The notes beneath the pieces are model-generated. The model was not told the DNA's origin and ran no database searches. It saw only the letters and a list, made by a program, of their open reading frames with translations. The translations under genes were made by a program, and so were the position numbers. Positions 1 to 64,000 of a DNA stretch of 64,000 nucleotides are shown piece after piece. This stretch comes from Haliotis rubra (lineage: Eukaryota), in assembly GCF_003918875.1 (NCBI RefSeq), contig NW_025767168.1, forward strand, positions 558,001 through 622,000, in the 5' to 3' direction. Within the stretch, counting starts at the first letter, position 1; each line of letters opens with the position of its first letter.

Positions 1-79
1 AAACAGTGAAAGTTTTCTACTGTCAAGGGTCAATCGAACAGGCTGCATTCTATCTTGAACTTACATTTGCATACTTCGG

Positions 80-246
80 GGGGCGGTGGGCCGGGGTAGC
101 CTAGTGGTTAAAGCGTTGGCTCGTCACGCCGAAGACCCGGGTTCGAATCCCCACATGGGTACAATGTGTGAAGCCCTTTTCTGGTGTTCCCCGCCGTGAT
201 GTTGCTGGAATATTGCTAAAAGCGGTGTAAAACCAAACTCAGTCGG
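80..246 (+). mobile_element. SINE family A (tRNA-Asp-derived), full length
   Basis: A box TAGCCTAGTGG, B box GGTTCGAATCC, GTC anticodon remnant; 12-bp TSD tgcatacttcgg (68-79 / 247-258). Confidence 0.92.
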
Positions 247-1759
247 TGCATACTTCGGTGGTTCTAGTTTTCACAATGTTTTCTTTAACGGCTTTAACAA
301 AGTAATTTACTTTCTTTCAGAATCTTCTCCCATCCACAAAAGGAACCAGGTGATGTATAAAGTGCAGTTACCTCTTGGTGGAGCACGGGACATTGCCACC
401 AAATCAGTTGACAACTATTTGAAATATTGATTTCAACATTTATCACTTCTGTCACAATCATTCTCCTTTACCTCAGTTTCTGAATTATGTAGCGGCGTTT
501 TCAAATCGTATACAATAACCTGGCGTGTTCTCGTACTTGATTAAATTCATGTGTATATTTCAGCTGAACAACATATATTCCTGACTTAAATGTTTTCTAT
601 GGATATTTACACTGTGTGATGTCGGAGTACAATGATGGGTTCAACTTCATGGTTTTGCACCATGGGTTTTTTATTGCTTTGTCATGCTCAGTGCATTGAC
701 GATTCATAATAAATAGACAACTTGCTACGTTTATTCAACTGGTCACCCTTCTTTAAATTGAAAACATAGCATGTGTATTTCCAAAATCTGTCCCTGTTCT
801 CACATCACATCATGTCCCTGTTTACACATTAGCAGCAATGACGTCCAAGAGAAATGTGTCCCTCCTCAAACATCACCATACCAACCGTAACCCAGTGTAA
901 CAATCATGGAATAGGAAGAGATACCATACTCCCTGACGTGATTCGTGACATGGTACCGCACTCGGACTGTGAATGGTAATAGACAATTCTCGATCGATTG
1001 ATTCAAAAGTATTTAGAGACAACATTGCGTATTGGCGATAGTTGTGAAAAGTGTCTATCCCACACGATGACTGTTTCATCGACCCATCGTACACCCAAAC
1101 GGAGGAAAACACTGGAATGTTCTAAATGACATTCTAGGGTTCTCTCTACTGCTGTTATTTACCTACATATTCAACGGACCCCTTGTCAGGATCCCTTCCA
1201 AATCTGAAGTGTGCGTGTTGGATGTTTGTGGAGCACCGTTAATAACCAGAGGTGGTACTGTAAGAATTCAGTTTATTGTTTCTTTAATGTTCAAGATGTA
1301 CATACATTGACTGTATTTTTTATTACCTGGGCGCGAGGTTTGGGTGCTTCGCGGGCAATTTTCAAGAATACTAATACAACATATTCATAAAGCGTCAAAG
1401 GAATAAATCGGTATAAATACATGCACACGCACATCAACATCAGACGATGAAAGTGGAATGGTGGCTTTGGGAATACTTTCCCAAGAAAGCTGACAGTTAC
1501 AGATTATACCTTATCACGAAGACCGACAAAACCAATGTTTACATTTCACAAATCCACTCATCCACAAACCCACTCACTCACAAACCCAAACACCCTCCAG
1601 ATCACACATGTCAAACACGGAAAACAATATGACTACCAATCAATTACCCACCTGTTGATAAGTCAGTAAATAAAACGTGTGTATGTATACACCTTTAAGT
1701 ATGTAAAAGGCTGTCAGCACGTATGCATGTATAACATGTATGTAATAACTGAGGAACCT

Positions 1760-2060
1760 TAGTATTTCAAACTCTAAAGAGGCCGATGCTCACGCTCCAC
1801 CTTCAAAGTCGGTTTAGATGAAGGTATTCAGAAAATACCAAAACGTTTATGGATTGTGACAAAGTTTCCTTTATGCAGTGAATTTTGTATGTCAGAGGAC
1901 GAAGCTCATGTCGTATTTGACCGTTAAGTATTTGATGATTATGCCCCAGGTAATGAGTTTGGGAATCATTGTCAGAGTAACAAAAATGTCAAGTCAGAAG
2001 AAAGTCAACCGTGTTATTTACATATATAACTACTGGGGTTTTTTTCCAATATAGATTTGA
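1760..2060 (+). mobile_element. Decayed LINE C-terminal zinc-knuckle region
   Basis: PLCSEFCMSEDEAHVVFD resembles C..C...EDE.H..F.C. Confidence 0.4.
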
Positions 2061-3439
2061 AATACGTAATGACGCTATTTGTTCGCCGAACATGTAAACA
2101 ATATCATGCATATTTTAATACATAATACAACCATGAACTATAGGTGTTGGACTCATGTTTCTGAATTATATCTGCTCACAATGCAGTAACTGCTCTTGCT
2201 GCCATGGAGAAACTGGTTGGACAAATATTGCAACACATACATGTAAATAGCTTATTTACGTAACACACTAAACATAACGTTTACTTTTATTCGACAGGAT
2301 GTAATGCAGTCTTAGAATTCTTCCCCTAAGAAGATCGGAATCCGATGAGGTGAGAATCTAGAGAAGCTTTGCTAAATCTCTTAGGTCCATGTCTGCTTAA
2401 CTCCTCATTACACAAATGTATCACCCCCTGCTGTATCGTGAAGACTGACGGGAAGGAACTAAATACTATCTTCTTTCGCAACGGCATGACCACTTGCTTA
2501 CTGATTAATACTATCTTTCAGTCAGTGATATTCTTGCTATGATATAACTATAGCATCGCTTTCTATCACTGGCCTAAGCCTTTATACCAGGGCACAGAAG
2601 GTGAAAGACAGGTAATTGTCATTGACCCTCTATTATTCTATCTCTACAACCATTCGATACCAATGAAATGCATCACGATTGCTTTCAGAGATATGACAGT
2701 AAAGAAGGTTGACGACAAAACATTGTAATTACGTAAATAATGAACAAATATTAGCATTCAAATATCGTTCCTTACAAATGAATGCGGATAATCTTTTCAT
2801 TTGACACAAAAGCAGGCAATCATTGTTAGCATTTGCACTGAATAACAATCAAACGTACTTCGATCCATGCAGAATCAAAAGAGAAGTACTCAAACCCATG
2901 ACAGCTCCGAAGCAAAAACTGTCAAAGATTCTTTAAATTATTTCCTCATATATTGTTTGTGGGCATTAAAACATCTTTACATATCACTACAGCATGCATG
3001 AGGCAAACAGGTCTTTGCGTGATTGTATGTTGTATCCCGTGTTCTGTTGCAGATGTTCCAATCTTCCGTGGGCTGATCGATAGCCACGAATAAATGTTGC
3101 GACATTAAGATCTACTTTCGGCCTTCATATTGCAACTGAATTTGTATGAGACGTTACCTGCTGATTTGTTCGTCTTTGGACTCTTGAAATAAAGTATGGG
3201 ACATTTTCAGGACTTTTCACCACCCTCATATTAGTACCTTGTGGACGAACTAACCCGCTCAGATCGTGCATCTCTTTGAATCGTGATGTTCAAAATTCGC
3301 CAACTGTGAGACACCAGCTTCTTCAAGTATCATGTCCAATGATTTCACAGCCGTGATCCCAAACATTTCAAAACCAGAAACGCATTCCCTATGTTACCAC
3401 AGGACTATTATACATACTTAATCTTCTGCATTTTGTTAC

Positions 3440-4500
3440 TTTTCAAAATAAAAATAGTCGCATGGACAATTATCACAGAAAAGGTTTATTTCAATGTATA
3501 GCAGACACAAAAGAAACTCTTAAAATATTGAGCTATTAAAAATCTTTCAAAATTTGAAATAATGACAATAAAAGGTTTTCATGTGTACTTAAAGTGGATA
3601 ATGATATCATAAGAGGACGGCAGAATAGCATGTTTACTGTGACAGGGTTCAGGGTTCAAGCAAAACAAGTTTAAAACCCCAACAACGGTGCGCAGCTAGA
3701 ACAGCAGTCCATTCCCGATGCACAGAATCAATCAAATGGGCATAGTAGGCTTGTGGAATGGTTGCAATATTCACTGCAAGTCGGCTGCCGGATCTAACGG
3801 ATTTGGTACACGACATGGACGTCGTTCCATTTCATCCCCTTTGGGGAGAGATCCTGTGAATCCGTGGCCAATTCAGCATTGGAACATTTTGCTGTTGAAG
3901 AAGAGAGGTGTGAGGAGGTGAATTATCCTGCTGGAAAGGCAATCCTTGGTCATCACGATGAAGCCTACACCAATCGAATTGCTCTTAGCAACCAGAATAG
4001 GGGTAGTCTGACGTGCACTTATCCCACCCAAAGTCATCACGAAACCAACCCCAAAGCGATTCCTCTCCAAGATACAGGCTTGAGCATTACGCCTGTACAA
4101 ACGTCAACGTCTGTCACTATGAGAAGTGTCTGTTGGTGCTCGACCAAACCGAGGATGATATGATTTCGGCACAACATTTGATGGTTTTCTCGATGAGGAT
4201 AGGTTTGTATGTCGGAACGACGTGGACGTATCCCGTAATGACGTTAGCGCTTCATGATTGCTGGGGTAGATACACTGAAGTCCTGGAATATTTAGAGCAG
4301 AGGTCACTAAAGTCTGGAACGTGTGTCGGAGAAGGGCCACCCGTATCCATCTGTCCTGTCTTGGCGTTGTGACGTGTAGACGTCCTGCATGTGGGCGATC
4401 GGTAACTTTAGTGGTGTTCTGATAACGCCTCAACAGTGTTCTGATAACTTCTCAACAGTGTTCAAATGGTGTTTCGGTGGCAGCTAATACACAGCTACTT
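3440..4500 (-). pseudogene. Degenerate Tc1-like transposase
   Basis: MRRYQNTTKVTDRPHAGRLHVTTPRQDRWIR (Tc1 HTH/linker) with a decayed WP..SP motif downstream. Confidence 0.75.
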
Positions 4501-5716
4501 TGAGACATTCCCCCAATGATCATATCAAAAGCTTCATGACTTTGTGCAGTTTATTATCCTTTTTATTCAATGTCGAAACTAGTGATGTCACGAAATGTAG
4601 TACATGCATATACGCTCAGTTCACTAATTACTTGTGTTTACATCCGCATTTGTGTACACATGCAGTTCCAACACATAGTTTGGTTTCCTCTGTTTTGTTT
4701 TGTGTCTAGTTTACATGGTAAAGCAGGTGATTACAGAGAACAAATTAAACTCTTCGAGTCTATGTTTGGGTAAGTAATCATCCAGACTAAACACTCTTGT
4801 TTATGAATGCATTTCATCGTAAAATATACTCATAACTATATAACATTGTAAATTATCATTATAACTATTTCGATGGGACAGTTACCGGCGCGACTTTCAC
4901 ATGCTCTCGTTTTGATGTGTCTGCAGTTTCTGCTGGAAGCAGACAGTATATTATATGATGCAAAGATTTCTACCACTACCCATGATTTAGACAACGTACA
5001 CATTATTACAGTCAATCACGCCGCCAGGGACAATGTTATCTTCAGCCATTATTAATATTATTGTACACTTTCACGTCAAAATATTGCACAAAACACTTTC
5101 CTCAAGCCACAATATGGATATTATCCTTACACAGACTATTGAACAACTGCTCTTCCTACTGGTAATCTCACCAGGCACTTGGATACTATTTATATCTACT
5201 AAATATGGAGTCACTTGTATAGAACACAACTTATATTCGTGAAAAACACATATTAGTGGGAGTCAAGATGGTTGTAATACTGCAGATGCAAGGAATTTCA
5301 TTGGTCATTTGTGTAACTGTCTCCACTATTTTGCTTTTTACGGCGAGTGGAAGCCGTTTTGGCAGATTACCCAGAGTGATTATTCCCTAGCGTTGTCATT
5401 TGTTATTCTGTACACATTCTTTTCACGATTTGTGTCCAGTCCTCGATTTGTAGACCAAGCAAGATTTGCATGCCTTCTCTACATTCATCGTTGGGAGTAG
5501 GAACTTGCCTTGCTGTACCATAGGCACATGGTCTTTCATACTGCCAAAAGAAGCTTAACCCATGAATCCGTTTTTCTTTCAAAATGTGTCGCCGTTCGAA
5601 CCATTCCTGTCTGTGAATGCTCAGATGTTGTTTGCTATTGCATGACAACACGACAGTGTGGTATGTTTCTTTTGAACCGGATTACCATTTAATCTATCAT
5701 CAACGTGCAGTAATAA

Positions 5717-5804
5717 TGAAGCCCTTTTCTGGTGTCCCCCGCCGTGATGTTGCTGGAATATTGCTAAAAGCGGCGTAAAAACCAAACTCAGTCAGTCAGT
5801 CAGT
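5717..5804 (+). mobile_element. SINE family A, 5'-truncated
   Basis: 3' half nearly identical to 80-246, with an (AGTC)n tail. Confidence 0.85.
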
Positions 5805-6870
5805 TCAAATATGCTTGTCTCTCTAGAGGCAGCAATAAGTAACAAGTCACAACAACAAACCTAATTGAATCTAGAGATGAAAACATGTGGTAAATGGACA
5901 CTCTGTAACTTTCTAGTAGGATAACATCTAGTTTCTGAAATGTACATTCTTATTTTACATTTTCCTCAAACTGCAGTCATATGATAGACTTGCATTGGCA
6001 GTCTTGGTAATATATGTTTCAGGGTCTGTTTGACAGACTGCCTTTCAGGGGATTTAGTTTATCACTCATTGTTACCGTTATATGCAATCTGGAAAGTGAG
6101 TATGAATTGCGGTAGGAAAGTGTTAGTCTTTGAAATTATTATCATTGTGACGAGTGACATCCAAGTATTCTTCTGTCTTTTAGTGTATTTGAATATTGTC
6201 ATGCCGCAGACATACTCTACTGGAATATGTATTGCTTAAAAAGCAGTAAACGAGAATGTGTATCTAAAAAGATTTGGTGGTAAGTATAATCGATGCTTTA
6301 ATGCCGAAAGTCATTGCACGAAAAACTGTATCTCGGGAGTAGTAAACGATTCCTCATTAAACCTAGATGTATTAAGAGATAAAAACGGGGGTAATCAATT
6401 CCCTTTAACATGATTTCTTAAATTATATAACACAAACCAGAGTCGTTCGGATTTTTTTTCAAAAGAACACATTCTTGCATATATAAATACAGTGAAGCGG
6501 AGAGACAGCATTTATCTTGTTTTATAAACCGCTAACGAGTTCTTCCAACATTCGCATTGATTTTAAGTGTCACCGTCTTCTTTTCGTGCGGTTTTTTAGA
6601 TAACAGGTCTGATCATTTTCCTCTGAAATATTCTCCCTTCTTTTATATGTACATGCCAGGAACCATTGTCATGAGTATATGTTGAAAGCTTGTGGACCAT
6701 AAAAAAATCAATCATCTAAGCTAAAATTGTGAAATTTTCTTTCTTGGATTGCTGCTCTGGGTATGTATTGCTTTTAATTATGATAACATCTAAATACATT
6801 GTAGCACCAACTGAAATGAACATAAAAGCAGAATTGATTCAATAAGGAAAAGAGAATTATGGTAGTAGGA

Positions 6871-7034
6871 TTGAGTGAGTACCATGGTTTTCGCCGCTTT
6901 TAGCAATATTCCAGCAATATCACATCGGGGGACACCAGAAATGGGCTTCCCACATTGTACCCATGTGGGGAATCCACCCCGGCACTTCGGTGTGACGAGC
7001 AAACTCTTTAGTCACTAGGCTACTCCACCGTCCC
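6871..7034 (-). mobile_element. SINE family A
   Basis: Reverse-complement match; 11-bp TSD tggtagtagga (6860-6870 / 7035-7045). Confidence 0.88.
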
Positions 7035-7443
7035 TGGTAGTAGGAAGAGATACACGTTTAAAACTATCTTAGTCAGTCTGAACGCTATTTCAAATCGTTC
7101 AAACCTGCTGCAGTAGCACCACTGTTTATGCTCATACAATGAACATTTAGAAAACCAATAAAGTGTCCATAAGTATCCATCCATGGTTCCAAGAAAAAAA
7201 CGAATTTTCAGGTGAATTAGTGATAATGTCAAACGTGAAAACATATTGAGACTTTATCAAACGGAGAGGACGCTTACTTCCTGAACATCGTACCTCATGA
7301 CACATTCTCATTTCAATAATTCTTAAACCTTATTTCAAATAGTTGTATCCAATCAACTGATGCAGTTACAACAAAATTCATGGTCGGATAATGCTAAAGT
7401 GAATATTTAAGAACATATCTGACGTATCCATTGGTACCATTTA

Positions 7444-7603
7444 TGGGGTAGCCTAGTGGTTAATGGCTTCACTCGTCACCCGGAACAACCCGGCTTCGAC
7501 TTCCCACATGGGTACAGCCTGTGAAGCCTATTGTCCCATATCGTCATATTACTAGCGTATTGGTAAATACGGCGGAAAACCATACTCCCTCACTCATTCA
7601 CTA
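7444..7603 (+). mobile_element. SINE family A, diverged
   Basis: ggggtagcctagtggttaa...cccacatgggtaca...ggcggaaaaccatactc. Confidence 0.8.
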
Positions 7604-9504
7604 AAAAAGGCGAGGGCACTCAGAACACACTTGAGTTTTCAGATCCTGACTTCATCCGTTTATTGCCAAATTTCAAAACCGGACACGAGCTGGGTAAATG
7701 ACAAGCAGCGCGAATTAGACACGATCGTCAGCCTTGGTTATGCTAATTTAATGCCCTCTACGACATGTTCTCTGTTCTCAAATGTTCTCGATGCAAGAGA
7801 TGGGATTGCTAAATGTATTGGAGGGTTTCCCCGTAAGTGCACATTGAAACTAACTGCAAATCAATTCTTTCTATTGAAACGGTATTTTCGACAGTGCATG
7901 GACTACTTGAAGTATTTCCCGTTTAAACATTAAAATTAATTAATTCCAAACAATCCCTTTATGTTGGTGATCCCATTCCAATATATACATTAAACAATTG
8001 TGTCATAATGCCTGAGTATTGTCCAGCTATATTTGTAAATCAGTCAATTCAGATTTAACAGCTAAGTGTCTCATGAACAAAAACAATATCATACTGATAT
8101 CCAAATTTTAATGTCTGCGAGATACAATTTAACTGAAGCCTCTTCTTTGGATATGTGGATTGAAAGTCAATAACCTGCAGGATATGCTTGATTCAAAATA
8201 CTGGAGTGAGAGGGATGAAGTGTTGACATATAATGTGTTCAGGGATTAAGAAACGGTATATTTTATCAGACATTTATGGTGTGATTCATCGATCATTTTT
8301 GTATGTATCGAATTTGAGTCTTTACAATTTCACAGTCATCATAGTTTTCCGTGAAACAATACGTCAAACGATAAATGTTACACAATTAACAAAGTTTCTT
8401 ATCACTACAAATTACTACAAATCAAATAAAATGGCAGTACACATTAGAGAAGCAGAACACGTTCAGTGACAGCGCGCATACCAAGGCATTATGATATAAA
8501 AGCAGTGATCATTGCACCAAAAGCAACAAGGGCAGTGCTAATCCAAAATAGGCCCAGGTTGAAAAGTGATTTTCACGAAATCATGTTCTTGGTGCGATCT
8601 GAGATATGAGTATATACACATTCTAGAGGTTCCCCTCTTCCTGGCCAGACTTAACTGGTGTACTTGTCCTCCACCGAAATAAACATTTACAAGTGTAACA
8701 CTATTTACGATGGATTTTACTACCAAACAATATAATATGCACTGAATCATGTCATACTATTATACTTCAATGTATTTGCAGGGCATATGTCTAATTTATA
8801 GCTTCACTTGCAGATGATACATGTCATCTATATTGCACGCGACCATATGTAAATATCAACCAACCCGTTGATACTGACAGATGTGAATATCAGGAGTCGA
8901 TTGAAAGGTTACTTTAAGGTATTGCGAAATACAGGTAAGTGACACTGAGAGGTTAGAGCCATATAAGCCTTTGCCATTACTAGTTTTTGATTTGATTACA
9001 CCCAATAATCCAAATAGTTAATAGCAGACGCTGCGTAGGTATAAGACCAGTTAGAAACAATCCATTGTCTTTACTCATCAATATCCTCAAAGGCAAATAC
9101 AATGATATTTGAAAAAGGTGGTCCGTTTCAGGAAATTTAATTTAACTGATTTAGCATACTTTCCGCGCCAAACATTGGAATCTCGAAGTTAATCTAACAG
9201 GCAAAGCTCATGATCTGAACATGTGAATATTTGATGTTCTATGATCTCCCATGAAAATAGGTGATTCCCTGTGTACTCTGTCTCATGATCGGAAATAAAA
9301 TAACTGTTCATAGTCTGTACGACCTGTGACTGCAAAGCTTTGAGCTTAACGATAATATGCTGCATTGATGTGGTTGGTTATTAATAATTTTTCGCCGTAA
9401 TCACCTCTGAAGTCGACACACGTTTTACATAAGAGTTCGAATGCCTGGATCACGCTGGTATAGAAGGATTTCTCCAAGCGCTGTTAAAATCCTTAGCGCT
9501 TAAT

Positions 9505-9739
9505 CAGTGTATGAAATAAGGCCCGTCCGTCCGTCCGAGACGGGCTAGATTTCGGACGGACGGTCTAAATTTACAACTAGCGAGCCCGATGGTCTTGTAA
9601 AAACTTTAGATGTTCCATACATCTGAAAGATATTCACCATATTTTGGTGTCTGGTCTGATTAATCCATTTTGGGCTGGTAACATTTTGAAGTTACCAGCC
9701 CTGATGTCTGGCTGGGTTTTGGGCTTATTTCATACACTG
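9505..9739. mobile_element. hAT-like MITE
   Basis: Perfect 16-bp TIR cagtgtatgaaataag; flanking direct repeat gcttaat (7 bp). Confidence 0.85.
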
Positions 9740-10119
9740 GCTTAATGTTTATCAATCAGTTCATCAAGTTTGGGAAGAAGAGGAAATCTGACTGGGGCCA
9801 AATGTGGTGACTATGGAGGATGCCCAATGAATACAAAGCTGAGAGAGTGATGGATTTCAGCAAACGATGACAACAGATGTGTGCGCGGATGAACGGTCCT
9901 GGTGACACAACACGCCTCAGTGCGTTTGTTCCCTCATACTGGGCCATACCTTACAAGAGGTAAACCACTAGGAAAATGTCATTGGACTATTTCCTCTGTT
10001 TTGACTGGAGTTTAGTCTCTGCATGATAGTTCTAGATTCCAGTTCATTCATGACCTCACCAAAATCCGCTGGGCCGGCTTCATAACGGGAGATGATGAGC
10101 GAAAAATGTGGTATATTTT

Positions 10120-10306
10120 TGGTTGTTGTTTAACGTTGCACGCTGCAATAATCTAGCTATATGGTTACATAGAGCATCGATCAACGCAGTTGGTATACGA
10201 TGACATGTGGCAACCAAGTCAACGAGTCCGACCACCCAAACCCGTTAACCGCCTCTTTCGACAAGCAATGGGTTGCTGAAGACCAATTCTAACCCGGATC
10301 TTGACC
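10120..10306 (-). mobile_element. SINE family B (non-tRNA, pseudoknot head)
   Basis: Matches 43523-43770: acaagcaatgggttgctgaagaccaattctaacccggatc. Confidence 0.8.
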
Positions 10307-12184
10307 TTTGTGAACTGAGATGAGAAAACATAATTTTGAAACATTAAACTCTGATAGGATACTAAATTCTTACAGGATTTGGGTAATGTTGCCTGAAGGA
10401 GTAAAAGTTGTTTTGTGCGTGGTATCTCATATTTGCAAATTCTTCCTGGTAGATAGCTAGAGCTGACTGAACGATTCTTCGAGGTCCTCTCTTCCACTTT
10501 TACCCACCCCAATGGTAAAGGGAAGAACATCAAGTCCATAATATTTGCACCATGTCCGTATGGATGGCTTTTTAGTTTGCCCTTTTCATTCGAGATACGT
10601 GACGACAACGCGTTATCCACATGTGCCCATTTTCGTTAACAAAGAATTCCCAGTAACTTTGATGCTGGCACACATACATTGCCTATTTACGTCTTTGGTT
10701 CAATATGCAGTCTTTAACCGTGGAACAGGTTATTGAACTTTTATTGAACTTCAAGTGTGTAATATACATCCGTCCTTTGGGGGATCTGACATTTCAGTTA
10801 CCTCTTGTACTTAAATGTCGATTAGTTTGAATAATCTTCTTATGTGTTATGTAGGGAGGGTCAGGTGAATGGGAAAGGGTTTATGTTAGCCAAGTGCGCT
10901 GCAAATCTCGCATCCGACCATGGGACTGAATCCCAGACGCGCCCTGAATGTGATCCATGGTGAACCACATACTTGTGTTCGTGACTTTCACGAATTTATA
11001 CTTTTGCACTCAGTCTCCTCACCATTGCCCTGGCTTGTAATGTAAATCAACGCATATTGAAAACAATCTGAAAACTTTGTTTCTTACGAATTATTAAGGG
11101 TACTGGGCTCATCAGAGGTCATCTGAGAGATCTGACTGGTTTTGAAGAATAAGAGACTCGATAAGGATAGGAATATGTTCAGAAACATTTATAGAAATCA
11201 TTTTTATCAGAAATGACTCTTCTCAATATCAGACATCTGACACTCGTACGAACATGTCATGCAATAGCAATAACAAGTTAATCTTGTGGACGTCTTTTAT
11301 CAGCCACATTAGTTACAATTATTCATGAGTTTCTATTTTTACGTGAGCCGCCTCCACTTGCTTAAAGACTGTTCTGTGTCAAAGAAACAGATAAGTGTAT
11401 AAATATTTGATGTCAGTACAAGGATACCATGGCAAACCTGTTTCCCAAACACAACCAAGGGAAATGTACAGAGTAGTAATTACCGTGTACCCAAGATCTG
11501 GTCATGATTATGTGTGTTTGTTTAGTGATCGTATATGGCCACGACACAGGTGCTCCTGTCACAAGAATAGATGAGATACAAATGAACGAAACCAATTACC
11601 TTTTTCAACATATCGTCAGTAGTACTGGTATATCAGGTGAAAAATAATGTCACATTAAAAAACGATGCATTGTAGAAATACACAAGTTCAGAGGCATTTG
11701 CAGAATAATAATTGAACTGGTCAAAAAATCGATCACTGTTTCAACGAATTCCTTCAGACATTCAATTTGGAGAATGGTAATTAGTGTCTCATACTAGAGA
11801 CTAAATTCTTACTCGTCTGGATCTTTCACGTTTTGTGTTCCACATGTTAATACCCACTCAAACAATCTATAAAGCAATATGCTTTGGTACTGTAATGAAT
11901 GCCTGCATCAAATTCAAACTTTGTAACTTTACGTCAATCTAAGAAAATGCCATAATAGTTTCATTTTCAACGGACTCAGCAGTTTTCCAATGTGCCCTAG
12001 AGGTCCGTAGAATGTCACTTTAGAATATAATCAACCCATCATATGACAAAAGCAAAGTTGTATCTCTCGTCCGAAAGTAATCACTTGAAAATCAAATTTA
12101 AATAAATGTCCAAATACGGCATGTCATTTCATCTCTGCTGTGCCATCGGTTCGTCAAAACTGATGTTACGCCGAACTCAGTAAT

Positions 12185-12312
12185 AGTTCAGCTATATGGC
12201 GGCGGTCTGCAAATAATCGAGTCTGAACCAGACAATCCAGTGATCGAGCATGCGCATCAATCCACACAAGCATGGGTTACTGAAGATCAATTCTAACCCG
12301 GATCTTCACGGA
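12185..12312 (-). mobile_element. SINE family B, internally deleted
   Basis: gctatatggcggcggtctg...ccagacaatccagtgatc...catgggttactgaagatcaattctaacccggatcttcacgg. Confidence 0.82.
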
Positions 12313-13674
12313 TTGTTGCAACAGAGCCAAAAGGAATGACCAAAAGAAAGGAGAAGTGACATCATTTATACCCGGTGGCACTGTAGTGGAAGATGAAAAC
12401 TGGTTCAACCACGCTGGTGTCGAAACGTTTTCCCCGTTTTAGTCGACTTGGATTACATTTGGTTCATTGTACCTCCGGAGAATTTTACCGATCTACACAT
12501 TTGGTAATTATTTCTACTTTGGTGTCAATTTCCTCAAAGCAAGGTAGAAATACAAGTTCTTCTCTCAGTGTGACGCCAGCTGACTGCTGAATATATCGGT
12601 AGGAAATTAATCATGGCATTTTGTTCCCCAGAGATTAAAACCAAGCCCTTCCTTCCAATCAATAAGTAGTGGCGTAAATGCATAATTATGAAGTTCACTT
12701 TAACTTTACAGTTGGTGGGAGCAATGATCATGGCAGAGATGTATAAAATAGACCAAAAATCCACACCAATTCACGATCATACAAGGACAGTTACATTGAG
12801 CTAGTTATTTGGTACGACGCTACAAGCGTACGTTGTTTCATATTCATTAAACATATCACCATTTTGACTGCTTCAAACCATTTCCAAACTGTATGAGAGT
12901 CTGCCTGAAGTTATTTGATTTAAATCATGACCATATGCGATGATAAGGTCGTATTCATCACTGGTGACACCATGCATGGGAACACCAGCAAGGATGTTCA
13001 GTGTTCTAGGAACGACACTTCGGGATCGCACTGGCGGCAAGTCTGACCCCGAGTCTAGCATAACTCCCGTCCTCAGGTTGAGGGAGAAAGACATAGACAA
13101 AAGGTATGTTTCATGAAGTGTCAGGTACGAGAACACTAAGATTGGGGTAATGCATATGCCTCCAGCCAGGTATCCACCTGGGACCAAAAAGACTAATCTA
13201 AACATTTTCTCTTCATTGGTGCTATGCTTTTATAGAGATGGCATGAGTTTCATGCTAAAGCAGTCACGCACCTTCAAGGTCTGTGGAATAATGGAAGTGG
13301 TTGCGTACATATATTTAATTGAAGTTCTCGTCAAAATGGACAGTTGTGACGTGATGGATAAATCTGAATTCATTTGAGAATAAGTAGATTTTTAAGGAGA
13401 CCCGTTTGCTGTGACCGCTCAGCGATCGTCAACTAATACTACAAATTATATTTGTTTAGAAAGAACAAAGCAATGTGCACATTGCTTATCATCGTGCAGT
13501 TCTGTATCAAATAGAAAGATAAGTGATTATTGATTGTTAAATGATCAAATCTCTATTCCATCTCTAAGGGACTACCACCACGGGCATCACTTCTACTGTC
13601 GAAGTTCACACCTTTTCTTGCTTGTGAATTCACCACTACATGAGAAACAATTTACATTTTCTATTTTCCAGAAA

Positions 13675-13812
13675 GAGTGAGTAAGGTTTTACGCCGTTTT
13701 TATCAATATTCCAGCAATATCAGGACAGGGAACATCAGAAATGTGCTGTACCCATGTGCACCCATGTGGGGAATCGAACCTGGGTCTTCAGCGTGACGGG
13801 TGGTCGCTTTAA
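13675..13812 (-). mobile_element. SINE family A, diverged
   Basis: Reverse-complement match including cccatgtggggaatcgaacc. Confidence 0.8.
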
Positions 13813-14329
13813 TAATACCATCAGGAAACCCCTTTTCCAGTAAGAGGTAAGAGGAGCTGGTACAGGTTCTCAAGAGGTAAGCACTTAGTGCTATTGTCGG
13901 TGGGTAGGCTATCACCCAAATTTAAAAATCTGAAAATCTAGAAATTTAATTCAAGAAGGAAAAAGAATCAACTGCCAGTGTCTCTCAAAAATGTTGTTTA
14001 CTCATAAATCAAATAAACCACTACTAATTCGATAGTCAAGAAGGTCAGATGTCTCAAGCGCTAGGCAAAAAGGAGCACATTTCAGGACAATATCGTTTTT
14101 CAGAAACTGAAAACGACAGTGACGAAGCGGTTTGGAAACTCTTCGATTTCGCTCACTATGTGGGCATGGTGAAAGCAACTGTTTCATCTGCAATGTTGTG
14201 TAGATTTTTCCTTTTTCGCTTGGTCAACATGCAACAATGTTATGTATGCATATGATGTATGTAGTGTGTTTAAAGTGGAACGAAGCCATCCAAGCGAAGA
14301 TTGCGCCATATCAAATCGGCACAATCTCA

Positions 14330-14790
14330 GTTTTCAAGCGGAGGATCTCTGAACGACAACTGCACCCAGTTTATGTGCTATACTTTAAACAGAAGAGCAG
14401 CCCTGCTGAATCCTTCCCTTGGATGAAGTCGGCTGGCCTGAAAACTGAAACAGAAGGCTTTCTGTTTGCTGCTCAGGACCAGTCACTTCCCTGCTCATCA
14501 GCAATGTGGAGAAAATCAGGAGAAAAACGTGCCAAATATTCGGACCTCGCCTTTGAAATGTTCACTGTCGTCAGGCTCCTCATTGTTCTTGCAATTGGTT
14601 CCCTTGGTTTGGTACCTCCACCGGGAGTGCAGTTCTTCGGACAATCCGGTTAATGCAGAGGGCTGCAGCGTTGGGGACTTTTCATGTTTTCAAGAAAGTT
14701 CTTGTGTTCGACCAGGCAGCGCTTCTTGGGAGAAGTTCCATTCGCTGTCTGGGCGGGTCATTGGTACCTGAGCTGATGATGGTACCAGGC
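14330..14790 (+). mobile_element. R4/Dong-type (restriction-like endonuclease) LINE fragment, internally deleted
   Basis: WMKSAGLKTETEGFLFAAQDQSLP followed by EKRAKYSDLAFEM...AIGSLG, both typical of R4-clade C-termini. Confidence 0.8.
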
Positions 14791-15934
14791 TGAATGTGCT
14801 GAACCACCCTCTCTGCTCCATGATATTTTAATCTGTAAAATATGAAAAGTGTATACTACTAAACTTTATCTGATAAAGTTTACTTTCATATTCGAAGGGA
14901 CTTTCATATGAAAACTATTTTACAATGAAAAATGTACATACTTTCTCTAAATATGGCACCCTGAGAGCCGATAATTTATCTAAGACAACAATTTGTAATC
15001 AATTAATTATTTGGTTAACACCTGGGAAATTTAGGGATTATCTGGATATGGATGTTACGGCTTTAACAGTATCATTCGAACGTCAGCTTCAGATCAGTGA
15101 CAGACAAGTGGTAGCAAACATACTGACCTTTGCAAAACCATTTCAAATGTTTTTATTCGGACACACCTTTTTATCTGCTTCCTATCACGCATAAGAGATT
15201 AAGTAAAAAACTACAGTTTTCAGATGAATTCAGTTGCATTATTGCTACAATGTGGTTGCATATACAATTAAATGTTTAGATGAGGGGGTTAGCTGTATGG
15301 ATGAATCAATGCAGGTGACTTTAAGGTTACCTACCAACTCATTCAGTTTAATACCACGAAATGTCAGTTCAAAAGGTCAACGCTTGTGAACAACAACATA
15401 TTAAATTTGGGCCTGCACTACTATACCCAGTATCCGTTTTTACAGACCTGAAATAAAATATGTTTCCAGACTTTCAGAATTTTACCCAAGAGAATAGATG
15501 TGCGTTCGGTTTCAAATATTACTACCGATAGCTTAAGCGACATTGACATCAAAGAGCACTATGTCCCAACGTACATATCAGTTGTGCCGACTTCAAAGAC
15601 AAACGTGTCCCATGCCATTACATAAGAGAAACACGACAACATGTTAACTGTAACCGGGTGAAACAATTAGTGAAGAGACAGAAATAACTTACTACTCCAC
15701 GCAGGTCTACCTACACCAGGGCGTGGACTGCCCTCTGTGATACAATTGGGCTATTTTATATAAATTATCTGTTGCAGCACACCACTGCATACTGACGTCA
15801 GTTTTGAATAGTGTATATCCCTCAAACGAGTGACCGCTGAAAACATCAAACGTTTCACAACAATAATATTTATGGATATTCCACATTAGTTCAACATTAA
15901 CACATCACCATGTAGAACGATGACCATAGAACGA

Positions 15935-16090
15935 TGACTGACTGACTGAGTTTGGTTTTACGCCGCTTTTAGCAATATTCCAGCAATATCAAGGCGGGGG
16001 ACACCAGAAATGGGCTTCACTCATTGTACCCATGTGGGGATTCGAACCCGAGTCTTCGGCGTGACGAGCCAACGCTTTAACCACTAGACT
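15935..16090 (-). mobile_element. SINE family A, young
   Basis: Near-identical to the other young copies; (GACT)n tail on the + strand. Confidence 0.9.
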
Positions 16091-16599
16091 CTAGAACAGG
16101 GACACCTTGCATGGTTTCAGGAGGGGCAACTGTCACCCGTCTACAAATACGTTTATAGTGGAATAGAAACACAGGCGCACATACACACGAGGACACATTT
16201 GTAAACTCGTTTAATACAGAAAAATGAAAAAGTTCAGAAGATGTTCTTATCAACTAACGCTATTGCAACAAGTAATGGAAGTAATATTAGCACTTCAAAC
16301 TATGCACCTCATCAAATGTATTGCATCATATAATTTGCACATCAGAAAGGAGGTGGCTATTGAGGAGCAGGAAGGAAAACCAAAAGGTATGAAAGGTGTT
16401 ACTGAACAAATAACAAAATGTTCATGTTCTCAGAAAAAGAAACTTCCAACTTCAGGAACTGTAATAAAGAATACATGTTGACATGATAAGTATTGTTGTT
16501 CTCAGTAACAGAGCCACGCTGAAATGTCTTAGTAACTTTATACGCATGTCATGGATAGAGTATATCAACAGCTTCTGTCAATAATTGGAGTAACCTCCC

Positions 16600-17450
16600 T
16601 TTAAACGGTTAACATTAGAAAGTCAACTCCTCATCCTCAAGATCCGGCGCCTTAACCTAAACCGGGGAATCGGTTGCCATTCCTCATGCAATATCTCAGT
16701 AGGATCGTGGAGATTCTGTGGTGGAGGATCACGTACTGTACGTCCCAGCTGTACGTCCTATCTAATCCTATTAGTGATCTAGTGGGTTTAGGTCGGGCAG
16801 GCCAAGGTAATGTCTCTATGGCATTGTTCTACCTACCACAGCTAGTGTTCTTTTGGGTCGAGCGTGTCGTCCATGAACACTGATGCAAACAGTGGATGAT
16901 TATCTAATTGGGGCAGAATATTACCGTCCAACAGTGTATCCTGGTACTTTTGTCCATCAAATGTACCCCTAAACTGTCTCAAAGTAGACCTTACAGTCAT
17001 AGGAAAAGCAGCCACATACCATGACAGAATGTCACCAAATGACACAGTTTCCTGTGTGATGCGCTGCACTCTTGTCCTGCAAGGCACTGGTCCTACCATC
17101 AGTACAGAGCACGTCTCGTCAGACATAGACATCTGATTGATTTTCAAGCCCTTTATCCTAATACGTTGGGTCGACGTCTGAATGGACACTCTACCGAGGG
17201 TTGATGACGAAGGACAGTGCATGCTGAAGTTGCCAGACATCATGCCTGGCGAAGAAGGACTCTATGTTCTCTGGCACTGGTCTTTCGTGAACGTCCTGAT
17301 CTTGGCTGATCCTTTAACTGTTCAGTTATGTTGTGTGCGAATGCTGAATACTGTGTTATTAACGTTAAACACTAATCCAATAACCCTACGTGACATGCCA
17401 GTACGGTGCTTGCCAATGATCCATCATCTTTGATTTTCATGTATAAGACG
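16600..17450 (-). pseudogene. Degenerate Tc1-like transposase
   Basis: QETVSFG...GTFDGQKYQDTLL...LPQLDNHPL...VFMDD; HTH-like N-terminal remnant. Confidence 0.75.
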
Positions 17451-18929
17451 CTGATTCGTTTCACTTCTACAGTTTACAAAGTAAGATTCCACATCGGTGA
17501 CACATTCAATGAAAATCAATGGCAGTAAAGTTACCAAAACCAGGTATGATCAAGCTTGCACAGTGAGACCCTTGAGCTGTACATACGGATCATGTGAACG
17601 CGCGTTCAAGGTGTACCGGTTGCCTACCATTCAGCATGCAGCTTGGGTGGCACTACACAGGCGCCCTATGGACAACTATACGTGCCACGTCGTTTCTTTA
17701 TAACACTTTATAAATTTGGCGATGCAACTCGGTGTATATAAATGGCTCATTTCGACTTCGAAGTACCTTCATGGACTGATTAAACATTTCCTGTTTGCAG
17801 TGAATTCTCTATGTTTGAGGACCAAGCTCAATTCGCATTAGCTGTAAAACATATAAACACATATGTAAGATGTCGGGTAATGGACCCTTTGTACACTGTC
17901 ATGACTTACCATAAACAGTAATGTAAATGAGAAGAAAGACATCAATCTCGATTATCTGACGAAACTGATTCTACTAGGGGTAAAAGACACAAATGAAGGA
18001 ATCAATGAAAATTAGTGATGACAGTAAGTAAAAGGGACACAATATGATGCTTACCATGATAATGCCACTCACTTTCTCCTCTGGATATTTGGGCCTCATG
18101 TGCAATGAAGCCTGTTCAACCACAATGCCTTAACTATCGATGCAACCTCTTACAAATGTAATTATTTGGACTATACATGTAAATAGTTTATTTACTTAAC
18201 ACACTAAATACGTCTAACCAAAAGAAACATTTTCTTCCATTGAAAGGGAAAATAAGAAGTCATGGAATTCTTATTCTGAATTGATCGAAATCCGTTGTTC
18301 TCAAAAGAATTTGGAGAAGTTTTCTTAAATCTGGTAATTCAGTGTCTGCGTTGTCTATGAAACATCATTGCACAAATCCACCTACTCCGCACAGCCGCGA
18401 TGAGTGATGAAAAGAAACTTAATACTATTTCCCTGGCGACATTCTTGTTTCCAAAACACTTGCGACAGCTCATAAATCAGACGATGCTAACATTTGTCGC
18501 ATGCAACGACATAAGCAGTACCCGTCATGATGAATACTGTGTTTCAGTCAAGCTTCGTGAACAGCCTCTTACCAATTGGGATTACAAATTTAAGATCATT
18601 TTGGATGCTGTCGAAACACAAGCACATCGGCTAAAAGAGAAAGTGACCTAACAGAATGTCATTTTGAGTGGGTTATGTCAGTGCGTGATGTTGTCATTGG
18701 CAGAATGCACAAACTCAAAAAGAGGAAACAGGATTGGCATAAGCCCATTCTGTAACAGGAAGCTGTCTGGCTTCTCTGCAAGATACATTTGTAGTTGTTC
18801 CACTGACAACGCCTCAAACAAAAAAATAACAGTTAGTATTATATGTAAACATCTCTACATACATTGTTTGATCACATTCTTTAAGTGACATATCAAACAA
18901 TGCCACAGATAATTCAGTATCTTAACAGG

Positions 18930-19330
18930 GGACGAAATGTGCCAAAACCACTCATCGGAAGTACATACTCTTGGCTTGACTCATAAACCTGAAGGTTTGT
19001 CCATGCTTCTTATGTGCCAGATTCCAAAGCTCCATAAGAATAGGTACAAGGCGAGATATTGTGCTGGGTCCAGCAAATGTACAGCCAAGTCCCTGTCCTA
19101 AACATTAGCCATAATTTTAGCTATCAAGACAAGCCTTTCTAAACATTCCCAAAAAGTATTTGAAACAAGCGGTTTTTCAAAAACTCAAAAGATTTGCTTG
19201 ATCGTTTACAATCTCACAAACTGACTGAGTTCAGTTCTGTCACAACTTTTGATTTTTGTATACAACTACACCAACGTTGTACATACACGACACATTTCAG
19301 GTCCAATAAACGTGGTGAACGAAGACATTC
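18930..19330 (+). mobile_element. Penelope-like element reverse transcriptase fragment (degenerate)
   Basis: IPKLHKNRYKARYCAGSSKCTAKSLS...KNSKDLLDRL...SVTTFDF resembles PLE RT (PKLHK..., FDFstLYT); a Naiad-like clade assignment is an unverified inference. Confidence 0.78.
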
Positions 19331-19436
19331 TGTCATATCTGTCTTCAGAGGTTCAAGACAATATATCAAAAAATGCAAATGTCATTTGAAGTTGAGAAAT
19401 AATCGGTTTGATGTGCAAGTAGTTCTGGCCAGAAGC

Positions 19437-19617
19437 GGGACGGTTGGGTAGCCTGGTGGTAAAAGTGTCGCCCGTCACGCCGGAGATCCGAGCTCGATTC
19501 CTCACATGTGTACTATGTGTGAAGCCAATTTCTGGTGTCCCCCGCTGTGATATTGCTTGAATATTGCCAAAAGCGGTGTAAAACCATACTCACTCACTCA
19601 CTCACTCACCCACTCAC
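19437..19617 (+). mobile_element. SINE family A
   Basis: Full length, (ACTC)n tail; TSD tctg(g/a)ccagaagc (19424-19436 / 19618-19630). Confidence 0.88.
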
Positions 19618-21418
19618 TCTGACCAGAAGCAGACAGTGCAGGTTGTATGATGCAGAGATGTCTATCTGAACCTGGGCTCAGGACAACATGGTCATTAAAT
19701 CAGTTTAACACAGCGCCACGAACCATGGTGTAACTATTAGTATTATTGCATCCTTTCATTACTTTGACTTAAAAATGTTTCACTCTATCTACAGTACAAA
19801 CTACGTGTTGTGCTAACACACAGAAACATTGAACATCCGTTCCTTCAATTTTGTAATCTATGCAGATGGAGTATATGTTCTTAACACAGGCGTCACTTCG
19901 ACAATGCCAAAAGAACTTGGATTCAAGAAGAAGTAGGCGTGGAAATGGTTCTAAAGCAGTAGCTGCAAGAAGTTTTAGTGATCTATTCATATAACTCTCA
20001 CCACTATTTTGCGTTTACGTCCAATTTGATTTGTTTCGGCACATAATCGATGCTGATTATTGTCTTCCGTCGACAGTTTGTATTCTCTACAGATCCCTGC
20101 GTCTATTACTGTCACATACTATATTTTGTGGAACAAGCCAAATTTATGTGTTTTTATTATAGCTACACTAGGCATACGCAACATGAACTTGCCTCGACGC
20201 CATGGTTCATTTTTAAGTGACACACTACCAGAAGAAACTTACCGCATGAATTTATTTTCTTTAAACGTGCGTCAGTGCATACATTTTTTGTTTGTTGATG
20301 CTCAGATAATGTATGTCAAAGCACTCATGTCGTTTGAATTGGATTGCTAACAACACAACCAACGTTATGTTTATGGTGCAGTAGAGTTTAACCAAACTAA
20401 CATATAAGCACATCTTCTGTTTTGTCGACAAACAACCACAGACCTGAATTATGCTTGTTATCTGAGGATATATCCAGTGGGTAAATTGGAACGTTCTTAG
20501 GGCTTCTGTTTATAAGTTATTGGTTGCTGTTTTTAATACAGAAACTATTGTGTATTGCCATTCCACTGTCAGCTGTTATACATTTCCAACACAACCAGAG
20601 ACCAGTATTAAACTACAGATTAATTAGTACATGTGGCAACGACAATGCTGCCTGGGACGTCAGTGTAACAGTTATAAATTGCTGGTTTTAAAATATAAAT
20701 ATTCTTGTGAGTATAGAATTAATTTATGAAATGAGCATAACATATTTTGACCGCAGTGGGAAAGTAGTCTTTGGAAAAACTTTCTGTATATTTTGTAGTG
20801 TGACATTCAAGTATTGTTCTGTCTCCTGTTTACAGTATATATGTAGCAAAAAGACAAGTTACTTATAACTTACATGGACCTACCTATAACGATGGCGTTG
20901 GAATGAAATTTGAGGAAACAATTTTAAGACACATCGTGGGTGTGATGATGATATAGCAGTTTATGAGAATTGAGGTGCGCCTAAAAAAATGGTAGTATGT
21001 ATAATTGATGCTTTAATGTGTAAAGATATTGCCCTAAACTGTACCTCGTGAGTGGTTTACAATCCGTTATTCAATTTAAATGTTTTAAGAGCCAACAACA
21101 GAAAAAAACAGTTCCTTTAAACACGATTTCTTAAATGATGAAACACAAACCAGAGTATTTCGGTATCTTTTTTCATGAAGAGCAAGTTTTTGCTTGTAGG
21201 AAATCTGAGAACCAGAAAACATATTTTATGCCGTGCCGGAGTTCTTCTCACAAGCGTGTCGATTTAAAGTCCCATTGTCTTCTTTTCTAACGCCATTTCT
21301 GATCATATTCCTCAAACATATCCCTTTGTCTTGTATATTTGTTGAAATGTTGTGAACAATGAATTTGATATATTCAACTTAAACTTGTGCAATCCCTTTC
21401 TTACATTACTGCTGTGTG

Positions 21419-21729
21419 AGTGAGTGAGTGAATGAGTTAAAATTTATCGTCACATCGGCAATATTTCAGCCATATCGTGACGAGAACAATTAATTGTTAT
21501 ACATAGTAATGAATGGTAAATTATAAAAACCTGTCAACGAAGGACAGTAAAATAACTAGATTATCACAGATATGAATTTAAAACTAGTAATTAAATCGAA
21601 AACAGTTTAACTATATGACAATACAATATAAAAACAGGCTATTGATTGCCAACAACTGAAGGTAGATCACAATGCTAGGGACCATGGGGACTTACAGTAC
21701 ATTTGCTTCCTGCATGGGCCCTAGCTGGA
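21419..21729 (-). mobile_element. 3' end of the same LINE
   Basis: Reverse complement of about 37975-38275; TSD tactg(c/t)tgtgtg (21407-21418 / 21730-21741). Confidence 0.88.
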
Positions 21730-21894
21730 TACTGTTGTGTGCATATATTGGGTCAACAATAAATGTTTGGATCAAAACGTCAAACTTATTATGAAACGAC
21801 GGCAAGAAGGCGTCGCTATATAATTAAGAAACAGAAAAAGGAGCAATATGGTAGAAGAAAACGATACACGTTTAAACAATATCTGCAAATCATT

Positions 21895-22010
21895 CTGAAA
21901 CGATGCTCATGCTGTCAATCACTGGATTGTCTGTCCAGTCTCGAACATTTACAGTCCGCCGCCCAATAGCTGGCATATAGCTGAATACGACGTTTAACAA
22001 TAAACAAGCA
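21895..22010 (+). mobile_element. SINE family B, 3' half
   Basis: cgatgctcatgctgtcaatcactggattgtctg...cgccgcccaatagctggc. Confidence 0.75.
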
Positions 22011-22092
22011 AATATTATTAAACGTGTTTGCAAACAGCTGTCCAATCAACAGATTATCAGTTACTGACGCAGTAGCATCTCTATTCATACTA

Positions 22093-22262
22093 GGGGCGGT
22101 GGAGTAGCCTAGTGGTTAAAGCGTTGGCTCGTCACGCCGAAGACCCGGAACCGGTTCCCCAAATGGGCACAATGTGTTAAGCCCATTTCTGGTGTCCCCC
22201 GCCGTGATATTGCTGGAATATTGCTAACAGCGGCGTAAAACTAAACTCAGTCAGTCAGTCAG
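22093..22262 (+). mobile_element. SINE family A, young
   Basis: 13-bp perfect TSD tctattcatacta (22080-22092 / 22263-22275). Confidence 0.92.
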
Positions 22263-23768
22263 TCTATTCATACTAAAACACTGCTCAATTAATCACTATT
22301 TCAGAAAATTTCATACGCTTTCATACATACAATTCATTGTTCCAAGAAATACACATTTCAGGTGAAGTGTGCATCATGTTAAACAGCTGGAGATGTACGC
22401 TTACCCCTAAACATGCTATTGCATAGCTTCAACTGGTAAGTATTCACAAATGAATTCATTTCATACTGTGCGTAACACGTTTCCAAATGTTTTATCAACT
22501 GTTTTTAAGTAACTATGTTTGTTTCCACGTTTCCAGCCACGCAGCGCTTTAATGATGTGGTACATGTGGTACCGAAGGAAGATGGACTGACCTTAACCCC
22601 CTGTTGACATTTCTATTTGAGATCATTGCATGCTATAGAACACATAACTGCAACTAGTGATTTCTTTATCATGATTTGGTGGAAGCATATAACAAATTTC
22701 TGTAATTTAACGTCAGTGGAGGTTAATATTACAAGTATATTTGTCGGTGTCCTTCGGTGAACAAGAACACATTTTAACTGCTTCGGAGCTTGCAGCTATT
22801 GACGCAAAAATTGAAAGCCATATATTACAAAGTTTGTATGCGTTGGAAGTTAGCATCATTATATTAGGTTCCAGTGAATCATATAGAAAGGACAACAAAG
22901 TGTGGCATTCGGAACACATTTGGACTTTCAAATCGTGACTTTATCCTTTTATTCTCAAATTTCAAAACTGAGTTCGAGTTGGGTAAATGACAAGCTGCGT
23001 GTATTAAACACGACTGTCAGCCTTTGTGCTGATATAATGCTCTTCACAACATGTTCTTGAATCTCAAATGTCCCATAATGCACGCACTGAGATTACCATA
23101 AGGATTTGTGGGTTTTCCTTGAGTGCATATTCAAACCAATTCCAAGTCGGTTATATTGCAAGTGTTTTCGACATGTCATGGTGTACTTGAAGCATCAACC
23201 TGTTAAAACATCATAAGTAATAAATTCATGAACACCCCATATAATGGCTTCTGTTTGAGATGCTATTTCAAAAATATACATTCAACAGCTGGGGCATCAT
23301 ACAGAAGTGTTGTGCATATATATTTGTTATTTTTCAAATCAAATAAGAAACCTAAATATCTCAGGAACAGAAATAAGTAATGAAATCCAATTTCGAATAT
23401 TTGTGAGATAAAATGAACGAGTTTGATAGAAGCAGGTTCTTTGCACATGTATCGATCTACTGATTGGCAGTCAGTAACCTGCACTATTCAATACTACAGA
23501 GACTTAAGAAGTGTTAACATGTTATGAATACGGTGATGGAGAACTGGGGTGATTAATGTGAGACATGGTAATTATCGATCATTTTCGTATACATCGACGT
23601 CGCATATAAGAATATTCACCTTTTATTGAAGCCCCCCTCAAAATTCAGTGCACTTGCGAATAATCAACTACCAAACGGTGAATCATACAATTCTTAAATA
23701 GAAGGGCTTATGCACAATTTACAACTTCCATTACAGGTGACACATCATGTCTATATTGCACGAGTATA

Positions 23769-24672
23769 CGTGGGTCGATCAAAAGTACGTAGACTAACTG
23801 TATTCTCGATGCCCAATGTTTGAAAAGTTTCCATTTTGTTTTGAAGGAATCTTTAGCAAAGTCAAATCCAAAATTTCACACATGTGGGTAATGTGGTTAA
23901 CGAGATATTAGTCATCACAACACATTGGGGTATAATATTTCTAACAAAACTGAAGAAAATGAAAACGATCTGTCATTTGGTACCTCTTGGATAATGGTAT
24001 GCCCTCAGAGTATATCATATAAAATATGTTCAGTATAGTATTGAATGACTTCCCGTCATAATCAACAGTCAAAGATTTTAATTGCTTAACTTATATTTAG
24101 TCGAGGGCTGTTTTTAAGGACACCCCCATTTCAATCTTCCTAAAACATTACGTCCAGATATTCAAGCTGGTACTGTTTACAACATATTGTGAGCTGACAC
24201 TTGTGTGACCATTCAGTGTTTCGTTTGAACCCTTGGCATCATGTATGAATAAGTGAAAACATTAGAATAAGTTATGTCCTTATGGTTACGTCATCTGAAA
24301 GGGGATGGGTAGTGTCTCCAAAACAAGCTCTTTCGGTCAACATGAAGGGGGGAGTCACTTTAACAAGCGATTGTCATTTCAAATTGCTTTTTTATGAACT
24401 TTGATAGAATCACACTTAGATATTAATCTCAAACACACAAACTATTTCTTGCATATTTTGTTTCCTGAAGTTTTTGAGGCATTTATTGTAGATTTTGCGG
24501 GTTTTTTAGGGTACCAAGATAAAGGTCAAACAAAATGGGGATCGTGAGACTGGAACTTAACAAAACCAAATTGCTTGAGCTTGACAGATACTATGTAGAA
24601 AAATAAAACATAAAAATAACTGCATTTGTATCGTTTTCTTGGTGACTCTACATACTTTTTGATCGCCCCTCG
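23769..24672. mobile_element. Non-autonomous mariner-type element (~900 bp)
   Basis: TIR cg(t/a)ggg(t/g)cgatcaaaa(a)gta(c/t)gtaga with TA TSD; the paralogous empty site is at about 8828-8862. Confidence 0.8.
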
Positions 24673-24834
24673 TATATGTAACTATCAACCAGGACGTAAA
24701 TATTGACATAAGTGGAAGAACACGATACTTTTAGGTATCGCTAGGTTACTGTTAATGCTACCTTTGTAATATCCTACATCCAAAGTGGGTACACGTGTAT
24801 GATGATATTGTCTTTGTTTGCGTCTTTGTTGTTG

Positions 24835-25040
24835 TTTTTTCAGTTAATGCTGCACTCAGCAATATACCAACTATATCACATGTAATTTATCGAGTGTGGA
24901 CCACTGGTGATTGACTTCGATCTGCGCAGTTGGGATATAATGTCTTACATCAACCTAGTCAGTGAGCCTAACCACCTGATCCCGTTAGTCGCGAGAAGAA
25001 TGTGTCGCTGGAGACCAATTTCACTCGGATCTTCACAGGT
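24835..25040 (-). mobile_element. SINE family B, diverged
   Basis: gatcccgttagtcgc...ggatcttcacagg. Confidence 0.75.
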
Positions 25041-25408
25041 CCGTATTGTCTTTGATGGTCTTTGTCGAAAACAGATGATCCTGGGCGTTGAATTCCCCTT
25101 GTTATAAAAAACGCTGTTAGACAGTAGAACGATCGGTGACTGCCAAACGATGATAAACTCCTTTGGTGTAATTGCTTGCATATTATGTTTAACATAATCC
25201 TTTCCAAATCCACACACTTCTTCCAACGGTGCTGGAAAGCCTTGATCCCACTGGTACAGAAGATTTCACCCTGGCGTTGTAAAAAGACCCTTTCAACGGA
25301 AATGACGCTGTACCCGGACCAGTTATGGGAATGTAGGTAATTATCCTGTACCCACTATCAGGTAACGGTATGCTTGTCAATCGTGTATGTTCATACTAAG
25401 ATATTCCT

Positions 25409-25676
25409 ATGAAATACACAATGCCATTTTAGAAAGTGGTCAAATGTAACGTATGTTGTATTTGGGATTACACTTTCTTAGTAAAGTACAGATTCTAGTA
25501 CTTTTGGGGTTGAGTCCCATCCGGGATTCGAACCCACACCCTCAGAGTCAGGCACCTAATCGCCAGCACACAAAGTCAGACGCCTAGACCGCTCAGCCAC
25601 CGCGGCGTCCACGCGGCTTGTATACTAGAATCTGTACTTTACTAAGAAAGTGTCATCCCAAATATAACATACGTTA
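25409..25676 (-). mobile_element. SINE family D (tRNA-Leu-like head) with an inverted duplication of its body
   Basis: Head ggtggctgagcggtctaggcg...gtgtgggttcgaatccc; inverted repeat 25447-25500 / 25623-25676; 12-bp TSD taagatattcct (25397-25408 / 25677-25688). Confidence 0.88.
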
Positions 25677-27399
25677 TAAGATATTCCTGTTACAATAACA
25701 GATGAGATACCGAACAAACTGCATTGACCAACTGCCTGTTTCAACATGTAGTTATTAGAACTGGTATATCAGGTAAACCACGATGTCACATTGAAAAACT
25801 GCATAAACTGCCATTTGCTAAATAATAATTGTACTGGTCGGAAATCAATCACTGCTTCAACTAATTCCACTGGACATAATGTTTTAAAGATTTTATTTAT
25901 GTTCCAGATGTGACGTACTTTTCATCTGGATGTTTCATTTCTTGTACTCTATTTGTGTTCTGTAAACACTTGCTCAAAAGGTCTCTGCTTTTGTACTGTA
26001 CTGAATTCCTCCACCATGTCAAAACGTTGCTAAATTTACAGTCAATATAACAAAACGTCATATTAGTTTCATTTTAATCAGTCTGTGAGGTTTCCACTGT
26101 ACCCTCGGGGTCGGTCGCATCTCATTTGAGAATAAAAGCAACCTATCCTATTGACAAAAGTAAAATAAAATCTCTAATCCGAATGGTAATCAAAACGCTT
26201 TTTACCGCAAATCACAAAATATGTCCGCATATGGCATATCATTTCATCTCAGTAATGACATCGCTTCGTCCAGACTGACCTTTCAACGGAGCTAAAAGGA
26301 ATGGACAGTGACGCATTAGAGAAGTAAAGGGACATTATTGATACTCACTGTAGTGGAAGATGAAAACTGGTTCAACCACGTTGCTGGCGTAACCTTTTTT
26401 GCTCGTTTCACTCGAACCTGGGTTACATTTGGTTCGTTGTACCTCAGTCGAATGTTGCGATCTAAACAATTGGTCATTATTTCTTTCTCTTTTGTGCTAC
26501 TTTCTTCAAAGCAAAGTAGAAAATACAATGCCTTAACTCAGTGTGACGCCAGCCGACGCTAGTTGATTATCTCGCTAGGAAATGGATCATGGTTTTTCTA
26601 TTCCCAATGTTAAATCGGAGCCCTTACTTTCAAACATTGTTAAGAATAGGTTGAAATTCATCTGAGCTTCAGTTTAACCTCTATTTACGTATGGAATACT
26701 CAGAATAGCCCCTTTCATTTTCTGAGAACAATGGTCATGACAGAGAGATCTTAAGAAATCTGAAAACTAATTATTGATCATGATGGATGCTTCGGTTGAG
26801 GTAATTATAGTTATTTGTTGAGATGATATATAAACACGCCACAAATCTGGCATTATCAGAATGGCACCATATTCATTTGGAATAATGTTTTTTGGCACAA
26901 CGTCAGAATTGCACATCCAAGTTAGTCATGAGTTGAACAGCAATTTTACAGATGACAAAACTAATTTTTGAACTGGATATTGACTCAAATAGAAATGTCT
27001 GGTGTTTTCATTTTAAAAACATGTATGGGGCTTGTGAAACCAACTCATCTGTTTCATAAATCTCGAAATGTGTACAGATTCAAAGTGACAAACGTCTTCA
27101 ACAGATTGTTTGACACAGGGAATAATTTCCATTTTCTTATTTCAGCAGCCTTCTCTTTGTCTCTAATGGGCAACTTGTGGGCGATGGCTACTAATTATGA
27201 CCCGGTCCTGGCATACATGGACTAATGAGTGATTCTGGATAGTCAAATGGAGAGGTTTTACTTCAGTTGTCTGAATTTGTAAAAGACATGTATTTATTAC
27301 GTTAATGTATATGTTAAAGGTAACCTTTTCCGATCACCTTAACCCCCTTTGCTGCACTTATATATCTGTAAAGCCCATTTATACATTCCAATAATAGAG

Positions 27400-27700
27400 T
27401 TATTATTAATTTTCTTTAATATGATAATTGAATAGCTGAGGCTGTTCAACAAATTGAAAGTGGATGTCCTTCCTTGGCACAGCCCCTCTTGAATGGCACG
27501 GTGACATGGCTCGGTGATTGTTTTAACGTCTTCGCTAGGCCTATGGTTTTGGCACCAAGACTCACCCACGGCACGAACCCTGAGCACGTCCAGAGTGTCA
27601 GGTAAAATTATGTTTCTGAACTTCTTTGGAAAAGATTACATACGTCTTAAAAGAATCCCTGCTAACAAACCTGTTGTTGTATTTTTTCATAATGTCAATG
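27400..27700 (-). mobile_element. Decayed CR1/L2-type LINE endonuclease N-terminus
   Basis: SKKFRNIILPDTLDVLRVRAVGESW resembles the APE motif leading to (S/G)E(T/S)W. Confidence 0.4.
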
Positions 27701-27855
27701 AAATTGTTTATGTTATTGAATTTTCTCTCCCTTTTGACAGCAGGGTGATTTGGCAGCAAGATTCGGAAAAAGAATGATAGATATGCGACCCTCGTTTGTG
27801 ATTCCCTGTACACTACCGTCAGGCTCCCCGTTGTTCTCGATGCCCTTGATTTGGT

Positions 27856-28051
27856 TCTCTCTCTCTTGATGCTCTCTCTCTCTCTCTCTCTCTCTCTCAG
27901 CTCTTCTCACTCTCTCTCTGCTCTCTCTGCAGTCTTGAGGAGTCAGCACATTCTCTCTCTTGTTGGTGGGATGGACTAGAGCTTCTCTCTCTCTCTCTCT
28001 CTCTCTCTCTACCTAAGTGGATACTGAGCTCACTCTCTCTCTCTCTCTCTC
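27856..28051. repeat. Interrupted (TC)n microsatellite
   Basis: Several (CT)n runs. Confidence 0.9.
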
Positions 28052-28140
28052 GTGTTTGTATTTTACTATCATCTGTAACAAATGATATTGCTTACAATCT
28101 ATGATCTAATCTAATCACCACAACTGTATCTGATAAAAGT

Positions 28141-28204
28141 CCCCGCCGTGATATTGTTGGAATATTGCTAAAGTGGCGTAAAACTAAAATCACTCACTCA
28201 CTCA
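28141..28204 (+). mobile_element. SINE family A, 3' tail only
   Basis: TSD ctgataaaagt (28130-28140 / 28205-28215); the paralogous empty site is near 14870. Confidence 0.85.
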
Positions 28205-29399
28205 CTGATAAAAGTTCATTTCATTTTCGAAGGGAGTTTTATGCCAAGTGTACCATTTTTCAATGTAATATGCGCATACCTAGTCGTGTCACGAAATAAA
28301 ACAGCCACAACCTCAAAGAGCAGATAATGCCATATTTATCTGCAGACTAATGGCAACAGAAAAACAGTAGTTTCATATGAATGGACTGAGCACTTCATCG
28401 CCTCTCAGCTGGTACTCAAACAATGGCATTTACACTCTCCATCAGAACCAACACATTCCCTATCACGCTAATGCATGCAGAAGATGCACAGATCAAATGG
28501 CTGTTCGCGATGAAGTGATGTGAGTGCATAGCCAATGGCGTCTGGTAACATGTTGGAAATGACCGGATTAGCAGCAACACCAAGGATATCGACTATTGAA
28601 CATTATCATAGTTACTTCAACTGTGGCATGAACATTTTAGTGTTGGTGTCATTTCAGATTCTGCCCATCGTTGCACAAGTCTGGACCTAATTGTTTAAAT
28701 ATCAATTATAACGCCAGCTTCAAACCAATAAAACACAAATGGCAGTATACCTAGTGTGCATATAAAACGTTTTAGAGTGAGCACAAAACACCCCTCTGGT
28801 GGATAACGAACATTTCAAAACCACTTGAAACATGTCTACAGACACACCTGATTCTTATCTAAAATGTCAGTGCCATTCTCATCTGACCAACGCTTAATTG
28901 ATCAGGCGAGATTGGCTGTAAAAAGATATGTTGTCACAGTTTGGTTAACATGAGTTACTACTAAACGTAGTTTCAAAGTGCGTTTAGATATAACTTTACT
29001 GTTTAGATAAAGTGTCTTGGCAATGGGCCTGAATTGATGCCCACAACGTGATGTTAAACTTTAAACGTTAAATGTTAGCTCTCAGTTTAAAACCTTGACC
29101 TCAATTCCATGCACTATCACCGTGGAATAACTATACACACGGAAGAAGTAACGATGGCCATATTACCATTATCCATAGTAAAGAATTTACATATCCAAAC
29201 CTTATTTAAACTTGCTATCTGGATAAAGTGAATAATTAAATGGCAAATCTAAACACACAAAAATAACTGTCGTTTATTTATAGGAGCAAACATGGCAAAA
29301 TATTTTTCTTATTTTGTAGTGCTGATAACTGTGGTCGTTTGACGTTGACATGTGCAGTCATTTTTAATATTTTGGCATAAATTGCTCAAGAAATACCGT

Positions 29400-30330
29400 A
29401 AGTATCAATAACCGAGCACAATGTCAACTTGGTGTAACCTCCGCCAACTTCAATAACATGCCTAACCCTCCTCGTCACTGACTGTACCAGACGTTGAATT
29501 TGACGGTGACATATCATGTGCCATTCTTGATGGAGGGCCTGTTCCAATACATTAAAGTTTTGTATTCATAATGTCCAAAACATGCTCTATGGGATTGAGA
29601 TCTGGACTCCTGGCGAGTCAAGGTAGAGTTGCTATCGGCTAATGACATGAGAAATCACTGCACGTCCACAATGTGGTATAGCATTGTCGTCTATGAAGAC
29701 TGGCCTCGTGTTCCGGGAATGGTAATCGAAATATTGTGCAACAGTCCTGTCTAGGGTATCAACGATGTACCTGTGTTCATTAATATTTTGTATGATCGTC
29801 ACATAGTGAGGTTTACAATCATGAGATTTCCGCACCAACAATGAACCTCCGCCAAAACCTACTTGCTCCAAGATATTCCGTTGTGCATAAGCGGCCTTCA
29901 GCCATGAACAACAGAAATCAACTTTCTTTCTACCAGCTGACTCTTCTTCTTGACATCCAACTGAATTGACATCGCCCTTGACACCAAGCTAGTCGTGCTG
30001 CTTAGTGATCTGGCTCTATACCCTGTCGGTTGTAGGTGTTGTCGGATCGTTCTACTGTACAAACGACGATGTGGAAACCACACGCCACGTAACGTGAACC
30101 GATGAAGTCAGAGAAGGGTTGTACCCTCCCAAGGAGTAGTCACTCGTTGTCGATCTGAGCCCTGGCCGTCCTGAGTTTACCGATACTTTCTGCCAATTGG
30201 CTGATGGTCAATGGATGACAAGAAACATCTCTAGCAACAGCCCTCAATGAAATACCAGCATTCCGCATACCGATAACTTGTCATCGCTGTGCCGTTGGTA
30301 GTTCGGGATAAACCCCGGTAGACATTTTGT
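29400..30330 (-). pseudogene. Degenerate Tc1-like transposase
   Basis: QVIGMRNAGISLRAVARDVSCH (HTH), FGGGSLLV, VFIDDNAIPH, RSPDLNPIEH (plus strand tgctctatgggattgagatctgga). Confidence 0.85.
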
Positions 30331-31729
30331 GGGAGACGTGATATACCTGAATTACTTTGGTTTGCATCGTTAAATAACATATATTCAATAGTAAAGCAAC
30401 GGCTTCATGGATAACAATGTCTTCCAAGCTAGCTTGAAAACGGTGTAAGAATCTACACCGAAACGTCGCTCTGTGCAATAAACATGACGTTGTTATCAAT
30501 AATATCGTTCCCTTTATTATGATGAAGTGTGTTTGTGTTATATAAGCCTCACTCTGACGAATCTGACTCACCGTCAAATTAGTGTAGATTTTATGGGTAT
30601 GAATACCGTAGGGTATCGCACACCCAATGTGACTACACCCTGCATTCCTAGCAGGACAACCCCTATCAAAAGTAAAGATGATGTTTAAATGACATGAATA
30701 AGACACAGAAGCTTGTGCCTTCAGCAGAATTATTCACAAATTGAGTTCATAAAGACAGAAAGCCTCATTGCATCAAGCAACTCAAGTCAACACACACTGC
30801 CAGATCACCACCACCAATCCATACAACCAGAAAGCTAAAACATAACCCTTATATATCTATATTCATTACTTTCGAGTTTTATGAATGTATTTACATTAAC
30901 TATTTTAATTTGCACTGTAAAATAGTTCTTGGCTTGTAGCACTTTAAACACATTAAAATCATTTCATATTTCCTTTTGACAAACTTGTGGTCTCGTATAT
31001 ATATATCCACGATTTCAGTTATGCAGGGTTGACAGATAAATGGGTTGGTCTTTCATGATAACGACAGGCTCGGAAGTCATATACACATAAAGCTTACAGG
31101 AACCATGTATCATTCAAGAGAATGACTGGTTTCCCATGTGGGTGCTGCTTCGTCATTCCTTTACAGAATTATGCTTTCTGTTTGCACATGGTTGTAGAAG
31201 TTGAAGAGAGGATTGTACCATGGGAGCAGAGCATAAAACACTTTATATATTTTCTATCTCTCAGTGTTCAACCCATGCTTTTTAATCACGCTATCGATGC
31301 TGGTTTTGTGAAGTAGACTATGTCATCTATGACAAAGTGAGAAAATGTGTCTGCATCAGTAATAATGTGAAGTCAACGATGATTTTGGCACAGCGAAAGA
31401 TTATTCTTTCAATGATATATTCTACCAAGTGAATGACTCAGTGATTTTGTGAACAGTGTTCGTCTAAATCCCGAAGCGGAAATATATTTTTTATAGTGCA
31501 ATGAGAAATTTGTAGATTTTAAAATGAATCAAGCTGCAAACGAAATGGAACCAGTTTGTTGGGAAATGAAAATCATAAGACACAAGGACATTAAGGAAGT
31601 TCGCTTTGTTCGTAATCATCTCTCAAATTTGTTTTCGAAACGTGAACTTAGTTCTTTGAATGGCATTTAGAAGTGATGGAAATAAAGAATGGAGCTTTTT
31701 GTGGATGTTAACTTCTTTATTATGAGGAA

Positions 31730-31769
31730 CACAACGTTTCGGGGTATGTCCTTACTCCTTCATCAGGTG
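31730..31769 (-). ncRNA. Minimal type I hammerhead ribozyme motif
   Basis: cac CUGAUGA aGGAGUA aggaca UACCCC GAAAC GUU gug. Confidence 0.6.
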
Positions 31770-31933
31770 AATGGATGATATGAGTCAGAGAGCATATGTA
31801 TGTACACGTAAGAACAACAAAAGTAATAGAACAACAAAGATGCAGGCTTCACAATGGAAGACAGCAGTTAACTGGCGTTGATGTGTGATTGGCAAAGCCA
31901 GCATTTAACAGTTAATTAGCGTTTCCTGTCATT

Positions 31934-31973
31934 CACCTGATGAAGGAGTAAGAACATACTCTGAAACGTTGTG
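31934..31973 (+). ncRNA. Minimal type I hammerhead ribozyme motif
   Basis: cac CUGAUGA aGGAGUA agaaca UACUCU GAAAC GUU gug. Confidence 0.65.
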
Positions 31974-34926
31974 TTCCTCATAAAAAAGAAGTTGACATGC
32001 ATAGAGAGAATTCTCTTCCTTATGAACTTCCTTATGTACGCCATTCAGACCATGTGATCAACATAACATTGCCAAAGTGCCATGTGTGTAAGATATATAT
32101 ACCTCCATTACATAGCTGATAGCATTTCAGAGCATATCATTACCTTCGTATTAGCAAAACAAAACAGTGTTTCTTGAGAACATTCGTTGGTATCAGCACC
32201 AAAAAGAACGACACATAATATGGACACTATACAAATTGAAAAAAATAGCCTGACACACTTATAATTCCATTAACACCAGCTCTTCATGAAAACACGGTGC
32301 ACCTGGTAATGATATTGCCTTTTCCTTTGTTCAAACTTCTACAATCCGTTTACGGCTACAACACTTCATGGAATATTCTTCAGAACATTTATCCAAAGTA
32401 AGATATATTCGTGTACTGGATACCAAATTGCATGTATTTATTCACTCCCCTTCGAGAATAGAGAAACGCTTGTATGTCTGACCAATAATAACCACGTTGA
32501 AATACAAATATAAATCCCATGGTGTCTTGGACAGACTAGGTACTTGGTTTTGCACTTGTAGAAATCGCCGACTGACGTGTTTCGCGATATCTGACAGTTT
32601 CACAGATCATGACAACGTGGGGTTGTTGTTCATAACGTCAACCACTGGTTCGCGTGTCTCAGACTCGTTTATTGACTAACTCACCACTGCGACCTTAAAG
32701 AAATACTCAATTGTTTTTGTTTCATGTACGATGTTTCATGGTCTTTATTGTCAGCAGAACATCTGAACTTGTACATAACAGACTTAATTCAAACTTTACA
32801 TATCGCATTTCGGTTTCATTAAAATTTCGTCCCTGAATCTTGTGGTCCATCACTTGATTGTCTGGTTGCTTCCCGGCCCCTATCGTACGCAAGTAGTACG
32901 TCTGTGCGGCGTCAAGAAAGCAAATCCTTACTTTCATATGTAAATTGTATGAGTGGCGGGACATGTTCATATGCTTCGCAAAGACCCACAATCGAGACTA
33001 GTTATTCTCTGACGCTGTTGTTGTATATGTAAATGTCCACACACACATAACTATTTAAGCTGAACAAAGGGCCACCGAAAACCGCCTTAGCAAATAATCG
33101 TCACGACATACTGTAAGCTATCGAATCATCTGGCAATATCTTTTAAGACATCTCTTTGAGTATTAACATCTTTGGTATACGTGTCATAAATAGTTTCGAC
33201 GGCAATTTGCACTGTGTGAGGTTACATCTGGATGATGGACAGACACGAACCGTCAACTTCAAGGTTATCTATCCTGGGAACTAGGTTGTCTAGAAGCGTG
33301 AGAGGGGACGCGCTGACCACAGACCGACGAAGGTTTGTCTGGGGAAGAGAAATGCCCTTGTGAGATATGCGAGAGGACGGAAGCAAGGGGACAACCCCTC
33401 TATTAAGGCGCCCCGGGATCGATACCTGCCTTACATGTCATTAGCGGTTCAACAACTGGCCCAGCGATGACGCACTGTCGGGAATGGATTGAAGTTACTG
33501 ATCAAGGATGATACACTTTAGGACAGTAGGAAGTTCAGCTCAAAGTTCAAGTTTCAGGATACGCTCGAGCATTCTTGTTTTTAAGGAAATATCGTCTGTT
33601 TATACTTTTTTGGACAACCATGTGGTGGCTGCTTTTTCAAGATATGTTTGTGAGTGGGGGTTTATAGTTATTCATGTGATTAGCGAGAAAACAAGGAATG
33701 TTTCTTAAGCATCCAAAAACCAATAAGATTATGATATATATAATTCACAAGTTAAAGAGCAACGGATTCCTTCTTATTACCATATATAAATGGGTTGACG
33801 ACAGCACGTTTGTTTGCTGAATGCCGTGCTTATAAATATTCATCAGTATATTCTAATTCAATTGTTTCTTTGGAACCTTTCCAAGCGGCGGTTTTCTTTT
33901 TGCTTTGGGGTTTTACGGACAAACAAGAAAAGCATGTCATGTTGTTTGGCATCTTTGGTCAGCCTGGTATTGACATAGATGGCATGTGATCATAATACAC
34001 CGTCTGTATGACTACATGTCAAAGAATCGTCATCAGTTATTGTAACCATCGAGGCGCTTCTGAAGCTAAGATGGAGTGGGCGTCGTTACTGCTAATGTGC
34101 GTCTTTTAATTCCAGCCATGTCCCTTTGTGCACATGGAACATCAAGTTTATTCTGGTTGGGAAACAAATTCGTGTCTTCGGCGTGACGAGCACAGAAAGT
34201 AGCAATGCCACCCCTTTAACAGTTTGCACAAAGTTTAAGTGCGTCCAATACAGCACATATACATAGCAATAGCCCACTGACTTGTCGATAATATTTCCCC
34301 ACACCGCATTTCCAAATCAGAGACGTCTGTCAATTCACTCATTCGAATTCGAATAGGAACAAAAGACTACATATTTGCAAGTCCAAGTTTGGATTATCTT
34401 TATCGGTCGAAATATATATACAAGGATAACCATATTTGATTGTGTGAGTTATAGTTGTTGATTTTTTTAAGAAAGGTATTCATAACTAACAAATGACTCA
34501 TATATATGAGTAACTGTTGTGTCCAAAATTGTGGCGATTATTACCAATGGTGCCTAACCTGCAGTTTGTCTTGTCCAGAAGTGATTATACAACTGGTTTT
34601 AACAGCAACATAGTTGGTACAAGTCACACGGTACATATTCTATAAAGCCGCTACAATATGGGTAACCAGCTGGAGTCAAAACAAAAAAAACAATCCAAGG
34701 GAAGTAACTCTAATTATTCTGGTGCATCTGCTGGACCAATGGCCCATGGTAGAGTTTGCGCGGTATGTCTTCCGGTCACATGACCCCTCTGATAAACTCC
34801 ATTTAGGCACCAGGGTGCAAACAAAGTAACCAAAATAGCGTCTTCGTCAAATTTACGTGGAACTCCATTAACAAACTAATTTTGTAACAATGAGTCTGCC
34901 ATGAATGTCGCCAACAGTACGTACTA

Positions 34927-35054
34927 CATTGGCGGATCCAGAGGGCGGGTTCAGGGGGTTCGCTCCCCCGTTGAAAATGACAGAAGACCACAGTAAAGAT
35001 TGTTTTTGCGTTGGCGGAGCCAATGGGGGGTTTAGGGCTTCGAACACCCCCCCC

Positions 35055-35122
<68 letters not shown>

Positions 35123-35146
35123 TCAAAATCCCTGGATCCGCCCATG
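34927..35146. mobile_element. hAT-like MITE containing a (CA)n microsatellite
   Basis: TIR cat(t/g)ggcggatccag; (CA)n at about 35058-35120; TSD not clear. Confidence 0.7.
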
Positions 35147-35208
35147 TAATACTTAGGACTCCAGTTTCTCCGTTTCAGTAGACTTTAAATAGACATACTT
35201 TTTATAGA

Positions 35209-35374
35209 CTGACTGACTGAGTTTGGTTTTACGCCGCTTTTAGCAATATTCCAGCAACATCACGGCGGGGGACACCAGAAATGGGCTTCACACATTGTAC
35301 CCATGTGGGGATTCGAACCCGGGTCTTCGGCGTGACGAGCCAACGCTTTAACCATTAGGCTACCCCACCGCCCC
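35209..35374 (-). mobile_element. SINE family A, young
   Basis: Full-length reverse-complement copy; TSD act(t)tttataga. Confidence 0.92.
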
Positions 35375-35954
35375 ACTTTTATAGAGCATGTTTCAAAAGT
35401 AATATAGCAAACACGTACTATCAGATTTAGCTATATATGGGTGCTATGTGTGGATCTCATACTTTCCAATAGTTTTCAATAGTTTAACCCAAATAAAACA
35501 GATGCCATGCAATGACACATGCACTGTCAACTGACAAATATTTTCAAATGTCATATCCGTCACAGTTCTCGAACACATAAAATACAAGCTGTTCAGTTCT
35601 TAACTTTATTCGGTACAACACAAGTAACCACCTGCTGCAGTCGGGCATTGTACTATCACATAACATAGCGCAATGATATTTACAAATATAGTACAGTAAA
35701 CGAGATGCGTAGATAATACTGAACACAACAAGTTTGGGTTTATGAAGGTTGGGGGTATGTTTTGAAAGTGAAAACTGAGAACATAATTTCAAATATATCC
35801 CCCAAAGTATTCATGATACCTAACTTTTTTACTTCTGAATACAATATGTTATAACACATTACCCCGGTGGTCATGCAATGGTCTTTGTTTCAAAATTGAT
35901 CCATGAAATATTCCTGGATACATTCTTACAACAGGATTGCCATCCACATTCGGG

Positions 35955-36230
35955 TTAATACAAGCGTGGTCCTCCGTCTTTCAAGTTAACAAGAGTATTG
36001 TCCTCCAGATCTAGGAAAACACAAACGTGGTCCTTCGTCTTTCAAGCTAACAAGAGTATTGTCCTCCAGATGTAGGATAACAAAAGCGTGGTCCTCCGTC
36101 TTTCAAGTTAACAAGAGTATTGTCCTCCAGATCTAGGATAACACAAACGTGGTCCTTCGTCTTTCAAGCTAACAAGAATATTGCCCTCTTTCTCTGGGAT
36201 AATACTGTGGTCCTCCATCTTTCAAGATAA
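35955..36230. repeat. 61-bp tandem repeat, about 4.5 copies
   Basis: Unit cgtggtcct(c/t)cgtctttcaag(t/c)taacaagagtattgtcctccagat(c/g)tagga... Confidence 0.92.
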
Positions 36231-36845
36231 AACGTGTTTAGCTCTCTATGTTTGGAATCGTCTTTGGTCGGTGCAAAGAATAGCTACGTCCGATATATCC
36301 GATTATACAATACTCGTCTATGCAAAGCTCACAAAAGCAACATTTCAACAAATCACATATCAAAACATCAAGGGAAAAACTGTATTAAACGACTCTTCCT
36401 TTTTCCCCTTTACCTGTCGTGGCAGTCACCCCTCTACTAACAACTGACTAAGTAACCATTTACTACTCCGGGTGGAAGTGTCTGGGTTCGTATTTAGAGA
36501 CAGAATATTTTTTCGGCCATTGTATATATTTTTGCCTGAAATTAGGAGATGAAATTCCCTTCTTTATTCGTTTCACAACATATTTTTACAGGACATCGTA
36601 CAAAATTTTGAATCTCCAAATACGAGGGAAAATGAGTTTGTCGACACGATCACGATATACAATTTCAAGCCCTCTCTATTGAGGGGTTTGCTCTCAATAC
36701 TGTTGTTGGAGGAAGAACAGATTATGTGCGTGCGTGTGTATTGGACCTCGTGTTTGTGTCTTTGTCTGTAGATTAAGGAGTGCGCATCAGAACATGTGTG
36801 TTCGTGGCGGTCCGACATCTGAGCTGATGTTGGGGTGGTATGACT

Positions 36846-37477
36846 TTAAGAGTACAGTTTATAACTCGGAATTATCACCAGAATCATACCAATTGATATT
36901 GTCATCGAGATGAGATAAATAAGAAACAGAAACTTATCAACAACCTCAGCCACAAAAAACCATTGCCTCTTAATCTGAATCGAATGGTACTGAACGCTTG
37001 TGACACTAAATCGACCATCCGGCTTCCGGGTACGCCCAACTTCACCTATTGCGCCTCTGTTCATTGCCTCGATGTGGCCATCGGTACAGATCTTCCGGTC
37101 ACTGCGGGATCTCGGGAACAATAGTTCGTTTGTTGGCCTGCTGGGAAGCAACTCTGTCGTACAGGTAGCCTCGTCCGGTGACTGATCAGTTTCATCTGCT
37201 GGCTGAAGGATGTTTTCGGAAGGTTGGCCTCCATTTAAAGTGACTTCAATCTTACTTGAAGGGTCAGGCTGGAATTCGAACTGATCGCAAGAGGCAGGCT
37301 GTTCCCAAGCATACTTGGTGAGAACTATTTTGCTAAGGACGACGCGACACAGCCAAAACAGCCATTTTGGAATGGCGGGGGACTGTTTATCCTCCCCTCG
37401 CTTCTTGATGTTCATCACTAGTGTGGCCATGATGAGGGACACGCAGTTGAAGGTCATGACCATGAACAGGAAGATAC
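36846..37477 (-). CDS. nAChR alpha-type subunit, last exon (M3, intracellular loop, M4, stop)
   Basis: Acceptor ttttctccag|GT ATC TTC; encodes (G)IFLFMVMTFNCVSLIMATLVMNI (M3), PAIPKWL..., QWFFVAEVVDKFLFLIYL (M4) and stop TAA; phase matches the previous exon. Confidence 0.93.
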
Positions 37478-37828
37478 CTGGAGAAAATGAATAACACGTG
37501 TATTAGACAGGGTTGGGAGGTTAATATATGCACGCGAAATACAAAACAAAGCGTGAAGATCCGGGTAAGATTTATTTTCATAAACCCATGTCTAACCTAG
37601 CATTGGAATGTCTCGTCTTGATTCGATTGTTTGCAGGCCGCCAACATATATCTGGAATATTGCTGAGGGCAGCGAAAGCAACAACCAAGCTAGCAAATGA
37701 AATCCTGACAACAACAACAACAACAGGTAATTGTAGCCCTATGACTACTGGTCTCTGCATCCATCCACCTTGTGACAAATGAAAAACAGAAACATAGAAA
37801 TAATCAACAACCGCTCTACCCCGTTCGG

Positions 37829-38275
37829 AATTATTGTCCTCCTGAGAGGGTACGTAAGTCCCAAAACATTTCAAGTAAATTTAAGTCTACCAGGTTTTTA
37901 ATCGTAGTATTTTTGTCATTTTTATGTATGGCTAAATCTCAGTATAAAAGCCAATGGCTGAAGGGATGGTGTAAATCCAGCTAGGGTCCATGCAGGTAGC
38001 AAAGGTACTGTAAGTCCCCATGGTCCCTAGTATGGTGATCGACCTTCAGTTGTTGGCGATCTATAGCCTGTTTTTATCTTGTATTGTCCTAATAGTGCTA
38101 TTAGTTTTAACCTTCCACACTAGTTTTAAATCTAATTGTGATATTCTAGTTGTTTTACTGTCCTTCGATGACAGGTTTTATAATATACACATATTCCATT
38201 TCAATGTAAAATGTTCTCGTGACGATATGGCTGAAATATTGGCGATGTGACGTTAAATATTAACTCACTCACTCA
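37829..38275 (+). mobile_element. 3' end of the same LINE, inserted in a nAChR intron
   Basis: 15-bp TSD ctctaccccgttcgg (37814-37828 / 38276-38290); (ACTC)n tail. Confidence 0.9.
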
Positions 38276-38643
38276 CTCTACCCCGTTCGGGACAAGTGGT
38301 TCGGACCATGACATTATATTACCTTGACAGCATGTATTTTCGGCATAGACCAAGGATGATTATTCACCATCACCACCACCACCACAAAACAAAAATACAG
38401 AGAGACGCGCACACTTACACAGAGACCATAGTGGCAAATGCACAAGCACCTATGCGCGTCGCCATGGAAGTGCAAGAATAGTGGACTCGACATTTAAACT
38501 GATATTGTCCAACCTTACATCTTATCTGTCTAGACTAGCTGACCACCGTGTTCATTAAAGTCGACAGTTACAAACAGAGCAGACTGCAGAGTCTGCCCGG
38601 GAATCCCCAAAGGGAGAGAACTCAGTTCTTGTTCATATCTCAC

Positions 38644-39191
38644 CTAGCACTGGCGTGGAGTTGGTGTCAGGAACGTTCTCAGCAATCAGCAACTGCAGCA
38701 CGTACAAAGTGAGAAATACTGTCAACCCAATATTGATCTTCTCTCCCTTGTGACACGGAAGTAGAAAACTGACCAATGTCAGGATGCAAAGCATTATGGT
38801 CGGCGCAATTACAATATAATCGTAATACAGGGACTTTCGCTTGACACTGATGTGACAGTCAACCATGGCGTGTGAGCCATCTCCAGGACAACAGTTACTG
38901 TCCACAAGGCTCCGGCTCACACTAACAGCTGTCAGGTCATATTCGCTGTTCTGGACGTAATGACTCAGGTCTGGTCTGTCTGCGTTGAGACGCATGTCAA
39001 CTTGGGTAACATCATAGATCCACGAACCGAACCGGAGGTGACATTTCTGATCGTCGTAGGGGAAGTAGGTGACATCGACTACGCAGGAACTCTTGACCAT
39101 AATAGGCACCATCCACTTGACCAAACCATCGTTTCCAATCTTCACCTTGCTGCCGGTCACGTTCACAAAGCCATCAGCGTTGTCACCAGCC
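38644..39191 (-). CDS. nAChR alpha-type subunit exon (loop E, Cys-loop, loops B/C, M1, M2)
   Basis: Acceptor cttccag|, donor CTAG|gtgag; Cys-loop CVVDVTYFPYDDQKC, FGSWIY, vicinal CC (SNCCPG), M1 IVIAPTIMLCILTLVSFLLP, M2 GEKINIGLTVFLTLYVLQLLIAENVP. Confidence 0.96.
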
Positions 39192-39796
39192 CTGGAAGTA
39201 GGCCAACACTGCATATAAACTGGTCAAGAGATGCCAGCCTCACGACTGACTGAATAATGCTTACACTGCAGTTAACACTGACTTAACATAGAAAAGCTTC
39301 CCTCTCATTAGTGAAGGGCATCAAGAGAGACCGTGAGAAATACCGTAAGGTGTATACTTATCAAACATTATACAAGCCAAATCTCGCCACATCACAATCC
39401 AAGGTTTATTGGGGCTCAAGGGTACTGGTGGGTTCTTTTTATTTGAGGTCCACATGTTTTCCGAAACATCAAGTAATAAGCTTTGTAAGCGCTTGTAACG
39501 GCCATTTTTCATAAATGGGGCATCAGGTGACTTTCAGATAAAAGGGGATAATGCTGAAAGAAAGGGGGAAAAGGATTCAAACACTAATGGGCTTAATAAC
39601 ATTTCAATTATATAAAATGAACTTGTATTTAGAAATCGCAAATGACATAATAGGAGGTAAATTTAATATTGCCTTGAAAGAAGCTAGAACTATGGGACTT
39701 GGTGGTTTACGATTCTAATTGTAAATTTGAGAATCGGAATGATGATCAAGATCACCGGATCACCGTGCATCATGCAGAAGGTTAAAGTAAACTTAC

Positions 39797-39906
39797 TTGT
39801 TGAAGAGAAACATGTCAGGCACCCACACGTTGGTAGAGGGAATCATTAGTGTGTCTAGTCCATCGTAGTCCTCGGGGTCCCATCTCAGGTTCTCGTCAGT
39901 CCATTC
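39797..39906 (-). CDS. nAChR exon (110 bp; EWTDENLRWDPEDYDGLDTLMIPSTNVWVPDMFLFNK)
   Basis: ccag| acceptor and |gtaagt donor; WxD..LrW and WxPD motifs; 110 bp is the size typical of this nAChR exon. Confidence 0.95.
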
Positions 39907-40498
39907 CTGGATATAAAGATTGGCGTCCATAACAATTTGTCCATCAATACATTTTTAATATTATCAGATGGTCGGGAATAAAATAAGTCAATTACCTGAT
40001 TGTAACTATTGATATAGAGACAACCAAAGTTATTTGTTCACGGAGGGGAGGGAAGCAGCTGATATTCTTTTCAGCCTTACATTTTCACTCAAAGTCCCCC
40101 TTTTTCACAATGTGTGTTAATAGCTTATATTTTTTAATACATGAATGTATTCCCTGTCTTTGGTGTATTTTTACACAAATGAACTGATATATTTTTAATA
40201 ATTCTACAAAAATGCTGTTTCGGGTAACTTCAGTAAATGTAGATATGAAGAGAAGTGAAGGTACACAAGTACAGAAACATACATTTGGCAATTATCTAGT
40301 GCTTGTTGAGGATTTCAAATTATTCATTCGCACCTGTACCCAGTCAGCTACAGGTAGAGAAATATGTGGTGATTTAGTGTCGGGTCGTCAGCATGGTTCT
40401 TCATTGTGAATTAATCGTTTACACATAATAAGTCGTTGTTGTGAAGCCGGTTAGGATTCAACAAATGAAGCGCGCATAAAATGTATCCAAGTACTTAC

Positions 40499-40543
40499 CT
40501 CGTGAACCCAAACGGCCGTGGTCAGAACTTGGTTCTTCTCATC
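40499..40543 (-). CDS. nAChR exon (45 bp; DEKNQVLTTAVWVHE)
   Basis: gacag| acceptor and |gtaagt donor; conserved DEKNQ motif, loop D Trp, in frame. Confidence 0.95.
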
Positions 40544-41166
40544 CTGTCAATGGCAGGAGAACATGAGCACAAATACAGAAAGGTAATTATGTTTGGACAG
40601 TATTCATGATTCACGGAATCAAGGGACAATTTGACACATTTATCTCAGCGATTTTGTCAGTACAAATTTACAAATTTGGCCTTGGTCAAAGGCTGCCTTT
40701 AACTTGGTTTTTCAATAATTTATAAATACACGTTCTTTTTGTACCCCAAATGCATCTGTTCCGGATAATGTCTAGCTTGGTATATGAAGTGTAGTTAGTC
40801 ATGACTGTGGAACAACTGCAGCCTATATTCACAGAAAGAGAGGCCCCTATAGACAACCGTCCTCCCTCCAAAATATTTACTACGTCGCCAATGTTATGGA
40901 AAATACAAATGTCATAAAAACTGGGCGACAGGACCGCTTGTTCTTAAAAAATATTACCTTTCGCATTCAGAGAATTTCGTATTGCGGATTAAGCAAGTGC
41001 ACTATGACCACAGTGATATTGTACCTAGAAAAGACTGTACGTGTAATGCAGCAGGCATGTTTCATCGCAGCTTCCAAAACACAAAGCCCACTCATACCCT
41101 ACTGTCAGGAATACGCAATATGGTAAGAGATGTGCTTTCTACTTTCCACTGTCGCCTCCAACTTAC

Positions 41167-41303
41167 CAGATCAAGGAGCTGATTGAGAGCGATGCCGAAG
41201 CTGACGATGACTGGTTTACTGGCGTTCTCCACGGGCCTGGATTCAGGGTTGTACGACTGGAACAGATCGCCATACAGACGCTGTTCTGTCCCTACACGCC
41301 GGC
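41167..41303 (-). CDS. nAChR exon (mature N-terminus; RRVGTEQRLYGDLFQSYNPESRPVENASKPVIVSFGIALNQLLDL)
   Basis: tatag| acceptor and |gtaagt donor; EQRL..DLF..YN...RPV motif of nAChR N-termini. Confidence 0.93.
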
Positions 41304-41711
41304 CTATAATATACAGATAAACATACTCACTGTATAAATTAAAGAACTGAACACATTGTACAGGATTCGAACCCAGATTTTCGCTGTGGGGAGCAAAAGC
41401 TTTAAGCACAGTGCTACTCAGTCGAGCCCTACAGACTTTTGACATTGACTGAAGCTACAAGAGTATATAAGAATTACTATGTTTACTTACTTCAATACAA
41501 GGCAGACTTGTGAACAAGTGATCTAAGGCGCTACTAGTTGGTGTGCGGAGATGTGTCTATTACATAAGAATGATCTTTTTTCGGAGGTTCGAATCCTGTT
41601 CACCCTGGTTATGATCCTTGGTTTGTTAGTACCGTGTCCTTGTATAACGTTTTCACCAACTTGAAGGATGGTCACGCTGGTTGATTGCGTGCCAGTGTAC
41701 TCAGACGGCAT

Positions 41712-41826
41712 GGATTGCTGCTGATAATGTACAAGACTGGTTTGTCTGGTCCAGAGTCGATTGTATACAGACAGCGGTCGTATAGATTGACTATTGCCTC
41801 CTTAGGCGTTTAACAGCAAACCAAAC
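41712..41826 (+). mobile_element. SINE family B, 3' part
   Basis: gactggtttgtctggtccagagtcgattgtatacagac...ggcgtttaacagcaaacc. Confidence 0.65.
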
Positions 41827-43522
41827 ACCCATGCAGTTTTCTGTATAGCACTAATTGATCTATTTGACACATTATTGTGCGTTGTATATCTTGAAGATAA
41901 TTTCACAAGTATTAAGACTGAATTTATTCATAATGAGGACGTCGACGTTGACGCCAACAGTGTTGTTTCCAACGTCAACCTGTATCGTCAGCGAGCAGCT
42001 TCCTGAGCCGTGACAAATAGCTAGTGTGGCGATCCTGTCTGAGTAGTAGTATGTATAATTCCAAAAACTACGTATGTGTACAATATCGAAGTGCGTGAGT
42101 GAGTAGTATCCTTCAAAAAGTCGATACCGGGATTTCCTCCTCGTAGAAAGCACTGGTCATTATTTTCATTCTATTTTGTACGGCTACGTATACTTGTCAT
42201 TTATCCATGCAACCGTGGTATTTTTGGTACGTTGTTCCGTCCATTCAAAACTGTTAACGCCTAACATACTTGACACATGCACCAGCATATACCGGGAGTA
42301 ATAGCACAAAGACTTTCTCCTGAGTGGGGCGAATGTTTTATCTAAAATCAAAACTTTGCCAACGCCAGTCTTGGCTAGCAGGACATCCAATAATTATACC
42401 TTAATGTATTACATGTACATACGACGAACTATTGTATCTGTTTTTACATCTGAATCATCTTTTCCACAGTTCCCCTCGTAATGAAACCCACTGATGAGCA
42501 CGGTTCCTTTAGGAAACAGATATCCGTCTTTCCGACGCCATTCCGCCTAATTGGCTCTGACCGTCTATACATACACAGCACTGCTGATGCGGGGGAGGGC
42601 CTGTCAGTTTAGGAAACTCACATCACCATGGCAGCTGAGAAAGATGTGCGGGAGATTAAAGGCGGGTTAACAAAGTGTAAATAATGGATGTCAGGTTTTA
42701 CCAAGTTTTACGAATCCTTGGATCCACAAGAGAGTAGTGCAGCTTTTGAACATATACCGAACTTCTACAATTATTATACACGTATTATATCGTAGTTGTG
42801 ACGTGTGTAGTTTTTAAAGAGATATAGTGACACAATATTGATAGGAGATGAAGACAGTTATTCGCTGGGCATCAGAAGTACATGTAGCACAATGCTTGAA
42901 TGTATCATTGGTGCGATAGTGAGGTTTGGCGATAGTGAGGTTTTCCTTGTAAATAAGAATCTATGTTATTTTACCTGCCTCCACACACACGGCCCTGAAA
43001 TAGTTCAATACTATCATTCGTCAAGTGTAGAAATGTTAATCAAGACCTGTGAACGAAACGACTACACATACAGCACATACAGACATGCAGGCACATAGGA
43101 ATACACGTCGCTAAATACAATACCGTCGCTTCCGTGAATTATTAGCGCCAAAGCCAGGAGCACAACTGTACACTTCATCTTCGAAAGCCCGGTGCTCAGC
43201 ATCTTATCTGTAAACAGACGGCCGCCATTTTGTTACACGACCTTGACCTTGTGCCAGTGCCCCAAGTCTGTAGCATATCGATAAGTTATGAGCGGCCGAG
43301 GCAGGATCTTCCATACAGCGGGGATTCATCCGGATTATTGATTCAGCAGCTGGCTGTGATTTAAAGCTGTGGGCTATGTCGGAGCGAAGCCCAAAACTTT
43401 TACTATACTCGAAAAGCTGTTAATGTGATACGCAAAGATAAAAATATTGATATTGCGCAATACAGAATGCTGATAGATTGTTGCAAGGAATGGAGCTTAT
43501 AGATCTCGTCCTCGTGACATAT

Positions 43523-43770
43523 TGAGTGATTGATTAAGTTTAGTTTTACGCCGCACTGAGCAATATTCCAGCTATATTGCGGCGATCTGAAAATAATCGA
43601 GTCTGGACCAGAAAATCCAGTGGTCAACAGCATGAGCATCGATCGGCGCAATTGGGAACCGATGACACGTGTCCACCAAACAAGCGAGCCTGACCACCCG
43701 ACCCCGTTAGTAGCCTCGTACGACAAGCATGGGTTACTGAAGGTACATTCTAACCCGGACCTTCACGGGG
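43523..43770 (-). mobile_element. SINE family B, full length, contiguous with the tandem array
   Basis: Tail shared with family A (gctggaatattgct...gcggcgtaaaactaaact); no recognisable A/B boxes. Confidence 0.88.
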
Positions 43771-45269
43771 AGACAAGCATGGGTTACTGAAGGTACATTC
43801 TAACCCGGACCTTCACGGGGAGACAAGCATGGGTTACTGAAGGTACATTCTAACCCGGACCTTCACGGGGAGACAAGCATGGGTTACTGAAGGTACATTC
43901 TAACCGGGACCTTCACGGGGAGACAAGCATGGGTTACTGAAGGTACATTCTAACCCGGGCCTTCACGGGTAGACAAGCATGGGTTACTGAAGGTACATTC
44001 TAACCCGAACCTTCACGGGGAGACAAGCATGGGTTACTGAAGGTACGTTCTAACCCGAACCTTCACGGGGAGACAAGCATGGGTTACTGAAGGTACATTC
44101 TAACCCGAACCTTCACGGGGAGACAAGCATGGGTTACTGAAGGTACATTCTAACCCGAACCTTCACGGGGAGACAAGCATGGGTTACTGAAGGTACATTC
44201 TAACCCGGACCTTCACGGGGAGACAAGCATGGGTTACTGAAGGTACATTCTAACCCGGACCTTCACGGGGAGACAAGCATGGGTTACTGAAGGTACATTC
44301 TAACCCGGACCTTCACGGGGAGACAAGCATGGGTTACTGAAGGTACATTCTAACCGGGACCTTCACGGGGAGACAAGCATGGGTTACTGAAGGTACATTC
44401 TAACCCGGACCTTCACGGGGAGACAAGCATGGGTTACTGAAGGTACATTCTAACCCGGACCTTCACGGGGAGACAAGCATGGGTTACTGAAGGTACATTC
44501 TAACCGGGACCTTCACGGGGAGACAAGCATGGGTTACTGAAGGTACATTCTAACCCGAACCTTCACGGGGAGACAAGCATGGGTTACTGAAGGTACATTC
44601 TAACCCGGACCTTCACGGGGAGACAAGCATGGGTTACTGAAGGTACATTCTAACCGGGACCTTCACGGGGAGACAAGCATGGGTTACTGAAGGTACATTC
44701 TAACCCGGACCTTCACGGGGAGACAAGCATGGGTTACTGAAGGTACATTCTAACCCGAACCTTCACGGGTAGACAAGCATGGGTTACTGAAGGTACATTC
44801 TAACCGGGACCTTCACGGGTAGACAAGCATGGGTTACTGAAGGTACATTCTAACCCGAACCTTCACGGGGAGACAAGCATGGGTTACTGAAGGTACATTC
44901 TAACCCGGACCTTCACGGGGAGACAAGCATGGGTTACTGAAGGTACATTCTAACCGGGACCTTCACGGGGAGACAAGCATGGGTTACTGAAGGTACATTC
45001 TAACCGGACCTTCACGGGGAGACAAGCATGGGTTACTGAAGGTACATTCTAACCCGAACCTTCACGGAGAGACAAGCATGGGTTACTGAAGGTACATTCT
45101 AACCGGGACCTTCACGGGTAGACAAGCATGGGTTACTGAAGGTACATTCTAACCCGGACCTTCACGGGTAGACAAGCATGGGTTACTGAAGGTACATTCT
45201 AACCCGAACCTTCACGGGTAGACAAGCATGGGTTACTGACGGTACATTCTAACCCGGACCTTCACGGGT
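43721..45269. repeat. Minisatellite, 31 copies of a 50-bp unit derived from the SINE B 5' end
   Basis: Unit agacaagcatgggttactgaaggtacattctaacccggaccttcacgggg; one unit is 49 bp; no spacers. Confidence 0.98.
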
Positions 45270-45532
45270 TCCTCATCATACACACTTTCGAACAAAGAAG
45301 TTGATGTTTAACTATATTCCCTTTGTCCAGTTTACTTGCATTTGACATTTGTATCAAACCAATTGACCATGTGTCCATTTGATCTTATATCTTACTTCTA
45401 ATAATTATTACGGTAATACTTTACTTTCTTCTGTAGGAAGATTTATGTAGGAGATGTACTGTATGTCGCTTTTCTGTTATTTTAATGAAAATATTATTTT
45501 TTATAGCAGCATTTTCTTTAAATTTCGTTTTC

Positions 45533-45559
45533 ATGATGATGATGATGATGATGATGATG
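45533..45559. repeat. (ATG)n microsatellite
   Basis: About 9 perfect units. Confidence 0.9.
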
Positions 45560-45679
45560 GGCCTGCCATGCCATGAATATTTAATTAGGAAATTTACCCG
45601 AAGTGGTAGGGGGAGCTGAACGGCGGGGTGTTCTGGTTGGTATTTGTTTTGTTTTTATGTTTTCGTGTTTCTTCTTTGA

Positions 45680-45901
45680 GGTGAGGTGAGGTGAAATTGA
45701 GTTTAACGTCGCGCTGGAGAATATTTCGCTCATATTACGACATGCATGCGTGTGTATGTGTATGTGCGGCTGCTTATACTAGCCCAGACCAACAAGTACC
45801 ATATTTTAACGTCTTTTGGTATGACGCGGTCCGGGATCGAACCCGCGACCTTCCGCTCTCCGGGCGGACGCTCTAACCACTATACCACGGAGGCGGTCCT
45901 A
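45680..45901 (-). mobile_element. SINE family C (tRNA-derived, (CACCT)n tail)
   Basis: A box TGGTATAGTGG, B box GGTTCGATCCC, then gtcataccaaaagacgttaaaatatggtac; TSD tttcttctttga (45668-45679 / 45902-45913). Confidence 0.88.
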
Positions 45902-46030
45902 TTTCTTCTTTGAAAGGCATTTTAGAAGTTCAGTTGATGAAGAATGATGACACTGTTTATGGATATATAACTTCTTTTATTCTGTGAAGGGCGACGTTTC
46001 GACAGATTCTAATGCCGTTGTCAAGCAAGT
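45902..46030 (-). mobile_element. Penelope-like 3' end with a variant hammerhead core (45991-46026)
   Basis: gc UUGACAA cGGCA uuagaauc UGUC GAAAC GUC gc, followed by aataaaagaagtt...acttctaaaatgcc as in the 31.7-kb element. Confidence 0.68.
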
Positions 46031-46498
46031 GATGCATGAGAAACAAATTGAGAGAATATATACATGATTTGTTATTACAATAGATTGGGGATGTGTTGTT
46101 TATACAGTAAATGAAGTAGATGTACAACTATTGTATATGAGATTGAATAAGTTGATTTGAGTTTTAGTTTTTGTTTAGTTTTTTTTTAAGGCTATGTGGT
46201 TAGGTAGTTTTTGATTTTAGGTAGGTACTAGTTGGTTACGTGGGATTACATACAACCTAGATTGCCTCTTTTGATTAGAAATATACCTAAGGCTTTGAAA
46301 GTGAGTGTTATTTCGTGGGCGTCTGGAGTGCTTGTAGTGTTAGGAGTATGTTCGTGTCCAGTGAACTCTGGAGCACCATTCTGTGTTGTTGGTAGAGTAT
46401 GCAGTGTAGAAGTATATGCTTACTTTTTCACCTACCGGTCATTCTTCAGGTATTATATATACATAAAGGTAAATCGTTATACATGAATTAGCTTTAAC

Positions 46499-46730
46499 CT
46501 TCACGTAAAACACTGACGAATGACATGCATAAAATCGAACACTGCGAAAGAACAAGGAAAGTCAGTGAAAACAATGGTCGGGAAAATACTCGAAGCGCAC
46601 ATACAATATTTGTGAGAGCGTTGCAATATTGTAAAACGGTCACACAGACACGCACTACGCGAGTTACTGCACATGAAAAGCGAGACTTGTCATCACACGA
46701 AGACCAGATATCAGGGACCATATATGGTCT
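46499..46730 (-). CDS. Candidate upstream (signal-peptide) exon of the nAChR gene
   Basis: Open frame MVPDIW...LFSLTFLVLSQCSILCMSFVSVLRE(G), preceded by atttgcag, ends in the required phase 1 (G|gttaaa); the donor is weak and the N-terminus is long, so this is tentative. Confidence 0.3.
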
Positions 46731-47144
46731 CTGCAAATATTAATGTTCGATGACATTTGGCATTGTTTTTATCACGGACAGATGTTCTTGTTAAGTGTTA
46801 GTTACACATTCGACATCGGTATTGAATATGTAATCTGTTTGCACTCGCAAAAACGTGACGAAGTATGCGTGCACTGTTTGAGCCTTTTGTAATTGATTAC
46901 ATACGCTAATGAAATATGTTCAGTGCACAGAACAAGTGCAGGACACCAACGCGTTGACAAGAACAATCATGATAGTACGTAGTGTTCAATTGTATTTCAC
47001 ATACGTCTTTTTTATTGCAAACAAAAGTGACGAGTGAAATTATACATTTTCCCCTCCGATACACACATTGAACATACTGAACGTGGCTGTTCTTTCATAC
47101 AATGTTATTTGTCTAGTGTAAATATCAGTCTGCTTCTCTGGTGT

Positions 47145-47255
47145 GTTTGTTTGTTTGTTTGCTGTTTAATGTCGCACTCTGCGGTCTGTAAATAATCGAG
47201 CGTGGACCAGACAATCCAGTGATCAACAGCAGGAGCACCGATCTACGCAGCTGGG
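47145..47255 (-). mobile_element. SINE family B fragment
   Basis: gcggtctgtaaataatcgagcgtggaccagacaatccagtgatcaacagc. Confidence 0.78.
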
Positions 47256-47623
47256 CTGCTTCATATCTTGCTGAAAGTCACGTAACAGTTTGGAAAACAT
47301 GACTTTATGGTAACTATCAACCGAATGAAATTAGAGCGACATCATATCCACGTTACCTTGTGACCAACACTTTGTCGACGTTGTCAAGTGACGAATCTAG
47401 TCTTTTCACGCCGTTCGCCTCCCCTGAAAATCAACAGGCTGTATATCCGTCTTTCTGTGAGTGAGCGTTGTTTTATGCCGCTATCAACAATATTCCAGCT
47501 GCGTCTGGACGATATAGAACGGGACAGAACAATCTATGACATTGAGGCAAGATGACAAACTGTTTCAAGTCACCGACGTCGGCCAAACAATTGTATACTC
47601 TTGAGCGGGTTAGGCTGCTAACT

Positions 47624-47692
47624 TTAGAAAGTGTAATCCCAAATATAACACATGTTACATTTGACCACTTTCTAAATGGCATTGTGTAATCA
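47624..47692 (+). mobile_element. SINE family D, 3' fragment
   Basis: agaaagtgtaatcccaaatataacacatgttacatttgaccactttctaaatggcattgtgta. Confidence 0.8.
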
Positions 47693-48220
47693 TAGCTACA
47701 TGTAATGTATTTTAGCCGTTTGTAATGCACTTCACTGTGCCACCGGATACGCTCACCTTTTCACGATCTCGTGTTCACGTCAATATTTGGCAGTGATTCA
47801 TAGGCATATTTTCACGATACATTTGTACATGAAATCGTAAATCTCTTCTTTTGGCGGATATTACTAATGATTATTAACCAGAATTGGCTATTTCATTTAA
47901 TTACCACTGGTGTGAATAACGATTTATACAAAGTTGTTATGACAACCCTAAATCTCTATTTTATGAAGGTATCACAGAAGATATGATGTTTGTCCATTCC
48001 TAAATAAACATGTCAATTCCAGATGGTTTCTTTACATGTTGACATTTTGTTGCTTTTGAACGCAATGGTGTAATCACGTCTGTTCTCACCTCACAGTAGG
48101 GCTGCACGGTATTACCGGTATACCGGTAAACAGCAATACGATATTGTAACAATTAGGTATCGCGATTCGTTTATGATGTACCGGTATACCGACAAAGATT
48201 TATTTGTTCAACTCTAATCC

Positions 48221-48402
48221 GCTGATCGGTCTAGGCGTCTGTGTGCTGGCGATTAGGTGTCTGACGCTGATGGTGTGGGTTCGAATCCCGGATGGGACTC
48301 AACCCAAAAAGTACTAGAATCTGTACTTCACTAAGAAAGTGTAATCCCAAATATAACATATGTTACATTTGATCACTTTCTAAAATGGCATTGTGTATTT
48401 CA
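48221..48402 (+). mobile_element. SINE family D
   Basis: Same head and body as the copy at 25409-25620; 12-bp TSD caactctaatcc (48209-48220 / 48403-48414). Confidence 0.9.
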
Positions 48403-48427
48403 CAACTCTAATCCATTCAACACCGTA

Positions 48428-48542
48428 GGTAAGACTTCCGCCCGTATACCCCCCTAAATGTTAATGGTGAGGAATAAGATATATATATGTATATTCAGGT
48501 AATATGGGTAGTGGTGGGTGGGGATTGGGCGGAAGTCTTTCC
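48428..48542. mobile_element. Small MITE
   Basis: Inverted termini gg(t/a)aagacttccgccc. Confidence 0.6.
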
Positions 48543-48744
48543 AAATGATTGGCAACGGGTCCACGTAAAGATTGTCAAAGAGCAAAGTATTGATGTTTCC
48601 AGGAAATCATTAAAGAAAAAAAATCTACAGTTTTCATGAAAGTTGTCAAACGTACATCTAAGTAACTATTTCCATATTTTTGTGTGCGATCATGTTATGC
48701 AAGTAAAGTGGCATCTCGGCTTTCGTCGCCTCGATCTTCATGCT

Positions 48745-49912
48745 CGAACAGCCACTGTCATTGGGTCCAAAACAATATCTTCCAGATTACCCAATAGCAG
48801 TTCAATTTTCACAGCAGAAGCAAACGCCACACTAAACAGCTCTTAAATATATAAATAGACACCCTAAATATAAACAATATATAATATTTTCAGACTCTCT
48901 TTCTTGCCTTCAGGCGATTAAAAATATTTCTTGTAAACATCCACTTTTAATAGAAATTATAGAATTATATAATGATCTTGCAACTGGTCAATACGACATC
49001 GTCCTCTGTTGGTTACCCAGCCACGTTGGCATTTCTGGGAATACAATGGCCGATTTTGCTGCCAAGGCAGCACTCAACAAATCTGTGACACCACTTCTGA
49101 TCCCATACTCTGATTACAAAGCTAACATTAGAACTTACATCCGTGATCTGATGCAAAAGAAGTGGGACGCCCAAGTAGGTATCAATAAATTACATGCAAT
49201 AAAACCAACTACTTGGGTTGTCAGTCCAGATTTGAAGAGGTCATCAAACGACGATGTCGTATTGGCCACACAAGATATACTCCTGAGTACCTATTGAAAG
49301 GTGAGGATATTTTAATGTCAAAACAGTAAAGGACCTTTTAGTAACGTTAATTATCATTTAATCATTGATTTTTTAAAAGAGATAGATCTGTTAAATGAAT
49401 TTTGATATATGTTTTGTAAATAGATAAGGTTTTATAATTAGTAGTTTAGATTATCAACTTCAATTGTTAGTGGCTGTACCCTCAAAGGGGGTTGAAGTAT
49501 TTTAAAATTATTGTCCTCCTGAGAGGGTACGTAAGTCCCAACACATTTAGAGTAAATTTAAGCTTGCCACGTTTTTAATCGTAGAATATGTGTGCTTTTA
49601 ATTTATGGCTAGATTTCTCTTCTGTCGCCAATGGCTGAAGGGATGGTGTAAATCCAACTAGGGTCCATGCAGGTAACAAAAGTAATGTAAGTCCCCATGG
49701 TCCCTGGTATGGTGATCTACCTTCAGTTATTGGCGATTTATAGCCCATTTTTATGTTGTATTTTTTTTCCCTATAGGTAAAACGTTTTAGATTTAATTAC
49801 TAGTTTTACATACATATCTGTGATATTCTAGTTGTTTTACTGTCCTTCGTCGGCAGGTTTTTTATAATATACTCATATTTCATTTCAATATCAAATGTCC
49901 TCGTCACGATGT
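48745..49912 (+). mobile_element. 5'-truncated I/Nimb-type LINE: RNase H domain plus 3' UTR (frameshifted)
   Basis: SSIFTAEA..., YIIFSDSLSCLQAI, WLPSHVGISGNTMADFAAK are RNase H motifs; the 3' UTR matches 37829-38275. Confidence 0.88.
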
Positions 49913-50851
49913 TTAATGTGAAACAAATTGCATAAAGAATATTTGTCACAGGTCGCTTTCGAACGATACCCGCCATCACATTAATCTTCTCAAGTGTTAG
50001 TCATACCAGGGATAATCTACAACATTTACATAGTCTCCCTGTTCATACGGAGCTTCGAAATCAGAGGCATTTCCCAATGTTGTCTCGTGTTACCGGGCGA
50101 AAAGCCACGGCTATCGCGAAAGAGGCGACGATGCATATTATTGGATTAATCTTTTTAAAATAATTTTCTGATTACGTAAAAATGAAAATATACATATAAT
50201 AGGTAAGAGGATATTATGACATCTTACAAATGGATTAAAATAGCGGGAGTTTTCGTCTCCTTCGTGGTATATCTGGACATTATAAGTGTGTAAACTTGTA
50301 TTTTTATTGGAAATAAACTTTTTTAAGTTGAAGTTGTATTATTTGAATAATATGTTAAAAATACCTTTGGGATTTATCAACAGTTGGATTAGACCTTAAT
50401 TATTGTAGTAGCAATAATATTTCACGAGCTGATATTTCCCTTGACAAACGTAGGCTTCTATCTTATTAAAACTAAGGCTGTTTCTCAAGATTCATTTGTT
50501 TCATTATTCTATTCAGTCTAAAGAAAGTTTACTTTAACTAATACAGAGAGACCTTTGCCCATCTTGAGTGCTTTACTAAATCATTTCTTTATGAGAAAGT
50601 GTACCAAACGTCATTCATGAATTAGGTAATGTTATTAATACTTTTATTCAAAGACATAGGTGCATAAATCATTGTTTTGATTAGAATGTTCACTTCAAGA
50701 TCATGTCACATGATTGTGACTTCAATTATTTTTTTCTTGAGTAATACAGATGTGTACAGTAAATTCTTTAACTCTTTAAATTATTTGAAATTCAACATCC
50801 TTTGTTGTTTAAAGAAGTTAAAGTATATAAATAAACTAACGGCCAAAAGAC

Positions 50852-51051
50852 ACGATACCAAGTCGTAATCACTGATATTACAAAACGACAAACCACCATT
50901 AGTGTAAAAGGAAAGAGAATTTTGACAACAGGTGTATGGGCATGTGTATGCACGTGCATGTTGCCCATACACCTGTTGTCAAAATTCTCTTTCCTTTTAC
51001 ACAATGGTGGTTTGTCGTTTAGTATTATCAGTGATTTTGACTTAATATCGT
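50852..51051. repeat. Long foldback palindrome (~90-bp arms)
   Basis: Arms 50852-50942 / 50962-51051, e.g. gtgtaaaaggaaagagaattttgacaacaggtgtatgggca versus its reverse complement. Confidence 0.92.
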
Positions 51052-52504
51052 TTCATTTGCTCGTTAGTTTAGTATGGGTGGGTTGATGGAGGACATGGTG
51101 TAAGCTAGTTTCAGTTGATTTTGTCATATATATGAAATGAGAAATCATACATTTATCTGTGTTAACTTTCCCTTGGACAGTAGTTACCATTAAAAGAAAG
51201 ACTTGTTGAAAGGTTTTTATAGCAAAGTGTCGGGCTAGTAATATTTGGAAAGGACTAATGACATACAAAATCCACTAGCCCGGAGGTCTAGTTAAAATGT
51301 TTAGTGAGTGTCGATCCCTGCTGTCTTAAAATAAAAATATAAACAGAAGAATGTTCTGGTTTTTCCTTTTTCTTGCTTTGAAAGAAGCTATACAATGCGC
51401 AATGGTTATTTGCATATATACTGTGATTCAATATGAAGGTAAAAGAATATTACAATGTCGACAGATTTCTATAACTGTTCTTCCACAATATCTTGCAATG
51501 CGTATCGCAATACAAAAGAGTGTATCGCAATATATCGCAATACGAAATTTGGGGCAATACACAGCCCTACGTCACAGGGACTGATTAAAGTAGAAGGAAA
51601 ACAGAACTTACAGCTTGTACGTTTTCACCGCTATTTGCCCTTGTTTACGAGCATTGTTTAACATTATTATGTCACAAATAATAAACAAACTAACGAATCT
51701 TTTGCACTTGTGACAATGTACTGACGTATGGCTTTATTGTAAATGTTTACTGATGTAATTAGATGTAAACAGACCAGATGTTTATATAATAATTGGACAA
51801 CTAGGTGCAAAGCCAATTATGGTTTGAATCAGTTATGTCAATAATCATTAACAACTCACATAAATCTCTGTCACAAAAACTCGAAATGTCATTTATTCAT
51901 GAAACTGGTGGCAACATACTTGACTTTTTTGGACCGTGGACCAGCACGAATTGTTTGTCTCAAGCGAGGGAACCTTACGTAACCATGGTGTATTTAATAC
52001 TCACCATCCCTGATGTAACATTTGCATAAGTACGGCAAGTTAAGCACACACATTGCCACAATTTGTGGGGCCAGTATTGGTTTAACGCACATTAATTATT
52101 GACGTATTCCTTGTGGACATTTCCATGTCGACTACAAATTATTGCATATTCATATCCCATGACTGTTCTGAAGACAGGGGCGATACTGGTGTATGATCAT
52201 GAATACGGAAACGTTAATGTTTTCACAATAACATTTAAATATAATCGATTCGATTGAACCAATTGGATGACGGAAGGACGTTTTTTTTGTTAAAATATAA
52301 TTAGGTTGCCCTGTACTTTTAAGTGCATGTTGAACCATCTGGGTATTCTCTTGCTAAAATGCTAAAGGATAACGGATTTATATAACAATGGAAACGTAAT
52401 TGTCACCATAAGTGAAAATCAATAATAATATTCATATGGACTTCATGGTCATCGATACCGATTATCATCTAACTTTGTGCCCACTACAGCACCTGCAGTT
52501 GCGG

Positions 52505-52745
52505 GTGTTTGTGTGTTTGGTGTATTGCTTGATGCCACAATATTACATCTGTAAGGTCGAGCTGCTAGTAATCAAGTCGGGACCAGACAATCCAGTGATT
52601 GACATTATAAGTATCGATCCGATATGTTGACATTCGTCTAGGATGTTAGCGGGCCTAACCAGCTGAACCCGTTAGTTGCTTCTGGCTACAGCTTAAGCAT
52701 TTATATGGCTTGCTGAAATCCAGTTCTAACCTCAATCTGCATGGA
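52505..52745 (-). mobile_element. SINE family B, old copy
   Basis: gggaccagacaatccagtgattgac...cccgttagttgct...cagttctaacc. Confidence 0.7.
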
Positions 52746-53591
52746 GTCAACCTAAACAGAGACAACAGGGTATCTTATATACGTTTCAGTTCACATGATC
52801 AAGAAGACGCTAATACTTCGCATTTTCATTGCTGTTAAGATGTGCAATGTATTTTCCGAGATGTAATACAAATAACCAGACACAAGGGTAGAATAGAACC
52901 TAGAGGACGTTTTTTAAGAAAACGAATTTAGAGCAAACGTTAAGAAATTCTAGAGACAAAGTCTATGCACATAATACAAAAATCACAATATTATAAACAA
53001 AATGACGACGATGGTGATAATGATGATGATATGCGTTGGGCGTCATTAGAATGTTGGAGTTGGGATTTCACCAAATAGAGGAATGATTAATGGGTGAATA
53101 TGCTTTTATACAAGAGACATTTCGACATGTCAAACTTTAACTTCAGGTAACGTTAAATGACACACATACACACAGCGAGGAACACACACACACAGGAACA
53201 CACACACACAAAACCTGTTTCAAACATCCATAACACACAGATGTCACGGAAGATTAATTGATAAATTGCCCACGTTCCTGTTAGGAAAATACAAACTGTA
53301 TCCCTGCTAATGGTCCTTGGTAGAGATAAGCATGTTGTCAACTTAAAACGTGACAGCTGATAACACGACAGACACCTTGCAGCATGTAATCTATACTGTA
53401 CCGGAACAGAAGTATTGAGTTGTAAATTACAAACGTGATTTTGACACGTGAGTTAACCTGCTGCTACCCACTTGAGAATGAACTCACTGCCAATGGCATA
53501 TAGCCGGATCTTTAGAAGCAGATGATATATAACACCACCCGGGATAAAATCAGGAACTGGTTTTACAACCAGTAGCTCCTCTGCTGGACTA

Positions 53592-53776
53592 GGGCGGTGG
53601 GGTAGCCTTGTGGTTAAAGCTTTCGCTCGTCACGCCGAGGACCCGGGTTCGATTCCCTACATGGGTATAATGTGTGAAACCAATTGCTGGTGTTCCCCGC
53701 CGTGATATTACTGGAATATATTGCTAAACCGTCGTAAAAGTAAACTCACTCACTTACTCACTCACTCACTCATTCA
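53592..53776 (+). mobile_element. SINE family A
   Basis: Full length, (ACTC)n tail, degenerate TSD ctct(g/a)ctg(g/a)acta. Confidence 0.88.
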
Positions 53777-54239
53777 CTCTACTGAACTATGAAATATTGG
53801 TTCTTATGTTCAAGGGATGTTGACATGGTGTTGCAAGTAAGACAAATAATGAAGAGTGTATTCAATGAAGAGTTCACTTTATATTGACATTCATGGAGGT
53901 ATAAACGTACAACTCGGTCTTCACCGTGTAAAACCGGTGTTTACGTTAACAATATAACTCCATATATATTAAGAATACATTGAAGCCAAATGTCATGTCT
54001 AAAAATCTATTACGCAACGGTTGTAGCGTCGTTGACTCCGTATTCTAAATGCGAGTTCATTAACATCCTTCAAAGCAATAATCCCCTTCCCCTTTTCCGT
54101 TAGTGGGCGTATATTTTTTGGTTGTATGTCATTTACGATTTCTTGTAGTGAAAACTCTTTTATGAAATGATCCATATTTTCTAATTTTGGACTGACTAAA
54201 ACGGATATGCAAACGTATGGTTTTAATCCTATACAAATG

Positions 54240-54465
54240 TTCAGATTTCCGGGTTAACAAGGTCCGACTATACAGGGCACACTAAGTGAGGCATGTGGTA
54301 TGATGCTACTGAATGAATCCGGTGGTCAGTCTCAGTTAATTGGTCCATAAAGTGTCATCGTGAGAGCATGGCATCAGTCATTAGATTGTCTGAGTCAGGT
54401 TCGTGCGTTCCAAGTCTCCATCCACGTGCTGGAACATTGTTGAGTGTGGCGTTAAACAACAAATA
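54240..54465 (+). mobile_element. SINE family B-related, highly diverged
   Basis: tccgggttaac...ccggtggtcag...gtgtcatcg...gctggaacattgttgagtgtggcgttaaacaac. Confidence 0.55.
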
Positions 54466-55913
54466 CCACTTCCTAAAATTTTATCGATAAAATTGGCAAA
54501 GGTGTCAACAACCATAACCACACACAATATTACACATAACACGTGTTATTTATAAATCTGTTGTAGAATATTACACGTGGAATACCTGATCTAGAGAGTA
54601 TTTCAGTTGACAAAACATATTTTTATGTAATAATACAAAGACAATAATGTGAAATATCGTTGCAGTTAAACGAAACTCATCAGACTAGAAACAAATAACT
54701 ATCGTACAACATCATTAGTCATGAATCACGCTCCCAACATCGTCATTGAAATGTCTAAACGTGAAGCAACTCCAACCCCTCGAGACCTTATCAGCCATAG
54801 ACCGTTAATTGATGTTGTGAACGTCAAGGAGACGTTTACACATGTCGTCGTCACAGAGTTATCGAGGACAAGCCCAGCCGTCCCACACCCAGTTCCAGAG
54901 CAGTATTCAACTGCTACATCAGGCCCAATCAATGCTCGATACACACCACGGCCGACGTGTTGCCCTCGGCTCTGTGTACCTGAATGTTATAGAGTTGTGT
55001 GATGTCATTGGAAGGAGTAAAAACAGTCATGAAGATGCGCTTACAGATAGAAAGGTAAGGATGGAAACTGGTCCTGCAATATTTTTATGTCAAGAACTAT
55101 TACATTTGTTCATTTAATTTCAGTATTTCGTATGTCAATTTAGATATGTTATCAATACTATAGAGTCATATAACGACACTACAATTGTTATACAGGTGCA
55201 CGAAAAATCTGTTCTTTGGAGTTGTCAGATTCATAATTTACGTAAGAGTGTAATTAAGTGAACTCGGAGCTAAACAAAGGTGATGGTGAACCTTTAACCA
55301 GCTAATAGTGAACATTGCTGACTTTTTGGTCATGATGCTGAGTGATTAAGAAAAGTAGTCGTATTTACTCATTGCTCAGACATCGATGTATTCAAACACT
55401 ATGTATCAATGAAGTATGTATACACCTCTCTACAGTGAGTGTTACATGTGTGCTGGAATAGGACTGGTCGCCGCAGACTAGTATTTGTGTCATTGTATTG
55501 TTGATAATCAAATGTTATTGATAAATACAGACAGACAGACAGTTTTATTCAGTAAAAGGCCACTGGCCCATAATACAGTCAAATGCATGATCACACATCA
55601 CATGAATGGTACACAGTGATTTATAAAAATGTTCTGCTCTTAATTCTAATTTGTACACAATATAAAATAAAGAAACACTGATAAGCATTGATATTGATAA
55701 ATACAAGACATGATTGAAGCACGTTTGTGCGATTACAGCATTACACACAAAGCGGTGTCGTGTTTCACAAAACTGTTTATCACAAGTCAGATACCTTACT
55801 GTCTCTACCTGTGTTATACTTACTTATCTAATACTCTTTGCATCTTTTTGAGCTTGTTGTTTTCCTACGTGCACTGGACATTAAGGGAATAAAGCATGGA
55901 TTGTTCGGCTCGC

Positions 55914-56063
55914 NNNNNNNNNNNNNNNNNNNNNNNNNNNNNNNNNNNNNNNNNNNNNNNNNNNNNNNNNNNNNNNNNNNNNNNNNNNNNNNNNNNNNNN
56001 NNNNNNNNNNNNNNNNNNNNNNNNNNNNNNNNNNNNNNNNNNNNNNNNNNNNNNNNNNNNNNN
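55914..56063. other. Assembly gap (150 N)
   Basis: Run of n. Confidence 1.
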
Positions 56064-56479
56064 ACTTGTCTGTCCTGATACTTAAGATTGAGATTACACA
56101 GTGAATAGAGGGAATGATGTGTTTCACTAGCTACCGTGACCCCCCTTGACTACTGGTCAAATCCCTTACCCAATTCCCAGCCCCAGTATATGTTTCCTGT
56201 ATTTTTACTCAAGAAGTGTCCACCATGTCCCTCATGTTCAAATATTAGATACCAATTATTGAAAACCATCTAAACTCCTTCACTCCTCATTCCGTTACTC
56301 CTTACCTCTATGTGGTGCCATAATATGTCCGAAGTGGGCATTTGTACATATTCGACAATTTCTTTCAGTTATTGCGAATATATCAGATTAAACATTAAAA
56401 CATTATAAGTGACAGGAAAGACTTGTCAATTCTTTGAGATTTTTAGTGTGCAGATTCTGTCAGTGTTGTCACAACCCCT

Positions 56480-56808
56480 AGTGTACAGAACCCAACCCTG
56501 TGCTCTTAAAAGAACCCACGAATCCGTTGGTAAATGACCAGATGGTGGCCACATGAATACGTGCAAACACCTAGTTGCGGGTACAGCAACGTGCAGTAAA
56601 CTTCACCCAGCCGTGAATGGGTACCTCGTAAGGATGGGAGAGCCACATTGACTCGGTGCGCCTAGTGGCTGCAAGACTTGTATGCTGCTCAGGGAGTCCA
56701 GATTGATAATACGATGTGCCGTTTGAGATTGACACCCAGTGATCGAAGGAAAAACAAAGCGCCTTTGAGCAACTAAGCTGGATATCCGCGCTATGCAAAT
56801 ATTAGCAT
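56480..56808 (+). mobile_element. SINE fragment with an L2-type tail (second copy at about 58500-58830)
   Basis: cacccagccgtgaatgggtacc core-like motif; aaagcgcctttgagc...ggatatccgcgctat tail. Confidence 0.5.
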
Positions 56809-57176
56809 AATGACATTAATGACATTTTGCTCAGATGCTTTTAACAGATCTAACTGCAGGAATTCAGACATCGTGGAACCAAGATACCTTTCTGCAGTGG
56901 ATAATGCACAGATGTTCAACATCGCGCTTATTTTAGCTAAGATATGTATCAATTTCGTGAAGTTAAGCTTCATACGAAACATATCCTATACAGAAGTTGA
57001 AACCTTAATATCAAAGACATACATGTTATTTTTTAAAAGTCCAGTTTTAGGTTGACAAAACCGGATAAACGTGAGGAGAATAATAATACACTGGAAGTTA
57101 TAACAATCTATCAGTACCCAACGTTAATCTTTACATGTAAGTAAATGCTCAATAGCTCAGAGTGCGCTTGAGCTCT

Positions 57177-57282
57177 CGCGCCGTTGTACAAAGCGATCTT
57201 AGCGCTAAGGTGACCGTAATTCCCATACCTTAACATAGACTGATCACTCGATGGCGCTAAGGTTGCTTTGTACACGGCACCC
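57177..57282. mobile_element. Palindromic MITE (Harbinger-like appearance)
   Basis: gccgttgtacaaagcgatcttagcgc / gcgctaaggttgctttgtacacggc. Confidence 0.6.
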
Positions 57283-59082
57283 TGATATTCAACCTCCAGC
57301 TCACTTATCTGAAGGACTGGCAACACAGTGAAGTGTTGTAACTGACCTGATGACATATTGGTAACGTGCCTGCTTCCATGACAGTGTTTGGCTTAAACAG
57401 ATCAATAATGGTATAAGGTTAATGAAGTAATAGGTTACGGTATCAGCATCGGTGTCAGCTGGCATAATGGCATTATGCTTACCTGGACCCTAAAGCGTGA
57501 TAAGGTTAATGAAGTTACATGAGATTTGGGTGGCAAAGGTAACAGCATATTTGAAAATATATTACGCGAATCCAACATTTCAAATGCTGGAAATAAATGC
57601 ACATTTTGTTTTGGTAATATTAGAATATAAATCCTTATAGCCTTGTTACTCGAAATGATGATAAACACCTTCTAAAGCTCGATAACATTTGACAGTTTTC
57701 AAATTACAAATGTTTCGCCTCCTAAAGAGATGTCAGTATTTCTAATCCTAGTAAAATTCACTGGTGTCGGAACTTTCATCACCCAATCGTATTGGAAATA
57801 CCCTGAGATAAAGTGTCCACTTTAGTGTAACATTTTCAGTTCAAGCTGAGATATGTCTGCAAAACCGGTCTCAACATTAATAACAATAGTGAATGAGCAT
57901 ACGGCAACGCCAAGTGATTATATGCTTCGAAGGTGTAGCTACACATGACATAAACACACAAAGTCAGTGCATATTGGAAAACATATTAAACTCTTGCCAT
58001 TTCGTGCATTTCCTCCTGCAATTGTGTTTGTTTTAGTTGTGTTAAATCTGACATTTGGTTATACATCCAAATGTTCCATCAAGAGCTAAAATGTCTGTTT
58101 GTAGCGTTCAAACGTCAAAGAAAACTACTTTTATCTGAACGGTGAATTAGCTTCCTTTCACAATACCCGAAGTCCTTTGTTTTCATTCTTCAGAACACTT
58201 TACTTTAAGGTTCATGCTAAAAGTATAGCCTAGCCTTTAGCCTTTAGTTGGTGTATTGTTTAGGCACTATCGTCTTCGTAAATAATTTAACTATTTATCT
58301 ACGACACACGGTCATCAGGTACTATGATATTGCCACAGCGGGAAATCATGTAAAGTGGTATTTGTACATATTCGACAATTCTCTTTCAGTTATTATGAAT
58401 ATATCAGATTAAACATTAAACATTATAGGCGACAGGAAAGACTTGTCAATCTCTTTTGAGATTTTTAGTGTGCAGATTCTGTCAGTGTTGTCACAACCCT
58501 AGTGTACAGAACCCAACCCTTAAACAAAAGAAACCCACGAATCCGTTGGTAAAATGACCAGATGGTGCCGCCATGAAATACGTGCAAACACCTAGTTGCG
58601 GGTACAGCAACGTGCAGGAACTTCACCCAGCGAATAAGTACCTCGTAAGCGATGGAGAGCCATATTGACTTTCGGTGCGCCTAGTGGCTGCAAGACTTTG
58701 TATGCTGCTCAGGGAGTCCAGATTGATAATACGATGCCGTTTGGAGATTGACAATCTTGCGATCGAAGGAAAACAAAGCGCCTTTGAGCAACTAAGCTGG
58801 ATATCCGCGCTATGTAAATATTAGCATAATGACATTAATGACACATTTTGCTCATCAAGAGCTAAAATGTCTGTTTGTAGCGTTCAAACGTCAAAGAAAA
58901 CTACTTTTATCTGAACGGTGAATTAGCTTCCTTTCACAATACCCGAAGTCCTTTGTTTTCATTCTTCAGAACACTTTACTTTAAGGTTCATGCTAAAAGT
59001 ATAGCCTAGCCTTTAGCCTTTAGTTGGTGTATTGTTTAGGCACTATCGTCTTCGTAAATAATTTAACTATTTATCTACGACA

Positions 59083-62000
59083 CACGGTCATCAGGTACTA
59101 TGATATTGCCACAGCGGGAAATCATGTACTTAGCTTTTACTGGAGAGGTGTATAATCTCCGGTGGTGTCCAATTCCCATTGCATTAACTATTAAGCTTGA
59201 CGTGTGTGCCTCTTGATAGCATAACTGCTCATTTCACTGTGTTCAGTGGGCATAACGTCCGCCCGGTATTGACCAACATCCTTCTCCCATCAAAAACACC
59301 TGATAGGAACAGCATATTTCATTTCCATTCAATTACAGACAATTTGTATTGATTTAGGCAAAAAGTTGGGTGATCCTAATCGAGTTTTCATTATTCTTAT
59401 TGCTATTATTCTGTTTCGGGCCTTTTGTTCTTATGATTGTAAGATACAGCAACGATGCAGTTGCATGTAGTACACATTAATTTGCAAAGTGAAATTTGAA
59501 ATACTTCAAATCATCAACGAACGCGTAACACATATGAAAACACAAAGGCACATGTATTGCAGTTACATAGAGGATCTCACAAAAGGCAGGATGCTAAAAA
59601 TGATTCATATACTCTATGTTTGTTTGTTTCTTTCTTTCTTTATTTGATACCCCGCTCTCGATGAACTTCAGGCTACAAGACCGGAGCTTGTTAATCGAGT
59701 CCGTGCAAGACTAACTAGTGACTGTTATTACAATCAACATATGACAATGGCGGCGTACAGCGATACGTAGCCAACAGGTAAGCGTTCTTTACAAACGATC
59801 CGACAAGAATTGGTTTATGTTTCAATATTGACCCAAAGGAGAATTCAACCGAATAACTGAAATACTGTATGCGGACACCAGATGTTGCAGACACATCTAA
59901 ATCTCCCCTCTTATGGGTATTTGGTAAAGGTAAATTACAATCCATGAGGTTTAACTCACTTATAAGTCACTCTGTATCGTAATATACAGTCAAGCTGCGA
60001 TAATCCCAACACTTTCGTTTTTCATCAAAAACGTTCGGATAGTGAAATGTACGGACTACTGAAACGAACCATTACAATATAGGCGTTTTTTCCTATAGGA
60101 TCTCGCTAACGTTCAATCCTTGCTAAAAGAGGGGAAAACATAAATAGCATCACAAAATACACATTTACATGTTTGAGCTTAAAGTAAACAAATGAATGTC
60201 CTTGTTCATGAGAGCAGTGATCGTTGTCCACTTGATCTATGTTAAAACCCTAGCAGTTGCGTACTGGATGAAAACAAATATTCATTGGCACCCGGATATA
60301 TATGTCAAGATTTAAGACAAGGCAGCGCTTCAACAATTTGCGATATTTGCACCATGCATACTCTACTTGTTGAGAGTACACCACTTTAAAGGATTGTTGA
60401 TCGTTAACTGGTCTGAAAAACTGATTGACGTTGAGTTACTTTCTTATATTATTATATCCACAACAAGGTTAATGATTATTTGTGATGATTCAACCGTAGT
60501 AAAACTACAGCAGTTGTTTTAATTATCCAGAAAGAAATAGTTGTTGTACAAGGGTGCCATTTCTATTATTACATCACGCTATTTACATCTGAGAATATAT
60601 TTCACAAATAAATACTTTCCGCTTGAGGAAGATTAGGAAAATTAGGAATTCTCAAAAGAACATATATCCTTTGGGCACAAGGCTACAAATATATTTTTAA
60701 TCTTTAAGATAAACATATATAGAATATATTATCCCTATGAGCATGCTTCTGAGCGTGAATATGTGCGCGTTATAAATATGCACTATCATTATTATTAATA
60801 TACAATTTTGAGATGATGAATGAAACACTGTTTGACCTTAACCTATTTCTTTTTACTATTTCCACGACAAAGTTTATGATGATATGTGATGAGTTAACTG
60901 TAGGAAAACTGTAAAACTACATCAGTTGTTTCAATTATGCAGAAAGGAACAGTTGCTGTTCTTGTGTGCCATTTTAATTATTACATCACGCTATTTACAT
61001 CTGGGAATATATTTCACAAATACTCACGGTCATCAGGTACTATGATATTGCCAGAGAGGGAAATCATGTACTTAGCTTTTACTAGAGAGGTGTATAATCT
61101 CCGGTGGTGTCCAATTCCCATTGCATTAACTATTAAGCTTGACGTGTGTGCCTCTTAATAGCATAACTGCTCATTTCACTGTGTTCAGTGGGCATAACGT
61201 CCGCCCGGTATTGGCCAACATCCTTGTCCCATCAAAAACACCTGATAGGAACAGCATATTTCATTTCCATTCACTTACAGACAATTTGTATTGATTTAAG
61301 CAAAAAAGTTGGGTGATCCTAATCGAGTTATCAGTATTCTTATTGCTATTATTCTGTTTCGGGCCTTTTGTTCTTATGATTGTAAGATACAGCAACGATG
61401 CAGTTGCATGTAGTACACATTAATTTGCAAAGTGAAATTTCTAATACTTCAAATCATCAACGAACGCGTAACACATATGAAAACACAAAGGCACATGTAT
61501 TGCAGTTACATAGAGGATCTCACACAAGGCAGGATGCTAGAAATGCTTCATATACTCTACGTTTGTTTGCTTCTTTCTTTCTTTCTTTTTGTTTTGTTTT
61601 TTATTGTTTGTTTGTTGGGATTTTTGTTTCTTTCTTTCTTTCTTTATTTGATACCCCGCTCTCGATGAACTTCAGGCTACAAGACCGGAGCTTGTTAATC
61701 GAGTCCGTGCAAGACTAACTAGTGACTGTTATTACAATCAACATATGACAATGGCGGCGTACAGTGATACGTAGCCAACAACGTTCTTTACAAACGATCC
61801 GACAAGAATTGGTTTATGTTTCAATATTGACCCAAAGGAGAATTCAACCGAATAACTGAAATACTGTATGCGGACACCAGATGTTGCAGAAACATCTAAA
61901 TCTCCCCTCTTATGGGTATTTGGTAAAGGTAAATTACAATCCATGAAGTTTAACTCACTTATAAGTCACTCTGTATCGTAATATACAGTCAAGCTGCGTT

Positions 62001-62997
62001 AATCCCAACACTTTCGTTTTTCGTCAAAAACGTTCGGATAGTGAAACGTACGGACTACTGAAACGAACCATTACAATATAGGCCTATTATCCGGTAGTGC
62101 AGTCTATGTTTACGATGTCGAGGATCTCGCTAACGTTCAATCCTTGCTAAAAGAGGGGAAAACATAAATAGCATCACAAAATACACATTTACATGTTTGA
62201 GCTTATAGTAAACAAATGAATGTCCTTGTTCATGAGAGCAGTGATCGTTGTCCACTTGATCTATGTTAAAACCCTAGCAGTTGCGTACTGGACGAAAACA
62301 AATATTCATTGGCACCCGAATATATATGTAAATATTTAAGACAAGGCAGCGCTTCAACAATTTGCGATATTTACACCATGCATACTCTACTTGTTGAGAG
62401 TACACCACTTTAAAGGATTGTTGATCGTTAACTGGTCTGAAAAACTGATTGACGTTGAGTTACTTTCTTATATTATTATATCCACAACAAGGTTTATGAT
62501 TATTTGTGATGATTCAACCGTAGTAAAACTACAGCAGTTGTTTTAATTATCCAGAAAGAAATAGTTGTTGTACAAGGGTGCCATTTCTATTATTACATCA
62601 CGCTATTTACATCTGAGAATATATTTCACAAATAAATTCTTTCCGCTTGAGGAAGAAAAATTAGGAAAATTAGGAATTCTCAAAAGAACATATGTCCTTT
62701 GGGCACAAGGCTACAAATATATTTTTAATCTTTCAGATGAACATTTATAGAATTTATTATCCCTATGAGGGTATATACAAATTTGAGATGATGAATGAAA
62801 CACTGATTGACCTTAACCTATTTCTTTTTACTATTTCCACGACAAAGTTTATGATGATTTCTGATGAGTTAACTGTAGGAAGACTGTACAACTACATCAG
62901 TTGTTTCAATTATGCAGAAAGGAACAGTTGCTGTTCTTGTGTGCCATTTTAATTATTACATCACGCTATTTACATCTGGGGATATATTTCACAAATA
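59083..62997. repeat. Recent ~1.95-kb tandem duplication (59083-61024 / 61025-62997) with internal ~380-bp sub-repeats
   Basis: Both units start cacggtcatcaggtactatgatattgcc and are near-identical with a few indels; ORFs 59715-59945 and 61738-61944 are duplicated. Confidence 0.92.
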
Positions 62998-64000
62998 AAC
63001 TCTTTCCACTTGAGGAAAAAAAACAAAATTGGGAATCTCCATATATCCTTTGGGCACAAGTATACAAATATATTTTTAGTCTATAACATGCAAAACTATA
63101 TAATATATTATCCGTGTGTGGGTATATACAAATTTGAGATGAATATGCCAACCATGACCTGTTCACATTTGTTGTAGTGTAAATGTATGCTTTTAATGGA
63201 ACAAGAAATTTTGTTACCCCGCTATTGTCAATGCCGCTATGTCAGGAATAAACAAAATGCAAAGTCATGTTCTTAAATTAAATGTTCCATAATTGCATAG
63301 GCATAAACGTGGGCGATAAACTTTTGTCATAAACTTCTTTTATCAGAAGAAAAGAACAAATTACCTGTTCAGCAGACATTACCTGTTCAAGCAAATACAA
63401 TTTGTTTCAGAGAAAACCGTTATATATTTATACTGACAGCGCCAATGCCATGTATTCATATTCGTACCGCCCTTACACGGGGGCTATTATAGAAATACAT
63501 TCATTTTACAATTAATTACTCAAATATGTACACTAGTAAATTACACATTCATGGGCAGCCTAGGCTCCAGGTGGTCAGGAATGACTGCCAGGCATAAGGG
63601 AAATCCCCACCGGGTATACGCATTTAATATTAAATCAATTCAGCCATAAAACCAAATCAACCACGTTAATGAAGAAAATGGACGTACTGTCAAAATTGTG
63701 TCATCCAATTGATTGTTCTTGATATTTGCTCCTGCTGTCAATCCTTGCCGTTAACACATTTCCATTGTTAAACCCCTTGAAAGTAATTAATGACAGTGGG
63801 CGTACGTTTCATACAATATTGATCAAACCCAGTAACCTATTAAATCTGTAAGCTCCGTCATATTTAATTCACCACAACCATTTGTAACCGTTCTTTTCAA
63901 ACCTGTCCATCTTCCAATAATATACCAGTGTGCTCTGTGCTTAATATCAACCTCTAAATAATGTACACAGATCTGTATAACTCCACTGTCACCTGCTGAG

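Follow-up and report, generated by a model that had tools for sequence, protein, structure and literature searches.

Dependence on a LINE belongs to the textbook definition of a SINE. LINE-dependent tRNA SINEs (SINE2; for those of molluscs see PMC4758252) are short and non-coding, have a 5' end with tRNA-derived boxes A and B and a body unrelated to tRNA, and are found in thousands of copies with TSDs and 5' truncation; the element studied here, family D, is like them in all of these respects. The abalone SINEs described by the mollusc study possess either (CACCT)n ends or LINE-derived heads (PMC4758252). Insertions by Penelope-like elements (PLEs) are recognizable by partial tandems, by a 5'-truncated copy in inverted orientation, and by a tail of 30-40 bp at one end (PMC8557442). 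Reverse transcription starts internally at two adjacent stem-loop sites, and both DNA strands are cleaved and extended (PMC11167929). Non-autonomous PLE derivatives comprise animal non-LTR retrozymes (PMC7229834; bioRxiv 10.64898/2026.07.22.740005), elements of Chlamys, among them MRC1 (PMC8557442), and short Penelope elements of Heliconius (PMC6685494). They carry either hammerheads or pLTR sequence of the parent PLE, and a Pol III promoter of tRNA origin has been reported for none of them. Here, we report on family D, a retroelement that is non-autonomous, carries a putative internal Pol III promoter derived from tRNA-Leu, and most probably owes its reverse transcription and integration to the RT/GIY-YIG protein of a PLE, and not to a LINE.

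Results

A sequence-only reading of a 64,000-nucleotide stretch of Haliotis rubra DNA (the window) had proposed family D as a repeat family. Its existence was confirmed: two copies with flanking TSDs and one fragment lie in the window, and thousands more are present in the genome. Copy 1 (25409-25676, minus strand) possesses perfect 12-bp TSDs on both sides (TAAGATATTCCT; 25397-25408 and 25677-25688). Its main arm (25409-25612, minus strand) covers unit positions 1-204 and terminates with a long 3' end at 25409. Along the same strand, this arm contains box A (25589-25599), box B (25524-25534), the stems of a tail hairpin (25471-25478 and 25431-25438) with an apical palindrome (25448-25457), and the sequence AAAATGGCATT (25420-25430). 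A 10-nt filler (25613-25622), which partially repeats unit positions 5-11, joins the main arm head-to-head to a 5'-truncated inverted arm (25623-25676, plus strand; unit positions 113-166), whose outer end is a short 3'-end site. This is the 54-bp inverted copy inside the TSDs that had been noticed before. Because the contig of a related organism joins position 25396 to position 25677 and is thereby shorter by exactly the 268-nt complex and one TSD, the 25.4-kb complex is one single insertion; it is also absent from a third organism. Copy 2 (48221-48402, plus strand) consists of a single arm that is 5'-truncated at unit position 16 and extends to the long 3'-end site; it contains box B (48278-48288) as well as a tail hairpin (48334-48381). 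It is flanked by CAACTCTAATCC (48209-48220 and 48403-48414), and both full copies thus carry the 12-bp TSDs ascribed to them. An old, 5'-truncated tail fragment (about 47626-47697, plus strand; unit positions 134-207) is without a clear TSD.

The description of the head as tRNA-Leu-like was borne out as well. Its D arm (box A) and its T arm (box B) align with genuine tRNA-Leu genes of this genome, for which we used two genes confirmed by ARAGORN as the reference. The spacing between boxes A and B is about 10 nt longer than in these genes, the acceptor stem has been lost, and a tRNA fold is no longer formed; a tRNA was called in the family D head neither by ARAGORN nor by Rfam. Family D hence combines a tRNA-derived 5' head carrying boxes A and B with the remaining traits of a SINE2 element, i.e., it is short, non-coding, dispersed, and multicopy, with TSDs and 5' truncation. 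The exception is the 3' terminus, which is neither A-rich nor, as had been pointed out already, a simple repeat. In one probable RNA run, the SINE was present only within longer contigs, an observation that is uninformative with respect to Pol III.

Searches of the genome yielded at least 3346 candidate copies, and the best 40 of these are 91-100% identical to the query. An exact 22-nt word from the tail occurs 933 times, and a word spanning the junction between the tail and a downstream module, X, occurs 233 times. The repeat unit measures 297 nt rather than approximately 200 nt. Module X, a conserved stretch of 94 nt, lies 3' of the tail in roughly one copy out of four and terminates in TTTTT. 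It is complementary to the head, and the predicted fold of the 297-nt RNA (-110.4 kcal/mol, z -5.6) contains 51 pairs between the head and X.

We assessed the insertion scars in a sample of 30 loci with 52 arms, which were picked by their best match to a query containing the long end. At half of these loci (15/30), the element continues in the 5' direction through X into a preceding unit, and the resulting tandems reach up to about 2.2 units; this is the partial tandem, pseudo-LTR-like arrangement of PLEs. Ten of the 52 arms begin at unit positions -2 to +6, a concentration of 5' ends some 13 nt upstream of box A that a fixed transcription start would give.

Multimers of this type might also be the product of a retrozyme-like cycle, in which the 297-nt RNA is circularized and multimers are generated by rolling-circle reverse transcription with any RT. 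Such a cycle fits head-to-tail multimers of an approximately 297-nt unit whose 5' ends vary and whose 3' end is fixed, and the predicted panhandle places both ends of the RNA together. Animal retrozymes are likewise tandem units of 170-400 nt with a link to PLEs (PMC7229834; bioRxiv 10.64898/2026.07.22.740005). The type I hammerhead that, along with a circular RNA form, marks the tandem units of a retrozyme is missing from family D, however, and a search of two family D units with Rfam (either strand, E<=10) detected no ribozyme, hammerhead included, that could produce ligatable ends. The accumulation of 5' ends at unit position 1 is in line with a linear transcript, and about 75% of the family D tails have no X behind them. 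Circularization would account for the multimers only and is compatible with PLE enzymes; we consider a retrozyme-like cycle improbable.

The 3' ends of the 52 arms are distributed in a bimodal fashion: 28 fall at unit positions 197-208, 16 at positions 159-174 (11 of them at 164-168), and 8 elsewhere. Across the 30 loci, the two 3'-end sites are 38 nt apart, and the stretch between them (unit positions 167-204; 25409-25446 on the minus strand in copy 1) constitutes an optional tail at one end only, within the 30-40 bp known from PLEs. In three organisms, contigs break off at both sites in large numbers, from tens to more than 100 per site. A head-to-head, 5'-truncated inverted arm adjoins the 5' end within the same TSD in 16 of the 30 insertions, and the inversion is consequently not a peculiarity of copy 1. 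Eleven to 12 of these 16 insertions combine a long with a short end, and none combines two long ends; the query used for picking the loci contains the long end, which leaves pairs of two short ends outside this sampling. Perfect TSDs of 12-14 bp enclose the entire complex at 12 loci. We considered a preference for AT-rich targets and discarded it, given that the GC content of the TSDs (37%) is about the average of the window.

These scars bear directly on the question of whether family D is an ordinary LINE-dependent tRNA SINE whose inverted arms result from L1-like twin priming and whose tandems reflect later DNA duplication. A tRNA-derived head, TSDs, and 5' truncation are found in any SINE, TSDs of 12-14 bp are within the LINE range too, and pattern searches did not find a PLE partner. 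Yet an A-rich or microsatellite end is absent, and there are two fixed 3' ends 38 nt apart. Furthermore, the start of the inverted arms of family D is fixed, and these arms repeat sequence already contained in the main arm, whereas twin-priming arms start at variable internal sites. As a control from the same genome, we inspected a LINE-type SINE with a (CAGT)n tail at the same loci; it has one type of end and only 1-2 inverted neighbours among about 50 copies, as opposed to the 16/30 of family D. The two-end scar does recur in an RT/GIY-YIG PLE of this genome: the autonomous PLE-A, whose ORF encodes both domains, possesses two end sites that are 40 nt apart. Dependence on a LINE is therefore highly improbable, and because its insertion scars are typical of PLEs and not of LINEs, family D probably borrows Penelope enzymes. 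The scar features agree with the published PLE hallmarks (PMC8557442, PMC11167929), and the proposal of a Pol III-type SINE that uses the PLE machinery is now supported, mainly by evidence that was not at hand when it was made, such as the two 3' ends, the frequency and long-short pairing of the inverted arms, the tandems, and the comparison with other elements of this genome. That the complex copies are artefacts of assembly or of DNA rearrangement has a negligible chance of being correct: assemblies are known to have difficulties with structures of the PLE type (PMC8557442), but whole complexes are bracketed by perfect TSDs at 12 loci, the exact empty site exists in another organism, and the rule of one long plus one short end recurs at unrelated loci.

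The sequence-only reading had placed much weight on the tail of family D, which it aligned to the parts following the hammerheads in two Penelope remnants at 31.7 kb and 45.9 kb. The similar spacing was confirmed, but the sequence similarity barely exceeds chance. Local alignments were not significant against shuffles (p 0.03-0.86), end-anchored global alignments gave z values of 2.1-3.6, and comparisons of the family D tail with PLE tails against the genomic background gave p values of 0.03-0.15. An HMM built from 17 tails of the 31.7-kb family, run on about 330 kb with a cutoff of E<=10, failed to recover a SINE tail. What the family D tail and the PLE tails have in common is the hairpin design and short motifs only. 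Judged by these alignments, tail homology is a weak argument, and the case for the PLE machinery rests on the other evidence.

Of these two comparison elements, the one at 31.7 kb, PLE1 (31650-31954, minus strand), belongs to a non-coding family of about 273 nt with a tail hairpin and an end, ..CTAAATGCCATTCAAAGAAC, at 31651. It contains a minimal hammerhead motif (31736-31766, minus strand) and this remnant has an inverted arm (31929-32048, plus strand) with a hammerhead motif of its own (31937-31967). PLE2 (45901-46000, minus strand) combines a tail hairpin with a partial hammerhead (GAAAC, 45996-46000) and has the end ..CTAAAATGCCTTTCAAAGAAGAAAT. The PLE1 family shows long ends plus inverted arms that stop about 31 nt earlier, within the hairpin loop, and one of these short-ended inverted arms adjoins a TSD of about 11 bp. 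Rfam gives no score to PLE1, and we refer to it as putatively PLE-derived only on account of the motif-level hammerhead and the scars. Among the 100 matches listed, no PLE1 tail continues into an ORF. The conserved sequence ..AAATGCCATTCAAAGA.. of PLE1 and PLE2 was considered as the start codon of a parental ORF (MPFKD/MPFKE), an idea that found no confirmation, as there is no shared continuation in the 100 listed PLE1 tails. A 368-aa ORF (L049) upstream of one PLE1 copy contains no Pfam domain.

We searched for an autonomous partner of family D at the protein level with the GIY-YIG Pfam model and the PLE-A ORF, which yielded the RT-bearing PLE families A-D only. No partner was identified among the families inspected, and all of them have a (TA)n terminus, a feature never seen in family D; both results count against the PLE reading. 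So does the outcome of targeted pattern searches, which recovered no SINE-type tail in connection with either a hammerhead or the 3' region of PLE-A/C type. A hammerhead core combined with a SINE-type tail had no match in the genome. The pattern GAAAC plus a SINE-type stem gave 24 matches, of which the judgeable ones are SINE copies (three checked), and that of a PLE-A/C-type 3' region plus a SINE-type terminus gave one match, apparently by chance. A PLE RT is absent from the window and from 50 SINE/PLE1 loci, and an Rfam scan of the window found neither a hammerhead nor another ribozyme. A hammerhead is not universal among PLEs, because the Naiad and Chlamys PLEs are also without canonical ones (PMC8557442).

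Discussion

The structures found at the family D loci can be arranged into a plausible insertion pathway. Pol III would start about 13 nt upstream of box A, at unit position 1, and in X-bearing copies would stop at the TTTTT that closes X. The tail hairpin may be bound by the PLE protein, whose endonuclease would nick the target twice, 12-14 bp apart. Reverse transcription, presumably by the PLE RT, would begin inside the RNA at either of the two sites that the genomic 3' ends mark, one beside the apex of the hairpin (unit position ~165) and the other about 20 nt beyond its base (unit position ~203). Roughly every second event would involve cDNA synthesis primed by both nicked strands, one at the long and one at the short site, and such dual priming is expected to leave two head-to-head arms with a filler or microhomology at their junction, enclosed by one TSD. 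The partial tandems observed would arise where cDNA synthesis goes beyond unit position 1 and continues into X and a preceding unit. This could occur either through a template jump from the 5' end of the RNA to a 3' end, aided by the predicted panhandle of head and X, or through read-through transcripts from tandem donors.

If family D is indeed a tRNA-headed SINE that depends on PLEs, the definition of a SINE would have to be broadened, and a Pol III transcript without a hammerhead would be able to hijack PLE enzymes in trans. Its thousands of young copies provide a natural readout of the poorly understood integration of PLEs, with two-site internal initiation, two-strand priming, and tandems, and this readout can be directly compared with the sole in vitro study (PMC11167929). 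The pairing of long and short arms and the uncopied, head-complementary module X translate into testable predictions on the geometry of the PLE ribonucleoprotein. Elements of this kind are likely to be mis-annotated in mollusc genomes as satellites, unknown repeats, or LINE-type SINEs.

Our literature search found no description of a partnership between a tRNA SINE and a PLE. In comparison with SINE2 elements, family D has neither an A-rich or short-tandem-repeat end nor an identified LINE-like tail; its 3' ends fall at two sites separated by 38 nt, and inverted arms and partial tandems are frequent. With the non-autonomous PLE derivatives it shares a non-coding sequence, head-to-tail multimers or pseudo-LTR-like partial tandems, PLE-type scars, and a presumed dependence on the PLE RT; it differs from them in that no ribozyme was found and in being without clear sequence identity to any PLE. 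The Sm-alpha and Sj-alpha elements of schistosomes are short, abundant, SINE-like retroposons that are tied to the world of PLEs and hammerheads, as is family D, but they carry an active hammerhead.

The Poseidon PLE of Anolis studied in vitro (PAc; PMC11167929) resembles family D in that it has two neighbouring internal RT starts in a stem-loop, that the stretch between them forms an optional genomic tail, and that both DNA strands are cut and extended. PAc is autonomous, however, and its start sites lie within its own ORF, beside the hammerhead; no strand difference in the use of the start sites was observed in that study (PMC11167929), whereas the paired arms of family D use different ones. 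RNA downstream of the start sites is required by PAc and remains uncopied (PMC11167929), and by analogy it is possible that module X has a similar role. The TRIMp3 elements Helenus and Ajax (PMC10886601) are non-autonomous retroelements that, like family D, possess a Pol III promoter that originated from a gene for a small RNA and depend on a partner other than a LINE. They differ in being LTR-type elements with a PBS and a PPT, TSDs of 4-5 bp, and dependence on LTR retrotransposons (PMC10886601). With more doubt than confidence, we suggest that, after the LINE-dependent SINEs and the LTR-dependent TRIMp3 elements, family D may be the first representative of a third type of parasite with a Pol III promoter, one that is ribozyme-less, tRNA-headed, and Penelope-dependent. 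In this tentative scheme, its scars would record two-sided TPRT in vivo, in which each strand has its own start site and long and short ends are hence strictly paired. Module X, transcribed but normally uncopied, would end Pol III transcription, recruit the RT downstream of the starts, and pair with the head, thereby promoting template jumps and tandems.

Copies of Family D in the Window and in the Genome

Family D, the tRNA-headed SINE described in the sequence-only reading, is a real family, and only its tail similarity to Penelope-like elements (PLEs) had been overstated. Both TSD-flanked copies were borne out: copy 1 (25409-25676, minus strand) is enclosed by perfect direct repeats of 12 bp at 25397-25408 and 25677-25688, and copy 2 occupies 48221-48402 on the plus strand, bracketed by 12-bp repeats as well. 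The third piece was recovered as a tail fragment at about 47626-47697. Searching the 1.38-Gb genome assembly with copy 2 as the query returned at least 3346 candidates, 40 of which were scored and had 91-100% identity to the query; a 22-nt tail word occurs 933 times in exact form. At C79:264215-264360, three exact tail words at 62-nt spacing resemble a tail-only mini-tandem. For window positions 25150-25950, the SINE part was present in runs from five further organisms (runs X4-X24), and family D is thus common to several related species.

Insertion Scars of Family D

We set 30 loci on three tandem periods, which yielded 52 arms. Their 3' ends were bimodal, with 28 at unit positions 197-208 (numbered along the repeat from a start upstream of box A), 16 at 159-174 (11 of them at 164-168) and 8 elsewhere. 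A distance of 38 nt separates these long and short sites, of which the short one adjoins the apex of the tail hairpin, right after a 10-nt palindrome, and the long one lies ~20 nt beyond the hairpin base. A second arm, inverted, 5'-truncated and head to head with the first, was found in 16 of the 30 insertions. Long-site and short-site arms were paired in 11-12 of these 16 and two long-site arms in none; pairs of two short-site arms fall outside this sample, since the loci were the best matches to a query containing the long end. Perfect 12-14 bp TSDs enclose the whole complex at 12 loci.

The inverted copy that had been noticed at 25.4 kb is such an arm (unit 113-166), joined through a 10-nt filler to a main arm of unit 1-204, and it obeys the long-plus-short rule. 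In a 2156-nt contig of a related organism, window position 25396 is joined directly to 25677, which demonstrates that the 268-nt copy 1 complex was inserted as one event; a third organism lacks the complex as well, the insertion being missing from both other species compared (B and C). Contigs broken off at each end site number from tens to more than 100 in all three organisms compared.

As a LINE-type control, we used a different tRNA-headed SINE family (35081-35380, minus strand) that terminates in short tandem repeats, (CAGT)n/(CACT)n. Among its ~50 copies in the sequence examined, at the same loci, there was a single kind of 3' end and only one or two inverted neighbours. A SCARNA7 candidate at 34994-35186 was rejected as a (GT)n microsatellite false positive (30.9 bits in Rfam versus a gathering score of 65).

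The scars, which are independent of the tail and stronger evidence than it, support the earlier proposal that family D is inserted by the PLE machinery.

Similarity of the Tail to PLE Tails

The tails of the SINE, of PLE1 and PLE2 (the elements of the 31.7-kb and 45.9-kb remnants) and of PLE-C, an RT-bearing family of the same genome, have a common design: an imperfect hairpin, an outer stem AGAAGT/ACTTCT (AGAAAGTG/CACTTTCT in the SINE) closing a loop of ~25-37 nt, and ATCC after the 5' strand of the stem. In the SINE, PLE1 and PLE2 only, AAA(A)TG(G/C)C(A/T)TT and about 10 letters follow the hairpin. In plain-sequence terms the similarity was weak: local alignment gave p 0.03-0.86, end-anchored global alignment gave z 2.1-3.6, and an HMM of PLE1 tails did not find the SINE tail. 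Against the genomic background, p was 0.03-0.15. Judged by the significance that the sequence-only reading had itself demanded of it, the similarity nearly failed. The case for PLE dependence rests on the scars.

The tRNA-Leu-Like Head

Neither ARAGORN nor Rfam called a tRNA in the family D head. We compared it with two genuine tRNA-Leu genes of the same genome; the D arm/box A and T arm/box B are common to both almost letter for letter, in agreement with the proposed tRNA-Leu-like head. The head has lost the acceptor stem, and its middle part exceeds that of the genes by about 10 nt. Boxes A and B occupy unit 14-24 and 79-89, respectively. Ten of the 52 arms start between unit -2 and +6, consistent with a fixed start some 13 nt ahead of box A. 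The shared boxes and the clustered arm starts make a Pol III origin plausible. In the one probable RNA run, family D was seen only inside longer contigs.

Near-identical tRNA-Leu genes, repeating every 518 bp or so, form long tandem arrays at C2708:406811-430190 (at least 46 copies) and C231:19-10695 (at least 10). Within the window, a single Rfam tRNA match exceeds the gathering score (90-161, 34.8 bits); ARAGORN makes no call there, so this match may be another SINE head.

A 297-nt Repeat Unit With Module X

The repeat unit is longer than had been recognized. At many of the 30 loci, family D copies stand head to tail with a conserved 94-nt module X between them, giving a tandem period of 297 nt. 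Module X comes after the tail, and its closing TTTTT immediately precedes position 1 of the following unit. Genome-wide, the word at the tail-to-X junction was counted 233 times, so that about a quarter of intact tails continue into X.

For the full 297-nt RNA, the predicted fold has an energy of -110.4 kcal/mol, which corresponds to z -5.6 relative to dinucleotide-shuffled sequences, and 51 base pairs are predicted between unit 1-80 and X. When X is reverse-complemented, 18 of 22 letters agree with head positions 23-45 (p about 0.007). Because of this complementarity and predicted pairing, X appears to be an ancient, degenerate copy of the head in inverted orientation, the relic of a head-to-head insertion that was absorbed into the unit. 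Pol III transcription might be terminated in X. X could also provide the RNA stretch beyond the start sites that the Poseidon enzyme requires but leaves uncopied (PMC11167929), and it might bring the RNA ends together, permitting template jumps that would produce tandems.

Candidate Partners and Comparison With Penelope-Like Elements

An autonomous partner of family D was not found among the RT-bearing families PLE-A to PLE-D, all of which terminate in (TA)n, as the SINE never does. Three targeted sequence patterns recovered no PLE with a SINE-type tail, and none of the 100 PLE1 tails listed had an ORF continuation. PLE-A, the dominant autonomous PLE of the genome, has an RT plus GIY-YIG ORF and ends in ..GCAATAT or 40 nt further. 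It is young and high-copy (L051-L080; C2800:1637373-1637633, C2147:898112-899893); its open frames reach 1064 aa, a minimal hammerhead motif lies about 100 nt past the stop codon, and its ends carry (TA)n. The related PLE-B, PLE-C and PLE-D (43-56% identity) have intact frames too.

PLE1 is a hammerhead-bearing mini-element of about 273 nt with at least 1848 candidates and the 3' end ..CATTCAAAGACCT; four of six inverted arms stop about 31 nt short of that end, within the hairpin loop, and one of these four abuts a TSD of roughly 11 bp. In one PLE1 copy (L047:780-1359, minus strand of C2630), the 5' part has expanded into a tandem array in which a 35-nt unit is repeated about 16 times. Immediately beyond the end of the PLE2 remnant lies an inserted tRNA-like SINE head (45827-45889, minus strand, 22 bits).

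Non-autonomous PLE derivatives on record comprise retrozymes (PMC7229834; bioRxiv 10.64898/2026.07.22.740005), Chlamys MRC1 (PMC8557442) and short Penelope elements (PMC6685494); LTR-type elements with a Pol III promoter have been described (PMC10886601), and mollusc SINEs have been surveyed (PMC4758252). None of these papers describes a SINE that combines a tRNA-derived head with a link to a PLE.

PLE insertions are recognizable by partial tandem arrangements, by an adjacent inverted copy truncated at its 5' end, and by a tail of 30-40 bp that only one of the ends carries (PMC8557442). The Poseidon PLE studied in vitro begins reverse transcription inside the RNA at two neighbouring stem-loop sites, the stretch between which forms the one-end tail; each of the two DNA strands is cleaved and then extended (PMC11167929). 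The scars of family D correspond to every one of these features.
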